Assembly: GCF_006345805.1 (NCBI RefSeq)
Contig: NC_043000.1
Coordinates: 120,590,001-120,654,000 of the forward strand
Direction: 5' to 3'
Origin: Octopus sinensis
Lineage: Eukaryota
Length of the DNA stretch: 64,000 nucleotides
Positions 1-64,000 of the stretch are shown here, in pieces; positions within the stretch are counted from its first letter, which is position 1, and the number at the start of each line of letters is the position of its first letter. The position numbers and the translations under genes were made by a program. The notes under the pieces are model-generated. The model did no database searches. It saw nothing but the letters and a program-made list of their open reading frames with translations, and was not told the DNA's origin.

Positions 1-332
1 AATTGCTGCAGCTCGGCTGTGATGTGATACCCCACCCTCCATATTCACCAGATATTGCTCTCTCGGATTTCCACTTATTCAGGTCTCTGCAGAATAGTCT
101 TAATGGTAAAAATTTCAATTCTTTGGGTGACATAAAAAGCTACCTTGATGAATTCTTTGCCATGAAACCACCTGAATTCTGGGAAGAGGGTAATTTCAAG
201 TTAAAGGAAAGACGGAGACGCATTGTGCAACAAGATGGTTCATATTTGGTTGATGAGAAATGTAATGGCAAGTATTTATTGACCTTTTTCTTTCCTTTAA
301 AAATCGGCATGAACTTTCCCGACAACCCAGTA
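1..332 (+). mobile_element. mariner (DD34D) transposon 3' end: C-terminal transposase fragment plus right TIR
   Basis: ORF 3..350 contains HPPYSPDIALSDFHLFRSLQN (mariner YSPDLAPSD motif). Ends in gaactttcccgacaacccag followed by TA. 5' part lies outside the window. Confidence 0.9.
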
Positions 333-756
333 CTATGCTTTATGTACTGACTTCTAATCCCATCAAGGTCAGTTTTGCGCTTTATACATCCTCGGTCATT
401 AAAATATAAGTAAGAACTATCAATCAGCCCCATCGTCCGTATAAGTATGTAACATTTAGCCTTACGTAGAAATCAGTACCAAACATGTAATTAAACTGAT
501 GGATGACAAAATCATTAGAGTGCCGGCAAAATGTCTTGAATTATCCAATCACATCTCTATGAATTATGAGAGCAAATCCTGCAGGACTGAACTTTGCTTA
601 GATTTTTCACTGTCATATCGATTATATAATATAACTGTTAAACAGCGTTCAGCAGTTATGCTATATAATCGATATCTTCAACTATGTTCTAAAAGTTCGT
701 GGTCTTCTGCTACGATATAAATCATTACTTACTATATAGAAACATACATACATATA

Positions 757-804
<48 letters not shown>

Positions 805-805
805 A

Positions 806-850
<45 letters not shown>

Positions 851-917
851 CATACAACATACATACATACATACATACATATGTATATGCATGTATGTAT
901 ATAAATATATGCATATA

Positions 918-1149
918 CAGGGTTGGCCAAAGTCATCTGACAATATATCAAAACCCATTTGATTCTAAGATTAAAACAGAAACATTATTTTATATGAACT
1001 TCGCTAATAAATAGACAAATGTTGAAAAAAAAAAACGTTGATTTTAACTCACAGCATTCAGTTATTAAACATTCATAATTGGAATGAAGAAATAAGATTG
1101 AATATTTATGGAATTTTGATTTACTGTCGTGTAACGTTTGGCCAAACTT
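918..1149. mobile_element. Tc1/mariner-type MITE
   Basis: Imperfect TIRs cagggttggccaaagtcatctgaca ... tgtcgtgtaacgtttggccaaact, flanked by TA. Confidence 0.6.
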
Positions 1150-1203
1150 ATATCATATATATATATATACTTTACGTTATATATATATATATATATATAT
1201 ATA

Positions 1204-1633
1204 CAGTAATCCCTCGCCATATCATTGTTCATCTATCGCGAACTCCTCCTTATATCGCGGGTTTCCGTGGCCGATAGGTATTCATGTATTTATTAGATTT
1301 TAATTATTTCTGTGGTAAAATAAACATTTCCATGCTTAAGAAATTAATAAATTAATAAATAAAAATACAGTACAGTACTCCACTGTATAACACATTAATT
1401 AATTAATTAGAACATATAAAAGTAAAATACCGCACATACTGTATGGAAAACGAAACTCGGAAGTGAGTGTGTGGTGTTGTTTTGCATTTATAATTAAAAA
1501 TATATATATATATACAAAGTATAAAAATAATGATAAAAAATATATACAGTATAGTACTGTTTCTACTTCACGGATTTTCACCTACAGCAGAGGAATTTGG
1601 AACGTAACGCCCGCGATAGTGGAGCGATTACTG
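1204..1633. mobile_element. Tigger/pogo-like non-autonomous DNA transposon
   Basis: TIRs cagtaatccctcgccatatc ... ccgcgatagtggagcgattactg, preceded by TA; no ORF. Confidence 0.7.
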
Positions 1634-1658
1634 GATATATATAGACATATATATATAT

Positions 1659-1716
<58 letters not shown>

Positions 1717-1736
1717 TTATATATATATATATATAT

Positions 1737-2125
1737 AGTGGCTAGCCACATTCAGATGGCTAGTACACTTTACGTTGTCGAGCGGTACTGTTTACATCTC
1801 GTTCGGAGATTTATTAATGCTTTCAGACAGTTCTAAATCAGTGACTGTGGTTGCTGGGAAAAACATTAAATAGTTATTTGAAAAGGTCTCCTTCATCGAA
1901 AACCGGTGTTTACCATACGTTGACGAGAGGCAAAAACCTTGAAACTATAGTCCGTATGTATCACTTAGGTTTTCGAGGGAGGATGACCTCCCTTTGCAAG
2001 TATCATAAGGGCACAGAAATTGTGTCTAAGGCCAGCTGGAGACGTCGATCTCTTGGGGCTAAAAGCGTCAGTAACACCCACCCCCAGTGGCTAGCCATAT
2101 TCAGATGGCTAGTACACTTTACGTT
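1737..2125 (+). mobile_element. ORF-less, terminally redundant hammerhead-bearing retroelement (retrozyme-like / non-autonomous Penelope-like)
   Basis: 40-nt direct repeats at 1737-1776 and 2086-2125 (1 mismatch, period 349 nt), internal hammerhead motif, (TA)n on both sides. Confidence 0.7.
1914..1958 (+). ncRNA. minimal type I hammerhead ribozyme (C3>U core variant)
   Basis: CATACG-TTGACGA-GAGG caaaaa CCTT-GAAAC-tata-GTC-CGTATG: 6-bp stem I, 4-bp stem II, palindromic TATA loop III. Confidence 0.75.
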
Positions 2126-2149
2126 ATATATATATTGTTATATATATAT

Positions 2150-2304
2150 TGTTATATTTCGGAATGGTCATTTTGCCAGTTTAGCCAATAAAAACACACG
2201 CACTATATATTTGGTGTTATTTTGCTTCAGTGTTATTTATTTTGTACGTTAATCTTAATCTTATTTCGGCCAAACTGGCAAAATGACCATTCTGAAATAT
2301 TACA
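2150..2304. mobile_element. short foldback/TIR element (TGT...ACA ends)
   Basis: ~37-bp inverted repeats tgttatatttcggaatggtcattttgccagtttagcc / ggccaaactggcaaaatgaccattctgaaatattaca. Confidence 0.65.
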
Positions 2305-2430
2305 ATATCTGTTTCAACACACGACTTCACATAAAAAATCTTGCATATATGTATGTATATATGTATGTATATATGTATGTATGTATATATAATGTATGTA
2401 TGTATGTATGTATGTATGTATGTATGTATG

Positions 2431-2477
<47 letters not shown>

Positions 2478-2514
2478 TATATATATATAGGTATTAAGAC
2501 AAAGGTATTAAGTT

Positions 2515-2676
2515 ATTTATATCGGCCCCAGTACACAACTGGTACTTGATTTATCGAACCCGAATGGACGAAAGGCAAGGTCGACCTCGGCGGAATATGA
2601 ACTCACAACGTAACGACAGACGTAATACCGCTATGCATCTCGCCCGGCGTGCTAACTTTTCTGCCAGCTCGCCGCC
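2515..2676 (-). mobile_element. tRNA-derived Meta-domain SINE (family M), 3'-truncated
   Basis: Head ggcggcgagctggcagaaa and the gcctttc.tcc.ttcggg.tcgataaa..aagtaccag domain, shared with more than 12 copies in the window. Confidence 0.85.
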
Positions 2677-3639
2677 TTACAGACCTTCAGTATTGACAGC
2701 TTTGAGCGAATAAATTAGCTGAAATATATGCATTAAAATCTGCGTGTTTGCGTTCGTCGTATCTATGTGTGTGTATATATACGTACTGTTTGATGAATAG
2801 AGCGAACAGACCACTATTTAGACACAGACCGACTCACGCACACTCACATAGACACGTACGTATTATTTTCAGGTGTATTTGTATCGCGATACACCAGAGC
2901 CGATAATGATACGGAGAAACGATTTCTATTTATGGCACTAAAAGAGTTGTCCTTGCATTTGTTGTTAAATTTAACGTCGAACGATTGATTTCTATGATGG
3001 GAAGAATAAAAGAACAAAAAAATATTAATTTATTTCCATTGTACGAATTAGTGGGGGGAAGACAGATGACGGATTCATTCTGTAGCGTATAATGCCAACT
3101 ATATAAAAAAGAAAAAAATAGAACAACCAACAAAGGGCTAAAATAACAACAACAATGATGATGTTGATGATGATGATGAGGAGGAGGAGGGGAAGGATGC
3201 TGATGATGAAGATTAACAAAAATACAAAAAAGACCCTCGTTTGATGAGTAGAAATTCTGGAAACATAAAGATATTTCTTATGTAATGTTTACAAAGTGAA
3301 CGGAAATTGAAGTCTGAAAGACGACTAAATTTATCTATCCATGTTCATAACGAGGGAAGCTATTTATGAAATTTTATCTATCTGTCTGTCCGTTTGTCCG
3401 TCTGTCTCTCTCTCTGTCAGTCTGTCAGTCTGTCTCTTTGTTTGTCGACCTGTCTGCCTAACTGCCTGCATTTTCGTGTGTGTGCGTGTGTGTATGCTTA
3501 CCTTCACATTTATATATGGATTAACATTTGTTTGTACATACAGAAACATACATGCATACATATTTGAGCATTCATATATACATATACATACATACATACA
3601 ACACACACATATATGTATACAAATATATATATACATATA

Positions 3640-3693
<54 letters not shown>

Positions 3694-3771
3694 TATATAC
3701 ATCTATATCTTATATGTATGTTTATATGTGAGTGTATGTGTTTTTGTATTTATATATATATATACATACAC

Positions 3772-3815
<44 letters not shown>

Positions 3816-3819
<4 letters not shown>

Positions 3820-4052
3820 ATTATTGGTGAATTGAAGAAATGGAGCTGAACGCAGATTGAACAGAAATTCACCAATAATGTTTTAAATTCACCAATAATG
3901 TTTTAATTTCAATTATCCGCACCAACGCACGGTTGCAACGCCGGATGGTTGTACCTCCAACCGTGCTGTTCACTGCTGTGATTTTTGCTACTAAGGTATC
4001 GGTTAAACTTTTGATTAATCTACTACAAGATTATTCATCTTTCTATTTCACG

Positions 4053-4055
<3 letters not shown>
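3816..4055. repeat. short (TA)n-embedded element with an 18-bp inverted repeat and an internal hairpin
   Basis: aaacattattggtgaatt (3816-3833) vs aattcaccaataatgttt (3866-3883, repeated at 3886-3903); gcacggtt...aaccgtgc stem. Confidence 0.55.
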
Positions 4056-4104
<49 letters not shown>

Positions 4105-4105
4105 A

Positions 4106-4331
4106 TTTCAACAATTGAGGGTAAATTAATAATTATTAATCAATTTCACCAAGTATTCAGTATGTAAAGGGACATTATAGGCGAATTCAAAATATTACAT
4201 TATATATAAGGGCTTAGTAAAATAAATTACTTTGCCACATACTGAACTCATTAGAAATAGCAGCTAAAGAAATTTCTTCAGCTATTTCTAATGAGTTCAG
4301 TATGTGGCAAAGTAATTTATTTTACTAAGTC

Positions 4332-4342
<11 letters not shown>
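4106..4342. repeat. (TA)n-embedded element ending in a perfect 49-bp inverted repeat
   Basis: 4213-4261 is the exact reverse complement of 4281-4329, with a 19-nt spacer. Confidence 0.85.
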
Positions 4343-4369
<27 letters not shown>

Positions 4370-4431
4370 CATATATATATATATGTAACACGCACACACT
4401 CAAGCACACTCACTGAGAGCCACTTACGCAG

Positions 4432-4770
4432 CTTTTTTCGAACAACGAAAAATGAAACAAACAGAGAAACGAGACATGCAACATAAAGAATATTCCCCTT
4501 CATCAGTTGTCCCTGTTTCATCTACTTCGCGCTCCGAAGGTAAGGACAAGACGCGGCTTCGTTGAAACAATCCTTCCCACAAAGCAAATTAAATAAAATT
4601 TGAAATTTTTTGCGGAGGGCGAAAGGGGTAACAAGAACAGGGCAGCGAGAACAAAGTCGAGGAACAAAAGTTCCGTAAGTGTTGCGAACATCCTAGTCAC
4701 CGGTTTATATCAGCGTTCAGAGAAAACTAAGCAACCTAGACGTATGGGCGTACGTTCTCATGCATGTCAC
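4432..4770 (-). mobile_element. probable Penelope-like 3' UTR/pLTR fragment with a partial hammerhead motif
   Basis: Minus strand reads gtc-ttgtcc...ggacaa-CTGATGA-aggggaat. Stem I is present; the GAAA half is degenerate. Confidence 0.35.
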
Positions 4771-5355
4771 CTTGGGTAATAGTTACTATTAGATCATTCA
4801 CAGAGCGCTGCGATTTGTGCAAAATTGGTTGATAGAAAATATGTCACTGTAGATATATGATATCATTATGTACGAAGGTATCGCTAAGGTATCTCCCTTG
4901 CTCACAGTATATGGATACGGATGATGCGTCGTTTGCCAGTTGGAAAAGATGTTTTCCTGGGACTAAACAGTAGTAACATCGTCCTGAGCAGGACTGCCAC
5001 TTTAGGTTGGCAAATAGACATTGCTATCCAGTGCTGTTACCACATATTTCTCGCTCAGAGATATAAAACTAGTTGTTTTTCTTTATATATATATAGATCG
5101 ATATAAATGTAAGATCCAATGATCGATTATAGACAAAAAGTGAGTCCTCAGGCAATCCACGGAAAATATATATAAAAAAACCCCAACTTTCTGGAATAAT
5201 GGTGGTTTATTGGTGCGGAGGTTTGAGAACTATTCCCGTATCAAAGTACGATAAGCTGAAAAGAGAAATTGTTTTATATTTCACGGTTGGCAGCCAGGGT
5301 CGTCAGGTATGCAAACAGAAATCCGGGAGTTAAGGAATAGGGTAGATAAAATCAG

Positions 5356-5439
5356 GGCTACATATTTTTCATAGCGAGCGGAACCTCGGAAGCGGTAAAT
5401 ATCCGAGGGAAGTGTATACAGTACGCTACACTTCAGGCC
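5356..5439 (-). ncRNA. degenerate minimal hammerhead ribozyme
   Basis: Minus: ggc-CTGAAGT-gtagcg...cgctat-GAAAa-atat-GTA-gcc; 6-bp stem II base, two substitutions from consensus. Confidence 0.45.
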
Positions 5440-5518
5440 AATAGTATCTTGATTATATGAAATTTGCCTTGTCTTTAGGAGGACCATGTTAATACACAGA
5501 GGAGTCGATCAAAATATA

Positions 5519-6172
5519 TGTTTCTTTATTAGCCACACAGGACTGAACACAGACGAGACAAATTACAAAGCAGAGCTTTTCTTTTTGGGGAGACAAAATT
5601 AGTGGGCTAGGTTTTCGATCAAAAGGGATCGTAAAAAGGAAAGAAAAAAAAGAAAAGAAACGATCACTACGGAACGTGTATCACAGAAATGTCATGATGT
5701 AAAGTGTAAAGGGCAAGCAGATAGGGTTTATCTGGGAAAAGAAAAGCCTACGGAAAAGACCACGGTAACCTCGGTCAATAATGTCACATGTTAACACATT
5801 TATTTGCAAGTAAGTAACTCTCTGTTTTAAAATTTTCCGGGTTTATAGGATTATGCCCATGGTGGCTTTGTCATTCATACGTGCCATCCTTGTTACATTC
5901 ACCCATCTTGTTTTTTGAAACATTCGCTAGACAAAACTTGCCTCTCTACTCTCACTTTCTTTTTCAAGTGATACTTGAAAGACTTGATGAGAGATTGACA
6001 AGAGAGGAAAGTGTTTGTCTCTAATCCTTTCAGACGCGTCCACCAGATACATTCTTTCGCCATAGCCACAAGTATGATGAAAATAGCTCTTACTTCCCAT
6101 TTGAAGGAAGGAGACGTGACGATATTGACAATAGATCCGGCTGATTAACCGACTTGTCCCATACGTGACAGC

Positions 6173-6175
<3 letters not shown>
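5519..6175 (-). mobile_element. Tx1-like non-LTR retrotransposon 3' fragment
   Basis: Reverse complement is homologous to ~46370-47103 (ORF2 C-terminus, T-rich 3' UTR, aataaagaaa end). 5' junction runs into (GATA)n at 6176-6280. Confidence 0.85.
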
Positions 6176-6214
<39 letters not shown>

Positions 6215-6239
6215 TATAGATAGATAGATAGATAGATAG

Positions 6240-6273
<34 letters not shown>

Positions 6274-6714
6274 GCAGGTAGACAGATAGACGTATATTTG
6301 GCTGTATCTATATCTATGTATATGTAGGAAAGATATTTCAGAGGCACCAAAAATCTAATTAGAAACAATTATACGATGAGAAATATACAACACTAGTGAA
6401 ATACCTAATATTATGTTCATCATTTCGCTGAGAAAATGTTTAAAGTATAATTAGTCTTTGAGATAATATTGGCTTTTCGTCACCGGATATGTAGTTTTAA
6501 TTAGATTTTTGAAGTTCAATATATTACAAATGTTAACTTTAATCCAATGGTTCATACATACACACAGAGATGCATACATAAGTACATACATACATAGGTA
6601 CGTACATACATACATACATACATACATACATACATACATACATACATACATACATACTTACTTACTTACTGACAGCTAGACACATGTGTATAGGCATATT
6701 TGCATGTATATGTA

Positions 6715-6969
6715 TTCTTTTACTCTTTTACTTGTTTCAGTCATTTGACTGCGACCATGCTGGAGCACCGTCTTTAGTCGAGCAAATCGAACCCAGGACT
6801 TATTCTTTGTAAGCCTAGTAATTATTCTATCGGGCTCTTTTGCCGAACCGGTAAGTTACGGGGGTCGTAAACAAACCAGCATCGGTTGTCAAGCAATGTT
6901 GGTGGGGACAAACACAGACACACAAACATACATACACATATATATATATACATATATACATATATAAAC

Positions 6970-7011
<42 letters not shown>

Positions 7012-7176
7012 TACGACGGGCTTCTTTCAGTTTCCGTCTACCAAATCCACTCACAAGGCTTTGGTCGGCCCGAGGCTATAGTAAAACACACTTACCCAAG
7101 GGGTCACGCAGTGGGACTGAACCCGGAACCATGTGGTTCGCAATGGAGCTACTTACCACTCAGCCACTCCTGCACC
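6715..7176 (-). mobile_element. CORE-type tRNA SINE (family C), full length
   Basis: tRNA-like head, ccttggg.aagtgt CORE-like segment, internal (TA)/(TG) tract, (aaaagagt)n tail. Confidence 0.85.
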
Positions 7177-7618
7177 TATATGTGTACATATATTTCGTTT
7201 TGGGATTTAGTTTTAGATTCTTTTTGAGTTCGTGTGTTGAAGCATTTTCTGTTGTATCTGGAGAGAGTCATTCTCTTTTAGTGCCTTATAATTTAACACA
7301 CTCACCGGTAAAATTTCTACTCACTTCCTTATTTATTTTTCTAGAATTTTCGGTGCGTCTTATAAGCTTTTCAATAGTTGTTGACTTTGTCTGTTATTCA
7401 AGCTGCGTTCATTTTGTTTGTTTGTTTGTGATCATGTGTGTGGGTCAGTGTGTGTGCGCATACACATGTATGTATGTATGTATGTATGTATGTATGTATG
7501 TATGTATGTATGTATGTATGTATGTATGCATGTATGTCAGGTGTGTATGTATGTATGTGTGTGTGCGCAATGATTCTTTAGACACAACAGAATATATATA
7601 TATATATATATATATATT

Positions 7619-7653
<35 letters not shown>

Positions 7654-7711
7654 ACACACAAAACACACACACACACACACGTATATGTATATATGTATCT
7701 ATATTTTTTAT

Positions 7712-8100
7712 CCTTAACTTGTTTCAGTCATTAGTAAACAGCTATTCTGGGACACCGACTTGAAAAAATTTTATCGAACGATTCTACTCCAGTTTACGGG
7801 ATCCACCCACTTACAGGAACATACACACACCAACACCTGTTGTCAAGCGGTGATTGGAGACAAATGCAGAGAAAAAGACACACACGCAAACAAACACACA
7901 CACACACACACACACATACACACACACATGCTGACACATATACGATGGGCTTCTTTCAGTTTCCATCTACCAAGTCTACTCACAAGAATTTGGCCCGTCT
8001 GCAGTTATAGTAGAAAACGCTTGCACAAGGCACTAGGCAGAGGGACTAAACCCGAAACCATTCGGTTGGGAAGCAAGCTACTTAACACGCAAAGAATGCA
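7712..8100 (-). mobile_element. older degenerate family C SINE
   Basis: Colinear similarity to 6715-7176. Confidence 0.7.
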
Positions 8101-8287
8101 TTTTTGTCTCTCTCTCTTTCTCTCACACACATACCCAAACACACAAGCTTATAAGCACCCAGACACCTGCGTATTTGTGTGTGCGTACGTAGATTATTAT
8201 TTTCCAATACGCCAGTATGAAATAGGCAAGTGCTCATTTCACATGTATACGTACACATGCATTCATTATATATATATATATATATAG

Positions 8288-8328
<41 letters not shown>

Positions 8329-8369
8329 ATAATATATATATATATTATATATATATAATATAATATAAT

Positions 8370-8428
<59 letters not shown>

Positions 8429-8446
8429 TATATATATTTGTATTAT

Positions 8447-8478
<32 letters not shown>

Positions 8479-8546
8479 ATATATATATATATATATGAAT
8501 AAATGAAAGAATGGAGTCGAACGAAGATGTTAACAAAATTCCTTTA

Positions 8547-8628
8547 CTCTCGACACATGTTTCGAAGACAGCATATTTTCATTCCGAAGAAATAAAGGGT
8601 ACATTATGCAATCTTCTCATCAGGAAAG
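8547..8628 (-). ncRNA. minimal type I hammerhead ribozyme, intact core
   Basis: Minus: ctttc-CTGATGA-gaaga...(long insert)...tcttc-GAAAC-atgt-GTC-gagag. Lies in a ~220-bp element (8497-8717) between (TA)n tracts. Confidence 0.75.
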
Positions 8629-8736
8629 AAAATGAGCCTCTCTCAACAACAAGACAAACAAAAGTTTCGATGATTTCCATGCTGACGATAAACATAGCAT
8701 AATTCATTCACCTACTTATATATATATATATATATT

Positions 8737-9352
8737 AATAAATTTTAGGGTAGCAAAAAAATACTAGAAAAATTCTCCGCTACCAGCGGTCCAGTGAGAA
8801 AGAACAAAATAGTCAATAGACAACGTAATATACATTCAAACATATAAGAGATGGCCATAATAGGACATCTGACTCACTAGAAAGAGCAGTTGAACTCCAA
8901 ACCACTAATAGTTGTAATTCTGAAATGGAAAGAGAAATAAAAAAAAAAGTTTACCCTATCTTTTCTGGCCTATGCATAGTTTCGGCAATCTTTTGTATAT
9001 AAAATAACATTATTTACGATTAGCGTTGCCTCCTCAGCAGAAAACGAAGGCTAGCATATAGGCACGAGGCGATAAGGACCATGCCTCGAGTCTATATGCT
9101 ATAACTTTTCAAAATCCATCACACTCGCGCGGTTTTCTCAGCAGTAAATATAAACTGCCGATTTAATTTCAAAATTAGCCAAAAAATCTTTTTATCATTA
9201 ATAAATAAATTTTAGGGTAGCAAAAAAATTCTAGAAAAATTCTCCGCTACCGGCGGTCTAGCGAGAAAGAAAAAATAGACAATAGACTATGTAATATACA
9301 TTCAAACATATAAGAGATGACCATAATAGGACATCTGATTTTCTAGAAAGAG
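8737..9352 (-). mobile_element. ORF-less 1.3-mer hammerhead-bearing retroelement
   Basis: ~150-bp direct repeats 8737-8886 and 9204-9352 (period ~467 nt), internal hammerhead, strong hairpin at 9052-9101, flanked by (TA)n. Confidence 0.7.
8961..9044 (-). ncRNA. minimal hammerhead ribozyme with mutated cleavage triplet
   Basis: Minus: ttttctg-CTGAGGA-ggcaa...ttgcc-GAAAC-tatgcata-GGC-cagaaaa; 7-bp stem I, palindromic loop, GTC>GGC. Confidence 0.7.
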
Positions 9353-9469
9353 TATATATGTATATAATATATATATATATATATATATTTTCATTTAGAG
9401 ATAGTAGGCCCCTTCATCTCACCATATAAAAATGAATTTTTAGTTTAAATACCTACTACTTTATAACTT

Positions 9470-9564
9470 GGCTACACACGTTTCATGAGATACATTTCCC
9501 GGTTCCTAAACCACACCGTGTTTTGCTGGGACCATTCTTAAAATATAACCCCAGTCATCAGGCT
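9470..9564 (-). ncRNA. degenerate hammerhead motif in a (TA)n-adjacent element (~9388-9750)
   Basis: Minus: gc-CTGATGA-ctgg...cat-GAAAC-gtgt-GTA-gc; core intact but stems weak. Confidence 0.4.
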
Positions 9565-9777
9565 CCTATATCACTTTCTCATAGTTCAATACTATAAACT
9601 ATATTTTGATTTTTTTAAACCCATAAGTATGTGTAAAATAGGTTCGCCGGACCCTATAGTACAAACCATAATTTCATTCAAATAAAAAATTATAATAAAA
9701 AATAAAGAATAAAAATTACAAATATAAAAATTACAAAAATAAGATAAGAAATAAAAAATTAAAATGCGAAAAAAATA

Positions 9778-9860
9778 CGATTTGCTCGACTAAAGGCGGT
9801 GCTCCAGCATGGCTGCAGTCGAATGACTGAAACAAGTAAAAGAGTAAAAGAGTAAAAGAA
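9778..9860 (+). mobile_element. family C SINE 3' fragment
   Basis: cgatttgctcgactaaaggcggtgctccagcatgg...aaaagagtaaaagag. Confidence 0.8.
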
Positions 9861-10569
9861 TATATATATATATTATATATATATATTATATATACATATA
9901 TATATATATGTATATGGATATATATATTTATATATATATATTGTGTATGTAAGTATGTATACTTTGACATATAGTAATGTAAGTATGCGTGTATGTAAGT
10001 GCAAATATTAATGTACATACATATACATACATGATTTTCGCGAGTATATTAGCTGATGATAGTTGCCCTATCAGCAAGACATTTCTGTCTTCGCTGTCTT
10101 CGATGTTCCAGTTATTATTTCTATTATTTTTCATTTACTCTGAACACATTTGATAAGGCTACTTTCTTAGAAGACCTTATCACATTTAGTTCTTCGTACT
10201 ATTTACATTATCTTTTTTTTTCTTATATACATATATATATATATATATTGTTGATATTATTAATGGCCGTGTTGTTGTTGTTGGAGCAGTTGTTTGTTGT
10301 TGACGCTGTCGCTATTGTGTTATTGTGATGTCTAATGCAATCCTAATAAGCAATGCGTAAAACGTGACATGGAAGAAAGAGAAAAAACAAAAACCAAAAA
10401 ACAAAACAAAAAAAAGCAAAACAAAGAAGAAAACAGAAACTTTTTACAAATAAATCAGTACGCTTTTGAAGAATCGCTATTGATATTGATAGCCATGGGC
10501 ATACATGTAAGAATGTAACTTTCCACTTTATTTTCGCGCAAATGGCGCTTTTTTCACCTTCTTTGACAC

Positions 10570-10764
10570 ACACACACACATGTCTCCCCACTCTCTCTCT
10601 CTCTATATATATATATTTATATATATATGTATGTATGTATATGTGTGTGGCATGTGTCTGTATACAAATACACAGAGATATATCTATACGTATATACATT
10701 TGTATATATGCATTTATGCATAGCTACGTACATATATATGTATATATCTATACACACATATATA

Positions 10765-10823
<59 letters not shown>

Positions 10824-11064
10824 TTGTGTGTGTATTTGTGTGTGTGTTTGTGTGTTTGTTGTCACATTAATATATATATGTATACAAATATATGTGTATA
10901 CTTATACACTTACCAGACACATACAAACATATATATACATGTATATATATGCACACACATATATAATGTACATACAAACACACACACACACATACACACG
11001 CACACACACCACCACACACACACACACACCATATATATAATATATGTGTACGTATATATTTATG

Positions 11065-11113
<49 letters not shown>

Positions 11114-11589
11114 CATGTATATCCATATGTATGTGTTTGTGTGAGAGTGTATGTGTAGAATTAATATTTGCATAACATGTTTTGATGTGGCTTTGTATAC
11201 GTCTTTTTTGTATATTTTTTGTATATTTGACAAAGCGATGAGAAGTAACAGTAAAAACAACACAGCCAGCGTATTTCATATGTGTTGTTTTTTTTTCTTA
11301 CCTCTCCATCAATAAGCCAGTGCAGGGCCTGACGAAATAAGCTGAACAATTAGACGGAGTCAAGTGACCCTACCGTAGTTTGTCTTTCTATGTATATGTT
11401 TATACACACACGCGCGCAAGGGCAAGTAAGCTCGCACTTGCGCGTTAATGTATGTATATAAACATGCACATATACATTCCTATTATATACATACATACAT
11501 GAATAAATATATGTATATATGTATTTATCTACATGTCTATAACTACCAAAGTACCTCTCACTCTTTCTCTCTCTCTCTCTCGCTCCCAT

Positions 11590-11624
<35 letters not shown>

Positions 11625-12087
11625 GTACTTATATAGGCTTGATAATATTTTTTCGCCGAACATGTGAATAGTGAAAGTATGTGTGAGTGGGGTTGTACGC
11701 ATGTGTGCCCGTGTACATACACACTCGTGAATATATACATATTCATATATATATATATACATGTTTAAAAATATATATAAATTAATACATAAATATTGAT
11801 ATATATATATAGATATATAATATATATATATATATCATATATATATATATATATATATATAATATGTATATATATACATACACACATATACACATGCATA
11901 TAATCTTGTGACAATGCATGTATGGGTGTTCCCGTGCGCGACTGTGTGCAATCGTGTAAGTATGAGTATGTCAGTGAGTGTATATGTGTATATGCGCGTA
12001 TTTATATATATATAATATATATGAATATATTTATGTATAAATATATATACATACATATATACATACATACATACATACATACATACA

Positions 12088-12146
<59 letters not shown>

Positions 12147-12367
12147 TATACATGCATGTGTAGTCAGTAACTAGACAAATAAAATTCAACACCACAAAAC
12201 AATAACGTTGCGTTTTGATCTTAAGGCGAATTGCCATAATGGAAAAATAATGGGAAAAAAGGAATAATGTTAATAATATTTTTTACGATTCGTTAAGATA
12301 TATGTTTGTAAATTCTCCACACATTAGCAATAAGTGAATGGTTTACATTAGCTGAATATCTTTCACG

Positions 12368-12433
<66 letters not shown>

Positions 12434-12815
12434 GTCTGTCTCTCGGTCTGTCTGTCTGTCTGTCTGCTTGTTAGTCTGACTCTCAGACATTGAGCCTGAT
12501 TACCTGCTTACTGTCTTTCTGTTTCTCTTTCACTCATAGTATGCACACATACACATGCACACTCACACACAAACACACACATACACATACCTACTACATC
12601 CACACATATATGAATGCATATACAAATTTATCTGCCCTTAAATGTTGATGTATTAAAACCGCTATTCATTATATATATATATATATATATAATTTATGTT
12701 ATATACTTATATATATGTGTCTGTATACGTATGTATTATATACATATATATATATATATGTGTGTGTGTATACGTATATGCATTACATATATATATACAT
12801 ACATACATATATATA

Positions 12816-12866
<51 letters not shown>

Positions 12867-13230
12867 CACATACATACATACATATCTAGATAGGTGGATA
12901 GATAGATAGATGGATAGATATGTATAATAAGAAAGACAGACAGAGAGATATATGTATATAAATGTATATATATTTATATATTTATGTTATATATCATATA
13001 CTTATGCTATGTATATTATTCGTATATGCATATGCATATCTCTTTCTCCCTCTGTCTCCCCTTCTCTCTCTTCCTATATACATATATTCATATATATAAG
13101 TGTGTGTGTATATCTGTGTATGCACACATCATACTAGCAGTCATGCAGATGCACACAGAAACACCCATACTTATATATGTATGTGTGCGTGTTTGTGTTT
13201 TTGTGTGCGATATAAAAGGCATCTCTTATG
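10570..13230. repeat. compound microsatellite field (TA, CA, TACA, TCTA)
   Basis: Directly visible; source of the overlapping YI/HT/CV pseudo-ORFs. Confidence 0.9.
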
Positions 13231-13892
13231 TATGAGTTCTTTATTGCTGTAAGTTTAGCCTGCAATAATAGCGTTCCGAAATCCATTAGACCATTAACGT
13301 TTGAGTCCCTCACAATTCCATTATCAGAATAATGCAAGAATAATATCATTGTGTCATATGCGTTTTGCTGTAGGCCACAATGGATCATTGGAATGCCGTT
13401 ATTAGTGATAACACATCGGTCTTGGGTTTGAAAACTATACACTGGTAAAGCCTAGTGAATTTCTTAAAAGCGAAACCCTCATGTATCAGGCATTAGGCAT
13501 ATATTGAAATTTGTCAATACTTATATTTGTGTAATTTTAAAATTAGGCGTTGATTTTGTTTTATCTATTTCTATTACTATCATCCTTTGCGATCCAACTC
13601 AAAGCGCCCTTGCATCAAAATAAGAATGCTATCACTTACTCCAATGACATATCTACGGGGTGGTAGCGGTCTCGAAATTTTTGCTATCTAAAAATGGCCT
13701 AAATAAAGTATCAAGAAATCTCAATGTAAAAGTTAAACATTAACAATAGAAGCAATATTAGTACCAAATAGCAATCCATTAAAAAATATTTTGTAATGTT
13801 AAAAAACCATAATAGAAACCGTGAAAGCTAGACAATAATGTAACTTTATACAGCTCTCCCTCTCTCTCTGAATATATATATATATATATAGA

Positions 13893-13934
<42 letters not shown>

Positions 13935-14112
13935 CAATTAAGGATAACTTCTTAATAAGGAATCTTTTCTCATCCGACATGCAGTTCGAAAAAGCCCGCC
14001 ATTTACCGAATATATGATTTATAAACATTCCATGTGCTTGGCCAGAGTGAATAGATGTCTGTTCGTCTTCGATAGGTAAGGTTGGTGGTTTATTTATGAT
14101 GTGTTCAGAATC

Positions 14113-14169
14113 AGTTCTGCTGATGATCATAGACGTAAGTTAAATGTGAAATCACGGTGATACAGAACT
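14113..14169 (+). ncRNA. type I hammerhead ribozyme, intact core
   Basis: agttctg-CTGATGA-tcat...atgt-GAAA-tcacggtga-TA-cagaact; 7-bp stem I, AUA cleavage triplet. Lies in a ~360-bp element (13932-14292) between (TA)n tracts. Confidence 0.7.
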
Positions 14170-14436
14170 AAATTCATTCTTTAAATGTCTTGCTTTGAAG
14201 AACTGCATTAGGTATGATTAGTGTAATTTTGGTAGTAATGACTTTGTCCCTCATAGTGTGAGGCATTTATGTGTAATAATGCCCTCTATACAATATATAT
14301 ATATATATATACATATATATACATATATATATAATATATATATAATATTACATAATATTACATATAATATATGATATATATATATATATATATATAATAT
14401 ATATATATTATCTATATCTATCTATCTATCTATATA

Positions 14437-14485
<49 letters not shown>

Positions 14486-14487
<2 letters not shown>

Positions 14488-14600
14488 GAGCAAAACGCGC
14501 CCCGTCCAATGGACGGTACTGAGTTGTCAAACATTTAAACCAAATTTTCTCAAAACAACTTGTCCCACCGTCCCATAGGCCTCCCCTTTGAGAAACACTG
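14486..14600 (-). mobile_element. hAT-like MITE terminus
   Basis: Minus strand starts cagtgtttctcaaagggg, typical of hAT/Charlie ends. Confidence 0.4.
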
Positions 14601-14761
14601 ATTTAACCTAAATTCGAGTCACCAGCCAAAGAAGAAATAAAGTTAGACTTTTTTTCTATGCCAAAGAAAAATGATTTTATTCACACAAATATGCAACCAA
14701 TGAGTTTAAAGTACAAGTAAGGCTGTTGACTGGGAGAACACAAACATGGTTTAAATAGTAA

Positions 14762-15105
14762 GCTTTTTTGAGCTCTCATAAGGAGGCGAGTGTAAGTTCC
14801 ATCCAATCGCTTCTCAAGCTTCTTTGATAACGTCCAGGTTTCTGAGCCATATAGTAGAATTGGTTCGACTGTGGCTTTGAAGATTTTAAGTTTGAAATCT
14901 CTACTTAGATTTGATGACCAGATCTTATGCAAATCATTACAAGCTGACCAGGCCACACCCTGTCTAACGAGAAAATCTTTTTCATATGATGATATGTATG
15001 ACCCAAGATATTTGTAATAAGAGACCATATTTAAGAGCGTATTATTGAGAGTATGGATGATGAAATCACTATTGGACAGGCACTTGTTTACATATTCAGT
15101 GTCTA
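14762..15105 (-). mobile_element. RTE-group LINE RT C-terminal fragment
   Basis: YKYLGSYIS...KLKIFKATVEPILLYGSETWTLSKKLEKRLDGTYTRLLMRA. Confidence 0.85.
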
Positions 15106-16267
15106 TGCACTGATGGATCTAATCGCACCACAGCAAGAGCGATGACCATTTGTGTGTGTCTATGTGTGTGAAATATTCAAGTCGTACTGTTCAGAGACGT
15201 ATATCAATACAGTAAATTTCCTTCTTCAAATAGTCACTCATCATGAACATGAGATATTGTATACCTCAATTTTTTTTATTATCATCATCTTAGTTCTTGT
15301 CCTATTAACACTATTCAATAGATACACAGATGTATTCCAATGCTTATCGTCTTTTGACCTGCAACACATGGCTGGATTATCTGCATTTCCTGTTGTCAAC
15401 GTCTATATATCTGTAATAGCCACAATTGGAAACACCACATGCATTGCGTATATAGGCACGTGTATGTATATAAGCTATAGACAGATAAATAGATAAATTG
15501 ATCTAGCCCTTCAACTAGATAGATTTATTGATCTCTTTCCTAAACCAGAGAAAGAGTAAATTAAATGTAAAAAAACGAGAATTTCTGTTCAATCAAATTA
15601 CCAGTACTTTTGTGTTTAATATTCCGATTAACCATTTAAAACTAAGTTTTTATTTTGCGACAGTTTTCTTGGTTTGTATAAAACCCGTTTTCATCTGTTG
15701 TAATCGTCGCCATAGAAAATGGCGCTGTGACAGCGTAATTACACGACAACAATTAGATTACGACATACATATGAATAAATTAAAGTAAATAATACAAAAT
15801 TCCTGAGAGTAATTACTATAAAGGCATCCGTAGTAATTAAATAAACTTGTCTGTTTCCAATGTATTCATTTGCTCTTTTATTGACATTTTTATAAGTGAA
15901 CACTGTCCAAAATACGATATATTTGCGTTACCAATTCCCACTTCGAATGTTCCCAAGCCTTCTTTGGAAGAAATGTTTTAAATGCAAAGCTAAATAAAAG
16001 GAGAGAAAGAAAAGAGAATTCACTGAAGTACTATTTGTAAAAGATGGCATACACTAAGAAAAAAAAAGTAAAGCAAATATATCGCTAGGCAACTAAACAC
16101 ACACACACATACAGGTAGATAGATACACCTGTATGTGTAATTACATACGAACACATTTGCACATATATATATATATATGCATATATATGTATACGTATAT
16201 ATATATAATGTATGTGTATAATATATATATATATATATACACATATGTATACGTATATGTATATATG

Positions 16268-16309
<42 letters not shown>

Positions 16310-16477
16310 AATGTATGTATATATGTGCGTGTATATATATATTTATATATATAGGTACACATAAAGGTTCATACGTTTATGTATATATACATATATATTT
16401 ACGTACACATGTGCATACATCGTTGTTTTATATTTATACATACATACATGTATATATATATATCTGTGTGTGCATAC

Positions 16478-16508
<31 letters not shown>

Positions 16509-17117
16509 ATATATGTGTATATAGATATATATATATATGTATGTACGTATGTAAGTATACATATTTATACACATACAGGTACATATATAAGGACGCATCC
16601 ACACATATATATTTACGTATGTATGTATTTATCTATGTAAGAGAGAGAGAGAGTTGCGCCCATTGTTGCACAGTAGCTATAAAAACGATTTTTTAAATGA
16701 CAGCATAGCGAAACGTTGCGCTTAGTATATTCTATCGGACTAGAAAAGTACGAATGCAAATACCTTTCATTAAACTTATTTGATGCAATTGAAAACTCTC
16801 TAATGCAGAGCTCTACATGAAAAGTGCATGTTTTGTGTTCATAAGTTTAGTTGTTGTGCAAGAAATACGTCCTGTTAATTCGATTAAACCCTGAGTGGAT
16901 TATACACCAGTTGATCACCAAATACGGTTATTTCCTTGTAGCTACCTCTTTAAATAACAATGCTTTATATAAATTCGTCTTCTTGCTATCTCATTATTAT
17001 CCCTCCGATAAACTTCTATAACTTTGTTGAACTTCTTCTTGAAATGAGTTTTTCCGAAATAGCCAAAAAATTTTGATCTGCCACTAAATGATCTACCAAA
17101 AATTTTGATCTGCCATA

Positions 17118-17259
17118 GGTGCAAGAGTGGCTGTGTGGTACGTAGCTTGCTTACCAACCACATGGTTCCTGGTTCAGCCTCACTGCGTGGCACCTTGGGC
17201 AAGTGTCTTCTACTATAGCCTCGGGCCGACCAAAGCCTTGTGAGTGGGTTTGGTAGACA
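17118..17259 (+). mobile_element. family C SINE 5' part
   Basis: ggtgcaagagtggctgtgtggt...ggcaccttgggcaagtgtcttc; interrupted by the adjacent family M array. Confidence 0.85.
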
Positions 17260-17260
17260 G

Positions 17261-17688
17261 CAGACGAAATACATGTTTCTTTACTACCCACAAGGGGCTA
17301 AACACAGAGAGGACAAATAAGGACAGACAAACGGATTAAGTCGATTATATCGACCCCAGTGCGTGACTGGTACTTATTTAATCGACCCCGAAAGTATGAA
17401 AGGCAAAGTCGACCTCGGCGGAATTTGAACTCAGAACGTAACGGCAGACAAAATACCTATTTCTTTACTACCCACAAGGTGCTAAACACAGAGAGGACAA
17501 ACAAGGACAGACACACAGATTAAGTCGATTATATCGACCCCAGTACGTAACTAGTACTTATTTAATCGACCCCGAAAGGTTGAAAGGCAAAGTCGACCTT
17601 GGCGGAATTTGAACTCAGAATGTAACGGCAGAAGAAATACCGCTAAGCATTTCGCCCGGCGTGCTAACATTTCTGCCAGCTCTCTGCC
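17261..17688 (-). mobile_element. family M SINE, one head plus tandem ~185-nt body units
   Basis: Junction aaagaaata|ggtatt between units. Confidence 0.9.
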
Positions 17689-17829
17689 TTATCTTATCTT
17701 ATCACATGTAACTTATATAAAGAATTCTGGTAAAATACAAAGATATCAAAATACTGAGTTCAGAAACACTAACCTGATTTATGACAGAAATGACACTTTT
17801 AGAAATATCATTAGGAAAATATAGCGAGC

Positions 17830-18830
17830 GGTCTTCTATTTGTTCGTAACTTCAGATCATTATATTTACGGTAGAAGCTTCCAGACATTTTAAACACGAT
17901 TGTAGATGTCGAGTTTGCATTTTAAATCTTGAATTCTCATTTTGTCGAGAATATTAGTCAACTGGGGCTGTCCAGAGACGTGCAACTAGACGAATGCTGT
18001 CATTCATCGCCATAGCTAGAAGATTTTGCTTCTGTGAGTATTGACCCAGTAAAGTTTCTCCGTCTTGCAGCTGGTTAAACAGAAAACCAAATGGTTACCA
18101 TTTTTCTATCAACAGTTTTGGTTACATTTTAAATTTCAATATCTTTTTGACGCACAGACTCAATTATAAAATCGAAATACAATGCAACACACATTACTTT
18201 CGGTAAAAAATTTTTTTCATGCTCAGAATTGTTGAAGCATGAAATAAACTACCTACGTCGGTTTTTAGCTGTCAGGACACTGCATGCTCCAAAACTTCGA
18301 TGCATCCCAAACACTGCTGACATACCAGTGCATACTTTCCTTTTCGTGGCTCTTTCACTGTTCAAATTTCTGACTTGTATTGTATCCTGTGCACTGTTGA
18401 CTACCTATTTCTTTACTACCCACAAGAGGCTAAACACAGAGGGGACAAACAAGGACAGACAAACGGATTAAGTCGATTACATCGACTTCAGTGCGTAACT
18501 GGTACTTATTTAATCGACCCCGAAAGTATGAAAGGCAAAGTCGACCTCGGCGGAATTTGAACTCAGAACATACAGACAGACGAAATACTGTTCAGCATTT
18601 CGCCCGGCGTGCTAACGTTTCTGCCAGCTCGCCGCCTTTGCACTGTTGACTACCGTGTACTTTTGGCCATCTTTGATGCATTTCTTTATTCAGCATTGCT
18701 GCTTCTGTCCCTACATCTGTTACCATTTTACAATGAGATGTAGAGCACCAGAGCGCTATATACATCTATCTAATAAGCTGATTATGAATATTAGTTTTAA
18801 ATGTTGTGACAATTACGTGGTTATTCATCA
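17830..18830 (-). mobile_element. highly decayed hAT-like transposase remnant
   Basis: Broken minus-strand peptides resembling ICTDGA..M.G and YLTDIFDKLNELNLKMQ; many stops and frameshifts. Confidence 0.3.
18406..18636 (-). mobile_element. family M SINE, full length with 16-bp TSD
   Basis: TSD tgcactgttgactacc at 18390-18405 and 18639-18654. Confidence 0.92.
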
Positions 18831-19969
18831 TTAAGAATACGCTTCAGTTTGATTTCATTTGATTTGATTTAAAACATTGATACAATTATTTATCTAGGTT
18901 TAATGTCTATTGTTTCAATTTAAATTGAGCAACATGTCACATCAGTCTCAAGACTATCCGCGAAATGCGTGTCTATAATCATTTTGGTATTGAAAATTTC
19001 AATTGCCTCTGTAAATAATAACATACATAAGTTCACTTTCTACGTTGTGTGTTGCGGTAGATTACTTTAAATTAGTTTTGGAAACGAAATATCATTTTGT
19101 ATTTCTCTTTGAAAATGAAGATTAAATTTTATTCTAGTTGTTTTTTCTCTCTTCCTCTTTAGATAACTGAATAAAAAACAAAAAAATGATTGAATAATGT
19201 ATTTTCGCATTTGTGAATAAAAGCAAAAATCTATGAATTATGATTGGGAATGTAAACAAGAAGATAAGAGAAATAAAAGCCTTTTAGGTAGAAAAATATA
19301 AAATAATACAAAAGAGCAGAGAAAATTAGTTTTCAAGAAATCCGATAGAACGTAATCAAGCCGCAACAGCAACGGTGGCAACAATTACATGAGAATTAAG
19401 CATCTTAACAAAACACAAATCCCATATTAATTAGTTGTTGCTGCAAAATAACCTTTCTACAAATCTTTATTTATATTTTTCTGTTATCAGCATAAATTTT
19501 TGTTCCATATTTTTTTTTATGGAACACCATGCTTATATTGTGTTCGTCACATTCAGCATTTTCAAAGAGTGACTATCCATTGTTTCGCATTCTCTCACAA
19601 GACTGAAATTTCTTCCAAAGCTTTTCGCACAATACATATGAATATTGATTCTAAAACAAAGGAAATAGTAATGTGGTGCATTTGTGTACAGTTGAATGCA
19701 TTTTCATGCTATCTAGTGCATAGGAGAGAAAGCATTAACGATCTTATTAACCAATATTTTGTGATTTACTTAGGCCTCTACTAATCACATAATGAATTAT
19801 TGTTATGATTAATACATATTCAGCAGAAAAATTGATTGAATAGTGAAGTTCATCCATTTCCAAATAATGTTTATTGAAATATCGGAGCTCCTTTCTGTTT
19901 ATTATTTTGTTTACGATGAAAGTTTGCGATTACATTGATTATATGACTCAAAGATACGTATCAAAATAG

Positions 19970-20017
<48 letters not shown>

Positions 20018-20019
<2 letters not shown>

Positions 20020-20184
20020 GAGTAGCTGTGTGGTAAGTAGCTTGCTTACAAACCACGTGGTTCCTGGTTCAGTCTCACTGCGTGGCACCTTGGGTAAGTG
20101 TTTTCTACTATAGCCTCGGGCCGACCAAAGCCTTGTGAGTGGAATTGGTAGACGAAGACTGAAAAGAAACCCGCCGTCTATATG

Positions 20185-20223
<39 letters not shown>

Positions 20224-20396
20224 TTGTATATCTGTGTTTGTCCCCCCAGCATCGCTTGACAACCGATGTTGGTGTGTTTACGTCCCCGTAACTTAGCGGT
20301 TCGGGAAAACATACCGATAGAATAAGTACTAGGATTACAAAGAACAAGTCCTGGGGTCGATTTGCTCGACTAAAGGCGGTGCTCCAGCATGGCCAC

Positions 20397-20397
<1 letters not shown>
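20018..20397 (+). mobile_element. family C SINE
   Basis: Colinear with 6715-7176. Confidence 0.88.
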
Positions 20398-20428
<31 letters not shown>

Positions 20429-20554
20429 CACACACACAGATGGAGAGAGGAGATAGCAGCAGAGAAAGAGAGAGAGAGAGGGGGGGAGAAAGAGAAAGAG
20501 AGAAATATAAGACGAATAGAAATAAATAGACGGATACATAGATATACAGAGAGG

Positions 20555-20585
<31 letters not shown>

Positions 20586-20799
20586 ATTTCGCTTTGATTT
20601 GGAAGCCCTATCACAATATTGTTATGTTTATGATGTCATAACTAATATACCTATAAACACACTTCGTTGTAGTCTATATTTCTCTTCTAACAAATTATTC
20701 TTCACAACGTCAAGCTGTAACCTTCCAAACGATTGACTTTTAGCTGTTTTTGTTGTTGTTGTTATATATACTGTCCGTTAATTTACCTAATTTGGACTG

Positions 20800-20905
20800 C
20801 CTTTTCTAATCCTTGGGAAAATTTCATCAAGAAACTCTCCAACACTCAACCCCCATCTTGTTGGAAAATAACATTTGGTTGCAAGTGTTCTAAATTTTTC
20901 GGATT
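20800..20905 (-). mobile_element. Tc1/mariner transposase fragment
   Basis: LEHLQPNVIFQQDGG, the DDE second-aspartate motif FQQDGA. Confidence 0.55.
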
Positions 20906-21397
20906 GTAAACTGAATTTATGAACACCGTATTTATCTGGAGCAAGCATGGATGCCTATGGCATTTGTGATTATTTGTTTCCTTCGCTCGATTTGTTGGTA
21001 GCAAAATTAAAAGCAGGTGCGCATGGGCTGACATTAGTTGCTTTTGTATATAATTATACGATTCTCTGCTAAGTGGAACGGGTTTTGGTTAGGGCTTTTT
21101 CCCCTCCTCTTATTCCTTATATTAATTGTCGGCTTGCTATATTTACATAGCTTCTCTAATCTGTCCAAAGTTTGGGTCTGAAGGACTTTTCAACACTTAT
21201 TTGACTTTCTGTATGGCATGTTCATAGAATAGGCGTACTTGTTTATTTTAATTGAACTCTCGCTTGTGTTCTGTACTTTCACCTAAACCGCGGGATGTGT
21301 TTTCTTATGTAACATGTATCGGTGTTCCTATTTTGCCTCTCCACGCCTCCCATCTTTTCAGTATCAGGCGTTTCTTTAAATGGAAATGATTTACATA

Positions 21398-21472
<75 letters not shown>

Positions 21473-21478
21473 AGTCTA

Positions 21479-21519
<41 letters not shown>

Positions 21520-21662
21520 GTATGTATGTATGTATGTATGTATCTATCTATCTATCGATCTACCTATCTATCTATTTACGTAAAATATATAGGGTTGCGA
21601 ATATTTTTAGAAATTTCACTTCTAGTGGCCTATGCCGACTTATATGTTAATGTTATGGCGCG

Positions 21663-21730
21663 GTTACTGATGAGAATTTCGGCTGGCAATTGTTTTTATT
21701 TGCTAAATATATTTGAAACCTAGGTATAAC
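21663..21730 (+). ncRNA. minimal type I hammerhead ribozyme, intact core
   Basis: gtta-CTGATGA-gaat...attt-GAAAC-ctag-GTA-taac; palindromic CTAG loop. Lies in a ~300-bp segment between (TCTA)n tracts. Confidence 0.75.
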
Positions 21731-21877
21731 GGTACTAAAATAACAAGGTAAAAGTTTTTATTTTTCATTCCCTTCGAAATTGCTCTTCAATGTGGTTTCG
21801 GTCGTTCTGACTGATTCTTCTAGCGTGTAAAAGTACCTGTTAAAGGTAGTTTCTCTTGTATTTAAATGTACACTATT

Positions 21878-22160
<283 letters not shown>

Positions 22161-22189
22161 CATATATATATATTGCGAAACATATTCAA

Positions 22190-24520
22190 AACCAAAAGAT
22201 CGCAAGCTTTAGCTAAGTTACCAGGAAAACAGAAAAATGCTGTATTTTGCAGCGTGATGAACAAAATAGCAACAAAGAAAAAATTGACAATATAATAAAA
22301 AATCCATCTCTTACAAATTGTGTACAAATTCCATCATATCAGCAGTAAGCAAGCTCATTCTCACAAAACGTCATGCTGAAAGACAAACAGAAACAATTAC
22401 AGCATATAATACTAGTAAATATGAAACCGAAAATCTACATTGCAGTTAGCCAACAAAGAAATGGATACTAATCCATGAAATTAAAGTCATTCTCACTGCA
22501 CTGGAGATGGAAACATTCTTCTATGTTATTTAATGTGAAAGAAACAGTTGTAACAGTCACTTTTGCGCAAACTAATATGGATGTAACAATGAAAACGTCG
22601 ATAACCAGAACTACAATCTACTAGCGAGAAACGGAGTTAACCTAACGCCATTGATGGAATTAATACGAGTGATAGTATGTTACGTTTCAATTTTAATACA
22701 AACAAAGTAAAAATACAATTACCTACGCACAAACAGCCACTAGAAATTACCATGCTTTACAACTGGACACAGAAGAAACTTCTCCTTTGGCATTAGCACT
22801 AAACTTTACTTAACACAAGAAGATCGATAATGCTGAATGTCTCTCAGAAAGGGAAAAACACTTTCATACAAATTGGATCAAAGTTAAGGAGTAACAAAAA
22901 GAACAATAACTCGCCCAAGAATACAGATAATGTGTTACAATAACAACAACAGCAACAAATTAGATGATGTATAACAACCTTGATATAACCTTATTACAGA
23001 TATTGATGACAGTAACACTAATACCCTCAAAATGCCTTCAGTAAACCCCGCTTGCAAACTGGAATGTACACATCCCCACTAACATTTAATAAAAGAGTCT
23101 GCATTTCACTATACTCAGAGGAAATAGAAGCACAATAGTTACACTGTCCGAATTGAAACTTAGGTTTCTAAAGACTAATACAGTAAGAAACGTAAAATAA
23201 TGGCTACCCATCAACTTGATATTGGAGTCAGACACGGTTCCGAAAAAAATTGTGATAGCGCATTAAAATAGGGACGTGCTGTGTTTCTCCATAGCTGAGT
23301 CTGATAGAAAGGTATGTAGTGAGTTTAAGAGTACCAAACTATATCCAGGAAAATGCATCCACGTATCTGTTTCTTTATTACCCACAAGGGGCTAAACATA
23401 GAGGGGACAAACAAGGACAGACAAACGGATTTAGTCGATTATATCGACTCCAGTGCGTAACTGGTACTTAATTTATCGAACACGAAAGGATGAAAGGCAA
23501 AGTCGACCTCAGCGGAATTTGAACTCAGAACGTAACGGCAGACGAAATACGGCTACACATTTCGCCCGGCGTGCTAACGGTTCTGCCAGCTCGCCACCTT
23601 ATGCATCCACATATCATTAATAGCATACAGACGAAAGAGCTAGCAGAATCACTTGCATGCTGGACAAAAAGCTTAGCGTCATTTCTTTCAGTTCTGAAGG
23701 TTCTGAGTTCAAATGCCGTCGTGGTCACGTCTAACTTGCCCCTCCCTTGCGTATCGTTAAAATAAGTACCTATCGAGCAATTGTGTCGATGTAATTGATT
23801 TACTCTCCCCTCAAAAATTGTTTGGCTCGTGCCTACATAAAAACAAAATTAATTCGCTAGAGGTTGCAACACAATATTATGAGAGTGCTAAAAAGCCATT
23901 AACCTGCACTCGAATATGTGGTGCAGCCAAGATGATATACTAAAAACAACTTCCAGGTCACAAAAATGGCATACATACACGGTATGGAACTAGAAAATAT
24001 CCCACACCTGTCACTTATCTAGTTACTGGACTTCCAATTCGATCACTTTGCGGAGTCAACATTCCCAACAACTACAGACTGTCATATTTTCTCTCAGTAA
24101 TCATACACACGCTAGTAAAAATGTCACATGTCGCCATTCATCTCTGGTTGCACTGAAGATCTCAGAAAATCAATGATTGCAACTACTTCTGTGACCTTAC
24201 GGATTGCTTTATAGGTGGCATGGATGTAATATCACTTTACTCGTCAATGTATATTGATTATGTCGTATCAAGCGCGTGGAGATAATTTGTGAGAGTGGTA
24301 TAGTATTTGGCATTGTCGATATCAATGTAGTCGGACTTCTAATAAAACTCGTGTATGAAAACGTATGGAAAGAAATATGATCTGAAAATCTTTTCCCCCA
24401 CCAGAACAGAACAAGGTAGGCCACCCACTATTATTTTGGTAGGGAAGAAAAGCTCCATCGAACGCTGGAAGCGACAGACCAAATCCTCAAAGCTCATACT
24501 GACGAAGACCAAATAAAAAT
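22190..24520 (+). mobile_element. ancient I/Jockey-group LINE remnant, interrupted by SINEs
   Basis: A-rich strand with broken peptides GVRHGS (GVPQGS-like), NMWCSQDDILKTT (TWG..KETLLTTYK-like) and GHCRYQ (QLRSGHC-like), in LINE order. Confidence 0.4.
23368..23598 (-). mobile_element. family M SINE, full length with 15-bp TSD
   Basis: TSD atgcatccac(g/a)tatc at 23353-23367 and 23601-23615. Confidence 0.92.
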
Positions 24521-25385
24521 GACAATAGCATATGTCGTTAGTATAAAAACGATACTAAAACTACATATTTAGATTTAGTAGTCCCATCGACTGAAGGTAC
24601 GAGGCCTGAAAGGATGAAAGGTAAAGTCGACCTCGACGGAATTTGAACTCAGAACGTCAAGACTGATTAAATACTGCCAGTCATGTGTTCCCGGTGTGCA
24701 AACGATTCTGCCAGCTTACCACATTATGTTTAGATTTTAATAATGAATTATATAAAGAAGAGAAGGGTGTAATCATTGGTGTTTGACATTGCTGGAGAGT
24801 CAACCTCTTTATCGTATAGTGGGATAAACAAATAAAAATCTAACAAGCAAAAAAAAAACGCTTTATTCTCAAGATAATTGGAATTAATTATTGTTAATAC
24901 AGATTCCACGAAATTAATGATAGAATTATTCTAGAAAATTTGTTCATAAGAATTACCCGTCATTCTATAGCCCTCTGAAGAAGTAGCAGGCTAGAAAATA
25001 TTGCAAAAAAGTTTGCTTTGGGGAAAGAATTTCTAAGATTGTTTGAGAGAGGTAAAGAAGGTTCTACTCAATTTAGGAATTTTCTTTGCAACAGATACGC
25101 AATGATAGGGGAGAAAATCTAATTTTATGTTCTCTCGGGCATCAAATGTCGACGATCGGATAGTTTATGTTTTGCTTTGTTTTTTTGTATTGTTTTTTTT
25201 TGTTATGATTCTTTTCTTTTGGTAGGAAAATAAATAATGAAAAATGACAAGAGAAGCAAACAGCGAAAACCTGACATCAGAGAGTGAAATAAAAACATAA
25301 AGCAATTTCAAAGCTGGAATAAATAAACGGATAAAACGGAACGGACAGAAAGAGAGAGGATAAAAATGTAAGAGGGGGAGAGATT

Positions 25386-25421
<36 letters not shown>

Positions 25422-26037
25422 AAGAGAGAGAGAGAAAGAGAGAATGCGTGTGAGGGAATGATATCTTCTATGTTATCTGGAAATGGATTTACAAGAAAAA
25501 TACATGAAATTATTATTATATGTAAGGCTGCAACCAAACCATACGCTTGAAATTCTGTTTCATTAATAATTTTCAGAAGTCTTATTCCGGTGCTAAGTGA
25601 CAAAAATATACAGGAAAACAATTTTCCTTTCCTTGTGCGGATGTTTGAAGGAACGAGCAGAAGAAAAAAAGTGCCGAAGGCGATGTTATTTCTATTCTTC
25701 CGTCTTAATCTATACGTAGGATAAAATATGGAATCTGATTAGAATATCGATGATTTGAATCAGCCCCAGGTATACATCATAACGCTTCTAGCCTTTGATC
25801 CCGACCAATGAAAAACAAGTCATTGCAATGTCTTCGATATAGTATATCAGAGAAGCGGGGGACTTCGATTTCAACGGAAAATATGAGGCTGTAATTATAT
25901 TTATTCAGCGGATAACTGATATACATTATCCAACTGGCCTGGGTGTGAAATTATTTCCAATGAATTCATGTAAGCGGAATATGGATGCATACATATATAC
26001 ATACATAGATACATACATACATATATGTATAGGTTAG

Positions 26038-26072
<35 letters not shown>

Positions 26073-26665
26073 GTGTGCGTTTGATTTGAGGCAGAGAGAT
26101 GAAAATAATATAATTAAAAAGGAAACATACACAATTAATATGATCATACATATGTACATAAATACTATGTATTGCATAAGTCTGCAGTGAATCCTGTACT
26201 CCTAGAAGTACACATACCCTTTCTGTATTCCCTGGACAAAGGCTTTACTATACACGCGCAAACAAATGCACTTACATGTATGTATATGCAAGCACTTCAC
26301 TACCATAAATGTTTCAGTCAGGTATATTTACTCATATTAAAAGCATATATTTAATAATGAACTATAGACCTATAAATATACCCATAAATATACACAAATA
26401 TACACCCATAAATATACACAAATACGCAACCATTAATATACAGAAAAATCTACATGCATACATTTAGAGTATATATATATGATACACACACACATATATT
26501 GAATGACACTGCTCAGGTGTCGAAACCATAATAATATCCGTGGGGCAGCCGATGATGGAGGTATGTTGGATTGTTGGTATGGCTGTTTGTGTATATGCGG
26601 AATAGTGTTATAACACATGCGTTATATATATATATATATATATAATATATATATATATATATAAA

Positions 26666-26911
26666 TGCGCCCGTTTTAAAGCCTAGCCAGACTCACGGGC
26701 CCGGTTTCTCGGTTTCTATGGCGTATGTGTTCCCCAGCTGGACGGGACGCCAGCTGTCGCATCGTTACACATTTTTGCCAGCTGAGGTGGACTGCGGCAA
26801 CGTGAAATGGAGTGTATTGCACAAGAACACAACGCGTCGCCGGGTCCAGGAATCGAAACCACAATCTTATGATCATGATGCTGACACCGTAACCACTAAG
26901 CCACGCGCCTC
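26666..26911 (-). mobile_element. tRNA SINE with CORE-like middle and V-domain-like 3' part (family V)
   Basis: Head ggaggcgcgtggcttagtggtta, middle cttgtgcaatacact, then ctggcgtcccgtccagctgggg; related head at 30790-30923. Confidence 0.75.
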
Positions 26912-26941
26912 CCCCCCCCCACACACACACACACACACACA

Positions 26942-26983
<42 letters not shown>

Positions 26984-27630
26984 ATATATATATATCAAAA
27001 TATACATACATACAGACTCACATACACACATATATATGTATTTATGTATGCACTTATGTATGTATATTTGTAATTTCATATGTGTGTATATATGTATGTA
27101 TCAATCTACATATGTATGCATTACGTGTGTATACTTGTGTATTTATGTATTTATTTGTGGAGTAATTTTTAAGAAAATATGAAATAGTTATAATGTCGAA
27201 GATAAATATGGCTGAAAAGTATGTCCAGAGGGAAAAATCAACAACGAACTATTCAGAACTGAGAGAAAGAGATTTATTAGCGAAATAATATACGAAAATA
27301 AGATACGCAATGCTAAAAGAAGATTATAGGGAGTAAAAAACGAAAAGCGAAAGAAGGGAGAAAAATGTGTAAATAGAGAATCAAGGGAAGTTGAGTCGGT
27401 TTTGAGTATGCGTGACTTGATCGAGAGAATATTTAGTGAAGATTCCTTATTTGGACGAAGGAAAGTTATATACAATTGCATAAAGCAGTTTTGTTGTTGT
27501 AAAATGTAAATATTACATATCTTAAACACGCACACACGCACACACACACACACACACAAACACACACATACACATATACACATAGACACGCACTATATTT
27601 GGGTATTACTTGTAATATGACGTTACATTT

Positions 27631-27932
27631 AGGCGGCGAGCTGGCAGAAACGTTAGCACGCCGGGCGAAATGCGTAGCGGTATTTCGTCTGCCGTTACGT
27701 TCTGAGTTCAAATGCCTCCGAGGTCGACTTTACCTTTCATCCTTTCGGGGTCGATTAAATAAGTACCAGTTACGCACTGGAGTCGATATAATCGACTTAA
27801 TCCGTTTGTCTGTCCTTGTTTGTCTTCTCTGTGTTTAGCCCCTTGTGGGTAGTAAAGAAATAGGTATTTCGTCTGCCGCTACGTTCTGAGTTCAAATTCC
27901 GCCGAGGTCGACTTTGCCTTTCATCCTTTCGG
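27631..27932 (+). mobile_element. family M SINE, ~1.4 tandem units
   Basis: aaagaaata|ggtatttcgtctg junction near 27862. Confidence 0.9.
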
Positions 27933-27949
27933 TGCAACTGAAAATAAGA

Positions 27950-28340
27950 TAAATGCATTTGGTACGTGGATCTTTCGTAAATTGAACAGAGTAAGCTGGA
28001 GAGACACCAGAATAGAAGCTGTGAAGAGGTCACGCACAACAGGCAGGGACTACTGATGAAGCTCCGGCAGGTCATCAAGCTATTGATCAGGACCAAAATC
28101 GCAGTCAGAAGAAAACGAACGAAAGCCCAGGCATCCTTTGTTGAGAATCAGCCGAGAAAGCTATCATGTTTTGGACATATTATGCAACACGAATCATTGT
28201 CGAAGACGATTCTCACAGGAAGTGTAAAGAGTGACCGAAGAAGTGTCCGTCAAAGACGTCTGTAGACTAACGTCATCAAAAGTGTATTGGATACAAAAAG
28301 CAAGGCAAACAGAGAGTCTTGACAAGCCAACATCTGGATA
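27950..28340 (+). mobile_element. RTE (BovB-like) LINE 3' remnant
   Basis: RKLSCFGHIMQHESLSKTILTGSVKSDRRSVRQRR, resembling RKL.WFGHV.R.DSLAKTILQG.VEG.RRRGRQRK. Confidence 0.7.
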
Positions 28341-28750
28341 GAGAGCGAATACCTGACTTGTTGAAGTAATAGTGGAGTAGAACCATGGATACGAGTCAAA
28401 TGTAACACTTACCCCCACGCTTCTAATATTAAATCTGTTGCTGACAAATTCGAATGGCAAAGCAGTATAAGATAATTTACTCTCAGGCTTTCCAACAGGT
28501 TTTCATAATACTACATACATTTAGTTTCAGCAGATTTTGTTGAATATATTATATTCCAGGGATACTAATTTACGAAAAAAATTTCCTGCCAGTATAGCAT
28601 AAATGTTTTATCTGTCTAATAAAGATCTTTAGCGAAACTCAATTTCCATATGGAGCGTCAATAATTACTAGCTATACTGAGCTATTAATATAAATATAGT
28701 TATGCTGAACCATTTACATTTAAGAATATTTATTTTTCGACATATATATC

Positions 28751-28787
<37 letters not shown>

Positions 28788-28983
28788 ATACACACACATA
28801 TATACACACACACACACACACATATATTATATATATATATATACGCATATATATATATATACAGACACACATATGTATATATATACATATGTATATGTAT
28901 AATGATGAAAAGGAACACACGCGTTGATATATATGAAAAAACAAGTCAAGGTAGAAAATGCTAAAATAATTTTATAAAGAACA

Positions 28984-29027
28984 TTTCAGTACCGGTTTCA
29001 GTCATTTTGAGACCTTTTCAACTGTAA
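28984..29027 (-). ncRNA. variant minimal hammerhead in a PLE pLTR
   Basis: Minus: ttacag-TTGAAAA-ggtc tcaaaat gact-GAAAC-cg-GTA-ctgaaa. Confidence 0.55.
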
Positions 29028-29176
29028 CGATTAAATAATTAAATTTAGAAAAATTAAAAGAAAGGTTTTTTTAAAAGAATATTTGTATAGTGTTCAAATA
29101 TAAGTGGCATTTTCCTTGTTTCTGCCTTTCTCTGTCTCTCTTGTTTACACTTGTGGGTTCCAGGTCATTGTGAATT

Positions 29177-29473
29177 CTTGGTAGGGAAGAAGAAGAAGAA
29201 GAAGAAGAAGAAGAAGAAGAAGAAGAAGAAGAAGAAGAAGAAGAAGAAGAAGAAGAAGAAGAAGAAGAAGAAGGATGAGGAGAAGGGGAGAAAAATTTGG
29301 GAGTGCCTTGATTGTCGTTCTTTGAGTGGTCAGTGGCGGCTAGCAGTTGCTGTTCAATTCATGAGAATGAAATTGAAAGGTTTGTTTATAGAATTTGCGT
29401 AGGTGTTATACTAAAAAGCATTAGTGATAAAGTTAGGAAGTAGAAGGGGGAGAAGTAGAAGAAGAAGGAGAAG

Positions 29474-29505
<32 letters not shown>

Positions 29506-29660
29506 GATGATGATGATGATGACGATGATGATGATAATGATGATGATGAAGAAGAAGAAGGAGATGATGATGATGGTGATGATGATGACGATGATGATGA
29601 TGATGACGATGATGAAGATGAAGATGAAGAAGGAAAAGAAGAAAGAGAAGGTAGAATATG
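29177..29660. repeat. (AAG)n and (GAT)n trinucleotide tracts
   Basis: About 32 AAG units at 29177-29272; mixed GAA/GAT at 29440-29650. Confidence 0.95.
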
Positions 29661-30280
29661 AATGAGTGGAAGTAGTTGATGTGTTGTTTGACTTAAAGTT
29701 GGCACGTTATGGATTATAGCTGTGATTGGGGCCGATTTTTAATGGATTCTTAGGAATGTAATATTTGCGTGTGTATTTGTGTTATTCTAATGCTGAGGTG
29801 GATATATCGTTTGTCGTAGACCCGTTCAGAAGGGGTCTGTATTTTGTAATAAAGAGAGTTTCTTTACTTATTCGTTGGCTCGAGGTTGTATCGTCCCTGA
29901 ATTGATAGAGGGGGAAAATCCTGAAGTTTGGTGTTTTGTTGTTGGCGCAAATATCTGTGTTGGCTGAATGCTATTTTTCTGTTTTGGGGAATTTTTATCT
30001 GGGATCTGTGCAGGGCCATTCTTTTACGCAACCTATTTTTGTTTGGCCTATGTATTGCTCTTGACACCCAGAGCAGGTTAGTGTGTATATCAGTTCCCCG
30101 AAGCACATGTGAAGTTGCTTTTCACTGTAAACCGTTGTCCCTGTTTGAAGGAGAACTCTGATCCCTCAATTAGATAATCGCATATCCCGCAATTGGGTCT
30201 TCCACATTTTTTTACTGTCGGCTTTTGTGTTTCTACACACTAACATAGGTTTTGGAGTCGTTGTACCTATTCGTTTAGGC

Positions 30281-30690
30281 TTTTATTTGTTTCAGTTAAT
30301 TTACTACGGCCATGATGCAGCACCGCCTTTAGTCGAAGAAATCGAGCCCAGGACTTATTCCTTGTAAGCCTAGTACATATTCCATCGGTTTCTTCTGCCG
30401 AGCCGCTGGGTTACGGGGACGTAGACACACCAAAATCGGTTGTCAAGCGATGGTGGTTGGGACAAACACAGACACGCGAACACAGACACACACACGCACA
30501 CACACACATACACGCAAACACACACACACACATATATATATACGACGGGCTTCTTTCAGTTTCCGTCTACCAAATCCACTCCCAAGGCTTTGGTCGGTCC
30601 GAGGCCATAACGTAGGACAATTGCCTAAGCTGAACCCTTAACCATGTGGCTAGTAAGCAAACTACTTACCACATAGCCACTCCTGCACCC
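30281..30690 (-). mobile_element. family C SINE
   Basis: Colinear with other family C copies. Confidence 0.85.
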
Positions 30691-30974
30691 ATATATGTGA
30701 GTCATAATTTTATAATTACGTGAATGTATTTGTATGTATATAAGTATATATACACATGTATGTGTGTGTAAGTGTGTGTACAGGTATATGTTTTTGCCAG
30801 CTGAATGGATCGAAACGAGTGAAATGAAGTGTCCTGCTCAATGACGCAACTCTCAACCGGGAATCGAACTCACGACCTTACGATCATGAGCTGAATGCTC
30901 TAAGCACTGTGCCACGCGCCTTCACTTTTGTATAACACACCAGACACTAGCATACACGTACATAGTACATATAT

Positions 30975-31289
30975 GCGAACCAGAAAAAGAAAGGAAAAAA
31001 AGAGAGTCCCTTACTGTAATGTGTTTTTTGCATGACATTATTGCCCGAGGTTACCATGGTCTTTTCCGTAGGCTTTTCTTTCCACAGATAAACCTCATCT
31101 GTTTCCCGTTTTACACTATTACATTTCTGTGATATATGATCTCTATTGATCGGATTCCCCACCGTTCTTTTTCACGATCCCTTTTGATCAAAATTTTAAC
31201 ACCGCTTATTTTCCTTCCATCCCCAAAAGAAAAGCTCTGCTTTGTATTTTGTCCCCTCTGTGTTCAGCCCTGTGTGGCCAATAAAGAAA
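30975..31289 (+). mobile_element. Tx1-like LINE 3' UTR fragment
   Basis: Homologous to ~46760-47103; ends ccaataaagaaa directly before (ATCT)n. Confidence 0.85.
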
Positions 31290-31291
31290 CA

Positions 31292-31398
<107 letters not shown>

Positions 31399-32559
31399 AG
31401 AAGAGTCTCGTAGTATGTATGGTTCCATTATCTGTGAAAATATGATGTCAGATTATGTGTACATGAATGAATAGAACTTTAGTTTCTTTTTATATCGGTA
31501 TGAGTATATCTGAGCTGCTGTGTTTGTATGCATATAAGCTTGAATATGTTAGGATATGGTTCAAAATTGTACAAAAAAAAAAAGAGACAGAGACAAGTAG
31601 ATGAAAAATAAACAAGGTATATTTGTTTGACGCTCAGGAAAGATGAAAAAAATATCTTCGACGTTTCAAACCTATGCTCTTCTAGAGAGAGGAAACAGAT
31701 GAAGAGAGGAAAAATCGGAGAGAGGGAGAGAGAAAAGAGAGAAAAACATAAGTGTCTGGATTAACGGTTGAAGATATTGGATATGTATGGATTTATTTGT
31801 GGTTTTTTATTAACCTCCCAGCACTAGCGTCCATGTTTGTAGCTAGTCACATACTTCTGTTTGGTGACGGTATCGTAGTTTTAGTAATGTCTCACTTGTC
31901 AACGAGCGTATATATCTGTAATACTGCAGCAACACTTGTAAGAATACAGTTTATTAAGTATATCTAACTTGATTTTTTCGTTTATAATCATTATACGTAA
32001 ACTGTGGATATTACAGTCTCTACATCATCCTCATAGAATCACGAGAATATTGACACGAACTCACTTTCTAAGTGAATCTAGGAGTGTAATGCCTCATAGA
32101 GAATTCTAAATAAATGTTTACATGCTCTGTGTATCGGCAAATAGTCACTAAGTTATCTCTGTGTGAAGGTTTGTACACACACACACACACACACACGCAT
32201 ACACACACATGTCGCACACACATGTTATTCTGTTGATAAGCACATAGGTTTCTTCTCTAATGTTAAACACGTTAAACGTTAAACTACCACCGTCGCTTGC
32301 ACACACAGGCTGTCTGTATTTCTTTCACAATTGTCTGATGATATGTTTGCTCCATGCTGAACCTATAAGCTGCATCTACTGGTTGCTTTCATTGTGTGGT
32401 GACACCATGTGTTGTCGAATGCTGAATCGTGTAACAATTGGAAATTTCGGAATATCAAGATTGCCCATGTTCCTTTCTCTTACTATGCATATACATGTAC
32501 ACACACACACACACATGCACACAAACACACACACACATTATGCATATGTGTATTTTTAG

Positions 32560-33890
32560 TGCAATTTAAACTGCTTTGAGTCTGATTGTTATCGGTTGGG
32601 GCGCTTATATTACTATTAATGTGGAATTTCTGTTACGGGTTGATAGATTTTGTGTTTCCATACAAATGGTGCGGATTTCGTCTAATATTCAATCGAGTAC
32701 CTGATGTTTTCTTTATGACTACTGCTACTGCAAATTCACTTTTGGCTTAAGGATATATTGTAGATAGACAGAAATTTCTGAGGTCCATAATTTTATCTGA
32801 GAGTTACAGTCTCTGAGTATAGACTCCCTGTTAAAAGTTCCATCTCTAGGTATCGTTAACATTTTTCTTCAAATAGCGAAGAAATATTCAAGTTATTGTT
32901 GTGTCTTGGAAGGGTCATTAGAAATTAAAATAAACACATGCACTGGTTCAATACTGCTTCTTTATTTTCCCAACAAGCTATTCAAAGATTTGTTTCATGT
33001 GTTGACTGAACGCTTAATCGACTGTAAGTTCTCTCTGTCAGAGTCCTTTTGTCGCTATTTGCAACCTCATTAAAAGTCAGGCCATTGATACGGAATAATT
33101 AAAAATTAGCTCATAGTTTTCTGTTAATTTTGAAATAAGGTGGAAAACACCTACTGTGGTGAAGCACCATCTTTATGACATTTGAAACTGTCGATACAAA
33201 GTCCAGGCCCCTTATATCATCAGTATTCTTGGCATATATTTCAGGTAATCCACAAAATGTTATGTGTTAGGTTACATATAAACAGCATCAATCACTCTTA
33301 CAATATGCTTCCCTATTGGGGAAAACCCGTTGAGCTCTTGCTTTCAACTTCAAAATAGTAACACTAGATGAAACCTATTTTTTGTGTCACCCATTATGTT
33401 CTCTGGAAATTTAGCAACTCAGATAACCTCTAGCATTCACGCATGGGATTTAGAACTGCATGCTTTCTTATACTCGCGTCAGCCTATAACCGATTTCCGC
33501 GCATGTCACTGCACTTTTGGTGTCCACAGTTTTGTTAATTACAAAATGTTCGAACCAACTTGAACATTTTCCTCCCAATTTAAGTGTTTGCTTGTCACAT
33601 CATGACTATCTTAATATCCAAGGAAGAGTCGTTCAGGAGACGCTGTATGTAATTTATACGTTAAATTCTTGACCTGTAATTTGCTATTGGTTTTTCGCCA
33701 TTTTCATGGATTCCTTCGATATTGAATTAGTTTCCACCCACCCCAGCCAGTTCTTACCTCCAACGATTGCTTGTTTGCAAAAGGTCGATTACATAATCCA
33801 ATAGAATTTAAGTGTTTTCTTTTGTACTGGTATCTGACAATCAAGTCCTCTCTTGGGCTTTACTATCCTGAGAATTTTCTCGGTCTTAAT
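32560..33890 (-). mobile_element. decayed Penelope-like reverse transcriptase remnant
   Basis: Broken minus-strand peptides YIQRLLNDSS, YFEVE (NYFEF-like), VFILISN (YIDDIF region) and LEME, in PLE RT order. Confidence 0.45.
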
Positions 33891-33904
33891 GTGTTATATA
33901 CTCA

Positions 33905-34480
33905 AGTACGTATGCATCTACGTATGTATGCATGACTGCATGTATGAGCTCATGCATGTATGTATATATGTGAGTATGAATGGATGGATGTATGCATGTA
34001 TGTATGCCTGCATATATGCATATATGTATGAATGTTAGTATGTGATCCTGCATATATGTATGTATGCATGTATGAATGGTTGTATGCATCCTGTAAGCAT
34101 GTATATATCTATATGCATACATGTATGTATATATGCAAGCTGCATGTATGTATGTTTGTATGCGTGTATGTATGCATGTATGTATGCATGTATGTGAGCC
34201 AGCGTATATGTATGTATGTATGAATGGCTGCATGCATCCTGTAAGCATGTATATATCTATATGCAAATGTGTATGTATGCATGTATGTATGTATATATGC
34301 ATGTTGCATGCATGTATATATATATATATATATATATGTATGCTTGCATACACGTAAGTATGCCAGCATGTATGTATGTTTGTATGCTTGCATGTATGGA
34401 TGTATGTATGCATGCAGGTGTTTATGTATGTAGGTCTGTATATAGGCAAGCATGAATGTCTATGTATGTATGAATACATA
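33905..34480. repeat. degenerate (TGTA/TGCA)n satellite with a ~150-bp higher-order duplication
   Basis: atgcatcctgtaagcatgtatatatctatatgca occurs at ~34084 and ~34232. Confidence 0.8.
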
Positions 34481-34593
34481 TTTGAACGTAGGTGTGTGTA
34501 TGTTTCAATTTATCTATCTACCTTCATACATACAGACACACACACACCCACGGATACTCACCCACCCACCCACGCGCATACCCACCCCTGCGT

Positions 34594-34649
<56 letters not shown>

Positions 34650-36083
34650 TCTTATATATATATATTCTTATAAGTAATAGATTTTAAAGACGTGTTATTA
34701 AAAAGCCGCTTTTGCTTCAATATTAAGTATTTTATTAAGGATTGTTCATACATGTTTATTACTCCTTCGGAAACGTAAATCAACATTCAAAGAACACCAG
34801 CATTCCAGCTTTATTTTCTGTTTGTTATTTACTTTATTTTAAATTCTGGTCTGCTTCATGGGCTGTTTGTATATCGCTTTTCATTTCGCCAGGATTTAAT
34901 ATGTTAAGATATATTAAATTTTCTTACCGTTGGCATCATACCTCTTTCTGCAGTTGCGGTTTTGTTGGACCGTTAATGTTTGGTACCAGTTTGTTATTAC
35001 AATGAACTTGTATTTATATAATGAGTTTTGTGTTAAAGTCTCTTTTACATGGGATGGTTGGATTTTCTGTTGGTTATCTTCTGTCTAGTTATTTTCAAGT
35101 CATAGAATTTTCTCCATGGCATTTGCACGTTTTGTAAAATCCATATCTGCAAGTGAAAAGGCGCAGTAGAATCATGACAATCACAAATATCTAGTTTACA
35201 GTTATTTATTTATTTGATATTTTTCATATACACGTGGTAAACAGGTTTGTAGTCCGACAGTCTATTATTGATGGCTAACTTGCTGCTCTTTTTCTAGTGA
35301 TATATTTCTAACGAAGCATCTATAATCGGCGTGTAAATCACATTATGTTCTGTAAAATGAATCAACGTACACACTCGCACATACTCTTTAAATGTGTGTA
35401 TGTACACAGATTATATAGATAACAGAAACGCAGATAATGCATGATTATTAAAGTTTCTGTGTGTTTGTGCTTGTATATGTGTGTGTTTTTGTGTCTGTGT
35501 TTGTCCCCTTCGCTGCTTGACAACCGGTGTTGCTGTGTTTACGTTCCAGTAGCATAGCGGTTCGATAAAAAAGCCCGATAGAATAAGTATCAAGCTTTAA
35601 AAAAACACACCTGTGCTGGGGTCGATTCGGTCCATTAAAATATCAGACGGCTGTGCTCCAGCATGGCCGTAGTTCCATAACTCAAATAAGTAAAAGAAAG
35701 ACGATTAGAAGATATACTGCATCAGCTATTGCTGAAGGAGCTTCAGTCTCGATTTTAATGTTGTTGTCTGAATATGAGGTATATTGTAACCTTCGGCAAG
35801 ACATTTGATTTCAGTTTGTGCTGAATGATAAGATAACGTAAGAAGTCAGAAACAAACAGAGAGAAGGCCAAGACAGCACGGTAACATCAAATACTCAGAA
35901 GCACTTAAACAAGTTGTCTAGCTTTATTTCAGTATATGGCAAACGTTATGTCTATTATGAAACACGCAAACACGCACAGGTGTGCACTCAGACACGCACG
36001 TACGCACATACACTCAAACACATACACACATATGTTTACTGCACATATAGACATATTCAGATATACATATGTCTATATGAATG

Positions 36084-36145
<62 letters not shown>

Positions 36146-36163
36146 TAGATAGATAGATAGATA

Positions 36164-36294
36164 CTGGTTTCCCCCAAAAGATGTACTCATTCTTTGACTT
36201 CCCATTAGTCATGCATTTTGTGTTCAAGTAGATGTTTATTGATATACATACAATCGTCTGTCAAAGGGTGAGTACATCTTTTTGGGACACCCTC
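36164..36294. mobile_element. Tc1/mariner-type MITE
   Basis: TIRs cccaaaagatgtactca.tctttgac / gtcaaagggtgagtacatctttttggg. Confidence 0.7.
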
Positions 36295-36310
36295 TCTCTC
36301 TCTCTCTCTC

Positions 36311-36368
<58 letters not shown>

Positions 36369-36521
36369 AATCTATCTACCTACCAACCTATCTATCTATC
36401 TGTCTGACTGTCTGTCTATCTGTGTGTTTGTCTCTCTCTCTCTCTATATATATATATTATACACACACACAAGTAATGAAATTTATCAGTAATTTGTGAT
36501 TTGTACGCAACAACTATATGT

Positions 36522-36588
<67 letters not shown>

Positions 36589-36589
36589 T

Positions 36590-37635
36590 AATTGGTTTTT
36601 TTTCAGAATGAGATAAAAAATCCAAGGCTGTGAAGATTATATATATATAATAGAAATATGTTACAAAAATAAAATAGAAACTACACGTGGAAATGGAGGG
36701 GGAAAGTAAGAAGAAAAATAAGCGAAAATGTACATTGAAAATGCACAAGAAAAGTAAAGTTTTTTATGAAAAGTAACAATAGATATATACAATTAGATGA
36801 ACTGAGGTAGGAATAAAAGTAATAAAAGTTATTATTGTGAATTGTTGAAGAGATTCAAAAGCATATCGGTTTCATAAAATTACTGATCACTGCTTTAAAA
36901 ACACATCGATTACCGAACAGTATCGGGTTTACTAGTCCCTGAGTAAAAAGATTACGTGTAAGGGAGGTAATCAGTTCTAGATTTGGCGCAATTAGGGTAG
37001 ATATAGATCTGTAATGTGAATGGTGTATAGGATGCATGGGTGGTATTAATTCAAAGGTTAGTAGTGTTCTACATTAAGCTATGTGTTCATACTGAGTTAT
37101 GGAAGATATTTATTAATGAAAGTTGCCTCTTTATTCATTCTTTCTTGTAGTGAGGTGTTCTGTGAACATCGATAGAAAAGGAAAATTAGGAAATTAGGAT
37201 TAAGTTTCGTAGCACACCATTTTATGTGTTCTCTGACGTGTATCTGTCTGTATTTTCGGTGGTGGATGTGTTCTTTGTTGAGAGTGCTTCTGCGACGGAA
37301 TGATATTCTTGTTTGGCCAATATAATGATTACCATACCCTAAGCATATAATGGCATAGATTAGATTTTCCGAGGCACAGGTGAAAATTGATTTAATCTTT
37401 AATATTTCTCCTTGTTTAAAGTGGAACTCTGAACCCTCCAAAAGGTGGGCATGTACCACAGTTTGGTCGACCACATTTTTTCACTATTGGTTCCATTGTT
37501 AATGGATATAGTCTTGCGCTGGTTAAAATATTTTTCAATGATTTAGGTTGCATTTTGCTTTTGATAATTTTGTGGAAGCCTAAAATTTTGTTCATTGTTT
37601 TATCTCCAGTGAGGATGGGTAGATTTTGGATGATA
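36590..37635 (-). mobile_element. Penelope-like element 3' part: GIY-YIG endonuclease plus pLTR
   Basis: ORFs 37416..37640 (KCGRPNCGTCP Zn motif) and 37097..37474 (NLIYAIICLGYGNHYIGQT...R..EH...KEATFINKY). Confidence 0.88.
36858..36896 (-). ncRNA. decayed minimal hammerhead in a PLE pLTR
   Basis: Minus: aaagca-GTGATCA-gtaattttat-GAAAC-cg-ATA-tgcttt; perfect 6-bp stem I, three substitutions from consensus. Confidence 0.5.
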
Positions 37636-38016
37636 TGCATCTATCTATCTATCTATCTATCTACATATCTATCTTTCAACCTCTTCCTCTCTCTCTACAA
37701 GCACACACACATACACACATGTATGAATATATTATCAAGGTTTTTATAGAAATAATAAAAATAAGTGCACATATTTTTATGTATAATCATATCATATATA
37801 CTTGTGTGTGTGTGTATGTGTGTATGTGTTGTGCTGCGTGTGAGTTTCTACACACATATATCTATCCATACTTATGAAGATAGATATTTAAAGCCGCGTT
37901 CATACACTGACACATCTACATGAATCACGGTAAATATATAGGTATACATCTACTTATTACACATATGTTTAGATGTATATATAGTTGGGTGTATATATCT
38001 ATATATGCTGCAGAAC

Positions 38017-38071
<55 letters not shown>

Positions 38072-38284
38072 CATCTAGATTACATATATAATGTATACAC
38101 ACATATGCATACATATATATTGCGTATACAGCCATATATGTATTTTTGTACACACGCATGTTTACACACACATATATGTATGTTTGCATATAAGTTGTAA
38201 AACTGTATACGTATAAGTATATACACGCCTTGTTACTGTGAATATCTACATTCGTGTATCTGTTTGTGTACGTGTGTGTACACG

Positions 38285-38319
<35 letters not shown>

Positions 38320-38916
38320 GTGATTGTGTTTGTGTATGCGTCTTGCAAGTGGGATATACGTTCGTGCTTCACCTAAATTTTCCTTCTGTCTCTTGCCAGA
38401 ATAAAAACCTATTAGAATTCAATATTAATATTAGATTCTTTAGAATTGCGATTCTTCATAGAGAATTTCGTAATTATGGCATTTCTTTTGATATTTGTCG
38501 ATTTTAGCACCCAGTCCAATTCAGCAAATATCGTTTGATGTTCTCCCCCCTCTTAACTGATGATACACTTTATGAGTTTTAATTTTGACGCCTAAGGTTA
38601 AAACGCTGTAACCTAAAACGTTTTCATTTCAATAGCAATTAATGAATTATTTTTCACCTAGAATACAACAATTCTGTAGAATTAAGCATAATAGCTCTAC
38701 ATTAAATTTGTAATTGCTCGGTAAGCTGGTAGAAACGTTAGCAGATCGGACAAACAAGCTTAGCGGCATTGCTTCCGCCTCTTTATGTTAAGAGTTCAAT
38801 TTCACCTGAGATCGACTTTTTATTTCGTAGTTTGGGGGCTGATGCAGCAATATACCGGCGGAGAACTGTTTAATTGACAGATTCCTTCAAATTAGAAGTG
38901 AATATTATTGTTGCTG

Positions 38917-39355
38917 AGGCGACCAACTGGGAGAGTAATTAGCACGTTGCTCAAAATGCTTCGCAGTATAACATCCAGCGGCGAGCTGGCAGAATCGTTA
39001 GCACGCCAGGCGAAATGCTTAGCAGTATTTCGTCTGCCGCTACGTTCTGAGTTCAAATTCCGCCGAGGTTGACTTTGCCTTTCACCTTTTCGGGGGTCGA
39101 TTAAATAAGTACCAGTTACGCACTGGGGTCGACGTAATCGACTTAATCCGTTTATCTGTCCTTGTTTGTCCTCTCAGTGTTAAGCCCCTTGTGGGTAGTA
39201 AAGAAATAAGCATTACATCCAGCTCTTTAGTTTTAGAGTTCGAATTCACTTGATGTTGGCTGTGTCTTTCATCTTTTTGGGGTCGATAAAATAAAGAATA
39301 TATAATCGATAAATTCCTTTCCTTAAAATTTCTGGTCTTCTGTTAGAATTTGAAA
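38917..39355 (+). mobile_element. young family M SINE (~38980-39208) nested inside an old family M copy
   Basis: TSD agtataacatccagc / agcattacatccagc (38965-38979, 39209-39223); host head upstream, host Meta domain downstream. Confidence 0.8.
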
Positions 39356-39454
39356 CGAATGTTACTGCTGTTACCATTGAGGTTTTTTGTCGTTAGCAAT
39401 GAAAACAAGTAGCTGACATAGTTCCATAGGAGAAGTGGATTTACTACGTTTAAT

Positions 39455-40470
39455 TTTATGGAAAAAGAACATCCGGGTTCGTTGCTGCGTTGCAAAGGAC
39501 CTTTCAAATACTAGTATTGATACAGGAAAGAAAGAAAATTATACATAATAATGTGTCGCCAACCGATCTGTGCTGTTCAGTTTTTCACGCTGGGACGATC
39601 AAAAGAATAAGTGGGAAAAATACCAACAGAGATCTGGAACGCTCTATAATATTCCACAAGAGGAAAGATATGTCTGCAATTCCATTCATAATGGCTGAAT
39701 TCACTGCTTTCCTCGCATATAGAAGGTTGCGTATGACACTTCTGCTCGTCTCACAGCATGCGGGCATAAATCTGCTGGTGACGGTTGAGAAACTTCGTGA
39801 ATTTATTAAGGTAATAACAACAATTGCAGTAACGATGTGAAGTAGCAATAGTACAATGGAAATTACAATGTCTTCTAGACATTCACACCTACAAGGAAAC
39901 ATGGTTATAAAATCTCCTGGGAAAATCAAACAAAAGGAAAAGAGAAGAGCAAATTAACAATAACGAAATAGAGAAAAAAGCTGGCACAAGAAGCTAGTAG
40001 TAACAAAAATAGCGGCCTAGTAAGGCGGCGAGCTGGCAGAAGCGTTAGCACCGCGGGTGAAATGCTTACCGGTATCTCGTCTGCCGCTACGTTCTGAGTT
40101 CAAATTCCGCTGAGGTCGACTTTGCCTTTCATCTTCTCGGGGGTCAATAAATTAAGTACTAGTTATGCACTGGGGTCGATGTAATCGACGTAATCCGTTT
40201 GTCTATCCTTGTTTGTCCCCTCTATGTTTAGCCCCTTGTGGGTAATAAAAAATAAGAAACGAAAATAGCGGCCTAGCACTAATTGAAATTATTCTTTGGA
40301 TGGCATTATTTCTATAATAAATTGTAAGGCGTTTGAGTTGATTTCGATGTTAATTTTATAACTAGCTGTTTATCTTTACCTCCTTCACTCACGGCTGTTA
40401 TCTTCAATCAGTAACTTATTGGGAAAATAGCAACTATTTTGCTTGCAAATACTTTAACATTTCCTGTATA
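39455..40470 (-). pseudogene. possible decayed intronless class A GPCR pseudogene
   Basis: Ordered minus-strand peptides TGNVKVF, ITAVSE, AIQRIISISARPL, VIVNLLFSFPF, a Cys-containing loop, IVISIVLLLLHIVTAIVVITLINSR and FFLSCINTSI*KVLCNAATNP; stops, frameshifts and a SINE insertion. Confidence 0.33.
40024..40255 (+). mobile_element. family M SINE with 19-bp TSD
   Basis: aac(a/g)aaaatagcggcctag at 40002-40020 and 40258-40276. Confidence 0.92.
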
Positions 40471-42251
40471 CGGTAGGTAATTCATTAAACTGTCAGCATT
40501 CTAGAACCATCATCATATTAAAACCATCTATCATCTTTTATCCCGGGGATTTGGATTCATAAAAAAAGCGAAAACAAGAACAGGATGATAAGTGAATCCT
40601 CACAAATGCAAATAGTTGATTCGTTGAAGTTTCCATCACCGTATATTTCTTCATCATCTCTACCTTTACCTGTAGAGAATACGATTGTGTGTGTCGTTTG
40701 TTTGAACGAAACACTTTCGATTTTTTCTGTTCAGTAGCCCCATGTTGATAGGTACGAGGAAGTAAATCCATATAAAAATTTAAAAAAATTACGCAGCCAT
40801 GAAGTACGGTCATGTAAGCGCAAGCGATACTCCGCGCATTTTGGGCAGTTGACAATTATCAATGGTTTCTGAGGCGTGATTTTGAGGAACAAGCAGAATA
40901 TTCACTTGATCACCGATCTATGTTATCCCATCAATTCTTGATAAGTAAAACACACTTCACCATTAAGTCCGTAGCGTAATCAAATTCTAAAATTAAGGGA
41001 AGCAAGCAAATACCAAAAGGGCTCTATAACACATTACATTTTTTTCACTTATTTCTCGTATACTACACGACATATTTCATTAGTTATAATGTACGTTATT
41101 TTATTTTATTTTACATTCATTAATTTCAATGGTGACAATTCCATTTTGTATGAAACTTGTAAGTTCTGATATAGATATGACATGAAAAAGATGAAACTCC
41201 AGTGGGATCGTCCTATGTTGAAAGGTCATGATGTCAGGCCTTGTCTTGGTTCTGTAGTTGTCACAACATACAAATACATCACGGTAGATTGGATAAACAG
41301 TTCAAAAACACAGGAGGCTGGTAAAATAAAGTGACTCAAGAAAGTTCTTCCAAGACCATGCGATTAACAAAAAAAAAAGAGCAAGAAAAAATCGGCGTTT
41401 ATCGCAGAAATAAATTAAATAGTTTGAAAAATTGTTGAAAAGGCGCCAATTTTTTAAACTGTTTTCGGGGAAATCAGTCGCTGCCTTCGCTTCCCTATTA
41501 GCGATGTCTCCGAATTGAGTGTACTGTTTTATCCCGGATCAGTGATAACTGAATCAGTGGTAAATGAGGCTACGTATATATTATGGCGATGTGATTCCTA
41601 AACTCATTTAAATTGAAAAATTACCACGAGAATAATTTTAGAAAAAGATAATTAAACAAGTGAAAACACAAAATGAATGTCACCATGTACCTCATGAGCG
41701 CTAAGTTAAAATAAAACAAATAAGTGTGTGAAATAGAAGTAGAACGAAGTCAAACATTTAGCGGTTTAAAATTTTTTCGTTCTTCATCCAAGCTAAACTC
41801 TTTTTTTTCATATTATCTTGGAATCAGATGTCCAAATCTCGTGGAAAAACAAACACAGAATTTGAACACAAATGAATTGTTGGAATTTAACAAACGTACC
41901 AACTGACATTTAATAACAATTGATTAATCTCAGATGGACAATATATAGATGCAGCAGAAATCGTACTAAAATATAGCATAAAGCAATTCAGCCTACACCA
42001 TAAAAGATATGAAGTAAGCGTAAACAAGGATGCAACATTGCCAAATATTAGAAATAATAGGGTAGAATAATTGCAACCAACAGAAGTGAATGAATGTTTT
42101 CGTTTAGAAAATAGGATACATAAAGCTAAAATAAATTTGGGAGCTAAAATTTACACAAATGGAAAACAAATTATACGTTCTTCGAAATATATATATGTGT
42201 ATGTGTGTGCGTGCAAATATATCTCTATAAATATATATGTATGTGTATATA

Positions 42252-42292
<41 letters not shown>

Positions 42293-42428
42293 AAATATGT
42301 ATATATATGCAAATATATGTGTAAATATATATATATATATACATAAATATACATATATATATACACATATATATATACGTACGCACGTACATACATATAT
42401 ATATATATATTATATATATATACATATA

Positions 42429-42476
<48 letters not shown>

Positions 42477-43527
42477 ATATGTATATGTATATGTATAAAG
42501 CAGGTCCCTAATCGAAGATGTTAAGCGTGCATTAGATATGTTTATAGAGCAAATAAATGGAAGAAAGAAAACAACGGGAAATCAGCAAACTTCGAAATAA
42601 GGGAGAAAGCTAACAACAACAAAAACAGAAAAGTTTAACACATCTGATTTGGAAAGAAAGGATTAAAAAAAGAATATATAAGACGAGAAATGATAAAGGC
42701 AGCTAGAATAAGTTCGTTCCCAAACGGTACACTAAAATGTCAAGCTTTCAAAACAAAAAATAAATCAATATTACGTGGATGAAGATGATTCTGTAAAATC
42801 GCAAAGGGAAAGGAGAGCAACGAAAAAATATCAAAAACCTTATCTGATGTAAAGCAGAGTGTGGGCAATACGCTTATTTGCAAAACGAATCAGTCAATTC
42901 AAATAAAATAAAATGTTTCCGGAAAGATAACGGAAAACTTTAAAGGGAATTAAACAACAAAACTATAACAAATAATATCCGAAGTAAGCGGCGAGCATAA
43001 ACGTTTTGAAGTAAAATGCGGGACATAAAAATCCTATAAAACAAGGACATCGATAAAACAAAGCGAAAATGTGTACCGCGTGTCAAAAGAATGCGTGGAC
43101 ATCCCAGCGAGAAACAATGGAAGCCATAAAAGGAGAAGACAGCTCCAAATTACCTGCAGTTGAAAAAAAACCCAACAAAAATTGAATTTCTAATAAATGT
43201 TTACATACCTCGGAGGGGCAATTTATAGGAGCATCCGTTCTGTTAGACATAGTTGGCAATTATGCCATAAATACACTGTAGAGCAGGCAGAACTAACCTT
43301 TGTTTAGCAGTAGGCCTTATGCTATGTTCCTCAAATCTGTCATTAATAATCTCGTATTGCAATCACGTGGCTTCAGGTTCAGTCCCTCTGCGCTGCACCT
43401 TGAGAGATTTCTATTGTGGCCTCGGATTCTTTAATGCCTTGTGATTGGATTTGGTAAACAGAAAACTGTGTAAAAGCCTGTTATATATATATATATATAA
43501 TATATATATTATAATATGTACATACAG

Positions 43528-43579
<52 letters not shown>

Positions 43580-43587
43580 ATATTATA

Positions 43588-43630
<43 letters not shown>

Positions 43631-43748
43631 AGTGGTATAACAACGCACCAATGTTTATAGGAAATAGTTGTCCATATGAATGTATGTTTGTATGTATGTC
43701 TATGTGTGTGTTTGTGTGTGTTTGTGTATGTGTGTGTGTGTGTGTGTA

Positions 43749-44113
43749 GGCGCAATGGTTCAGTGGTCAGGGCAGTGGACACGCGGTCGAAGGATCGCGG
43801 TTTCAATTCCCAGACCGAGTGTTGTGAGTGAAAACACCTAAAGCTCCACGAGGCTCCGGCAAGGAGTGGTGATGATCCCTGCTGTACTCTTTCGCCGCAA
43901 ATTTCTCTCACTCTTTCTTCCTGTTTCTGTTGTACCTGTATTTCAAAGGGACAGCCTTGTCACACTCTGTGTCACACTGAATCTCTCTGAGAACTACGTT
44001 AAGGATTCACGTGTCTGTGGCGTGCTCATCCACATGCACCATTAATTTCACGAGTAGGCTTTTTTGTTGATTGGATCAATTGGATCCCGCGTCATGGTAA
44101 CCGACGGAGTGCT
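43749..44113 (+). mobile_element. tRNA-derived SINE (family K), full length
   Basis: A box tggttcagtggtc, B box ggtttcaattccc; colinear with 49515-49877. Confidence 0.85.
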
Positions 44114-44164
44114 ACGATATATATATATATATACATAAGCAATAAGAAATCTCTGAGCAATTGT

Positions 44165-44209
44165 CACACACTGATGACGAGTCAATATTCAGAAACCCGG
44201 ATCCGTGTG
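44165..44209 (+). ncRNA. minimal hammerhead ribozyme (decayed), same family as 1914-1958
   Basis: cacaca-CTGATGA-c gagt caat attc a-GAAAC-ccgg-ATC-cgtgtg; downstream sequence is homologous to 1960-2030. Confidence 0.65.
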
Positions 44210-44310
44210 TAACACATCAGGTTGAAGATGGGAAGGATGACTTCCCTTTGCAAATACTGATAGGGCACAGAATGTGTGACAATCGCCACACTTAGATATC
44301 TGTCTATCTA

Positions 44311-44387
<77 letters not shown>

Positions 44388-44408
44388 ATATCTATCTATC
44401 TATCTATC

Positions 44409-47103
44409 TAGAGTAGAGGGTGAGCTAGTTAAGAAGCTAGAAGAGGCAATTTGAAGCGGCATCGCATCCGACGTTTTGGCAGCGAGATTGGCCCTCGACC
44501 AACACTTCAACGCCAAACACGAAGGGTGTGCTGTCAGAGCTAGGATGCGTGCTCTAAGGAACCAAGGTGTTGGAGCCGCGAGAGCAGCCCGGGTGGCAGG
44601 TCGCAACAGGGTAACAAAGCCACCATTCGGTCTCTGGTAGATGAACAGGGGCGCGAATTGCTCGAGCCAAGTAAAATGTGTGAAGCCTTTCAGCAGCATT
44701 TTGCCCGACTGTTCGGGACGAGTGGCGGGCAAGAACGTAGGGTGGACTTCATTCCCTACCTACACAGCCTACCACGACTCTCGACAAGAGGGGCAGGGCG
44801 CTGCGAAGGTGTCATCACGGCGGCAGAAGTGCAGGACGCGATGGCAGAATGCTCGAGGGACAAATCGCCGGATTTGGGTGCAGACTTGAAAATTTTGGCC
44901 AAGGTGTTAGCCAAGAGGTTGGCGCTTGTCATCGAGAAACTGGTCGACAAGGCGCAAACGTGCGCCGTGCCGGGCCGGACCATCCATGACAACCTCCACC
45001 TGATGCGCTACATCATAGACAGGGTAGTTAACGAACCTGGCATGGGTGGGGCGCTGATCAATTTGGAAAGCTTTCGATAGGGTAGACCATCGATACTTGG
45101 AGGCTGTCCTCAGAGCGGCTGGCTTAGTTCCCGTCTTCCCCGGCTGGACAGCCGCTTTGTACAGAGGCATCCGTTCGGTAATTCGCGTAAATGGACATCT
45201 ATCGAGACCTTTCGACATTGCACGTTTGGTCCGTCAGGGATTCCACCTCTCGTCGCTTCTATACGTATTGACTCTCGAGCCATTATTGCGGAAGCTGGCA
45301 ACTCTGAGGGGCATCCCGTGAGAACTGGGATGCGGGACGAGCGTGTCTGCATACGCGGACGACGTTACCATCATAGTGTCTAGCCACGAGCATATCGAGC
45401 AGGTCGGCGAGACACTGAAAGACTACAAAGTGGGGACAGGAGCGAAAATCAACAGGGAAAAGTCAGTGGGATTGCAACTAAGCACCTGGAGAAGCAAGCC
45501 CATGCCGTCCACCAGCGCCTCCGTTGTGGGACGCTGCACCGACGGTCCGGTCGAGTTGGTCAAGGTCTGGTTCGGTCCGGACCTGGAGAGAACTGGAACG
45601 GGATAACGAGTAGGGTGGTCACTCTCGCCCGGCCGAGAGGAAACTGTCCCTAAAAGTTCGGGCGGAGGTGGCGAACACGTACATCGTGTCCGTCATCTAT
45701 TACCGACTGACCGTCATGCCTTGTCCCGACCCTACCATCACCAAACTAGAACGCATTCTTCTTGTGGAAAGGATGCGTCCCGATGGTCAGGTGATCCATT
45801 TGCTGTCAACACCCGTTAAAAGGAGGACTGGGCATGCCGTGGTTGATGATGCGCAGACACGCGCTGAGACTGCGACATCTCAGGCTCTACGTAGACGACG
45901 GTGAACAGGTGCGGTCGCCGTTTGTGAAGCACGCTTTCCCGCAGCTCGTCTCCATGATCGAACTGCAGTCGTGGATCAAAAAGAGGCCGAGGAAGGGCGA
46001 ATGGCACCGTGAGTGTCGCGTTGCTCTCAAGCAACTCTGCCGTCCCGGGTCGACCTTGAGTGACTCCATCACAACCCAAGCATTCTATAGGGGATTAGTG
46101 GAGGGGAGGTACGACGACGGGCTCGGGGCGAACCTGGACGTCGACGAGGAATACCTGACCCGCCTGTTCGGGATGACTTTCGGGCCAGGGCCCATGGACA
46201 ACTTCCAGAGATCCCTGGCCTGGCAGTGCTACCGAGAAGCGCTACCCGTTCGGGATAAGCTCTACAGACACGGCTCGAGAAACACGGGGCCGACTTGCCC
46301 GAGATGCGGTCAGAGCGACGAAACCGCTCTGCACGCACTCGTGCAGTGTCCAACAATTTCCGACCTGTGGGCTTATGTCGAACAACTGCTGTCACGTGTG
46401 GGACGAGTAGGTTTATCAGCTGAGTCTATCGTCAATATTGTCACGCCTCCTTCCTTCAAACGGGAAGGAAGAGCTATTTTCATCATCCTTGTGGCTATGG
46501 CGAAATAATGCATCTGGTGGACGCGTCTGAAAGGATTAGAGACAAACACTTTCCTCTCTGGTCAATCTCCCATCAACTTCTTCAAGTACCACTTGAAAAG
46601 GAAAGTGAGAGTAGAGAGGCAAGTTTTGTCTAGCGAATGTTTTAAAAAAAGATGGGTGAATGTAGCAAGGACGGCACGTATGAATGACGAAGCCACCTTG
46701 AGCATAATCCTATGAACCCAGAAATTGAAAACAGAGGGTTACCCACTTGCAAACAAATGTGGTAACATATAACAATATTGACCGAGGTTACCGTGGTCTT
46801 TGTCGTAGGCTTTTCTTCCCACGGATAAACCTTATCTGCTTACCCTTTACACCGTACATCATGACACTGTGATACACGATCCCTATTGATAATTTTTTTT
46901 CTTCTTTCCCTTTTTCCTCTTTTTTCTTCCTTTTTCTTTTTTCTTTTTTTTCGTTTCTTTTCCTTTTTTCTTTTTTTCTTTTTTCCCTTTTACGATCCTT
47001 TTTGATCGAAAACCTACGCCATTTTTTTTTCATCCCCCAAGAGAAAAGCTCTACCTTGTAATTTGTCCCATCTGTGTGCAGCCTTGTGTGGCCAATAAAG
47101 AAA
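44409..47103 (+). mobile_element. Tx1-like (L1 superfamily) non-LTR retrotransposon, 5'-truncated and frameshifted
   Basis: DLKILAKVLAKRL, QTCAVPGRTIHDNL, AFDRVDH, VRQG..LSSLLYVLTLEPLL, SAYADD, C-terminal CPRCGQSDETALHALVQC; T-rich 3' UTR ending aataaagaaa; (TCTA)n on both flanks. Confidence 0.92.
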
Positions 47104-47161
47104 CTTGTCTATCTAACTAACTGTCTACCTACCTACCTACCTACCTACCTACCTACCTACA

Positions 47162-47226
<65 letters not shown>

Positions 47227-47261
47227 GTCTATTTATCTATATCTATCGATCTATCTATCTA

Positions 47262-47466
47262 CGAAGGGGTGCTTAAAGGTTGCTGAATTTAAGAGTATCA
47301 CAAAAGGCCGGGTTCGAAGTCCAACTTTCCGAGTTCTTTTACAGGAGTTAAAATAAAGCTAAAAACCACAACAATAAGTATATGGATCTGAGAAGGGAAA
47401 TGATAAACAAACGACGCTCCAGTATTTTCATTTACCCAAAGCTAGGAACTTTTCAGCCGGTCATCG
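47262..47466. mobile_element. mariner-type MITE
   Basis: TA-cgaaggggtgcttaaaggttgctg ... ctaggaacttttcagccggtcatcg-TA, degenerate TIRs. Confidence 0.6.
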
Positions 47467-48162
47467 TATAAGATGTGTATGATATACGAGTGTATATATG
47501 TTCGCATATGTTTATGGTTATTAATTTAAACTACGCTGAACGTGCACAGAGTTTTCGGTGATGGTCTCAAAAACCCCGTGTACCGACTGTAGAACCTGCA
47601 ACCTGTTAAACCGAATAACCTAATAGTTTTACATTCGTCGTTTATAAATTAATAGAGACAAATTGTTGGGCCTTGTAGCCCGACGCCTGGATATTCTAGT
47701 CCATGCCGCTAGCCAGTGTCATAGACTTCTGGACCGGCAGGATGTTTAATTAGCTTTACACCTGGTTCCATCTGGATCTGCAGGTGTATAGAAGCGATCA
47801 TTCAGAATAGAGATTTAGGTAGTAGTAGTAGTACTATTAAAGATAATTGAATGATAAAATTGCAGTCGTGAACAATTAATTTCATAATTTATTCAAAATC
47901 CAATTAAAAATTCTTTTTTTAAACTGAATTAAAATATAATTTAATAAAATTGATAAAATCAGTCCGAAGATAATATCTTTTCATACGCATTTAGCTATTG
48001 TCTTCCATAATATATACTAACTACTTCAGTGTTCACTATTTTTGTGATTAGCTGTATCTTACAGTACGTCAGCTCAACACATTTCTCTTGCTAGTTTCTC
48101 ACTACTTACCATCTTCTATTCACTGCACACATTATGATATATATGATACAAATCTCAGCAAA

Positions 48163-48752
48163 GACAGCGAGCTGGCAGAGTCGTTAGCACGCCGGGAGAA
48201 ATGCATAGCCGTATTTCGTCTGTCGTTACGTTCTGAGTTCAAATTCCGACGAAGTCGACTTTGCCTTTCATCTTTTCGTGGTCGATTAAATAAGTACCAG
48301 TTACGCATTGGGGTCGATACATTCGACTTAATCCGTTTGTTTGTCCTCTCTGTGTTTAGCCCCTTGTGGGTAGTAAAGAAAGAGGTATTTCGTCTGCCGT
48401 TACGTTCTGAATTCAAATTCCGCCGAGGTCGACTTTGCCTTTCATCCTTTCGGGGTCGATAAATTACGTACCATTTACGCATTGGGGTCGATGTAATCGA
48501 CTTAATCCCTTTGTCTATCCTTGTTTGCCCCCTCTGTGTTTAGCCCCTAGTGGGTAGTAAAGAAAGAGGTATTTTGACTGCCGTTACGTTCTGAGTTCAA
48601 ATTCCGCCGAGGTCGACTTTCGCCTTTTATCCTTTCGGGGTTGATAAATTAAGTACCAGTTACGCACTGGGGTCGATGTAATCGACTTAATCCGTTTGTC
48701 TATCCTTGTTTGTCCCCGCTGTGCTTAGCCCATTGTGGGTAGTAAAGAAATA
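48163..48752 (+). mobile_element. family M SINE, one head plus three tandem body units
   Basis: Junctions aaagaaaga|ggtattt near 48384 and 48568. Confidence 0.92.
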
Positions 48753-49129
48753 GATATATATCATAAGCAGCATTTTTAAAAATTATTTTTTGGTTAGTTT
48801 CATGTGTTCACCATCTCGAATCACATGATTGTTGATATTTATAACTCTTACAGCTCTGAAAAAGAAGAAAAGAAACGTTACAGTGCTGCATTATGTGTTG
48901 AATTAGTAGAATCAGTAGAGCATCGCACGGAAAAAATGTAATCCAATGTATTTTCTGGCTTCTTGTAGTCGGAGTTCAAATCCACTTCGATCGATTTCGA
49001 GTTTTATAGTTTCGCGGTCGGTAATTAAATTTCGAACGTTAGTCGTTGGACTGGCAGAATTATTAATGTGTCGCTTGAGGCGAGTTGTCTTGCGATAGCT
49101 GTTCGGTCTCTTTGTGTTCTGACTTCAAA

Positions 49130-49440
49130 TATCGTTTAGCCTTCTTGGGTGATAGCCACAAATCATTTCTTGGTATGATATCATCGCCTAATCCTAGGAT
49201 GCTTTTTTAGCCGTGTCTATCTTGTTGCAAGCTTTCGTGGGAATGTGTTCGAATATAGAAATCTTTCTTTTCTCTCACCAGATTCGGAAGACTTTCGCTT
49301 CTGACCAAAGGGGTGTAAAAAAACTCTTGATCTTCCGGAAGTGAAAATTATCAATCTTGCATTAAGAGGGCTTCGAAACCTTTGGAACAATCTTTGTAAC
49401 ACAGGTCTTACCATGACTATTCACTAATGTGCCGTGGAAC
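49130..49440 (-). mobile_element. Tc1-like transposase N-terminal remnant
   Basis: RPVLQRLFQRFR...TSGRSR resembles the HTH plus RSGRPR motif. Confidence 0.35.
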
Positions 49441-49514
49441 TAAGGCGCTTTACGGTTACAAATAGGGAAACTGGGGTTTTAAAGATGTATCTATCTTAAA
49501 ATGTATATAGTAAC

Positions 49515-49877
49515 TGTGGTTAGGGTAGCGGCCTCGTGGTCATGGGATTGCGGTTTCGATTCCCAGACCGGGCGTTGTGAGTGTTTATTGAGCGAAAACA
49601 CCTAAAGCTCCACGAGGCTCCGGCACGGGGTAGTGGTGAACCCTGCTGTATTCTTTCACCACAACTTTCTCTCGCTCTTTCTTCCTGTTTCTGTTGTACC
49701 TGTATTTCAAAGGGCCAGCCTTGTCACACACTGTGTCACGCTGAATCTCCCCGAGATCTACGTTAAGGATACACGTGTCTGTGGAATGCTCAGGAACTTA
49801 CACGTTAATTTCACGAGCAGGCTGTTCCGTTGATCGGATCGACTGGAACCCTCGTCATCGTAACCGACGGAGTGCCA
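49515..49877 (+). mobile_element. family K SINE
   Basis: Colinear with 43749-44113. Confidence 0.88.
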
Positions 49878-51527
49878 CGTTATTTAGTAACTCGCAGGTG
49901 ATGTGAGAAAAATCATTCTATCGATTCGATCATTCGATACATGAATAACTGTGTCATAAAATAGCGTGTCAATAAGAGATAGTTATCTGGAAAGAGAAAT
50001 TAATTTCAACTATTTGTAGACTTCATTTTTAATCTGAAAGATAAGTAACTTTCAGATTAAAATGGCGTCTATAAAATTATCAAATATAATATTAATATTT
50101 TATTGTTGAAGACGTTCACTGATATATCTCGGATAATGTCTCTATTGCCTCGAGGAATTAATTTCCATTTCATATACAATGACATTATTTACAAATACTT
50201 CTACCTTTATATTTTTCTCGGTATTATGTGTCTGTTATTTGTTAAATGTGACTCGATTTGCAATGACTAATTCACGAGGAGAGAAAAAATAGAATTAAAT
50301 TTGTATGAGAAAATAAAAAAGATACTGAGATTTTCCGAGGTTCATTTACTGCTATTTTTACTTAAATATAAAACTAAAAAACGGAAGTTTATCAGTATTT
50401 TTTTTTTGTTTAGATTTTATTTCAATTATAATAACTAATCTCACGAAGCCATACAACTAGCATTGAAATTACAGAGCCTTCAGACAAGAACTGTTGCTGA
50501 TTCCACAGGGAGAAAATTACAGTTAAATTAGTTATACAGATTGTTAAAAGGTAAACAATAAAATACAAAAAAAAAACAACAAAAAAAATCAGATATTGCA
50601 AAAAGTAAAATAAGATATTTGTTTGCTAAAATTATAAATTCTGCTTTTCAAAGTTCTCGACCAAACATTTGCAGCTGGTGAGAAAGAAACAACACGCAAT
50701 GAAATAAGAAATAGAGACAATATAATGAAATAAACAGTTTAAAAAACAATCGGAAAGTGAAAGTAGGAAACAAAATGAAAACAGTAAATAAATTTACACC
50801 AGGCAGTCTATTAAATATTTACTGTTTCAATCTGAAAAAGACAGGCCGGTAACGAGTTAAATTATAAGAAGTCTAATGAATAACATTCGGTTGATAATGG
50901 GCTGTATGAAATTCCTTTCATCACGTTTTCGATTATATCGACGAATTTGTCACCTCAACGTTGCCAAGGATCATTGATAATATTGAATTATTTATCGCCA
51001 CACGTTTCATTTCACAGCTATAATTTTATCCTCCATGAAATACATAGATTTCCTGTTGTCTACGATTTTCTTTTTTCGACTGAGATATACAGACGTCTCG
51101 AAATTTTCCCTGAAAGAAGTCTTCCAGTGCTAACTTCTAGATAATATATATGATCTCGTATTGAGAAATAGAGCTGGCCATTTCAGCATCTAAAACTTCT
51201 CACTTACGGACAGTCGGCAAATCTGCAAAATGCAAAAAAGTGGAATAGTTTTTGGAACAATTTTTCTAGTTATTGCAAGACATTTATATGTTTAATTCTT
51301 GTTTTCCGGATTCATAGGGAAGCTGAATTTTTTATTCTTTCATTTAAAATAGTCAAGATAATCTTTGGAAGTATACGCGATAAGGATCCCATAATGATAT
51401 AATGTATTTCGATGCTATTCAGAGATGTTAGGGATCATCAGTATCACACTAGTTTGGTGAGCAAGAATGTCAGGAAGAACAGGTGGAAGGATTTCGTCAG
51501 TTGCATGTTTGCTGTTGGGATGGGACA

Positions 51528-52128
51528 AATATTCTTTTCTACTGTAGGCAAAGGCTCGAAATTCGGAGTGGGGGGGCGGGCAGTCGATTAGATCGACAAC
51601 AGTACGCAACTGGTACTTAATCTATCGACCCCCGAAACGATAAAAGGCGAAGTCGACTTCGTTGGAATTTGAACTCAGAACGTAACGGCAGACGAAATAC
51701 TGCTAAGCATTTCGCCCAGCATGCTACCGTTTCTGCCGGCTCGCCGCTTTACAGAGTTAGATATATTCTTTTCTGCTCTAGGTACACGGCCAGAAATTTT
51801 GGGGGAGGGGGCCAGTCGATTAGATCGACGCCAGTACGCAACTGGTATTTAATTTATCGTTCACGAAAGGGTAGAAGGCAAAGTAGAACTCGGCGGAATT
51901 TGAACTCAGAACGTAACGGTAGACGAAATACTGCTAAGCATTTCGCCCGGCATGCTAACGTTTCTGCCGGCTCGCCGCCTTACAGAGTTAGATATATTCT
52001 TTTCTGCTCTAGGCACACGGCAAGAAATTTTGGGACCGCGGCGGAATTTGAACTCAGAACGTAGCGACAGACGAAATACCGCTAAGTGTTTCGTCCAGCG
52101 TGCTAACGATTCTGTCAGCTCGCCGCCT
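51528..52128 (-). mobile_element. three tandem family M SINEs with the alternative 3' tail
   Basis: Monomers separated by a repeated ttacagagttagatat spacer; tail ...gtgcctagagcagaaaagaata. Confidence 0.88.
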
Positions 52129-53162
52129 TAAGAGATAGGGCAAATATTGCTGAATTTGTCAGTTGTGCATGAAATCTTAAAAACGAGGTTGATGAGGCAG
52201 GATTATTTGACTCATATTATTTTGCTTCTGGTGCTAAGAAATTGCTGACCTTTACTTAATGGGGTGCATTAAACCAGATTATTTTATCCTTCATAATCCA
52301 CTTCTGATATGGAATTTTCGGGAATTCTTCTTAGAATTTATATATACAAACATTGATCGGAAACTCAAGCCTCGTTATGTGTGTAGTTACTTGGAGTCTT
52401 TATGGATGGTGTCATTGATATATTCACTTCAGTTTCTACAGCTGTATACTTTCGTAAAAATTCCATACTGATGATTAGGAGCCTTCGTTGGACAGCGCTT
52501 CTTACGCCGGGTTAATAGTAGTTCAGCTATTTTTCAAGTGGTATGAGTCACTTTCAATGACGTGACCTTACTGACTAGGAAGAATAGTTTTTACCAAAGC
52601 TTTGCGTAAATAGCATCACCTGCTTTCATTTACGATTTGGTCTCATTCATCACGCTTGAATGAAAACATAACTAACAATATAGCGAATCATGAACCGAAA
52701 ACGCGCGCGTGTGTGTGTGTGTGTGTGTGTGTGTGTTCGTGTGTGTTTGTGACTTAAAGGAGAGTAACTACTGTTTGAAATGATATCAATTGTAGCGTTT
52801 CTATTTGTTGCTCTTTTTATTCTGAACGTTTTGTTAATTCTCCATGGTTCTCATGAATTATGAAAAGTGTTGTTAAATCAAATAAAAAGGACAAAAACAA
52901 AAAAAAAATTGCTGCAAGCTTTTATTCTCTTTTAATGACATGAAAAAGAAAATGAACACAACAAATAACCCAAAATGAATAAACAAACGAATTAAATGAG
53001 AACCGGTGTGTTTCAAACGACATGAAATGAATAATTAAATAATTAACTATAAATTATAAATTAAGGTCGACGAAATAATGTAAAACTTCGGGCTATTGAT
53101 GTGGTCCAAATAATTATTTGATTAAAACTCCCTATAAATGTTATTTTATTTATTTTTTATTT

Positions 53163-53471
53163 ATGCGCCCTTTTCAAGCCTAGCCAGGCTCATCGGCCCG
53201 GTTTCCCGGTTTCTGTGGCGTATGTGCTCCTCCCCAGCTTGACGGGATGCTAGTTCATCGCAGGGTTACTCAAGAAACAGGAAGAGAGAGAGAGTGAAAA
53301 AAGTTGGGGCGAAAGAGTACAACAGGGGACGCCACCGCCTCTTGCCGGAGCTTCGTGGAGCTTTTAGGTGTTTTTGCTCAATAAACTCACACAACGTCCG
53401 GTCTGGGAATCGAAACCGCGATCCTCCAACAACGAGTCCGCTGCACTAACCACTGGGCCATTGCGCCTCCA
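53163..53471 (-). mobile_element. chimeric SINE: family K head with family V 3' tail
   Basis: 5' half matches 43749-43925; 3' half matches 26666-26770. Confidence 0.8.
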
Positions 53472-53571
53472 CTCAAATGTTCTTGCAATCTAAAAACCAC
53501 AAGCAACGGGGAAAACTTAAGGAAGATCACTTGTTTCAACTTCTTGGTCGAGATATATAATGTACATTAAA

Positions 53572-53780
53572 GGCAGCGAGCTGGCAGAATCGTTAGCATG
53601 TCGGGCGAAATGCTTACCAGTATTTCATCTGCCGCTACGTTCTGAGTTCAATTTCCGCCGAGGTCGTCTTTGCCTTTCATCCTTTCGGGGTCGATTAAAT
53701 AAGTACCAGTTACGACTTAATCCGTTTGTCTGTCCTTGTTCGTCCCCTCTGTGTAGCCCCTTGTGGGCAGTAAAGAAATA
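53572..53780 (+). mobile_element. family M SINE
   Basis: Imperfect TSD atatat(a/g)atgtac(a/t)tta. Confidence 0.88.
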
Positions 53781-54938
53781 ATATATGATGTACTTTAGTA
53801 TATATCAAGTTTTATAGCAAACTAATGAATGAAACCCACGTATATTTTGACATTAATTAAGTCGTTTCAGCGAAATACATCGTAGTCAGTTGGTATGACT
53901 AAAGGCGATGAATTTATATAGTAATACAAATATACTGAAGTTAATTATAAATACCAACAATATAGATAAATACAACACCTTAAGTCAGTGTTCTTTATAA
54001 ACATTGCAAATACTGTAGGTTCCACATATATAATACAGAAAACTGACAAACTCTACTCAAGTGGTATTATGAAAAAATAGAAAAATAGTTGATTTTGTAG
54101 GCGCGATTAACACTTTCATGAACTTATGTTCATGTAAAAATTATCCTTGACTTTCTAGGAGTGATTAATATTTTTATGAACTTATGTTGTTTCATTTGCT
54201 TATTGTTATTTTTTGACAACTAGCGGGAGTTTCGCTGGCTAATTGCCTGGATAATCTCAACTGATCTAGGTTTATCGATTCTAGTTGCGTTGGAGTTTTG
54301 ACAATTTGGATAAATCAAAAGCATTTGAAGAGGAAGAACATCACTAATTCGAGGCTTCGTTAGAGCAGTCAGTTTTGATCATATTTTCAGAGGCTGGATC
54401 ACTTCAATGTACAACGTAATCTACTTAATGATTAAACTAAAGAGGTTCTTGTCGGAAAATCTTAAGAATAACACGTTTGGTCCATCGAGTGATATTTCTT
54501 GTCTCGTTTCTCTCGTGAGCGGAATTTTACGCTGTTTAGAGACTTTTCATAAGAACTGCGTTATTGAAGAAACGTGTCGACTTGTGCATTTGATACAATC
54601 GTACTGGTACGGGAGAACACGAGAGTCGAGTTGGCTGGTAATGTTTTTAAAGAACGCAAAGCGATGATTATTTGTGGAGAATGTGAACAGTAACATCGCT
54701 ATACATTATCTCTTGAGCATTGCACCTTGCACCTATTTTCACCTAAGCTCCTCGTAATGTTTACTACTTTGATTTCTGTATAAGGCGTGCTTTTCCCGGG
54801 GTTTTTCTGTTGCTAACATCCTCCTTGTGGTAATGTTGCCATTCACTGTCTGCCGATGTCAGTGCTGGATTAGTGAACACAGGGGGTGGGCAGAGGTAGA
54901 TATGCAGTTGTTTAGCTCTTCAGCATTCAGATTATCTA

Positions 54939-55535
54939 GGTGCATGAGTGGGTGTGTGGTGAGTAGCTTGCTTAGCAAACACATGGTTCCGGGTTCAGTC
55001 CCACTGCGTGGCACCTTGTGCAAGTGTCTTCTACTATAGCCTCGGACCGACCGAAGCCTTGAGAGTGGATTTGGTAGACGGAAACTGAAAGAAGACCGTC
55101 GGATATATGTATATATATAAATATTATATATTTGTATGTATCTGTGTGTATATGTTTGTGTGTCTGTATTTATCCCCCCAACATCGCTTGACAACCGTTG
55201 TTGGTGTGTTTACGTCACCCATAACTTAGCGGTTCGGCATGAGGGACGGATAGAATAAGTACTAGGGTTACCAAAAATAACTCCTGGGCGATACTCCAGC
55301 ATGGCCGCAGTCAAATGACGGAAACAAGTAAAAGAGTAATCGTTAGCACGCCGGGCAAAATGTTTAGCAATATTTCATCAGCTGCTATGTTCTAAGTTCA
55401 AATTCCGCCGAGGTCGACTTTACCTTTTATCCTTTCGGGATTGATAAATTAAATACCAGTCAAGTATTGAGATCGATGTGATCGACTATTCCCTCCCCTC
55501 AAATTCCAGGCCTTGTGCCTATAGTAGAAAGGATT
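54939..55535 (+). mobile_element. family C SINE followed by an alternative-tail family M SINE
   Basis: 54939-55337 family C; 55340-55535 family M ending gtgcctatagtagaaagg-(att)n. Confidence 0.85.
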
Positions 55536-55554
55536 ATTATTATCATTATTATTA

Positions 55555-55958
55555 TTTTTTTTCCTTCTTTCTTCAAATTTTCTTCCATTTCTCGCCGGGT
55601 GTTTTCCGTACACCTAGGGCACAGAAGCTCATTGTATGCATTCCCAGATTACACACGCAAATTCATAGATAAAATATATATTTAAAAAATTAATAAATAA
55701 ATAAATTCATGAATGGATGTTGGTTTCACACCGATAATGCTCTTCTCAGTACATGAGCTGTTCCAGTTAACACGATTTTTTGCACTTCCTGTAGGGATGG
55801 TAAGCTTGGTATCATTTTCAAATAGGTTTCCAGTACCTTTTTTTATCATTCCTAGAGATCCTACAATCACTGGTACTGTTGTCGCCTTGAGATGCCACAT
55901 TTTTTCAATTTCTATTAGCAAGTCTTTATATTTACTGATCTTGTCAAATTCTTTCGAA

Positions 55959-55960
<2 letters not shown>
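55555..55960 (-). mobile_element. R4/Dong-like LINE 3' fragment (family A)
   Basis: LIEIEKMWHLKATTVPVIVGSLGMIKKGT; homologous to 61083-61495; bounded by (TTA)n. Confidence 0.88.
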
Positions 55961-56030
<70 letters not shown>

Positions 56031-56034
<4 letters not shown>

Positions 56035-56812
56035 TAGTTTTATTTTTATAGCGTGCTTTCACTTCACTACCGAGCGCAGCTCTGTATGCCTTGGGTATGT
56101 GCTGTGATTTGTTGTGATGCTCTGATGGTTATTGTAAGGAAAGTGTTCTGCGTAGGATGTGTGCAGTGCCTAGTAGTGCAATTTTCTGTATGTTATATGT
56201 GTTTGTAAGTCCTGGTGTTTTTGTTATGTATTTGTCTCAATATTTTTTTATCATGCCTAATGCACCTACTATGATAGGAATTGTTTCTGTTTTCAGGTTC
56301 CACATTCTAGTTACCTCTATTTCCAGGTCTTTGTATTTTGAGAGTTTCTCCATTTCTTTTAGAGACACGTTGTCATCAGCCGGTATTGATACATCAATTA
56401 GAAAGCATTTTTTTTCTTCATGATCTCTGACAACTATATCTGGTCTGTTGGCCTTAATTCTCTATCTGTGTGTATCGGCATATCCCAGAGTATGGTTGCT
56501 TTCTCGTTTTCTGTGACCTTTTCTGGTGTGTGCCTATACCATCTTTTTTCTGTTGTTATTCCATAATGTTGGCATAGCTTCCAATGTATGTAGGTTCCAA
56601 CTCTGTCATGTCTGTGAATATATTCCTTCTTAGCCAGGACTGGGCAGCTAGAGATAATATGATTTATTGTTTCTTGTCCATCTCCACATATTCTGCAGTT
56701 ACTTGTAATATTTCTTTTCATTACATGTTTTTGTTATTTCTGGTGGGGAGGCTTTGGTCTTGTGCTGCAATTAAAAATCCCTCTGTTTCTGCTTTGAGTC
56801 CTGAGCTTCTCA

Positions 56813-56815
<3 letters not shown>
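56031..56815 (-). mobile_element. R4/Dong-like LINE 3' fragment (family B), CCHC plus REL endonuclease
   Basis: LRSSGLKAETEGFLIAAQDQSL, CRICGDGQETINHIISSCP, RHD, ILWD; bounded by (TTA)n. Confidence 0.9.
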
Positions 56816-56891
<76 letters not shown>

Positions 56892-57440
56892 GAGCGAAAG
56901 AGCAGGGCATGCCATCAAAGTGACACTGGGACAAAATATCCCAAGCCAAGTATACCCAACATAACTACTTGTGTGATAAGGGTACACCAGGCACATGAAT
57001 CACAACAATATGTGCGCGACATGGTGATCTCATGTCAAGATAAACAGGGCATGACCCTGCAGGTGGAACGCAGTTAAACTTTTCTTCAGGTCGAGTAGCC
57101 GATCCCGCTGAGAAGGTCTCTGAATAAGACTTCTTTAAGGATGTTGAACGAAACACCTATGTTTCCAGAGATGAGTTATTCAAATTCCAAAGAATTCCTC
57201 TGAACACATAGCTATGATACTCCCCACCACTACGTCTGCCCGTGATCAGAGATGCACATATTATCTGTCACTAAGGGACATGCTCAGTTCGTTAAGGTCA
57301 AGCAAATATGTGGTATTGAGAAGAATATTTGCAGTAGTCCATCTTTTATACCAAGACAAAACAATGTACATGATAACAATTCCAATCAGTTAAGATCGGA
57401 AGCCATGAGAGCCATTGCTTGGTAATGCATCAGGGCATTT
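56892..57440. mobile_element. non-coding element bounded by (TTA)n, probably Dong-associated
   Basis: 550-bp GC-richer block with (TTA)n on both sides, within the Dong stack. Confidence 0.45.
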
Positions 57441-57759
57441 TGTTATTATTATTATTATTATTATTATCATTATTATTATTGTTGTTGTTGTTGTTATTAT
57501 TATTATTATTGTCATTATTATTATTATTATCCTTTGTGTTTCGTGTGATTTGATGTACTTTGCTTCACTATCAGTGTTGTGAATTTATTCATGGCAAAAC
57601 TATGTGCGAATAATATTCGCTATGTGGACCGTTACTATGAGAAGAGTTCTTCGTATTTTCTCCCAGTTGGATGAAAAAGAATTGATTTGCGAATAAAACT
57701 TTACTTTCTCTCGTAAATTGACAAACTGTCTACGCAATGCAGAAACGCCCACCAAAACA

Positions 57760-58900
57760 TGAACCAAAGCAAATCAATTTTTAGAGACAGTAAACTGAAA
57801 GAAGAACGAAAAGTAAAAGAGATCAGGTTACATCGCAGAGGAAAAAAGAAACAACAAATTGTTGCTGGAAATATCAAAATTCTTTCAAAGAATTTAATAC
57901 GAATAACAATACTACCAACAACAAACGAGAAGAAAAAAAGGACATTAGTGAAGAAATAGACCACAGTGATAAAGAAGACCACAACAGCTTCTATTAGTTT
58001 ATGCAAACTCCAATAAACAACTCTAGGCATGAATTACCCACTGGAGAAATATATCTTCCTGGTAGAGCTATGTGACAAAGGAGGATACCTACCTACCGAG
58101 GTCCTTTGAATGCCTGACAAAATAAATATAAAATGTGTATCTCGAAAACCACAGGGGTCATTCTTATGCCCATGAAAGATAGGTTGTTGGTAGCTCTGGT
58201 GTTAGCCGATGGGTAAAACAATATCCCCTTCATCAGATCGCGTGGAATCTATAGGCACCGGCAGAGAATTTAGCCATAACGACATATCACAGAGTTTGAT
58301 ATGTTTTAGGCTGCCATAGATTGCTATTATGGAGACGGTATGTGAGGTCTCCCGTTTTCAGTCCCCAGACCAATGAACAGGAAGCCCATATGCATAATAG
58401 CAAATAAATATTGAATATCAAGAATTCAAGTCCCTTTTACAAAAGTATCACCTTGGAATCACGAAAAAGATGGAAAATGAAGAGTTTTAGCAAAGTGTAA
58501 AGACAATGAAAATAAAAATAGAAAATAGAAGAACAGGTCAAACCAAAACTAAAAATGAGATACAAACGATAAAAGACTAAATAATCTCCAGAAAGAAACC
58601 AAGACCAAGAGGCCTGTCTCTTTCTGTGAAGCCATGAATTTTAAATTGCCGAGACCATTGAAAGAGCGCCTGGTGGATTTCCTGAAAGACTTGCATGAAC
58701 AGAACGGGATTCAGAGGTTTTGGGATTCCGAACAAATAACAAAACAGTATGGACAATACACAGATGGGTGTAATGCCTATGGAAGCTGCTACAACAGTCT
58801 ATTTGCCGATGCATTAGAACTTTCATAAGAATCATGACTCTTTCCTACTCTTTGACTACAAGACTACCCATGGGCCCGTTCGGATTATGACATTTGGAAC
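57760..58900 (+). mobile_element. ancient R4/Dong-like RT remnant
   Basis: Broken peptides resembling GSYGCKDQLL (HSYA-MKDRLLV), FQGDSLSP, YKYLGI (YHLGI) and KNKIQAIN (KNEIQTI), in the expected order. Confidence 0.4.
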
Positions 58901-59114
58901 ACTGTAAGATATACACTGGATTGGCTGGTGATTATAGTTTTGAGGTGAACCGGTAGCTTCCTACCTGTTTACTTAATACTATCTGTTGATATTACTGTAG
59001 ATAATAAAGCTGGTCTTCTATGACCGTCACTTACTTCCTTGCTTTAATTGCACAACCCGTAATTATGGGGAAATCTCATAAAATCCTATCATTTTTCCTC
59101 TTCACAATTTCTCA

Positions 59115-59527
59115 TTTCTTTATCGCCCACAAGGGGCTAAACATAGAGGGGACAAACAAGGACAGACAAACGGATTAAATCGATTACATCGACCTCAGTG
59201 CGTAACTGGTACTTATTTAATCGACCCCGAAAGGATGAAAGGCAAAGACATCCTCGGCGGAATTTGAACTCAGAACTTAACGGCAGACGAAATACCTATT
59301 TCCTCATTGCCCACAAGGGGCCAAACATAGAGGGGACAAACAAAGACAGGCAAAGGGATTAAGTTGATTACAACGACCCCAGTGCGTAACTGGTACTTAA
59401 TTTATCAACCCCGAAAGGATGAAAGGCAAAGTCGACCTCGGCGGAATTTGAACTCAGAACGTAATAGCAGACGAAATACCGCTAAGCAATTCGCCCGGCG
59501 TGCTAACATTTCTGCCAGCTCCCCGCA
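59115..59527 (-). mobile_element. family M SINE, one head plus two body units
   Basis: Junction gaaata|ggtatttcgtctg near 59297. Confidence 0.9.
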
Positions 59528-60047
59528 GCTCCCTCGTTCATACCACTTTCCTGTTAATTCGAATCAACTAACTTGCTTAACATCACAATGCAACATTTTA
59601 CTGATCGTGGTTATGTCAACATTTACATCCTTTTTTTTTCTTTTGCTAGTTTATTGCAATCACTGCAAAAATGGTTAATACTTTCGTCCCCTTTATCACA
59701 CATCTTGTAATCGCTCTGTCAGTTTCATCGATTCTTGACTTTTTAAAATTCGTTCTAATGACTTGCTAATGAACGGCTATAATTAGCGATTCAGATTTCT
59801 GTTTCCGTTTACCATTTGTCAACCACTACAGCAGACTTCACTTTCAGCATCCTCGTTTTCTACTACGGATTGGCTATACATTTGTGTTTCCAGCTATTTG
59901 TCCACTACTCTTAAATTCTTTTACTGTTTCAGTTATTGCTTCAGTAATTCTAACCACAGGTAATAGTCTTCCCTTACTAAGCATAACATAAATATTAAAA
60001 TCCCAACACGTAACACTGATGGTATTTCTTTTTTGCATTTAGTAGGA

Positions 60048-60247
60048 GGCGGTGAGCTGGCAGAAACGTTAGCACGCCGGGCGAAATGCGTAGCCGTATT
60101 TCATCTGCCGTTACGTTATGAGTTCAAATTCCGCCGAGGTCGACTTTCATCCTTTCGGGGTTGATAAATTAAGTACCAGTTACGCACTGGTGTCCATATA
60201 ATCGACTTAATCCGTTGTCTGTTCTCGTTTGTCCCCTCTGTGTTTAG
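60048..60247 (+). mobile_element. family M SINE
   Basis: Flanked by an imperfect duplication ggtatt..ttttttgcatt. Confidence 0.85.
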
Positions 60248-60417
60248 GTATTTTTTGCATTATATATATATTTATATATATAAGCGGGTGATTTATTTCC
60301 CCTTTGGTCTTAGCAAGCTCATGTGCAGGTCTGGGTTTTCTTACTATAGATTTCTTCCTACCAAGTGAGGTATTTCCCGTCATTCTATACCTGTATAATA
60401 ATTATTATTGTTATTAT

Positions 60418-61030
60418 TCAGTAGTCTTATTTTCATAGCGTGCTTCCACTTCACTACCGATCGCAACTCTGTGTGACTTGGGTATGTGCTGTGGTTTGTT
60501 GTGATGCTCCTATTTTTATTGCATTGAAAATCTTTTACGTAGGATGTGTGCGGTGCCTGGTAGTGCTATTTTCTGTATGTTATACAGGGTGCGACAGAAA
60601 TACCTCCCACATTTGAAAGGTTGATAAAAGGGAAAAGAGACAACATTTATGAAAAACTAATTTTACTGTTGTTTAAACAAACGGTTACAGTTTCTGTTTA
60701 TTAGCTAAATGAAAACATCATTGGTACTTGCATGAGTTCATTAGCAACACATAGGCGAAAGTTTAAGATGTCGGAGGTATTTCTGCCGCACCCTGTATAT
60801 ATTTGTTAGTCTTGGTGTTTTTGCTATGTATTTGTCAGAATATATTTTATCATACCTAACGCGCATACTGTAATAGGAATTGTTTCTGTTTTTAAACTCC
60901 ACATTCCAGTTACCTCTATTTCCAGATCTTAGTATTTTCAAAGTTCCTCCGTTTCTTTTAGCGAAACATTGTCATCTGTTGGTATTGATACATCGATTAG
61001 AAAGCATTTCTTTTTCTTGAACTCAGACAA
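60418..61030 (-). mobile_element. R4/Dong-like family B 3' fragment, interrupted by a MITE
   Basis: Homologous to 56031-56450. Confidence 0.85.
60585..60795. mobile_element. Tc1/mariner MITE with TA TSD
   Basis: cagggtgcgacagaaatacctcc ... ggaggtatttctgccgcaccctg; the empty site is visible in the paralogous LINE near 56190. Confidence 0.9.
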
Positions 61031-61082
61031 TCCGGCCTAGTGACCTTTATTATTATTATTGTTATTATTATTATTATTACTT

Positions 61083-64000
61083 TTTTTTTTTCTTTCAAAT
61101 TTTCTTCCATTTCTTGCCGAGTGTCTTCCCGACTCCTAGGGCAAAGAAACTCATAGTGTATATTGGTAGGCCATTAAACCAAACTCAGTAGTTCGTTCAT
61201 TATTTATTTATTTATTTTTTTTTTTTAAAGTTAAATTAAAATACATGAGCAGCAACAGTTCTCACATCGACAATGCTCTTCTCAATACGTGTGATGTACC
61301 AGTTAAGACAATCTTTTGCACTTCTTGCAGGGATGGTAAGCCAGGGATCATTCTCATATAATTTTCGGTTCCCTTCTTGATCATTCCTAGTGCTCCTACG
61401 ATCACTGGTATTGTAACCGCCTTGAGATGCCACATTTTCTCAATTTCAATGAGTAGGTCTTTATATTTTCTGAGCTTGTCAAACTCTTTCGCTGAGATAT
61501 TATGATCACAGGGGATGCTCAAGTCGATCAATAAGCAAACTTATTGTTTTGGTCTTTCACAACAATATCTGGTTTATTGGCCTTGATGGTTCGGTCTGTA
61601 TGTACTGGAAAGTCCCACAGAATGGTTACATTTTCTCCTTCAGTTACAGCCTCAGGGTGGTGATTATACCACTTGTCGGCAGTTTTGATATTGTAATGCC
61701 GACTTATTAGCCAGTGGAGATATTGGCCAACACTGTCATGTCTTAATTTATACTCCACTGGTGCTAAGACTTTACATCCAGAGATTAGGTGGTCCACTGT
61801 TTCAATCATGTCGTTGCAGAATCGGCATTTTTGGTCTGCTCCATTTTTCATCACATTGGCCTGGTAGTTCCGGGTTAATAGGCTTTGGTCTTGAGCAGCC
61901 AGGATGAAACCTTCGCTCTCTGCTTTTAGCCCTGAGCTCCGCAGCCACTGATGGGTTTGCTTCTGGTCAACATCAGCTTGTTTGCTACGGGTCACATATT
62001 TGCCGTGCAGAGGTTTCTCCTCCCACCTATCAGCCAATTGCTCGTGCGCTTTTTTCATTGCCATCATTTTCACCTTCTTTGCAACAATAGTTGCCGTACT
62101 TCCCTCGGGTTGTTCAGTTTGGGTATCCTGCACGAGATCAATAGCAAATTGTTTGCTTTCCTTGATGATAGAATGAAGCTTCTTTCGTCTCTCGGATTTT
62201 CACGAGCTTTAGCATCCAGTCATTCGATATTTCGAGATATTTGGCCAGTCCAATTGTGGTTGTTTTGTAAGCTAGTTCGAATTGGATCAGGCCTCGACCT
62301 CCTTGGGCTCTGGGAGGTAAAGGCGATCTACGTCTGCCTTTGGGTGGTGCATCCTATTACAACTCAGCAGCTTGCGTATTTTCTATCTATATTCTTTACT
62401 TCACTCATATTCCAGTTAAACACATTGTAGCTATAAGTAACAACTGGAACTGCTAAGGAATTTATAGCTAACACCTTGTTACGTGCATTTAGTTCAGATT
62501 TCAGGACTGCACGAACTCTCCTATAACATTCCTCCTGATTTTCTCTTTCATGCTTGCATGCTGAATACCAGAGCCTTCATTTATCCCTAAATATTTGTAT
62601 GTCTGTTCTTGCTCAAGCTCTCTTATGGACTGTGTCAACATCTAACACGACTGAATTTGTGGTCTTCACTTTCCCTTTCTGGAAAGTGGCCTTGGCACAC
62701 TTCTCAAGTCCAAACTCCATCCCGATGGCATCGCTGAATGCTTTCACGGTGTGCAATAGGCCTTCAAGTTCATTATTGTCTTTACCATAAAGTTTTAAGT
62801 CATCCATATAAAATAGATGGCTTATTTTTTTATTGGCAATTTTATACCCATACCCTGTTCTGTTTAATTCACTTGTAAGGTGTATTAGGGCTATGCAGAA
62901 TATTAAAGGTGAAAGTGAGTCACCTTGAAAAATTCCACAGTTGATGTTTATATTTTCTGAGGCAAGTACTCCATTAGAGTGGTATAATTGGAGATTCGTA
63001 TTCCACAACGACATATTGTGCTTCAGGAAGTTTGAAATCACAGGGGAAATTTTAAGATGTCCAGCGATCTCAAGATCCATGGATGCGGTATACTGTCGAA
63101 GGCCTTTTTATAGTCAATCCATGCGGTGCTGAGATTTCTGCGCTTGTTGTGACAGTTCTCAAGGATCATACGATTGATTAGCAGTTGATCTTTGCATCCG
63201 TAAGAGCCTCGGCGGCACCCTTTTTGTTCAATGGGGAAAATATCGTTCTTCTCCATGAATGCATATGTTTTCTCCGCCAGGATAGATGTTAGGATTTTAT
63301 ACGTGGTGGATAGACAGGTTATAGGCCGATAGTTTTTTGGAAGGTTGGTTTCGTTATTCTTTGGGAGTAGGTAAGTAATGCCACTTGCTAACCATTCAGG
63401 TGTTTTCTTTGGGTCTCTCAAAATTCCATTGAGCAGCTGAACTAGCTTACCGTGTGCGCACGGGAGCGATGCGAGCCAGAAATTCGGCACCCTATCTTTA
63501 CCGGGGGATTTCCAATTATGGGCCTTCGTGAGTGCCTTTCTTAGGTCTGCTATTGTGATGTCTTCCCATGCTTGTTGTTGTAAATTTTGGTAGGATCCTT
63601 CAGTTTGTATAATCCAGTCTGCATTTATGTTGTACGTCTTCTTGTCACTCCAAATCCTTTCCCAAAAGTTTTGAACTTCTTCCATGGGAGGGGGGTCTTT
63701 AACGGTTACTTTCTCCTTCCCTATTTCTCTGTAGAATTTTTTGGCATTGGATGTGAACAGCTTATTTTGCTTGTAAAACTGTTTCTCTTCTCAAATCTTC
63801 GTATTCTTTGGGCTTTTGCTTGGACTTTTTGTTTCAGCGTTTCTTTTATTGATATCAGTTCTTCTCTTGGTGAGGATCCAAATTTTCTCTTCATCTTTCT
63901 TCCTGTTCTGGATCTTACATCATTTCCACATATTAGTTCATTTAATATTGATATTTCCCCTCTCATAAATTCAATCTCTTTTTCAATTTTACTTCTCCAG
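61083..64000 (-). mobile_element. R4/Dong-like REL non-LTR retrotransposon (family A), frameshifted, continuing beyond the window
   Basis: WKSPGKD, NYRPITCL, KAFDSIPH, GIFQGDSLSPL, FYMDDLKL, CRFC..ETVDHLISGC, RHD, KPDIVV...IDLSIP...K; 3' end abuts (TTA)n. Confidence 0.95.

Follow-up and report, generated by a model that had tools for sequence, protein, structure and literature searches.

A putative hammerhead retrozyme monomer with a Penelope-like tail at both ends in a (TA)n microsatellite of Octopus sinensis

The element at positions 1737 to 2125 of the window (the whole 64,000-nt stretch of Octopus sinensis DNA analyzed here, contig NC_043000.1, positions 120,590,001 to 120,654,000) is best explained as a non-LTR retrozyme monomer, i.e., a non-autonomous Penelope-like element, that a Penelope-like reverse transcriptase/GIY-YIG endonuclease likely copied from a head-to-tail RNA into (TA)n. 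We give this reading a probability of about 0.75. A retrozyme monomer is favored because the size, GC content, and ribozyme type of the unit and its lack of coding all match this class.

The element is bounded by a 40-nt direct repeat (1737 to 1776 and 2086 to 2125) with a start-to-start distance of 349 nt. The two copies were 39/40 identical, the sole mismatch being C versus T at repeat position 13, and blastn inside the window recovered the pair with an E value of 8e-14. The repeat could be extended neither leftward, where the neighbors are (TA)n and a C-rich run, nor rightward, where they are the unit start and (AT)n. On either side the element adjoins (TA)n, with the target microsatellite on the left (1636 to 1736) and a TA-rich flank on the right (2126 to 2145), both evident from the sequence. 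There was no discernible target site duplication (TSD), as the only perfect flanking duplication was 10 nt of the microsatellite itself. The 40-nt redundancy at a 349-nt period inside (TA)n, as recorded by the first-pass annotation, is therefore real. Directly adjoining the right side is a separate, miniature inverted-repeat transposable element (MITE)-like element of 163 nt (2146 to 2308), which has 48-nt inverted arms that are 88% complementary and a 14-nt duplication at its left edge.

Parts of the stretch were contained in 20 of 24 listed public sequencing runs, representing 11 studies and 4 organisms, with a best share of 0.52; no RNA run was listed among them. The element was aligned to the assembled contigs of four of these runs (X1, X4, X13, and X20; organisms A and B), among which X1 and X4 are genome-sized and X13 and X20 are only presumptively labeled as RNA. 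The numbers of aligned contigs were 1,375 (X1), 1,128 (X4), 43 (X13), and 36 (X20), although insertion ends and copy numbers are not reliably readable from assembled contigs. Most aligned contigs were <95% alike to the element (828 of 1,375 in X1). Together with a second member in the window, described below, the X1 and X4 contigs establish that there are multiple copies, and by this evidence the element is an abundant, diversified, high-copy family in at least two organisms. Exact-pattern scans of metagenome, viral, and genome contigs yielded 0 loci; these collections are microbial and viral and little informative here.

The same contigs bear on the nature of the 40-mer. In all four runs it was preceded by an AC-rich run. 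In seven X1 contigs it ran into (TA)n and flanks that differed, and in two X20 contigs (from a run with a presumptive RNA label) the 3' tail was followed by the unit start, a junction that either a circle or tandem copies, in a DNA array or in a transcript, could produce. The T at 2098, the mismatch letter of the 3' copy, was the minority letter, with most relatives carrying C; therefore, both copies were likely identical at insertion. One rival explanation takes the 40-mer as a long TSD of a 309-nt insert. In its favor, TSDs of retrozymes, when present, have been described as >4 bp. However, contigs of other samples show element sequence at either end of the 40-mer as well as varied TA-rich flanks next to it. 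It is also a hairpin-forming sequence with variants among subfamilies, and the true flanks are (TA)n. We consider this rival extremely improbable: judged by the four runs, all of which carry it as element sequence, the 40-mer belongs to the element and is not a TSD, just as had been supposed from the letters.

Furthermore, the 40-mer has a fixed position. It forms a hairpin immediately after the AC-rich run, starting 133 nt and ending 173 nt past the predicted ribozyme cut site, and resembles in this the "tail" of Penelope-like elements; its identity with a stretch between reverse transcription (RT) starts is by analogy. Insertion into (TA)n was also seen for other copies, which likewise adjoin this microsatellite. 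Among the 24 of 260 loose-end rows that were listed, a single TA-flanked end was found, located immediately beyond the 3' end of the element (seven contigs, X1). In addition, a 9- to 10-nt piece identical to the 3' end of the tail was found by sequence match inside (TA)n at 1169 to 1178 (+ strand). Such a match occurred in 1 of 50 microsatellite islands versus 0.007 expected (a post hoc test), and it is probably an extremely 5'-truncated insertion. As other copies and the piece at 1169 to 1178 end at the same 3' place, we conclude that a conserved hairpin of fixed position, not random overshoot, makes up the overlap.

This conclusion runs counter to part of the first-pass annotation, which had attributed the overlap to slight overshoot around a circle and had predicted circularly permuted start points. 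No permuted starts were seen among the 24 of 260 loose-end rows listed. The corresponding rival explanation, in which a 349-nt covalent circle was copied a little more than once around, beginning at an arbitrary position, and the 40-nt overlap is a chance overshoot, accounts for the unit-plus-overlap geometry and for the head-to-tail junction in two X20 contigs. The unit is also well folded, its predicted fold being better than 100/100 shuffles (z of −3.16) and its circular fold reaching −99.6 kcal/mol, and retrozymes of mussel, coral, and axolotl have been demonstrated to form circles (including PMC7229834). However, an arbitrary start does not predict an overlap that exactly matches a conserved hairpin of Penelope tail size right after an AC-rich run, nor that seven X1 contigs reach (TA)n past the same 3' end and that the piece at 1169 to 1178 ends at the same base. 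With no permuted TA junction among the rows listed, we regard this rival as quite unlikely.

Between the two tail copies, which were delimited by the repeat itself, the fold (5' copy), and the letters of relatives (3' copy) and by their occurrence as element sequence in other runs, the unit has a modular layout on the + strand. The 5' tail is followed by a 46-nt segment (1777 to 1822) that also follows the tail in contigs of other runs, and then by a variable middle part peculiar to the short form (1823 to 1913), which was recognized by its fold and is bridged by two X13 contigs and one X20 contig. In the predicted fold, 1896 to 1904 pair with 1968 to 1976, thereby lengthening stem I of the hammerhead at 1914 to 1958. 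Downstream lies a conserved structured module (1959 to 2068) with hairpins at 1977 to 1992, 2009 to 2027, and 2038 to 2053, identified by its fold and by stem-keeping variants; it is likely a protein-binding region. An unpaired AC-rich run (2069 to 2085) directly 5' of the 3' tail is retained as an A/C-rich run in divergent relatives. By analogy with the anole Poseidon element (PMC11167929), this run is likely the internal RT start. Its interpretation as a reverse-complement telomere repeat, as in endonuclease-less Penelope elements, was rejected, since in relatives the run is a simple, variable stretch of A and C, and the element targets (TA)n. Among relatives, the module displayed the changes T2025C and T2053C, which, like T1940C in the hammerhead, convert G-U to G-C pairs in stems, while 2020 and 2045 to 2048, along with 1934 to 1936, are freely varying loop positions. 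In some relatives, a similar A/C-rich run leads into a different tail (loose ends of X13 and X20 contigs at 2061; 1846 to 1909), and further variants of loop III occur (at the 1945 loose ends); these suggest several subfamilies of one architecture.

The hammerhead motif (1914 to 1958, + strand) was identified by pattern, shuffles, and covariation. Stem I (1914 to 1919 with 1953 to 1958) has 6/6 pairs, the core at 1920 to 1926 reads UUGACGA, stem II has 4 bp and a loop of 6 nt and is followed by GAAA, and stem III (C-UAUA-G) has 2 bp within an 8-nt palindrome (1944 to 1951). Cleavage is predicted after the GUC ending at 1952, between 1952 and 1953. The strict hammerhead pattern occurred once in the 64-kb window, in 0/10 shuffles of the window, and in 2/5,000 shuffles of the unit. 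The single mid-unit hammerhead of the first-pass annotation thus stands as a motif beyond chance, although the U in place of C at core position 3, the one deviation, went unmentioned there. Rfam returned 0 matches in the whole window at gathering thresholds, and around the locus at E ≤ 10 it gave 28 weak matches, the hammerhead not among them. The geometry is that of the canonical animal type I hammerhead, which has been described as having a 6-bp helix I, a 4-bp helix II, and a short helix III with a palindromic loop (PMC4209133). With relaxed patterns, shuffled windows gave 0 to 4 chance matches each; because of this, relaxed-pattern matches are treated as leads only.

The U at core position 3 is shared by nearly all relatives. 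C at this position accounted for 0 of a depth of 29,651 in X1 and for 1,097 of 70,846 in X4, and no compensating G8A was found among the 40 of 71 variant rows listed. The 3-8 pair is therefore taken as a U-G wobble, and, since position 3 stays U in nearly all relatives, U3 is by the contig evidence a family trait and not decay of the copy at 1737 to 2125. A U-G wobble at core positions 3 and 8 lowers hammerhead activity. A literature search for an effect of C3U on the hammerhead found no paper. The U3-G8 core likely slows cleavage.

Loop III, in contrast to the freely varying loops, changed in a coordinated manner. Substitutions at 1947 and 1948 convert TATA to TGCA and keep the palindrome, with matching depths at the two positions in 4/4 runs (22,188/22,166, 21,703/21,758, 99.2/99.2, and 36.5/36.5). 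A palindromic loop III has been given as a requirement of dimer-active hammerheads (PMC4209133), and the covariation, as read from the contigs, points to dimer use of the predicted ribozyme. In stem I, A1917G retains a G-U pair, and A1915G and part of T1957C share a depth of 18.2 in X20, consistent with a two-sided change in one contig.

The element appears to be non-coding, as had been claimed. The longest stop-to-stop frame (1845 to 2252) has 135 codons and gave no Pfam match, and the longest ATG-started frame within the element has 56 codons and extends past its end. With tblastn, only 2 of 150 Penelope-type proteins matched, over 18 and 15 residues (E values of 0.045 and 0.021), and 1-nt insertions were common in relatives. 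The unit contained no tRNA gene. An open reading frame (ORF) for a reverse transcriptase plus GIY-YIG endonuclease, as encoded by autonomous Penelope elements, was absent from the element by ORF list, Pfam, and tblastn.

Candidate helpers were found elsewhere in the window. Frameshifted 3' fragments of Penelope-like ORFs are present on the − strand at 37637 to 37091 (HMMER and tblastn matches to reverse transcriptase-GIY-YIG proteins) and at 30236 to 29818 (cysteine linker plus GIY-YIG). Both match proteins of this domain composition with a C-terminal GIY-YIG and a CxxxxCxxC linker. The 37-kb fragment had no match by word-index protein search or Pfam and was placed as Penelope-like by a full HMMER search. 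These fragments would be helpers of a suitable type, a type tied to microsatellite targeting. Neither was recognizable as the autonomous partner: the unit scored 35 and 23 against the 3' ends of the two fragments, while shuffle maxima were 42 and 41. About 800 nt past the 30-kb fragment is a minimal hammerhead with a U3-A8 core variant (about 29030 to 28985, − strand; by pattern), and about 200 nt downstream of the 37-kb fragment is a degenerate minimal one (about 36896 to 36860, − strand; relaxed pattern, within chance range). An exact 13-nt match between 1878 to 1890 and the hammerhead behind the 30-kb fragment may hint at pseudo-LTR (pLTR) ancestry; as evidence it was discarded, the match being not above shuffles.

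The window as a whole is AT-rich and dense in microsatellites, in the manner of octopus genomes, and several further elements were observed in it. An unrelated 360-nt insert at 13934 to 14294 (+ strand) lies between (TA)n tracts. Its hammerhead core (CUGAUGA, at 14120) is intact, with a stem I of 7 bp and a stem III that is longer and nearly palindromic. The insert has no terminal repeat of ≥8 nt and likely represents another retrozyme or pLTR family. Broken fragments of non-LTR retrotransposons (RT) were found at 44544 to 46508 (+), 61528 to 63790 (−), and 14681 to 15118 (−), with an RVT_1 match for 63041 to 63790 and a weak one for 44544 to 45077. A SINE-like repeat of about 200 nt is present at about 2490 to 2680, 38970 to 39200, and 40010 to 40260, and several more copies seem to be present.

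The second family member in the window is a diverged, shorter copy at 44133 to 44297 (+ strand), with an alignment score of 87 versus a shuffle maximum of 35. It lies within (TA)n/(TATC)n and lacks the tail. This copy has its own degenerate hammerhead with a CUGAUGA core at 44171, keeps the first two hairpins of the module, and shows a two-sided (compensatory) change in the hairpin corresponding to 1977 to 1992.

Longer relatives raise the question of origin. At 1822, twelve X4 contigs diverge from the element into different sequence; one of these contigs, with a depth of 336, continues for about 249 nt. Conversely, contigs of 224 to 600 nt enter the element at 1898 or 1936 from different upstream sequence. 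In one X20 contig, a perfect palindrome is joined before 1936. Longer relatives thus apparently share both element ends, as would be expected if the element were an internally deleted Penelope-like element or a fused pLTR whose middle was lost at the DNA or cDNA stage and which spread without a circular or tandem RNA of its own. The summed contig depth, about 20-fold lower at 1825 to 1894 than at 1783 to 1810, is a weak hint in the same direction, as depth is no measure of copy number. However, the short-form junction at 1822 to 1831 was spanned by X13 and X20 contigs, and a 3-nt insertion there was common to 4/4 runs; for these reasons, the short form is, on present contigs, a multi-copy family in its own right. 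Moreover, any coding capacity of the longer relatives is conjectural, and hammerheads with the canonical 6-bp/4-bp geometry typify retrozymes rather than autonomous animal Penelope elements. We consider this scenario unlikely, and, as it concerns origin, it is largely compatible with the retrozyme monomer reading.

Under the retrozyme monomer reading, a tandem copy elsewhere would be transcribed into head-to-tail RNA. Two hammerheads would pair via the palindromic loop III and may excise a unit-length RNA for possible circularization by a host ligase. A Penelope-type protein would bind the hairpin module 3' of the hammerhead and nick (TA)n DNA. cDNA synthesis would then begin at an internal position, the distal boundary of the AC-rich/hairpin tail, and the enzyme would copy one unit and read through the next tail, with the 5' end being resolved at the other boundary of that tail to give unit plus tail. 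A head-to-tail template is needed because the same 40 nt are present at both ends. Whether this template was a circle or a linear multimer is evenly balanced, as both give the same 1.1-mer. In the circular-template footprint proposed in the first-pass annotation, the retroposed, non-coding, hammerhead-bearing element and its head-to-tail template are upheld, but the circle itself does not follow, since a linear tandem transcript would leave the same product. The locus has a single hammerhead and therefore would release no unit-length circle alone, and we regard the copy at 1737 to 2125 as most likely an offspring. The four runs, in which no contig covers the whole stretch, yielded no array with two hammerheads.

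A circle-propagating retrozyme, in which RT starts at the fixed AC-rich hairpin of a 349-nt circular RNA and terminates at this hairpin after one full turn, is a tentative possibility. If true, a tail at each end of a monomer would mark a circular template, and the reported "large TSDs" of animal retrozymes would be Penelope tails. The U3-G8 core plus a selected dimer palindrome would then act as a brake on re-cutting of the circle. For Poseidon, the sole Penelope enzyme studied in this manner, hammerhead cleavage was dispensable for insertion in vitro (PMC11167929), and 8/9 Xenopus retrozyme dimers remained uncleaved in vitro (bioRxiv 10.64898/2026.07.22.740005).

The element class is known, and the family is another example of a non-LTR retrozyme/non-autonomous Penelope-like element. 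Non-LTR retrozymes have units of 150 to 450 bp with a GC content of <50% (PMC7229834), and repeats of about 350 to 390 bp in mussel and the axolotl elements Rtz331 and Rtz353 have been reported (Cervera and de la Peña 2020, PMC7229834). The 349-nt, non-coding unit with 44% GC falls within this range. It shares with metazoan non-LTR retrozymes the unit size, the GC content, one type I hammerhead with a weak palindromic helix III, the absence of an ORF, a high copy number, a stable fold, and coexisting Penelope-like elements. In contrast to these, it is dispersed as a 1.1-mer in (TA)n, has a discrete tail of 40 nt at each end, and carries a U3-G8 core. Tandem arrays, cleavage, and circles are hypothetical for the family described here. 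Plant-type LTR retrozymes, which have a type III hammerhead, LTRs of about 350 bp, and a 4-bp TSD, were rejected as a match, as the motif is of type I and lies outside the 40-nt repeat.

The ends of the element resemble those of Penelope-like elements, which carry a 30- to 40-bp tail at either end and favor (TA)n targets (PMC8557442). In anole Poseidon (PAc), RT has two internal start sites at an AC-rich stem-loop that lies 3' of the hammerhead, and the sequence between these sites constitutes the tail; the enzyme nicks AT-rich DNA (PMC11167929). Shared with the pLTR-plus-tail organization of Poseidon PAc, Neptune/Naiad, and rotifer Penelopes are a hammerhead, an AC-rich stem-loop about 100 to 170 nt further on, a 30- to 40-bp tail, an AT-rich or (TA)n target, the lack of a discernible TSD, and 5'-truncated relatives. 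Inverted head-to-head junctions have been described for rotifer Penelope insertions (PMC3846280), to which the inverted palindromic junction in one X20 contig only is comparable. Unlike Penelope elements, the element has no reverse transcriptase-endonuclease ORF, has the tail at both ends where Penelopes usually have one, and has a canonical instead of a minimal hammerhead.

Retrozymes have recently been presented as Penelope derivatives with common monomers (Li, Clavereau, and Pollet 2026, bioRxiv 10.64898/2026.07.22.740005). Those monomers are likewise dispersed, carry a single hammerhead, are pLTR related, and need a Penelope enzyme in trans, a dependence also described for non-autonomous Chlamys elements such as MRC1 (PMC8557442). 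That work, however, builds on co-occurrence in vertebrates and pLTR similarity, and in the accessible part of the preprint a treatment of tails at insertion ends was not found. Circular templates have already been proposed for Penelope-like elements and retrozymes (Cervera and de la Peña 2014; Cervera 2020), as has more-than-unit RT of circles. Among titles and abstract openings, we found no octopus or cephalopod hammerhead retrozyme matching the family and no paper linking Penelope tails to retrozymes; subscription papers, repeat databases, and supplements may contain either. Overall, Penelope mobilization of retrozymes and circular templates are published proposals that rest on co-occurrence and pLTR similarity, and a small, very high-copy family with sharply defined tails at both ends makes both of them testable.
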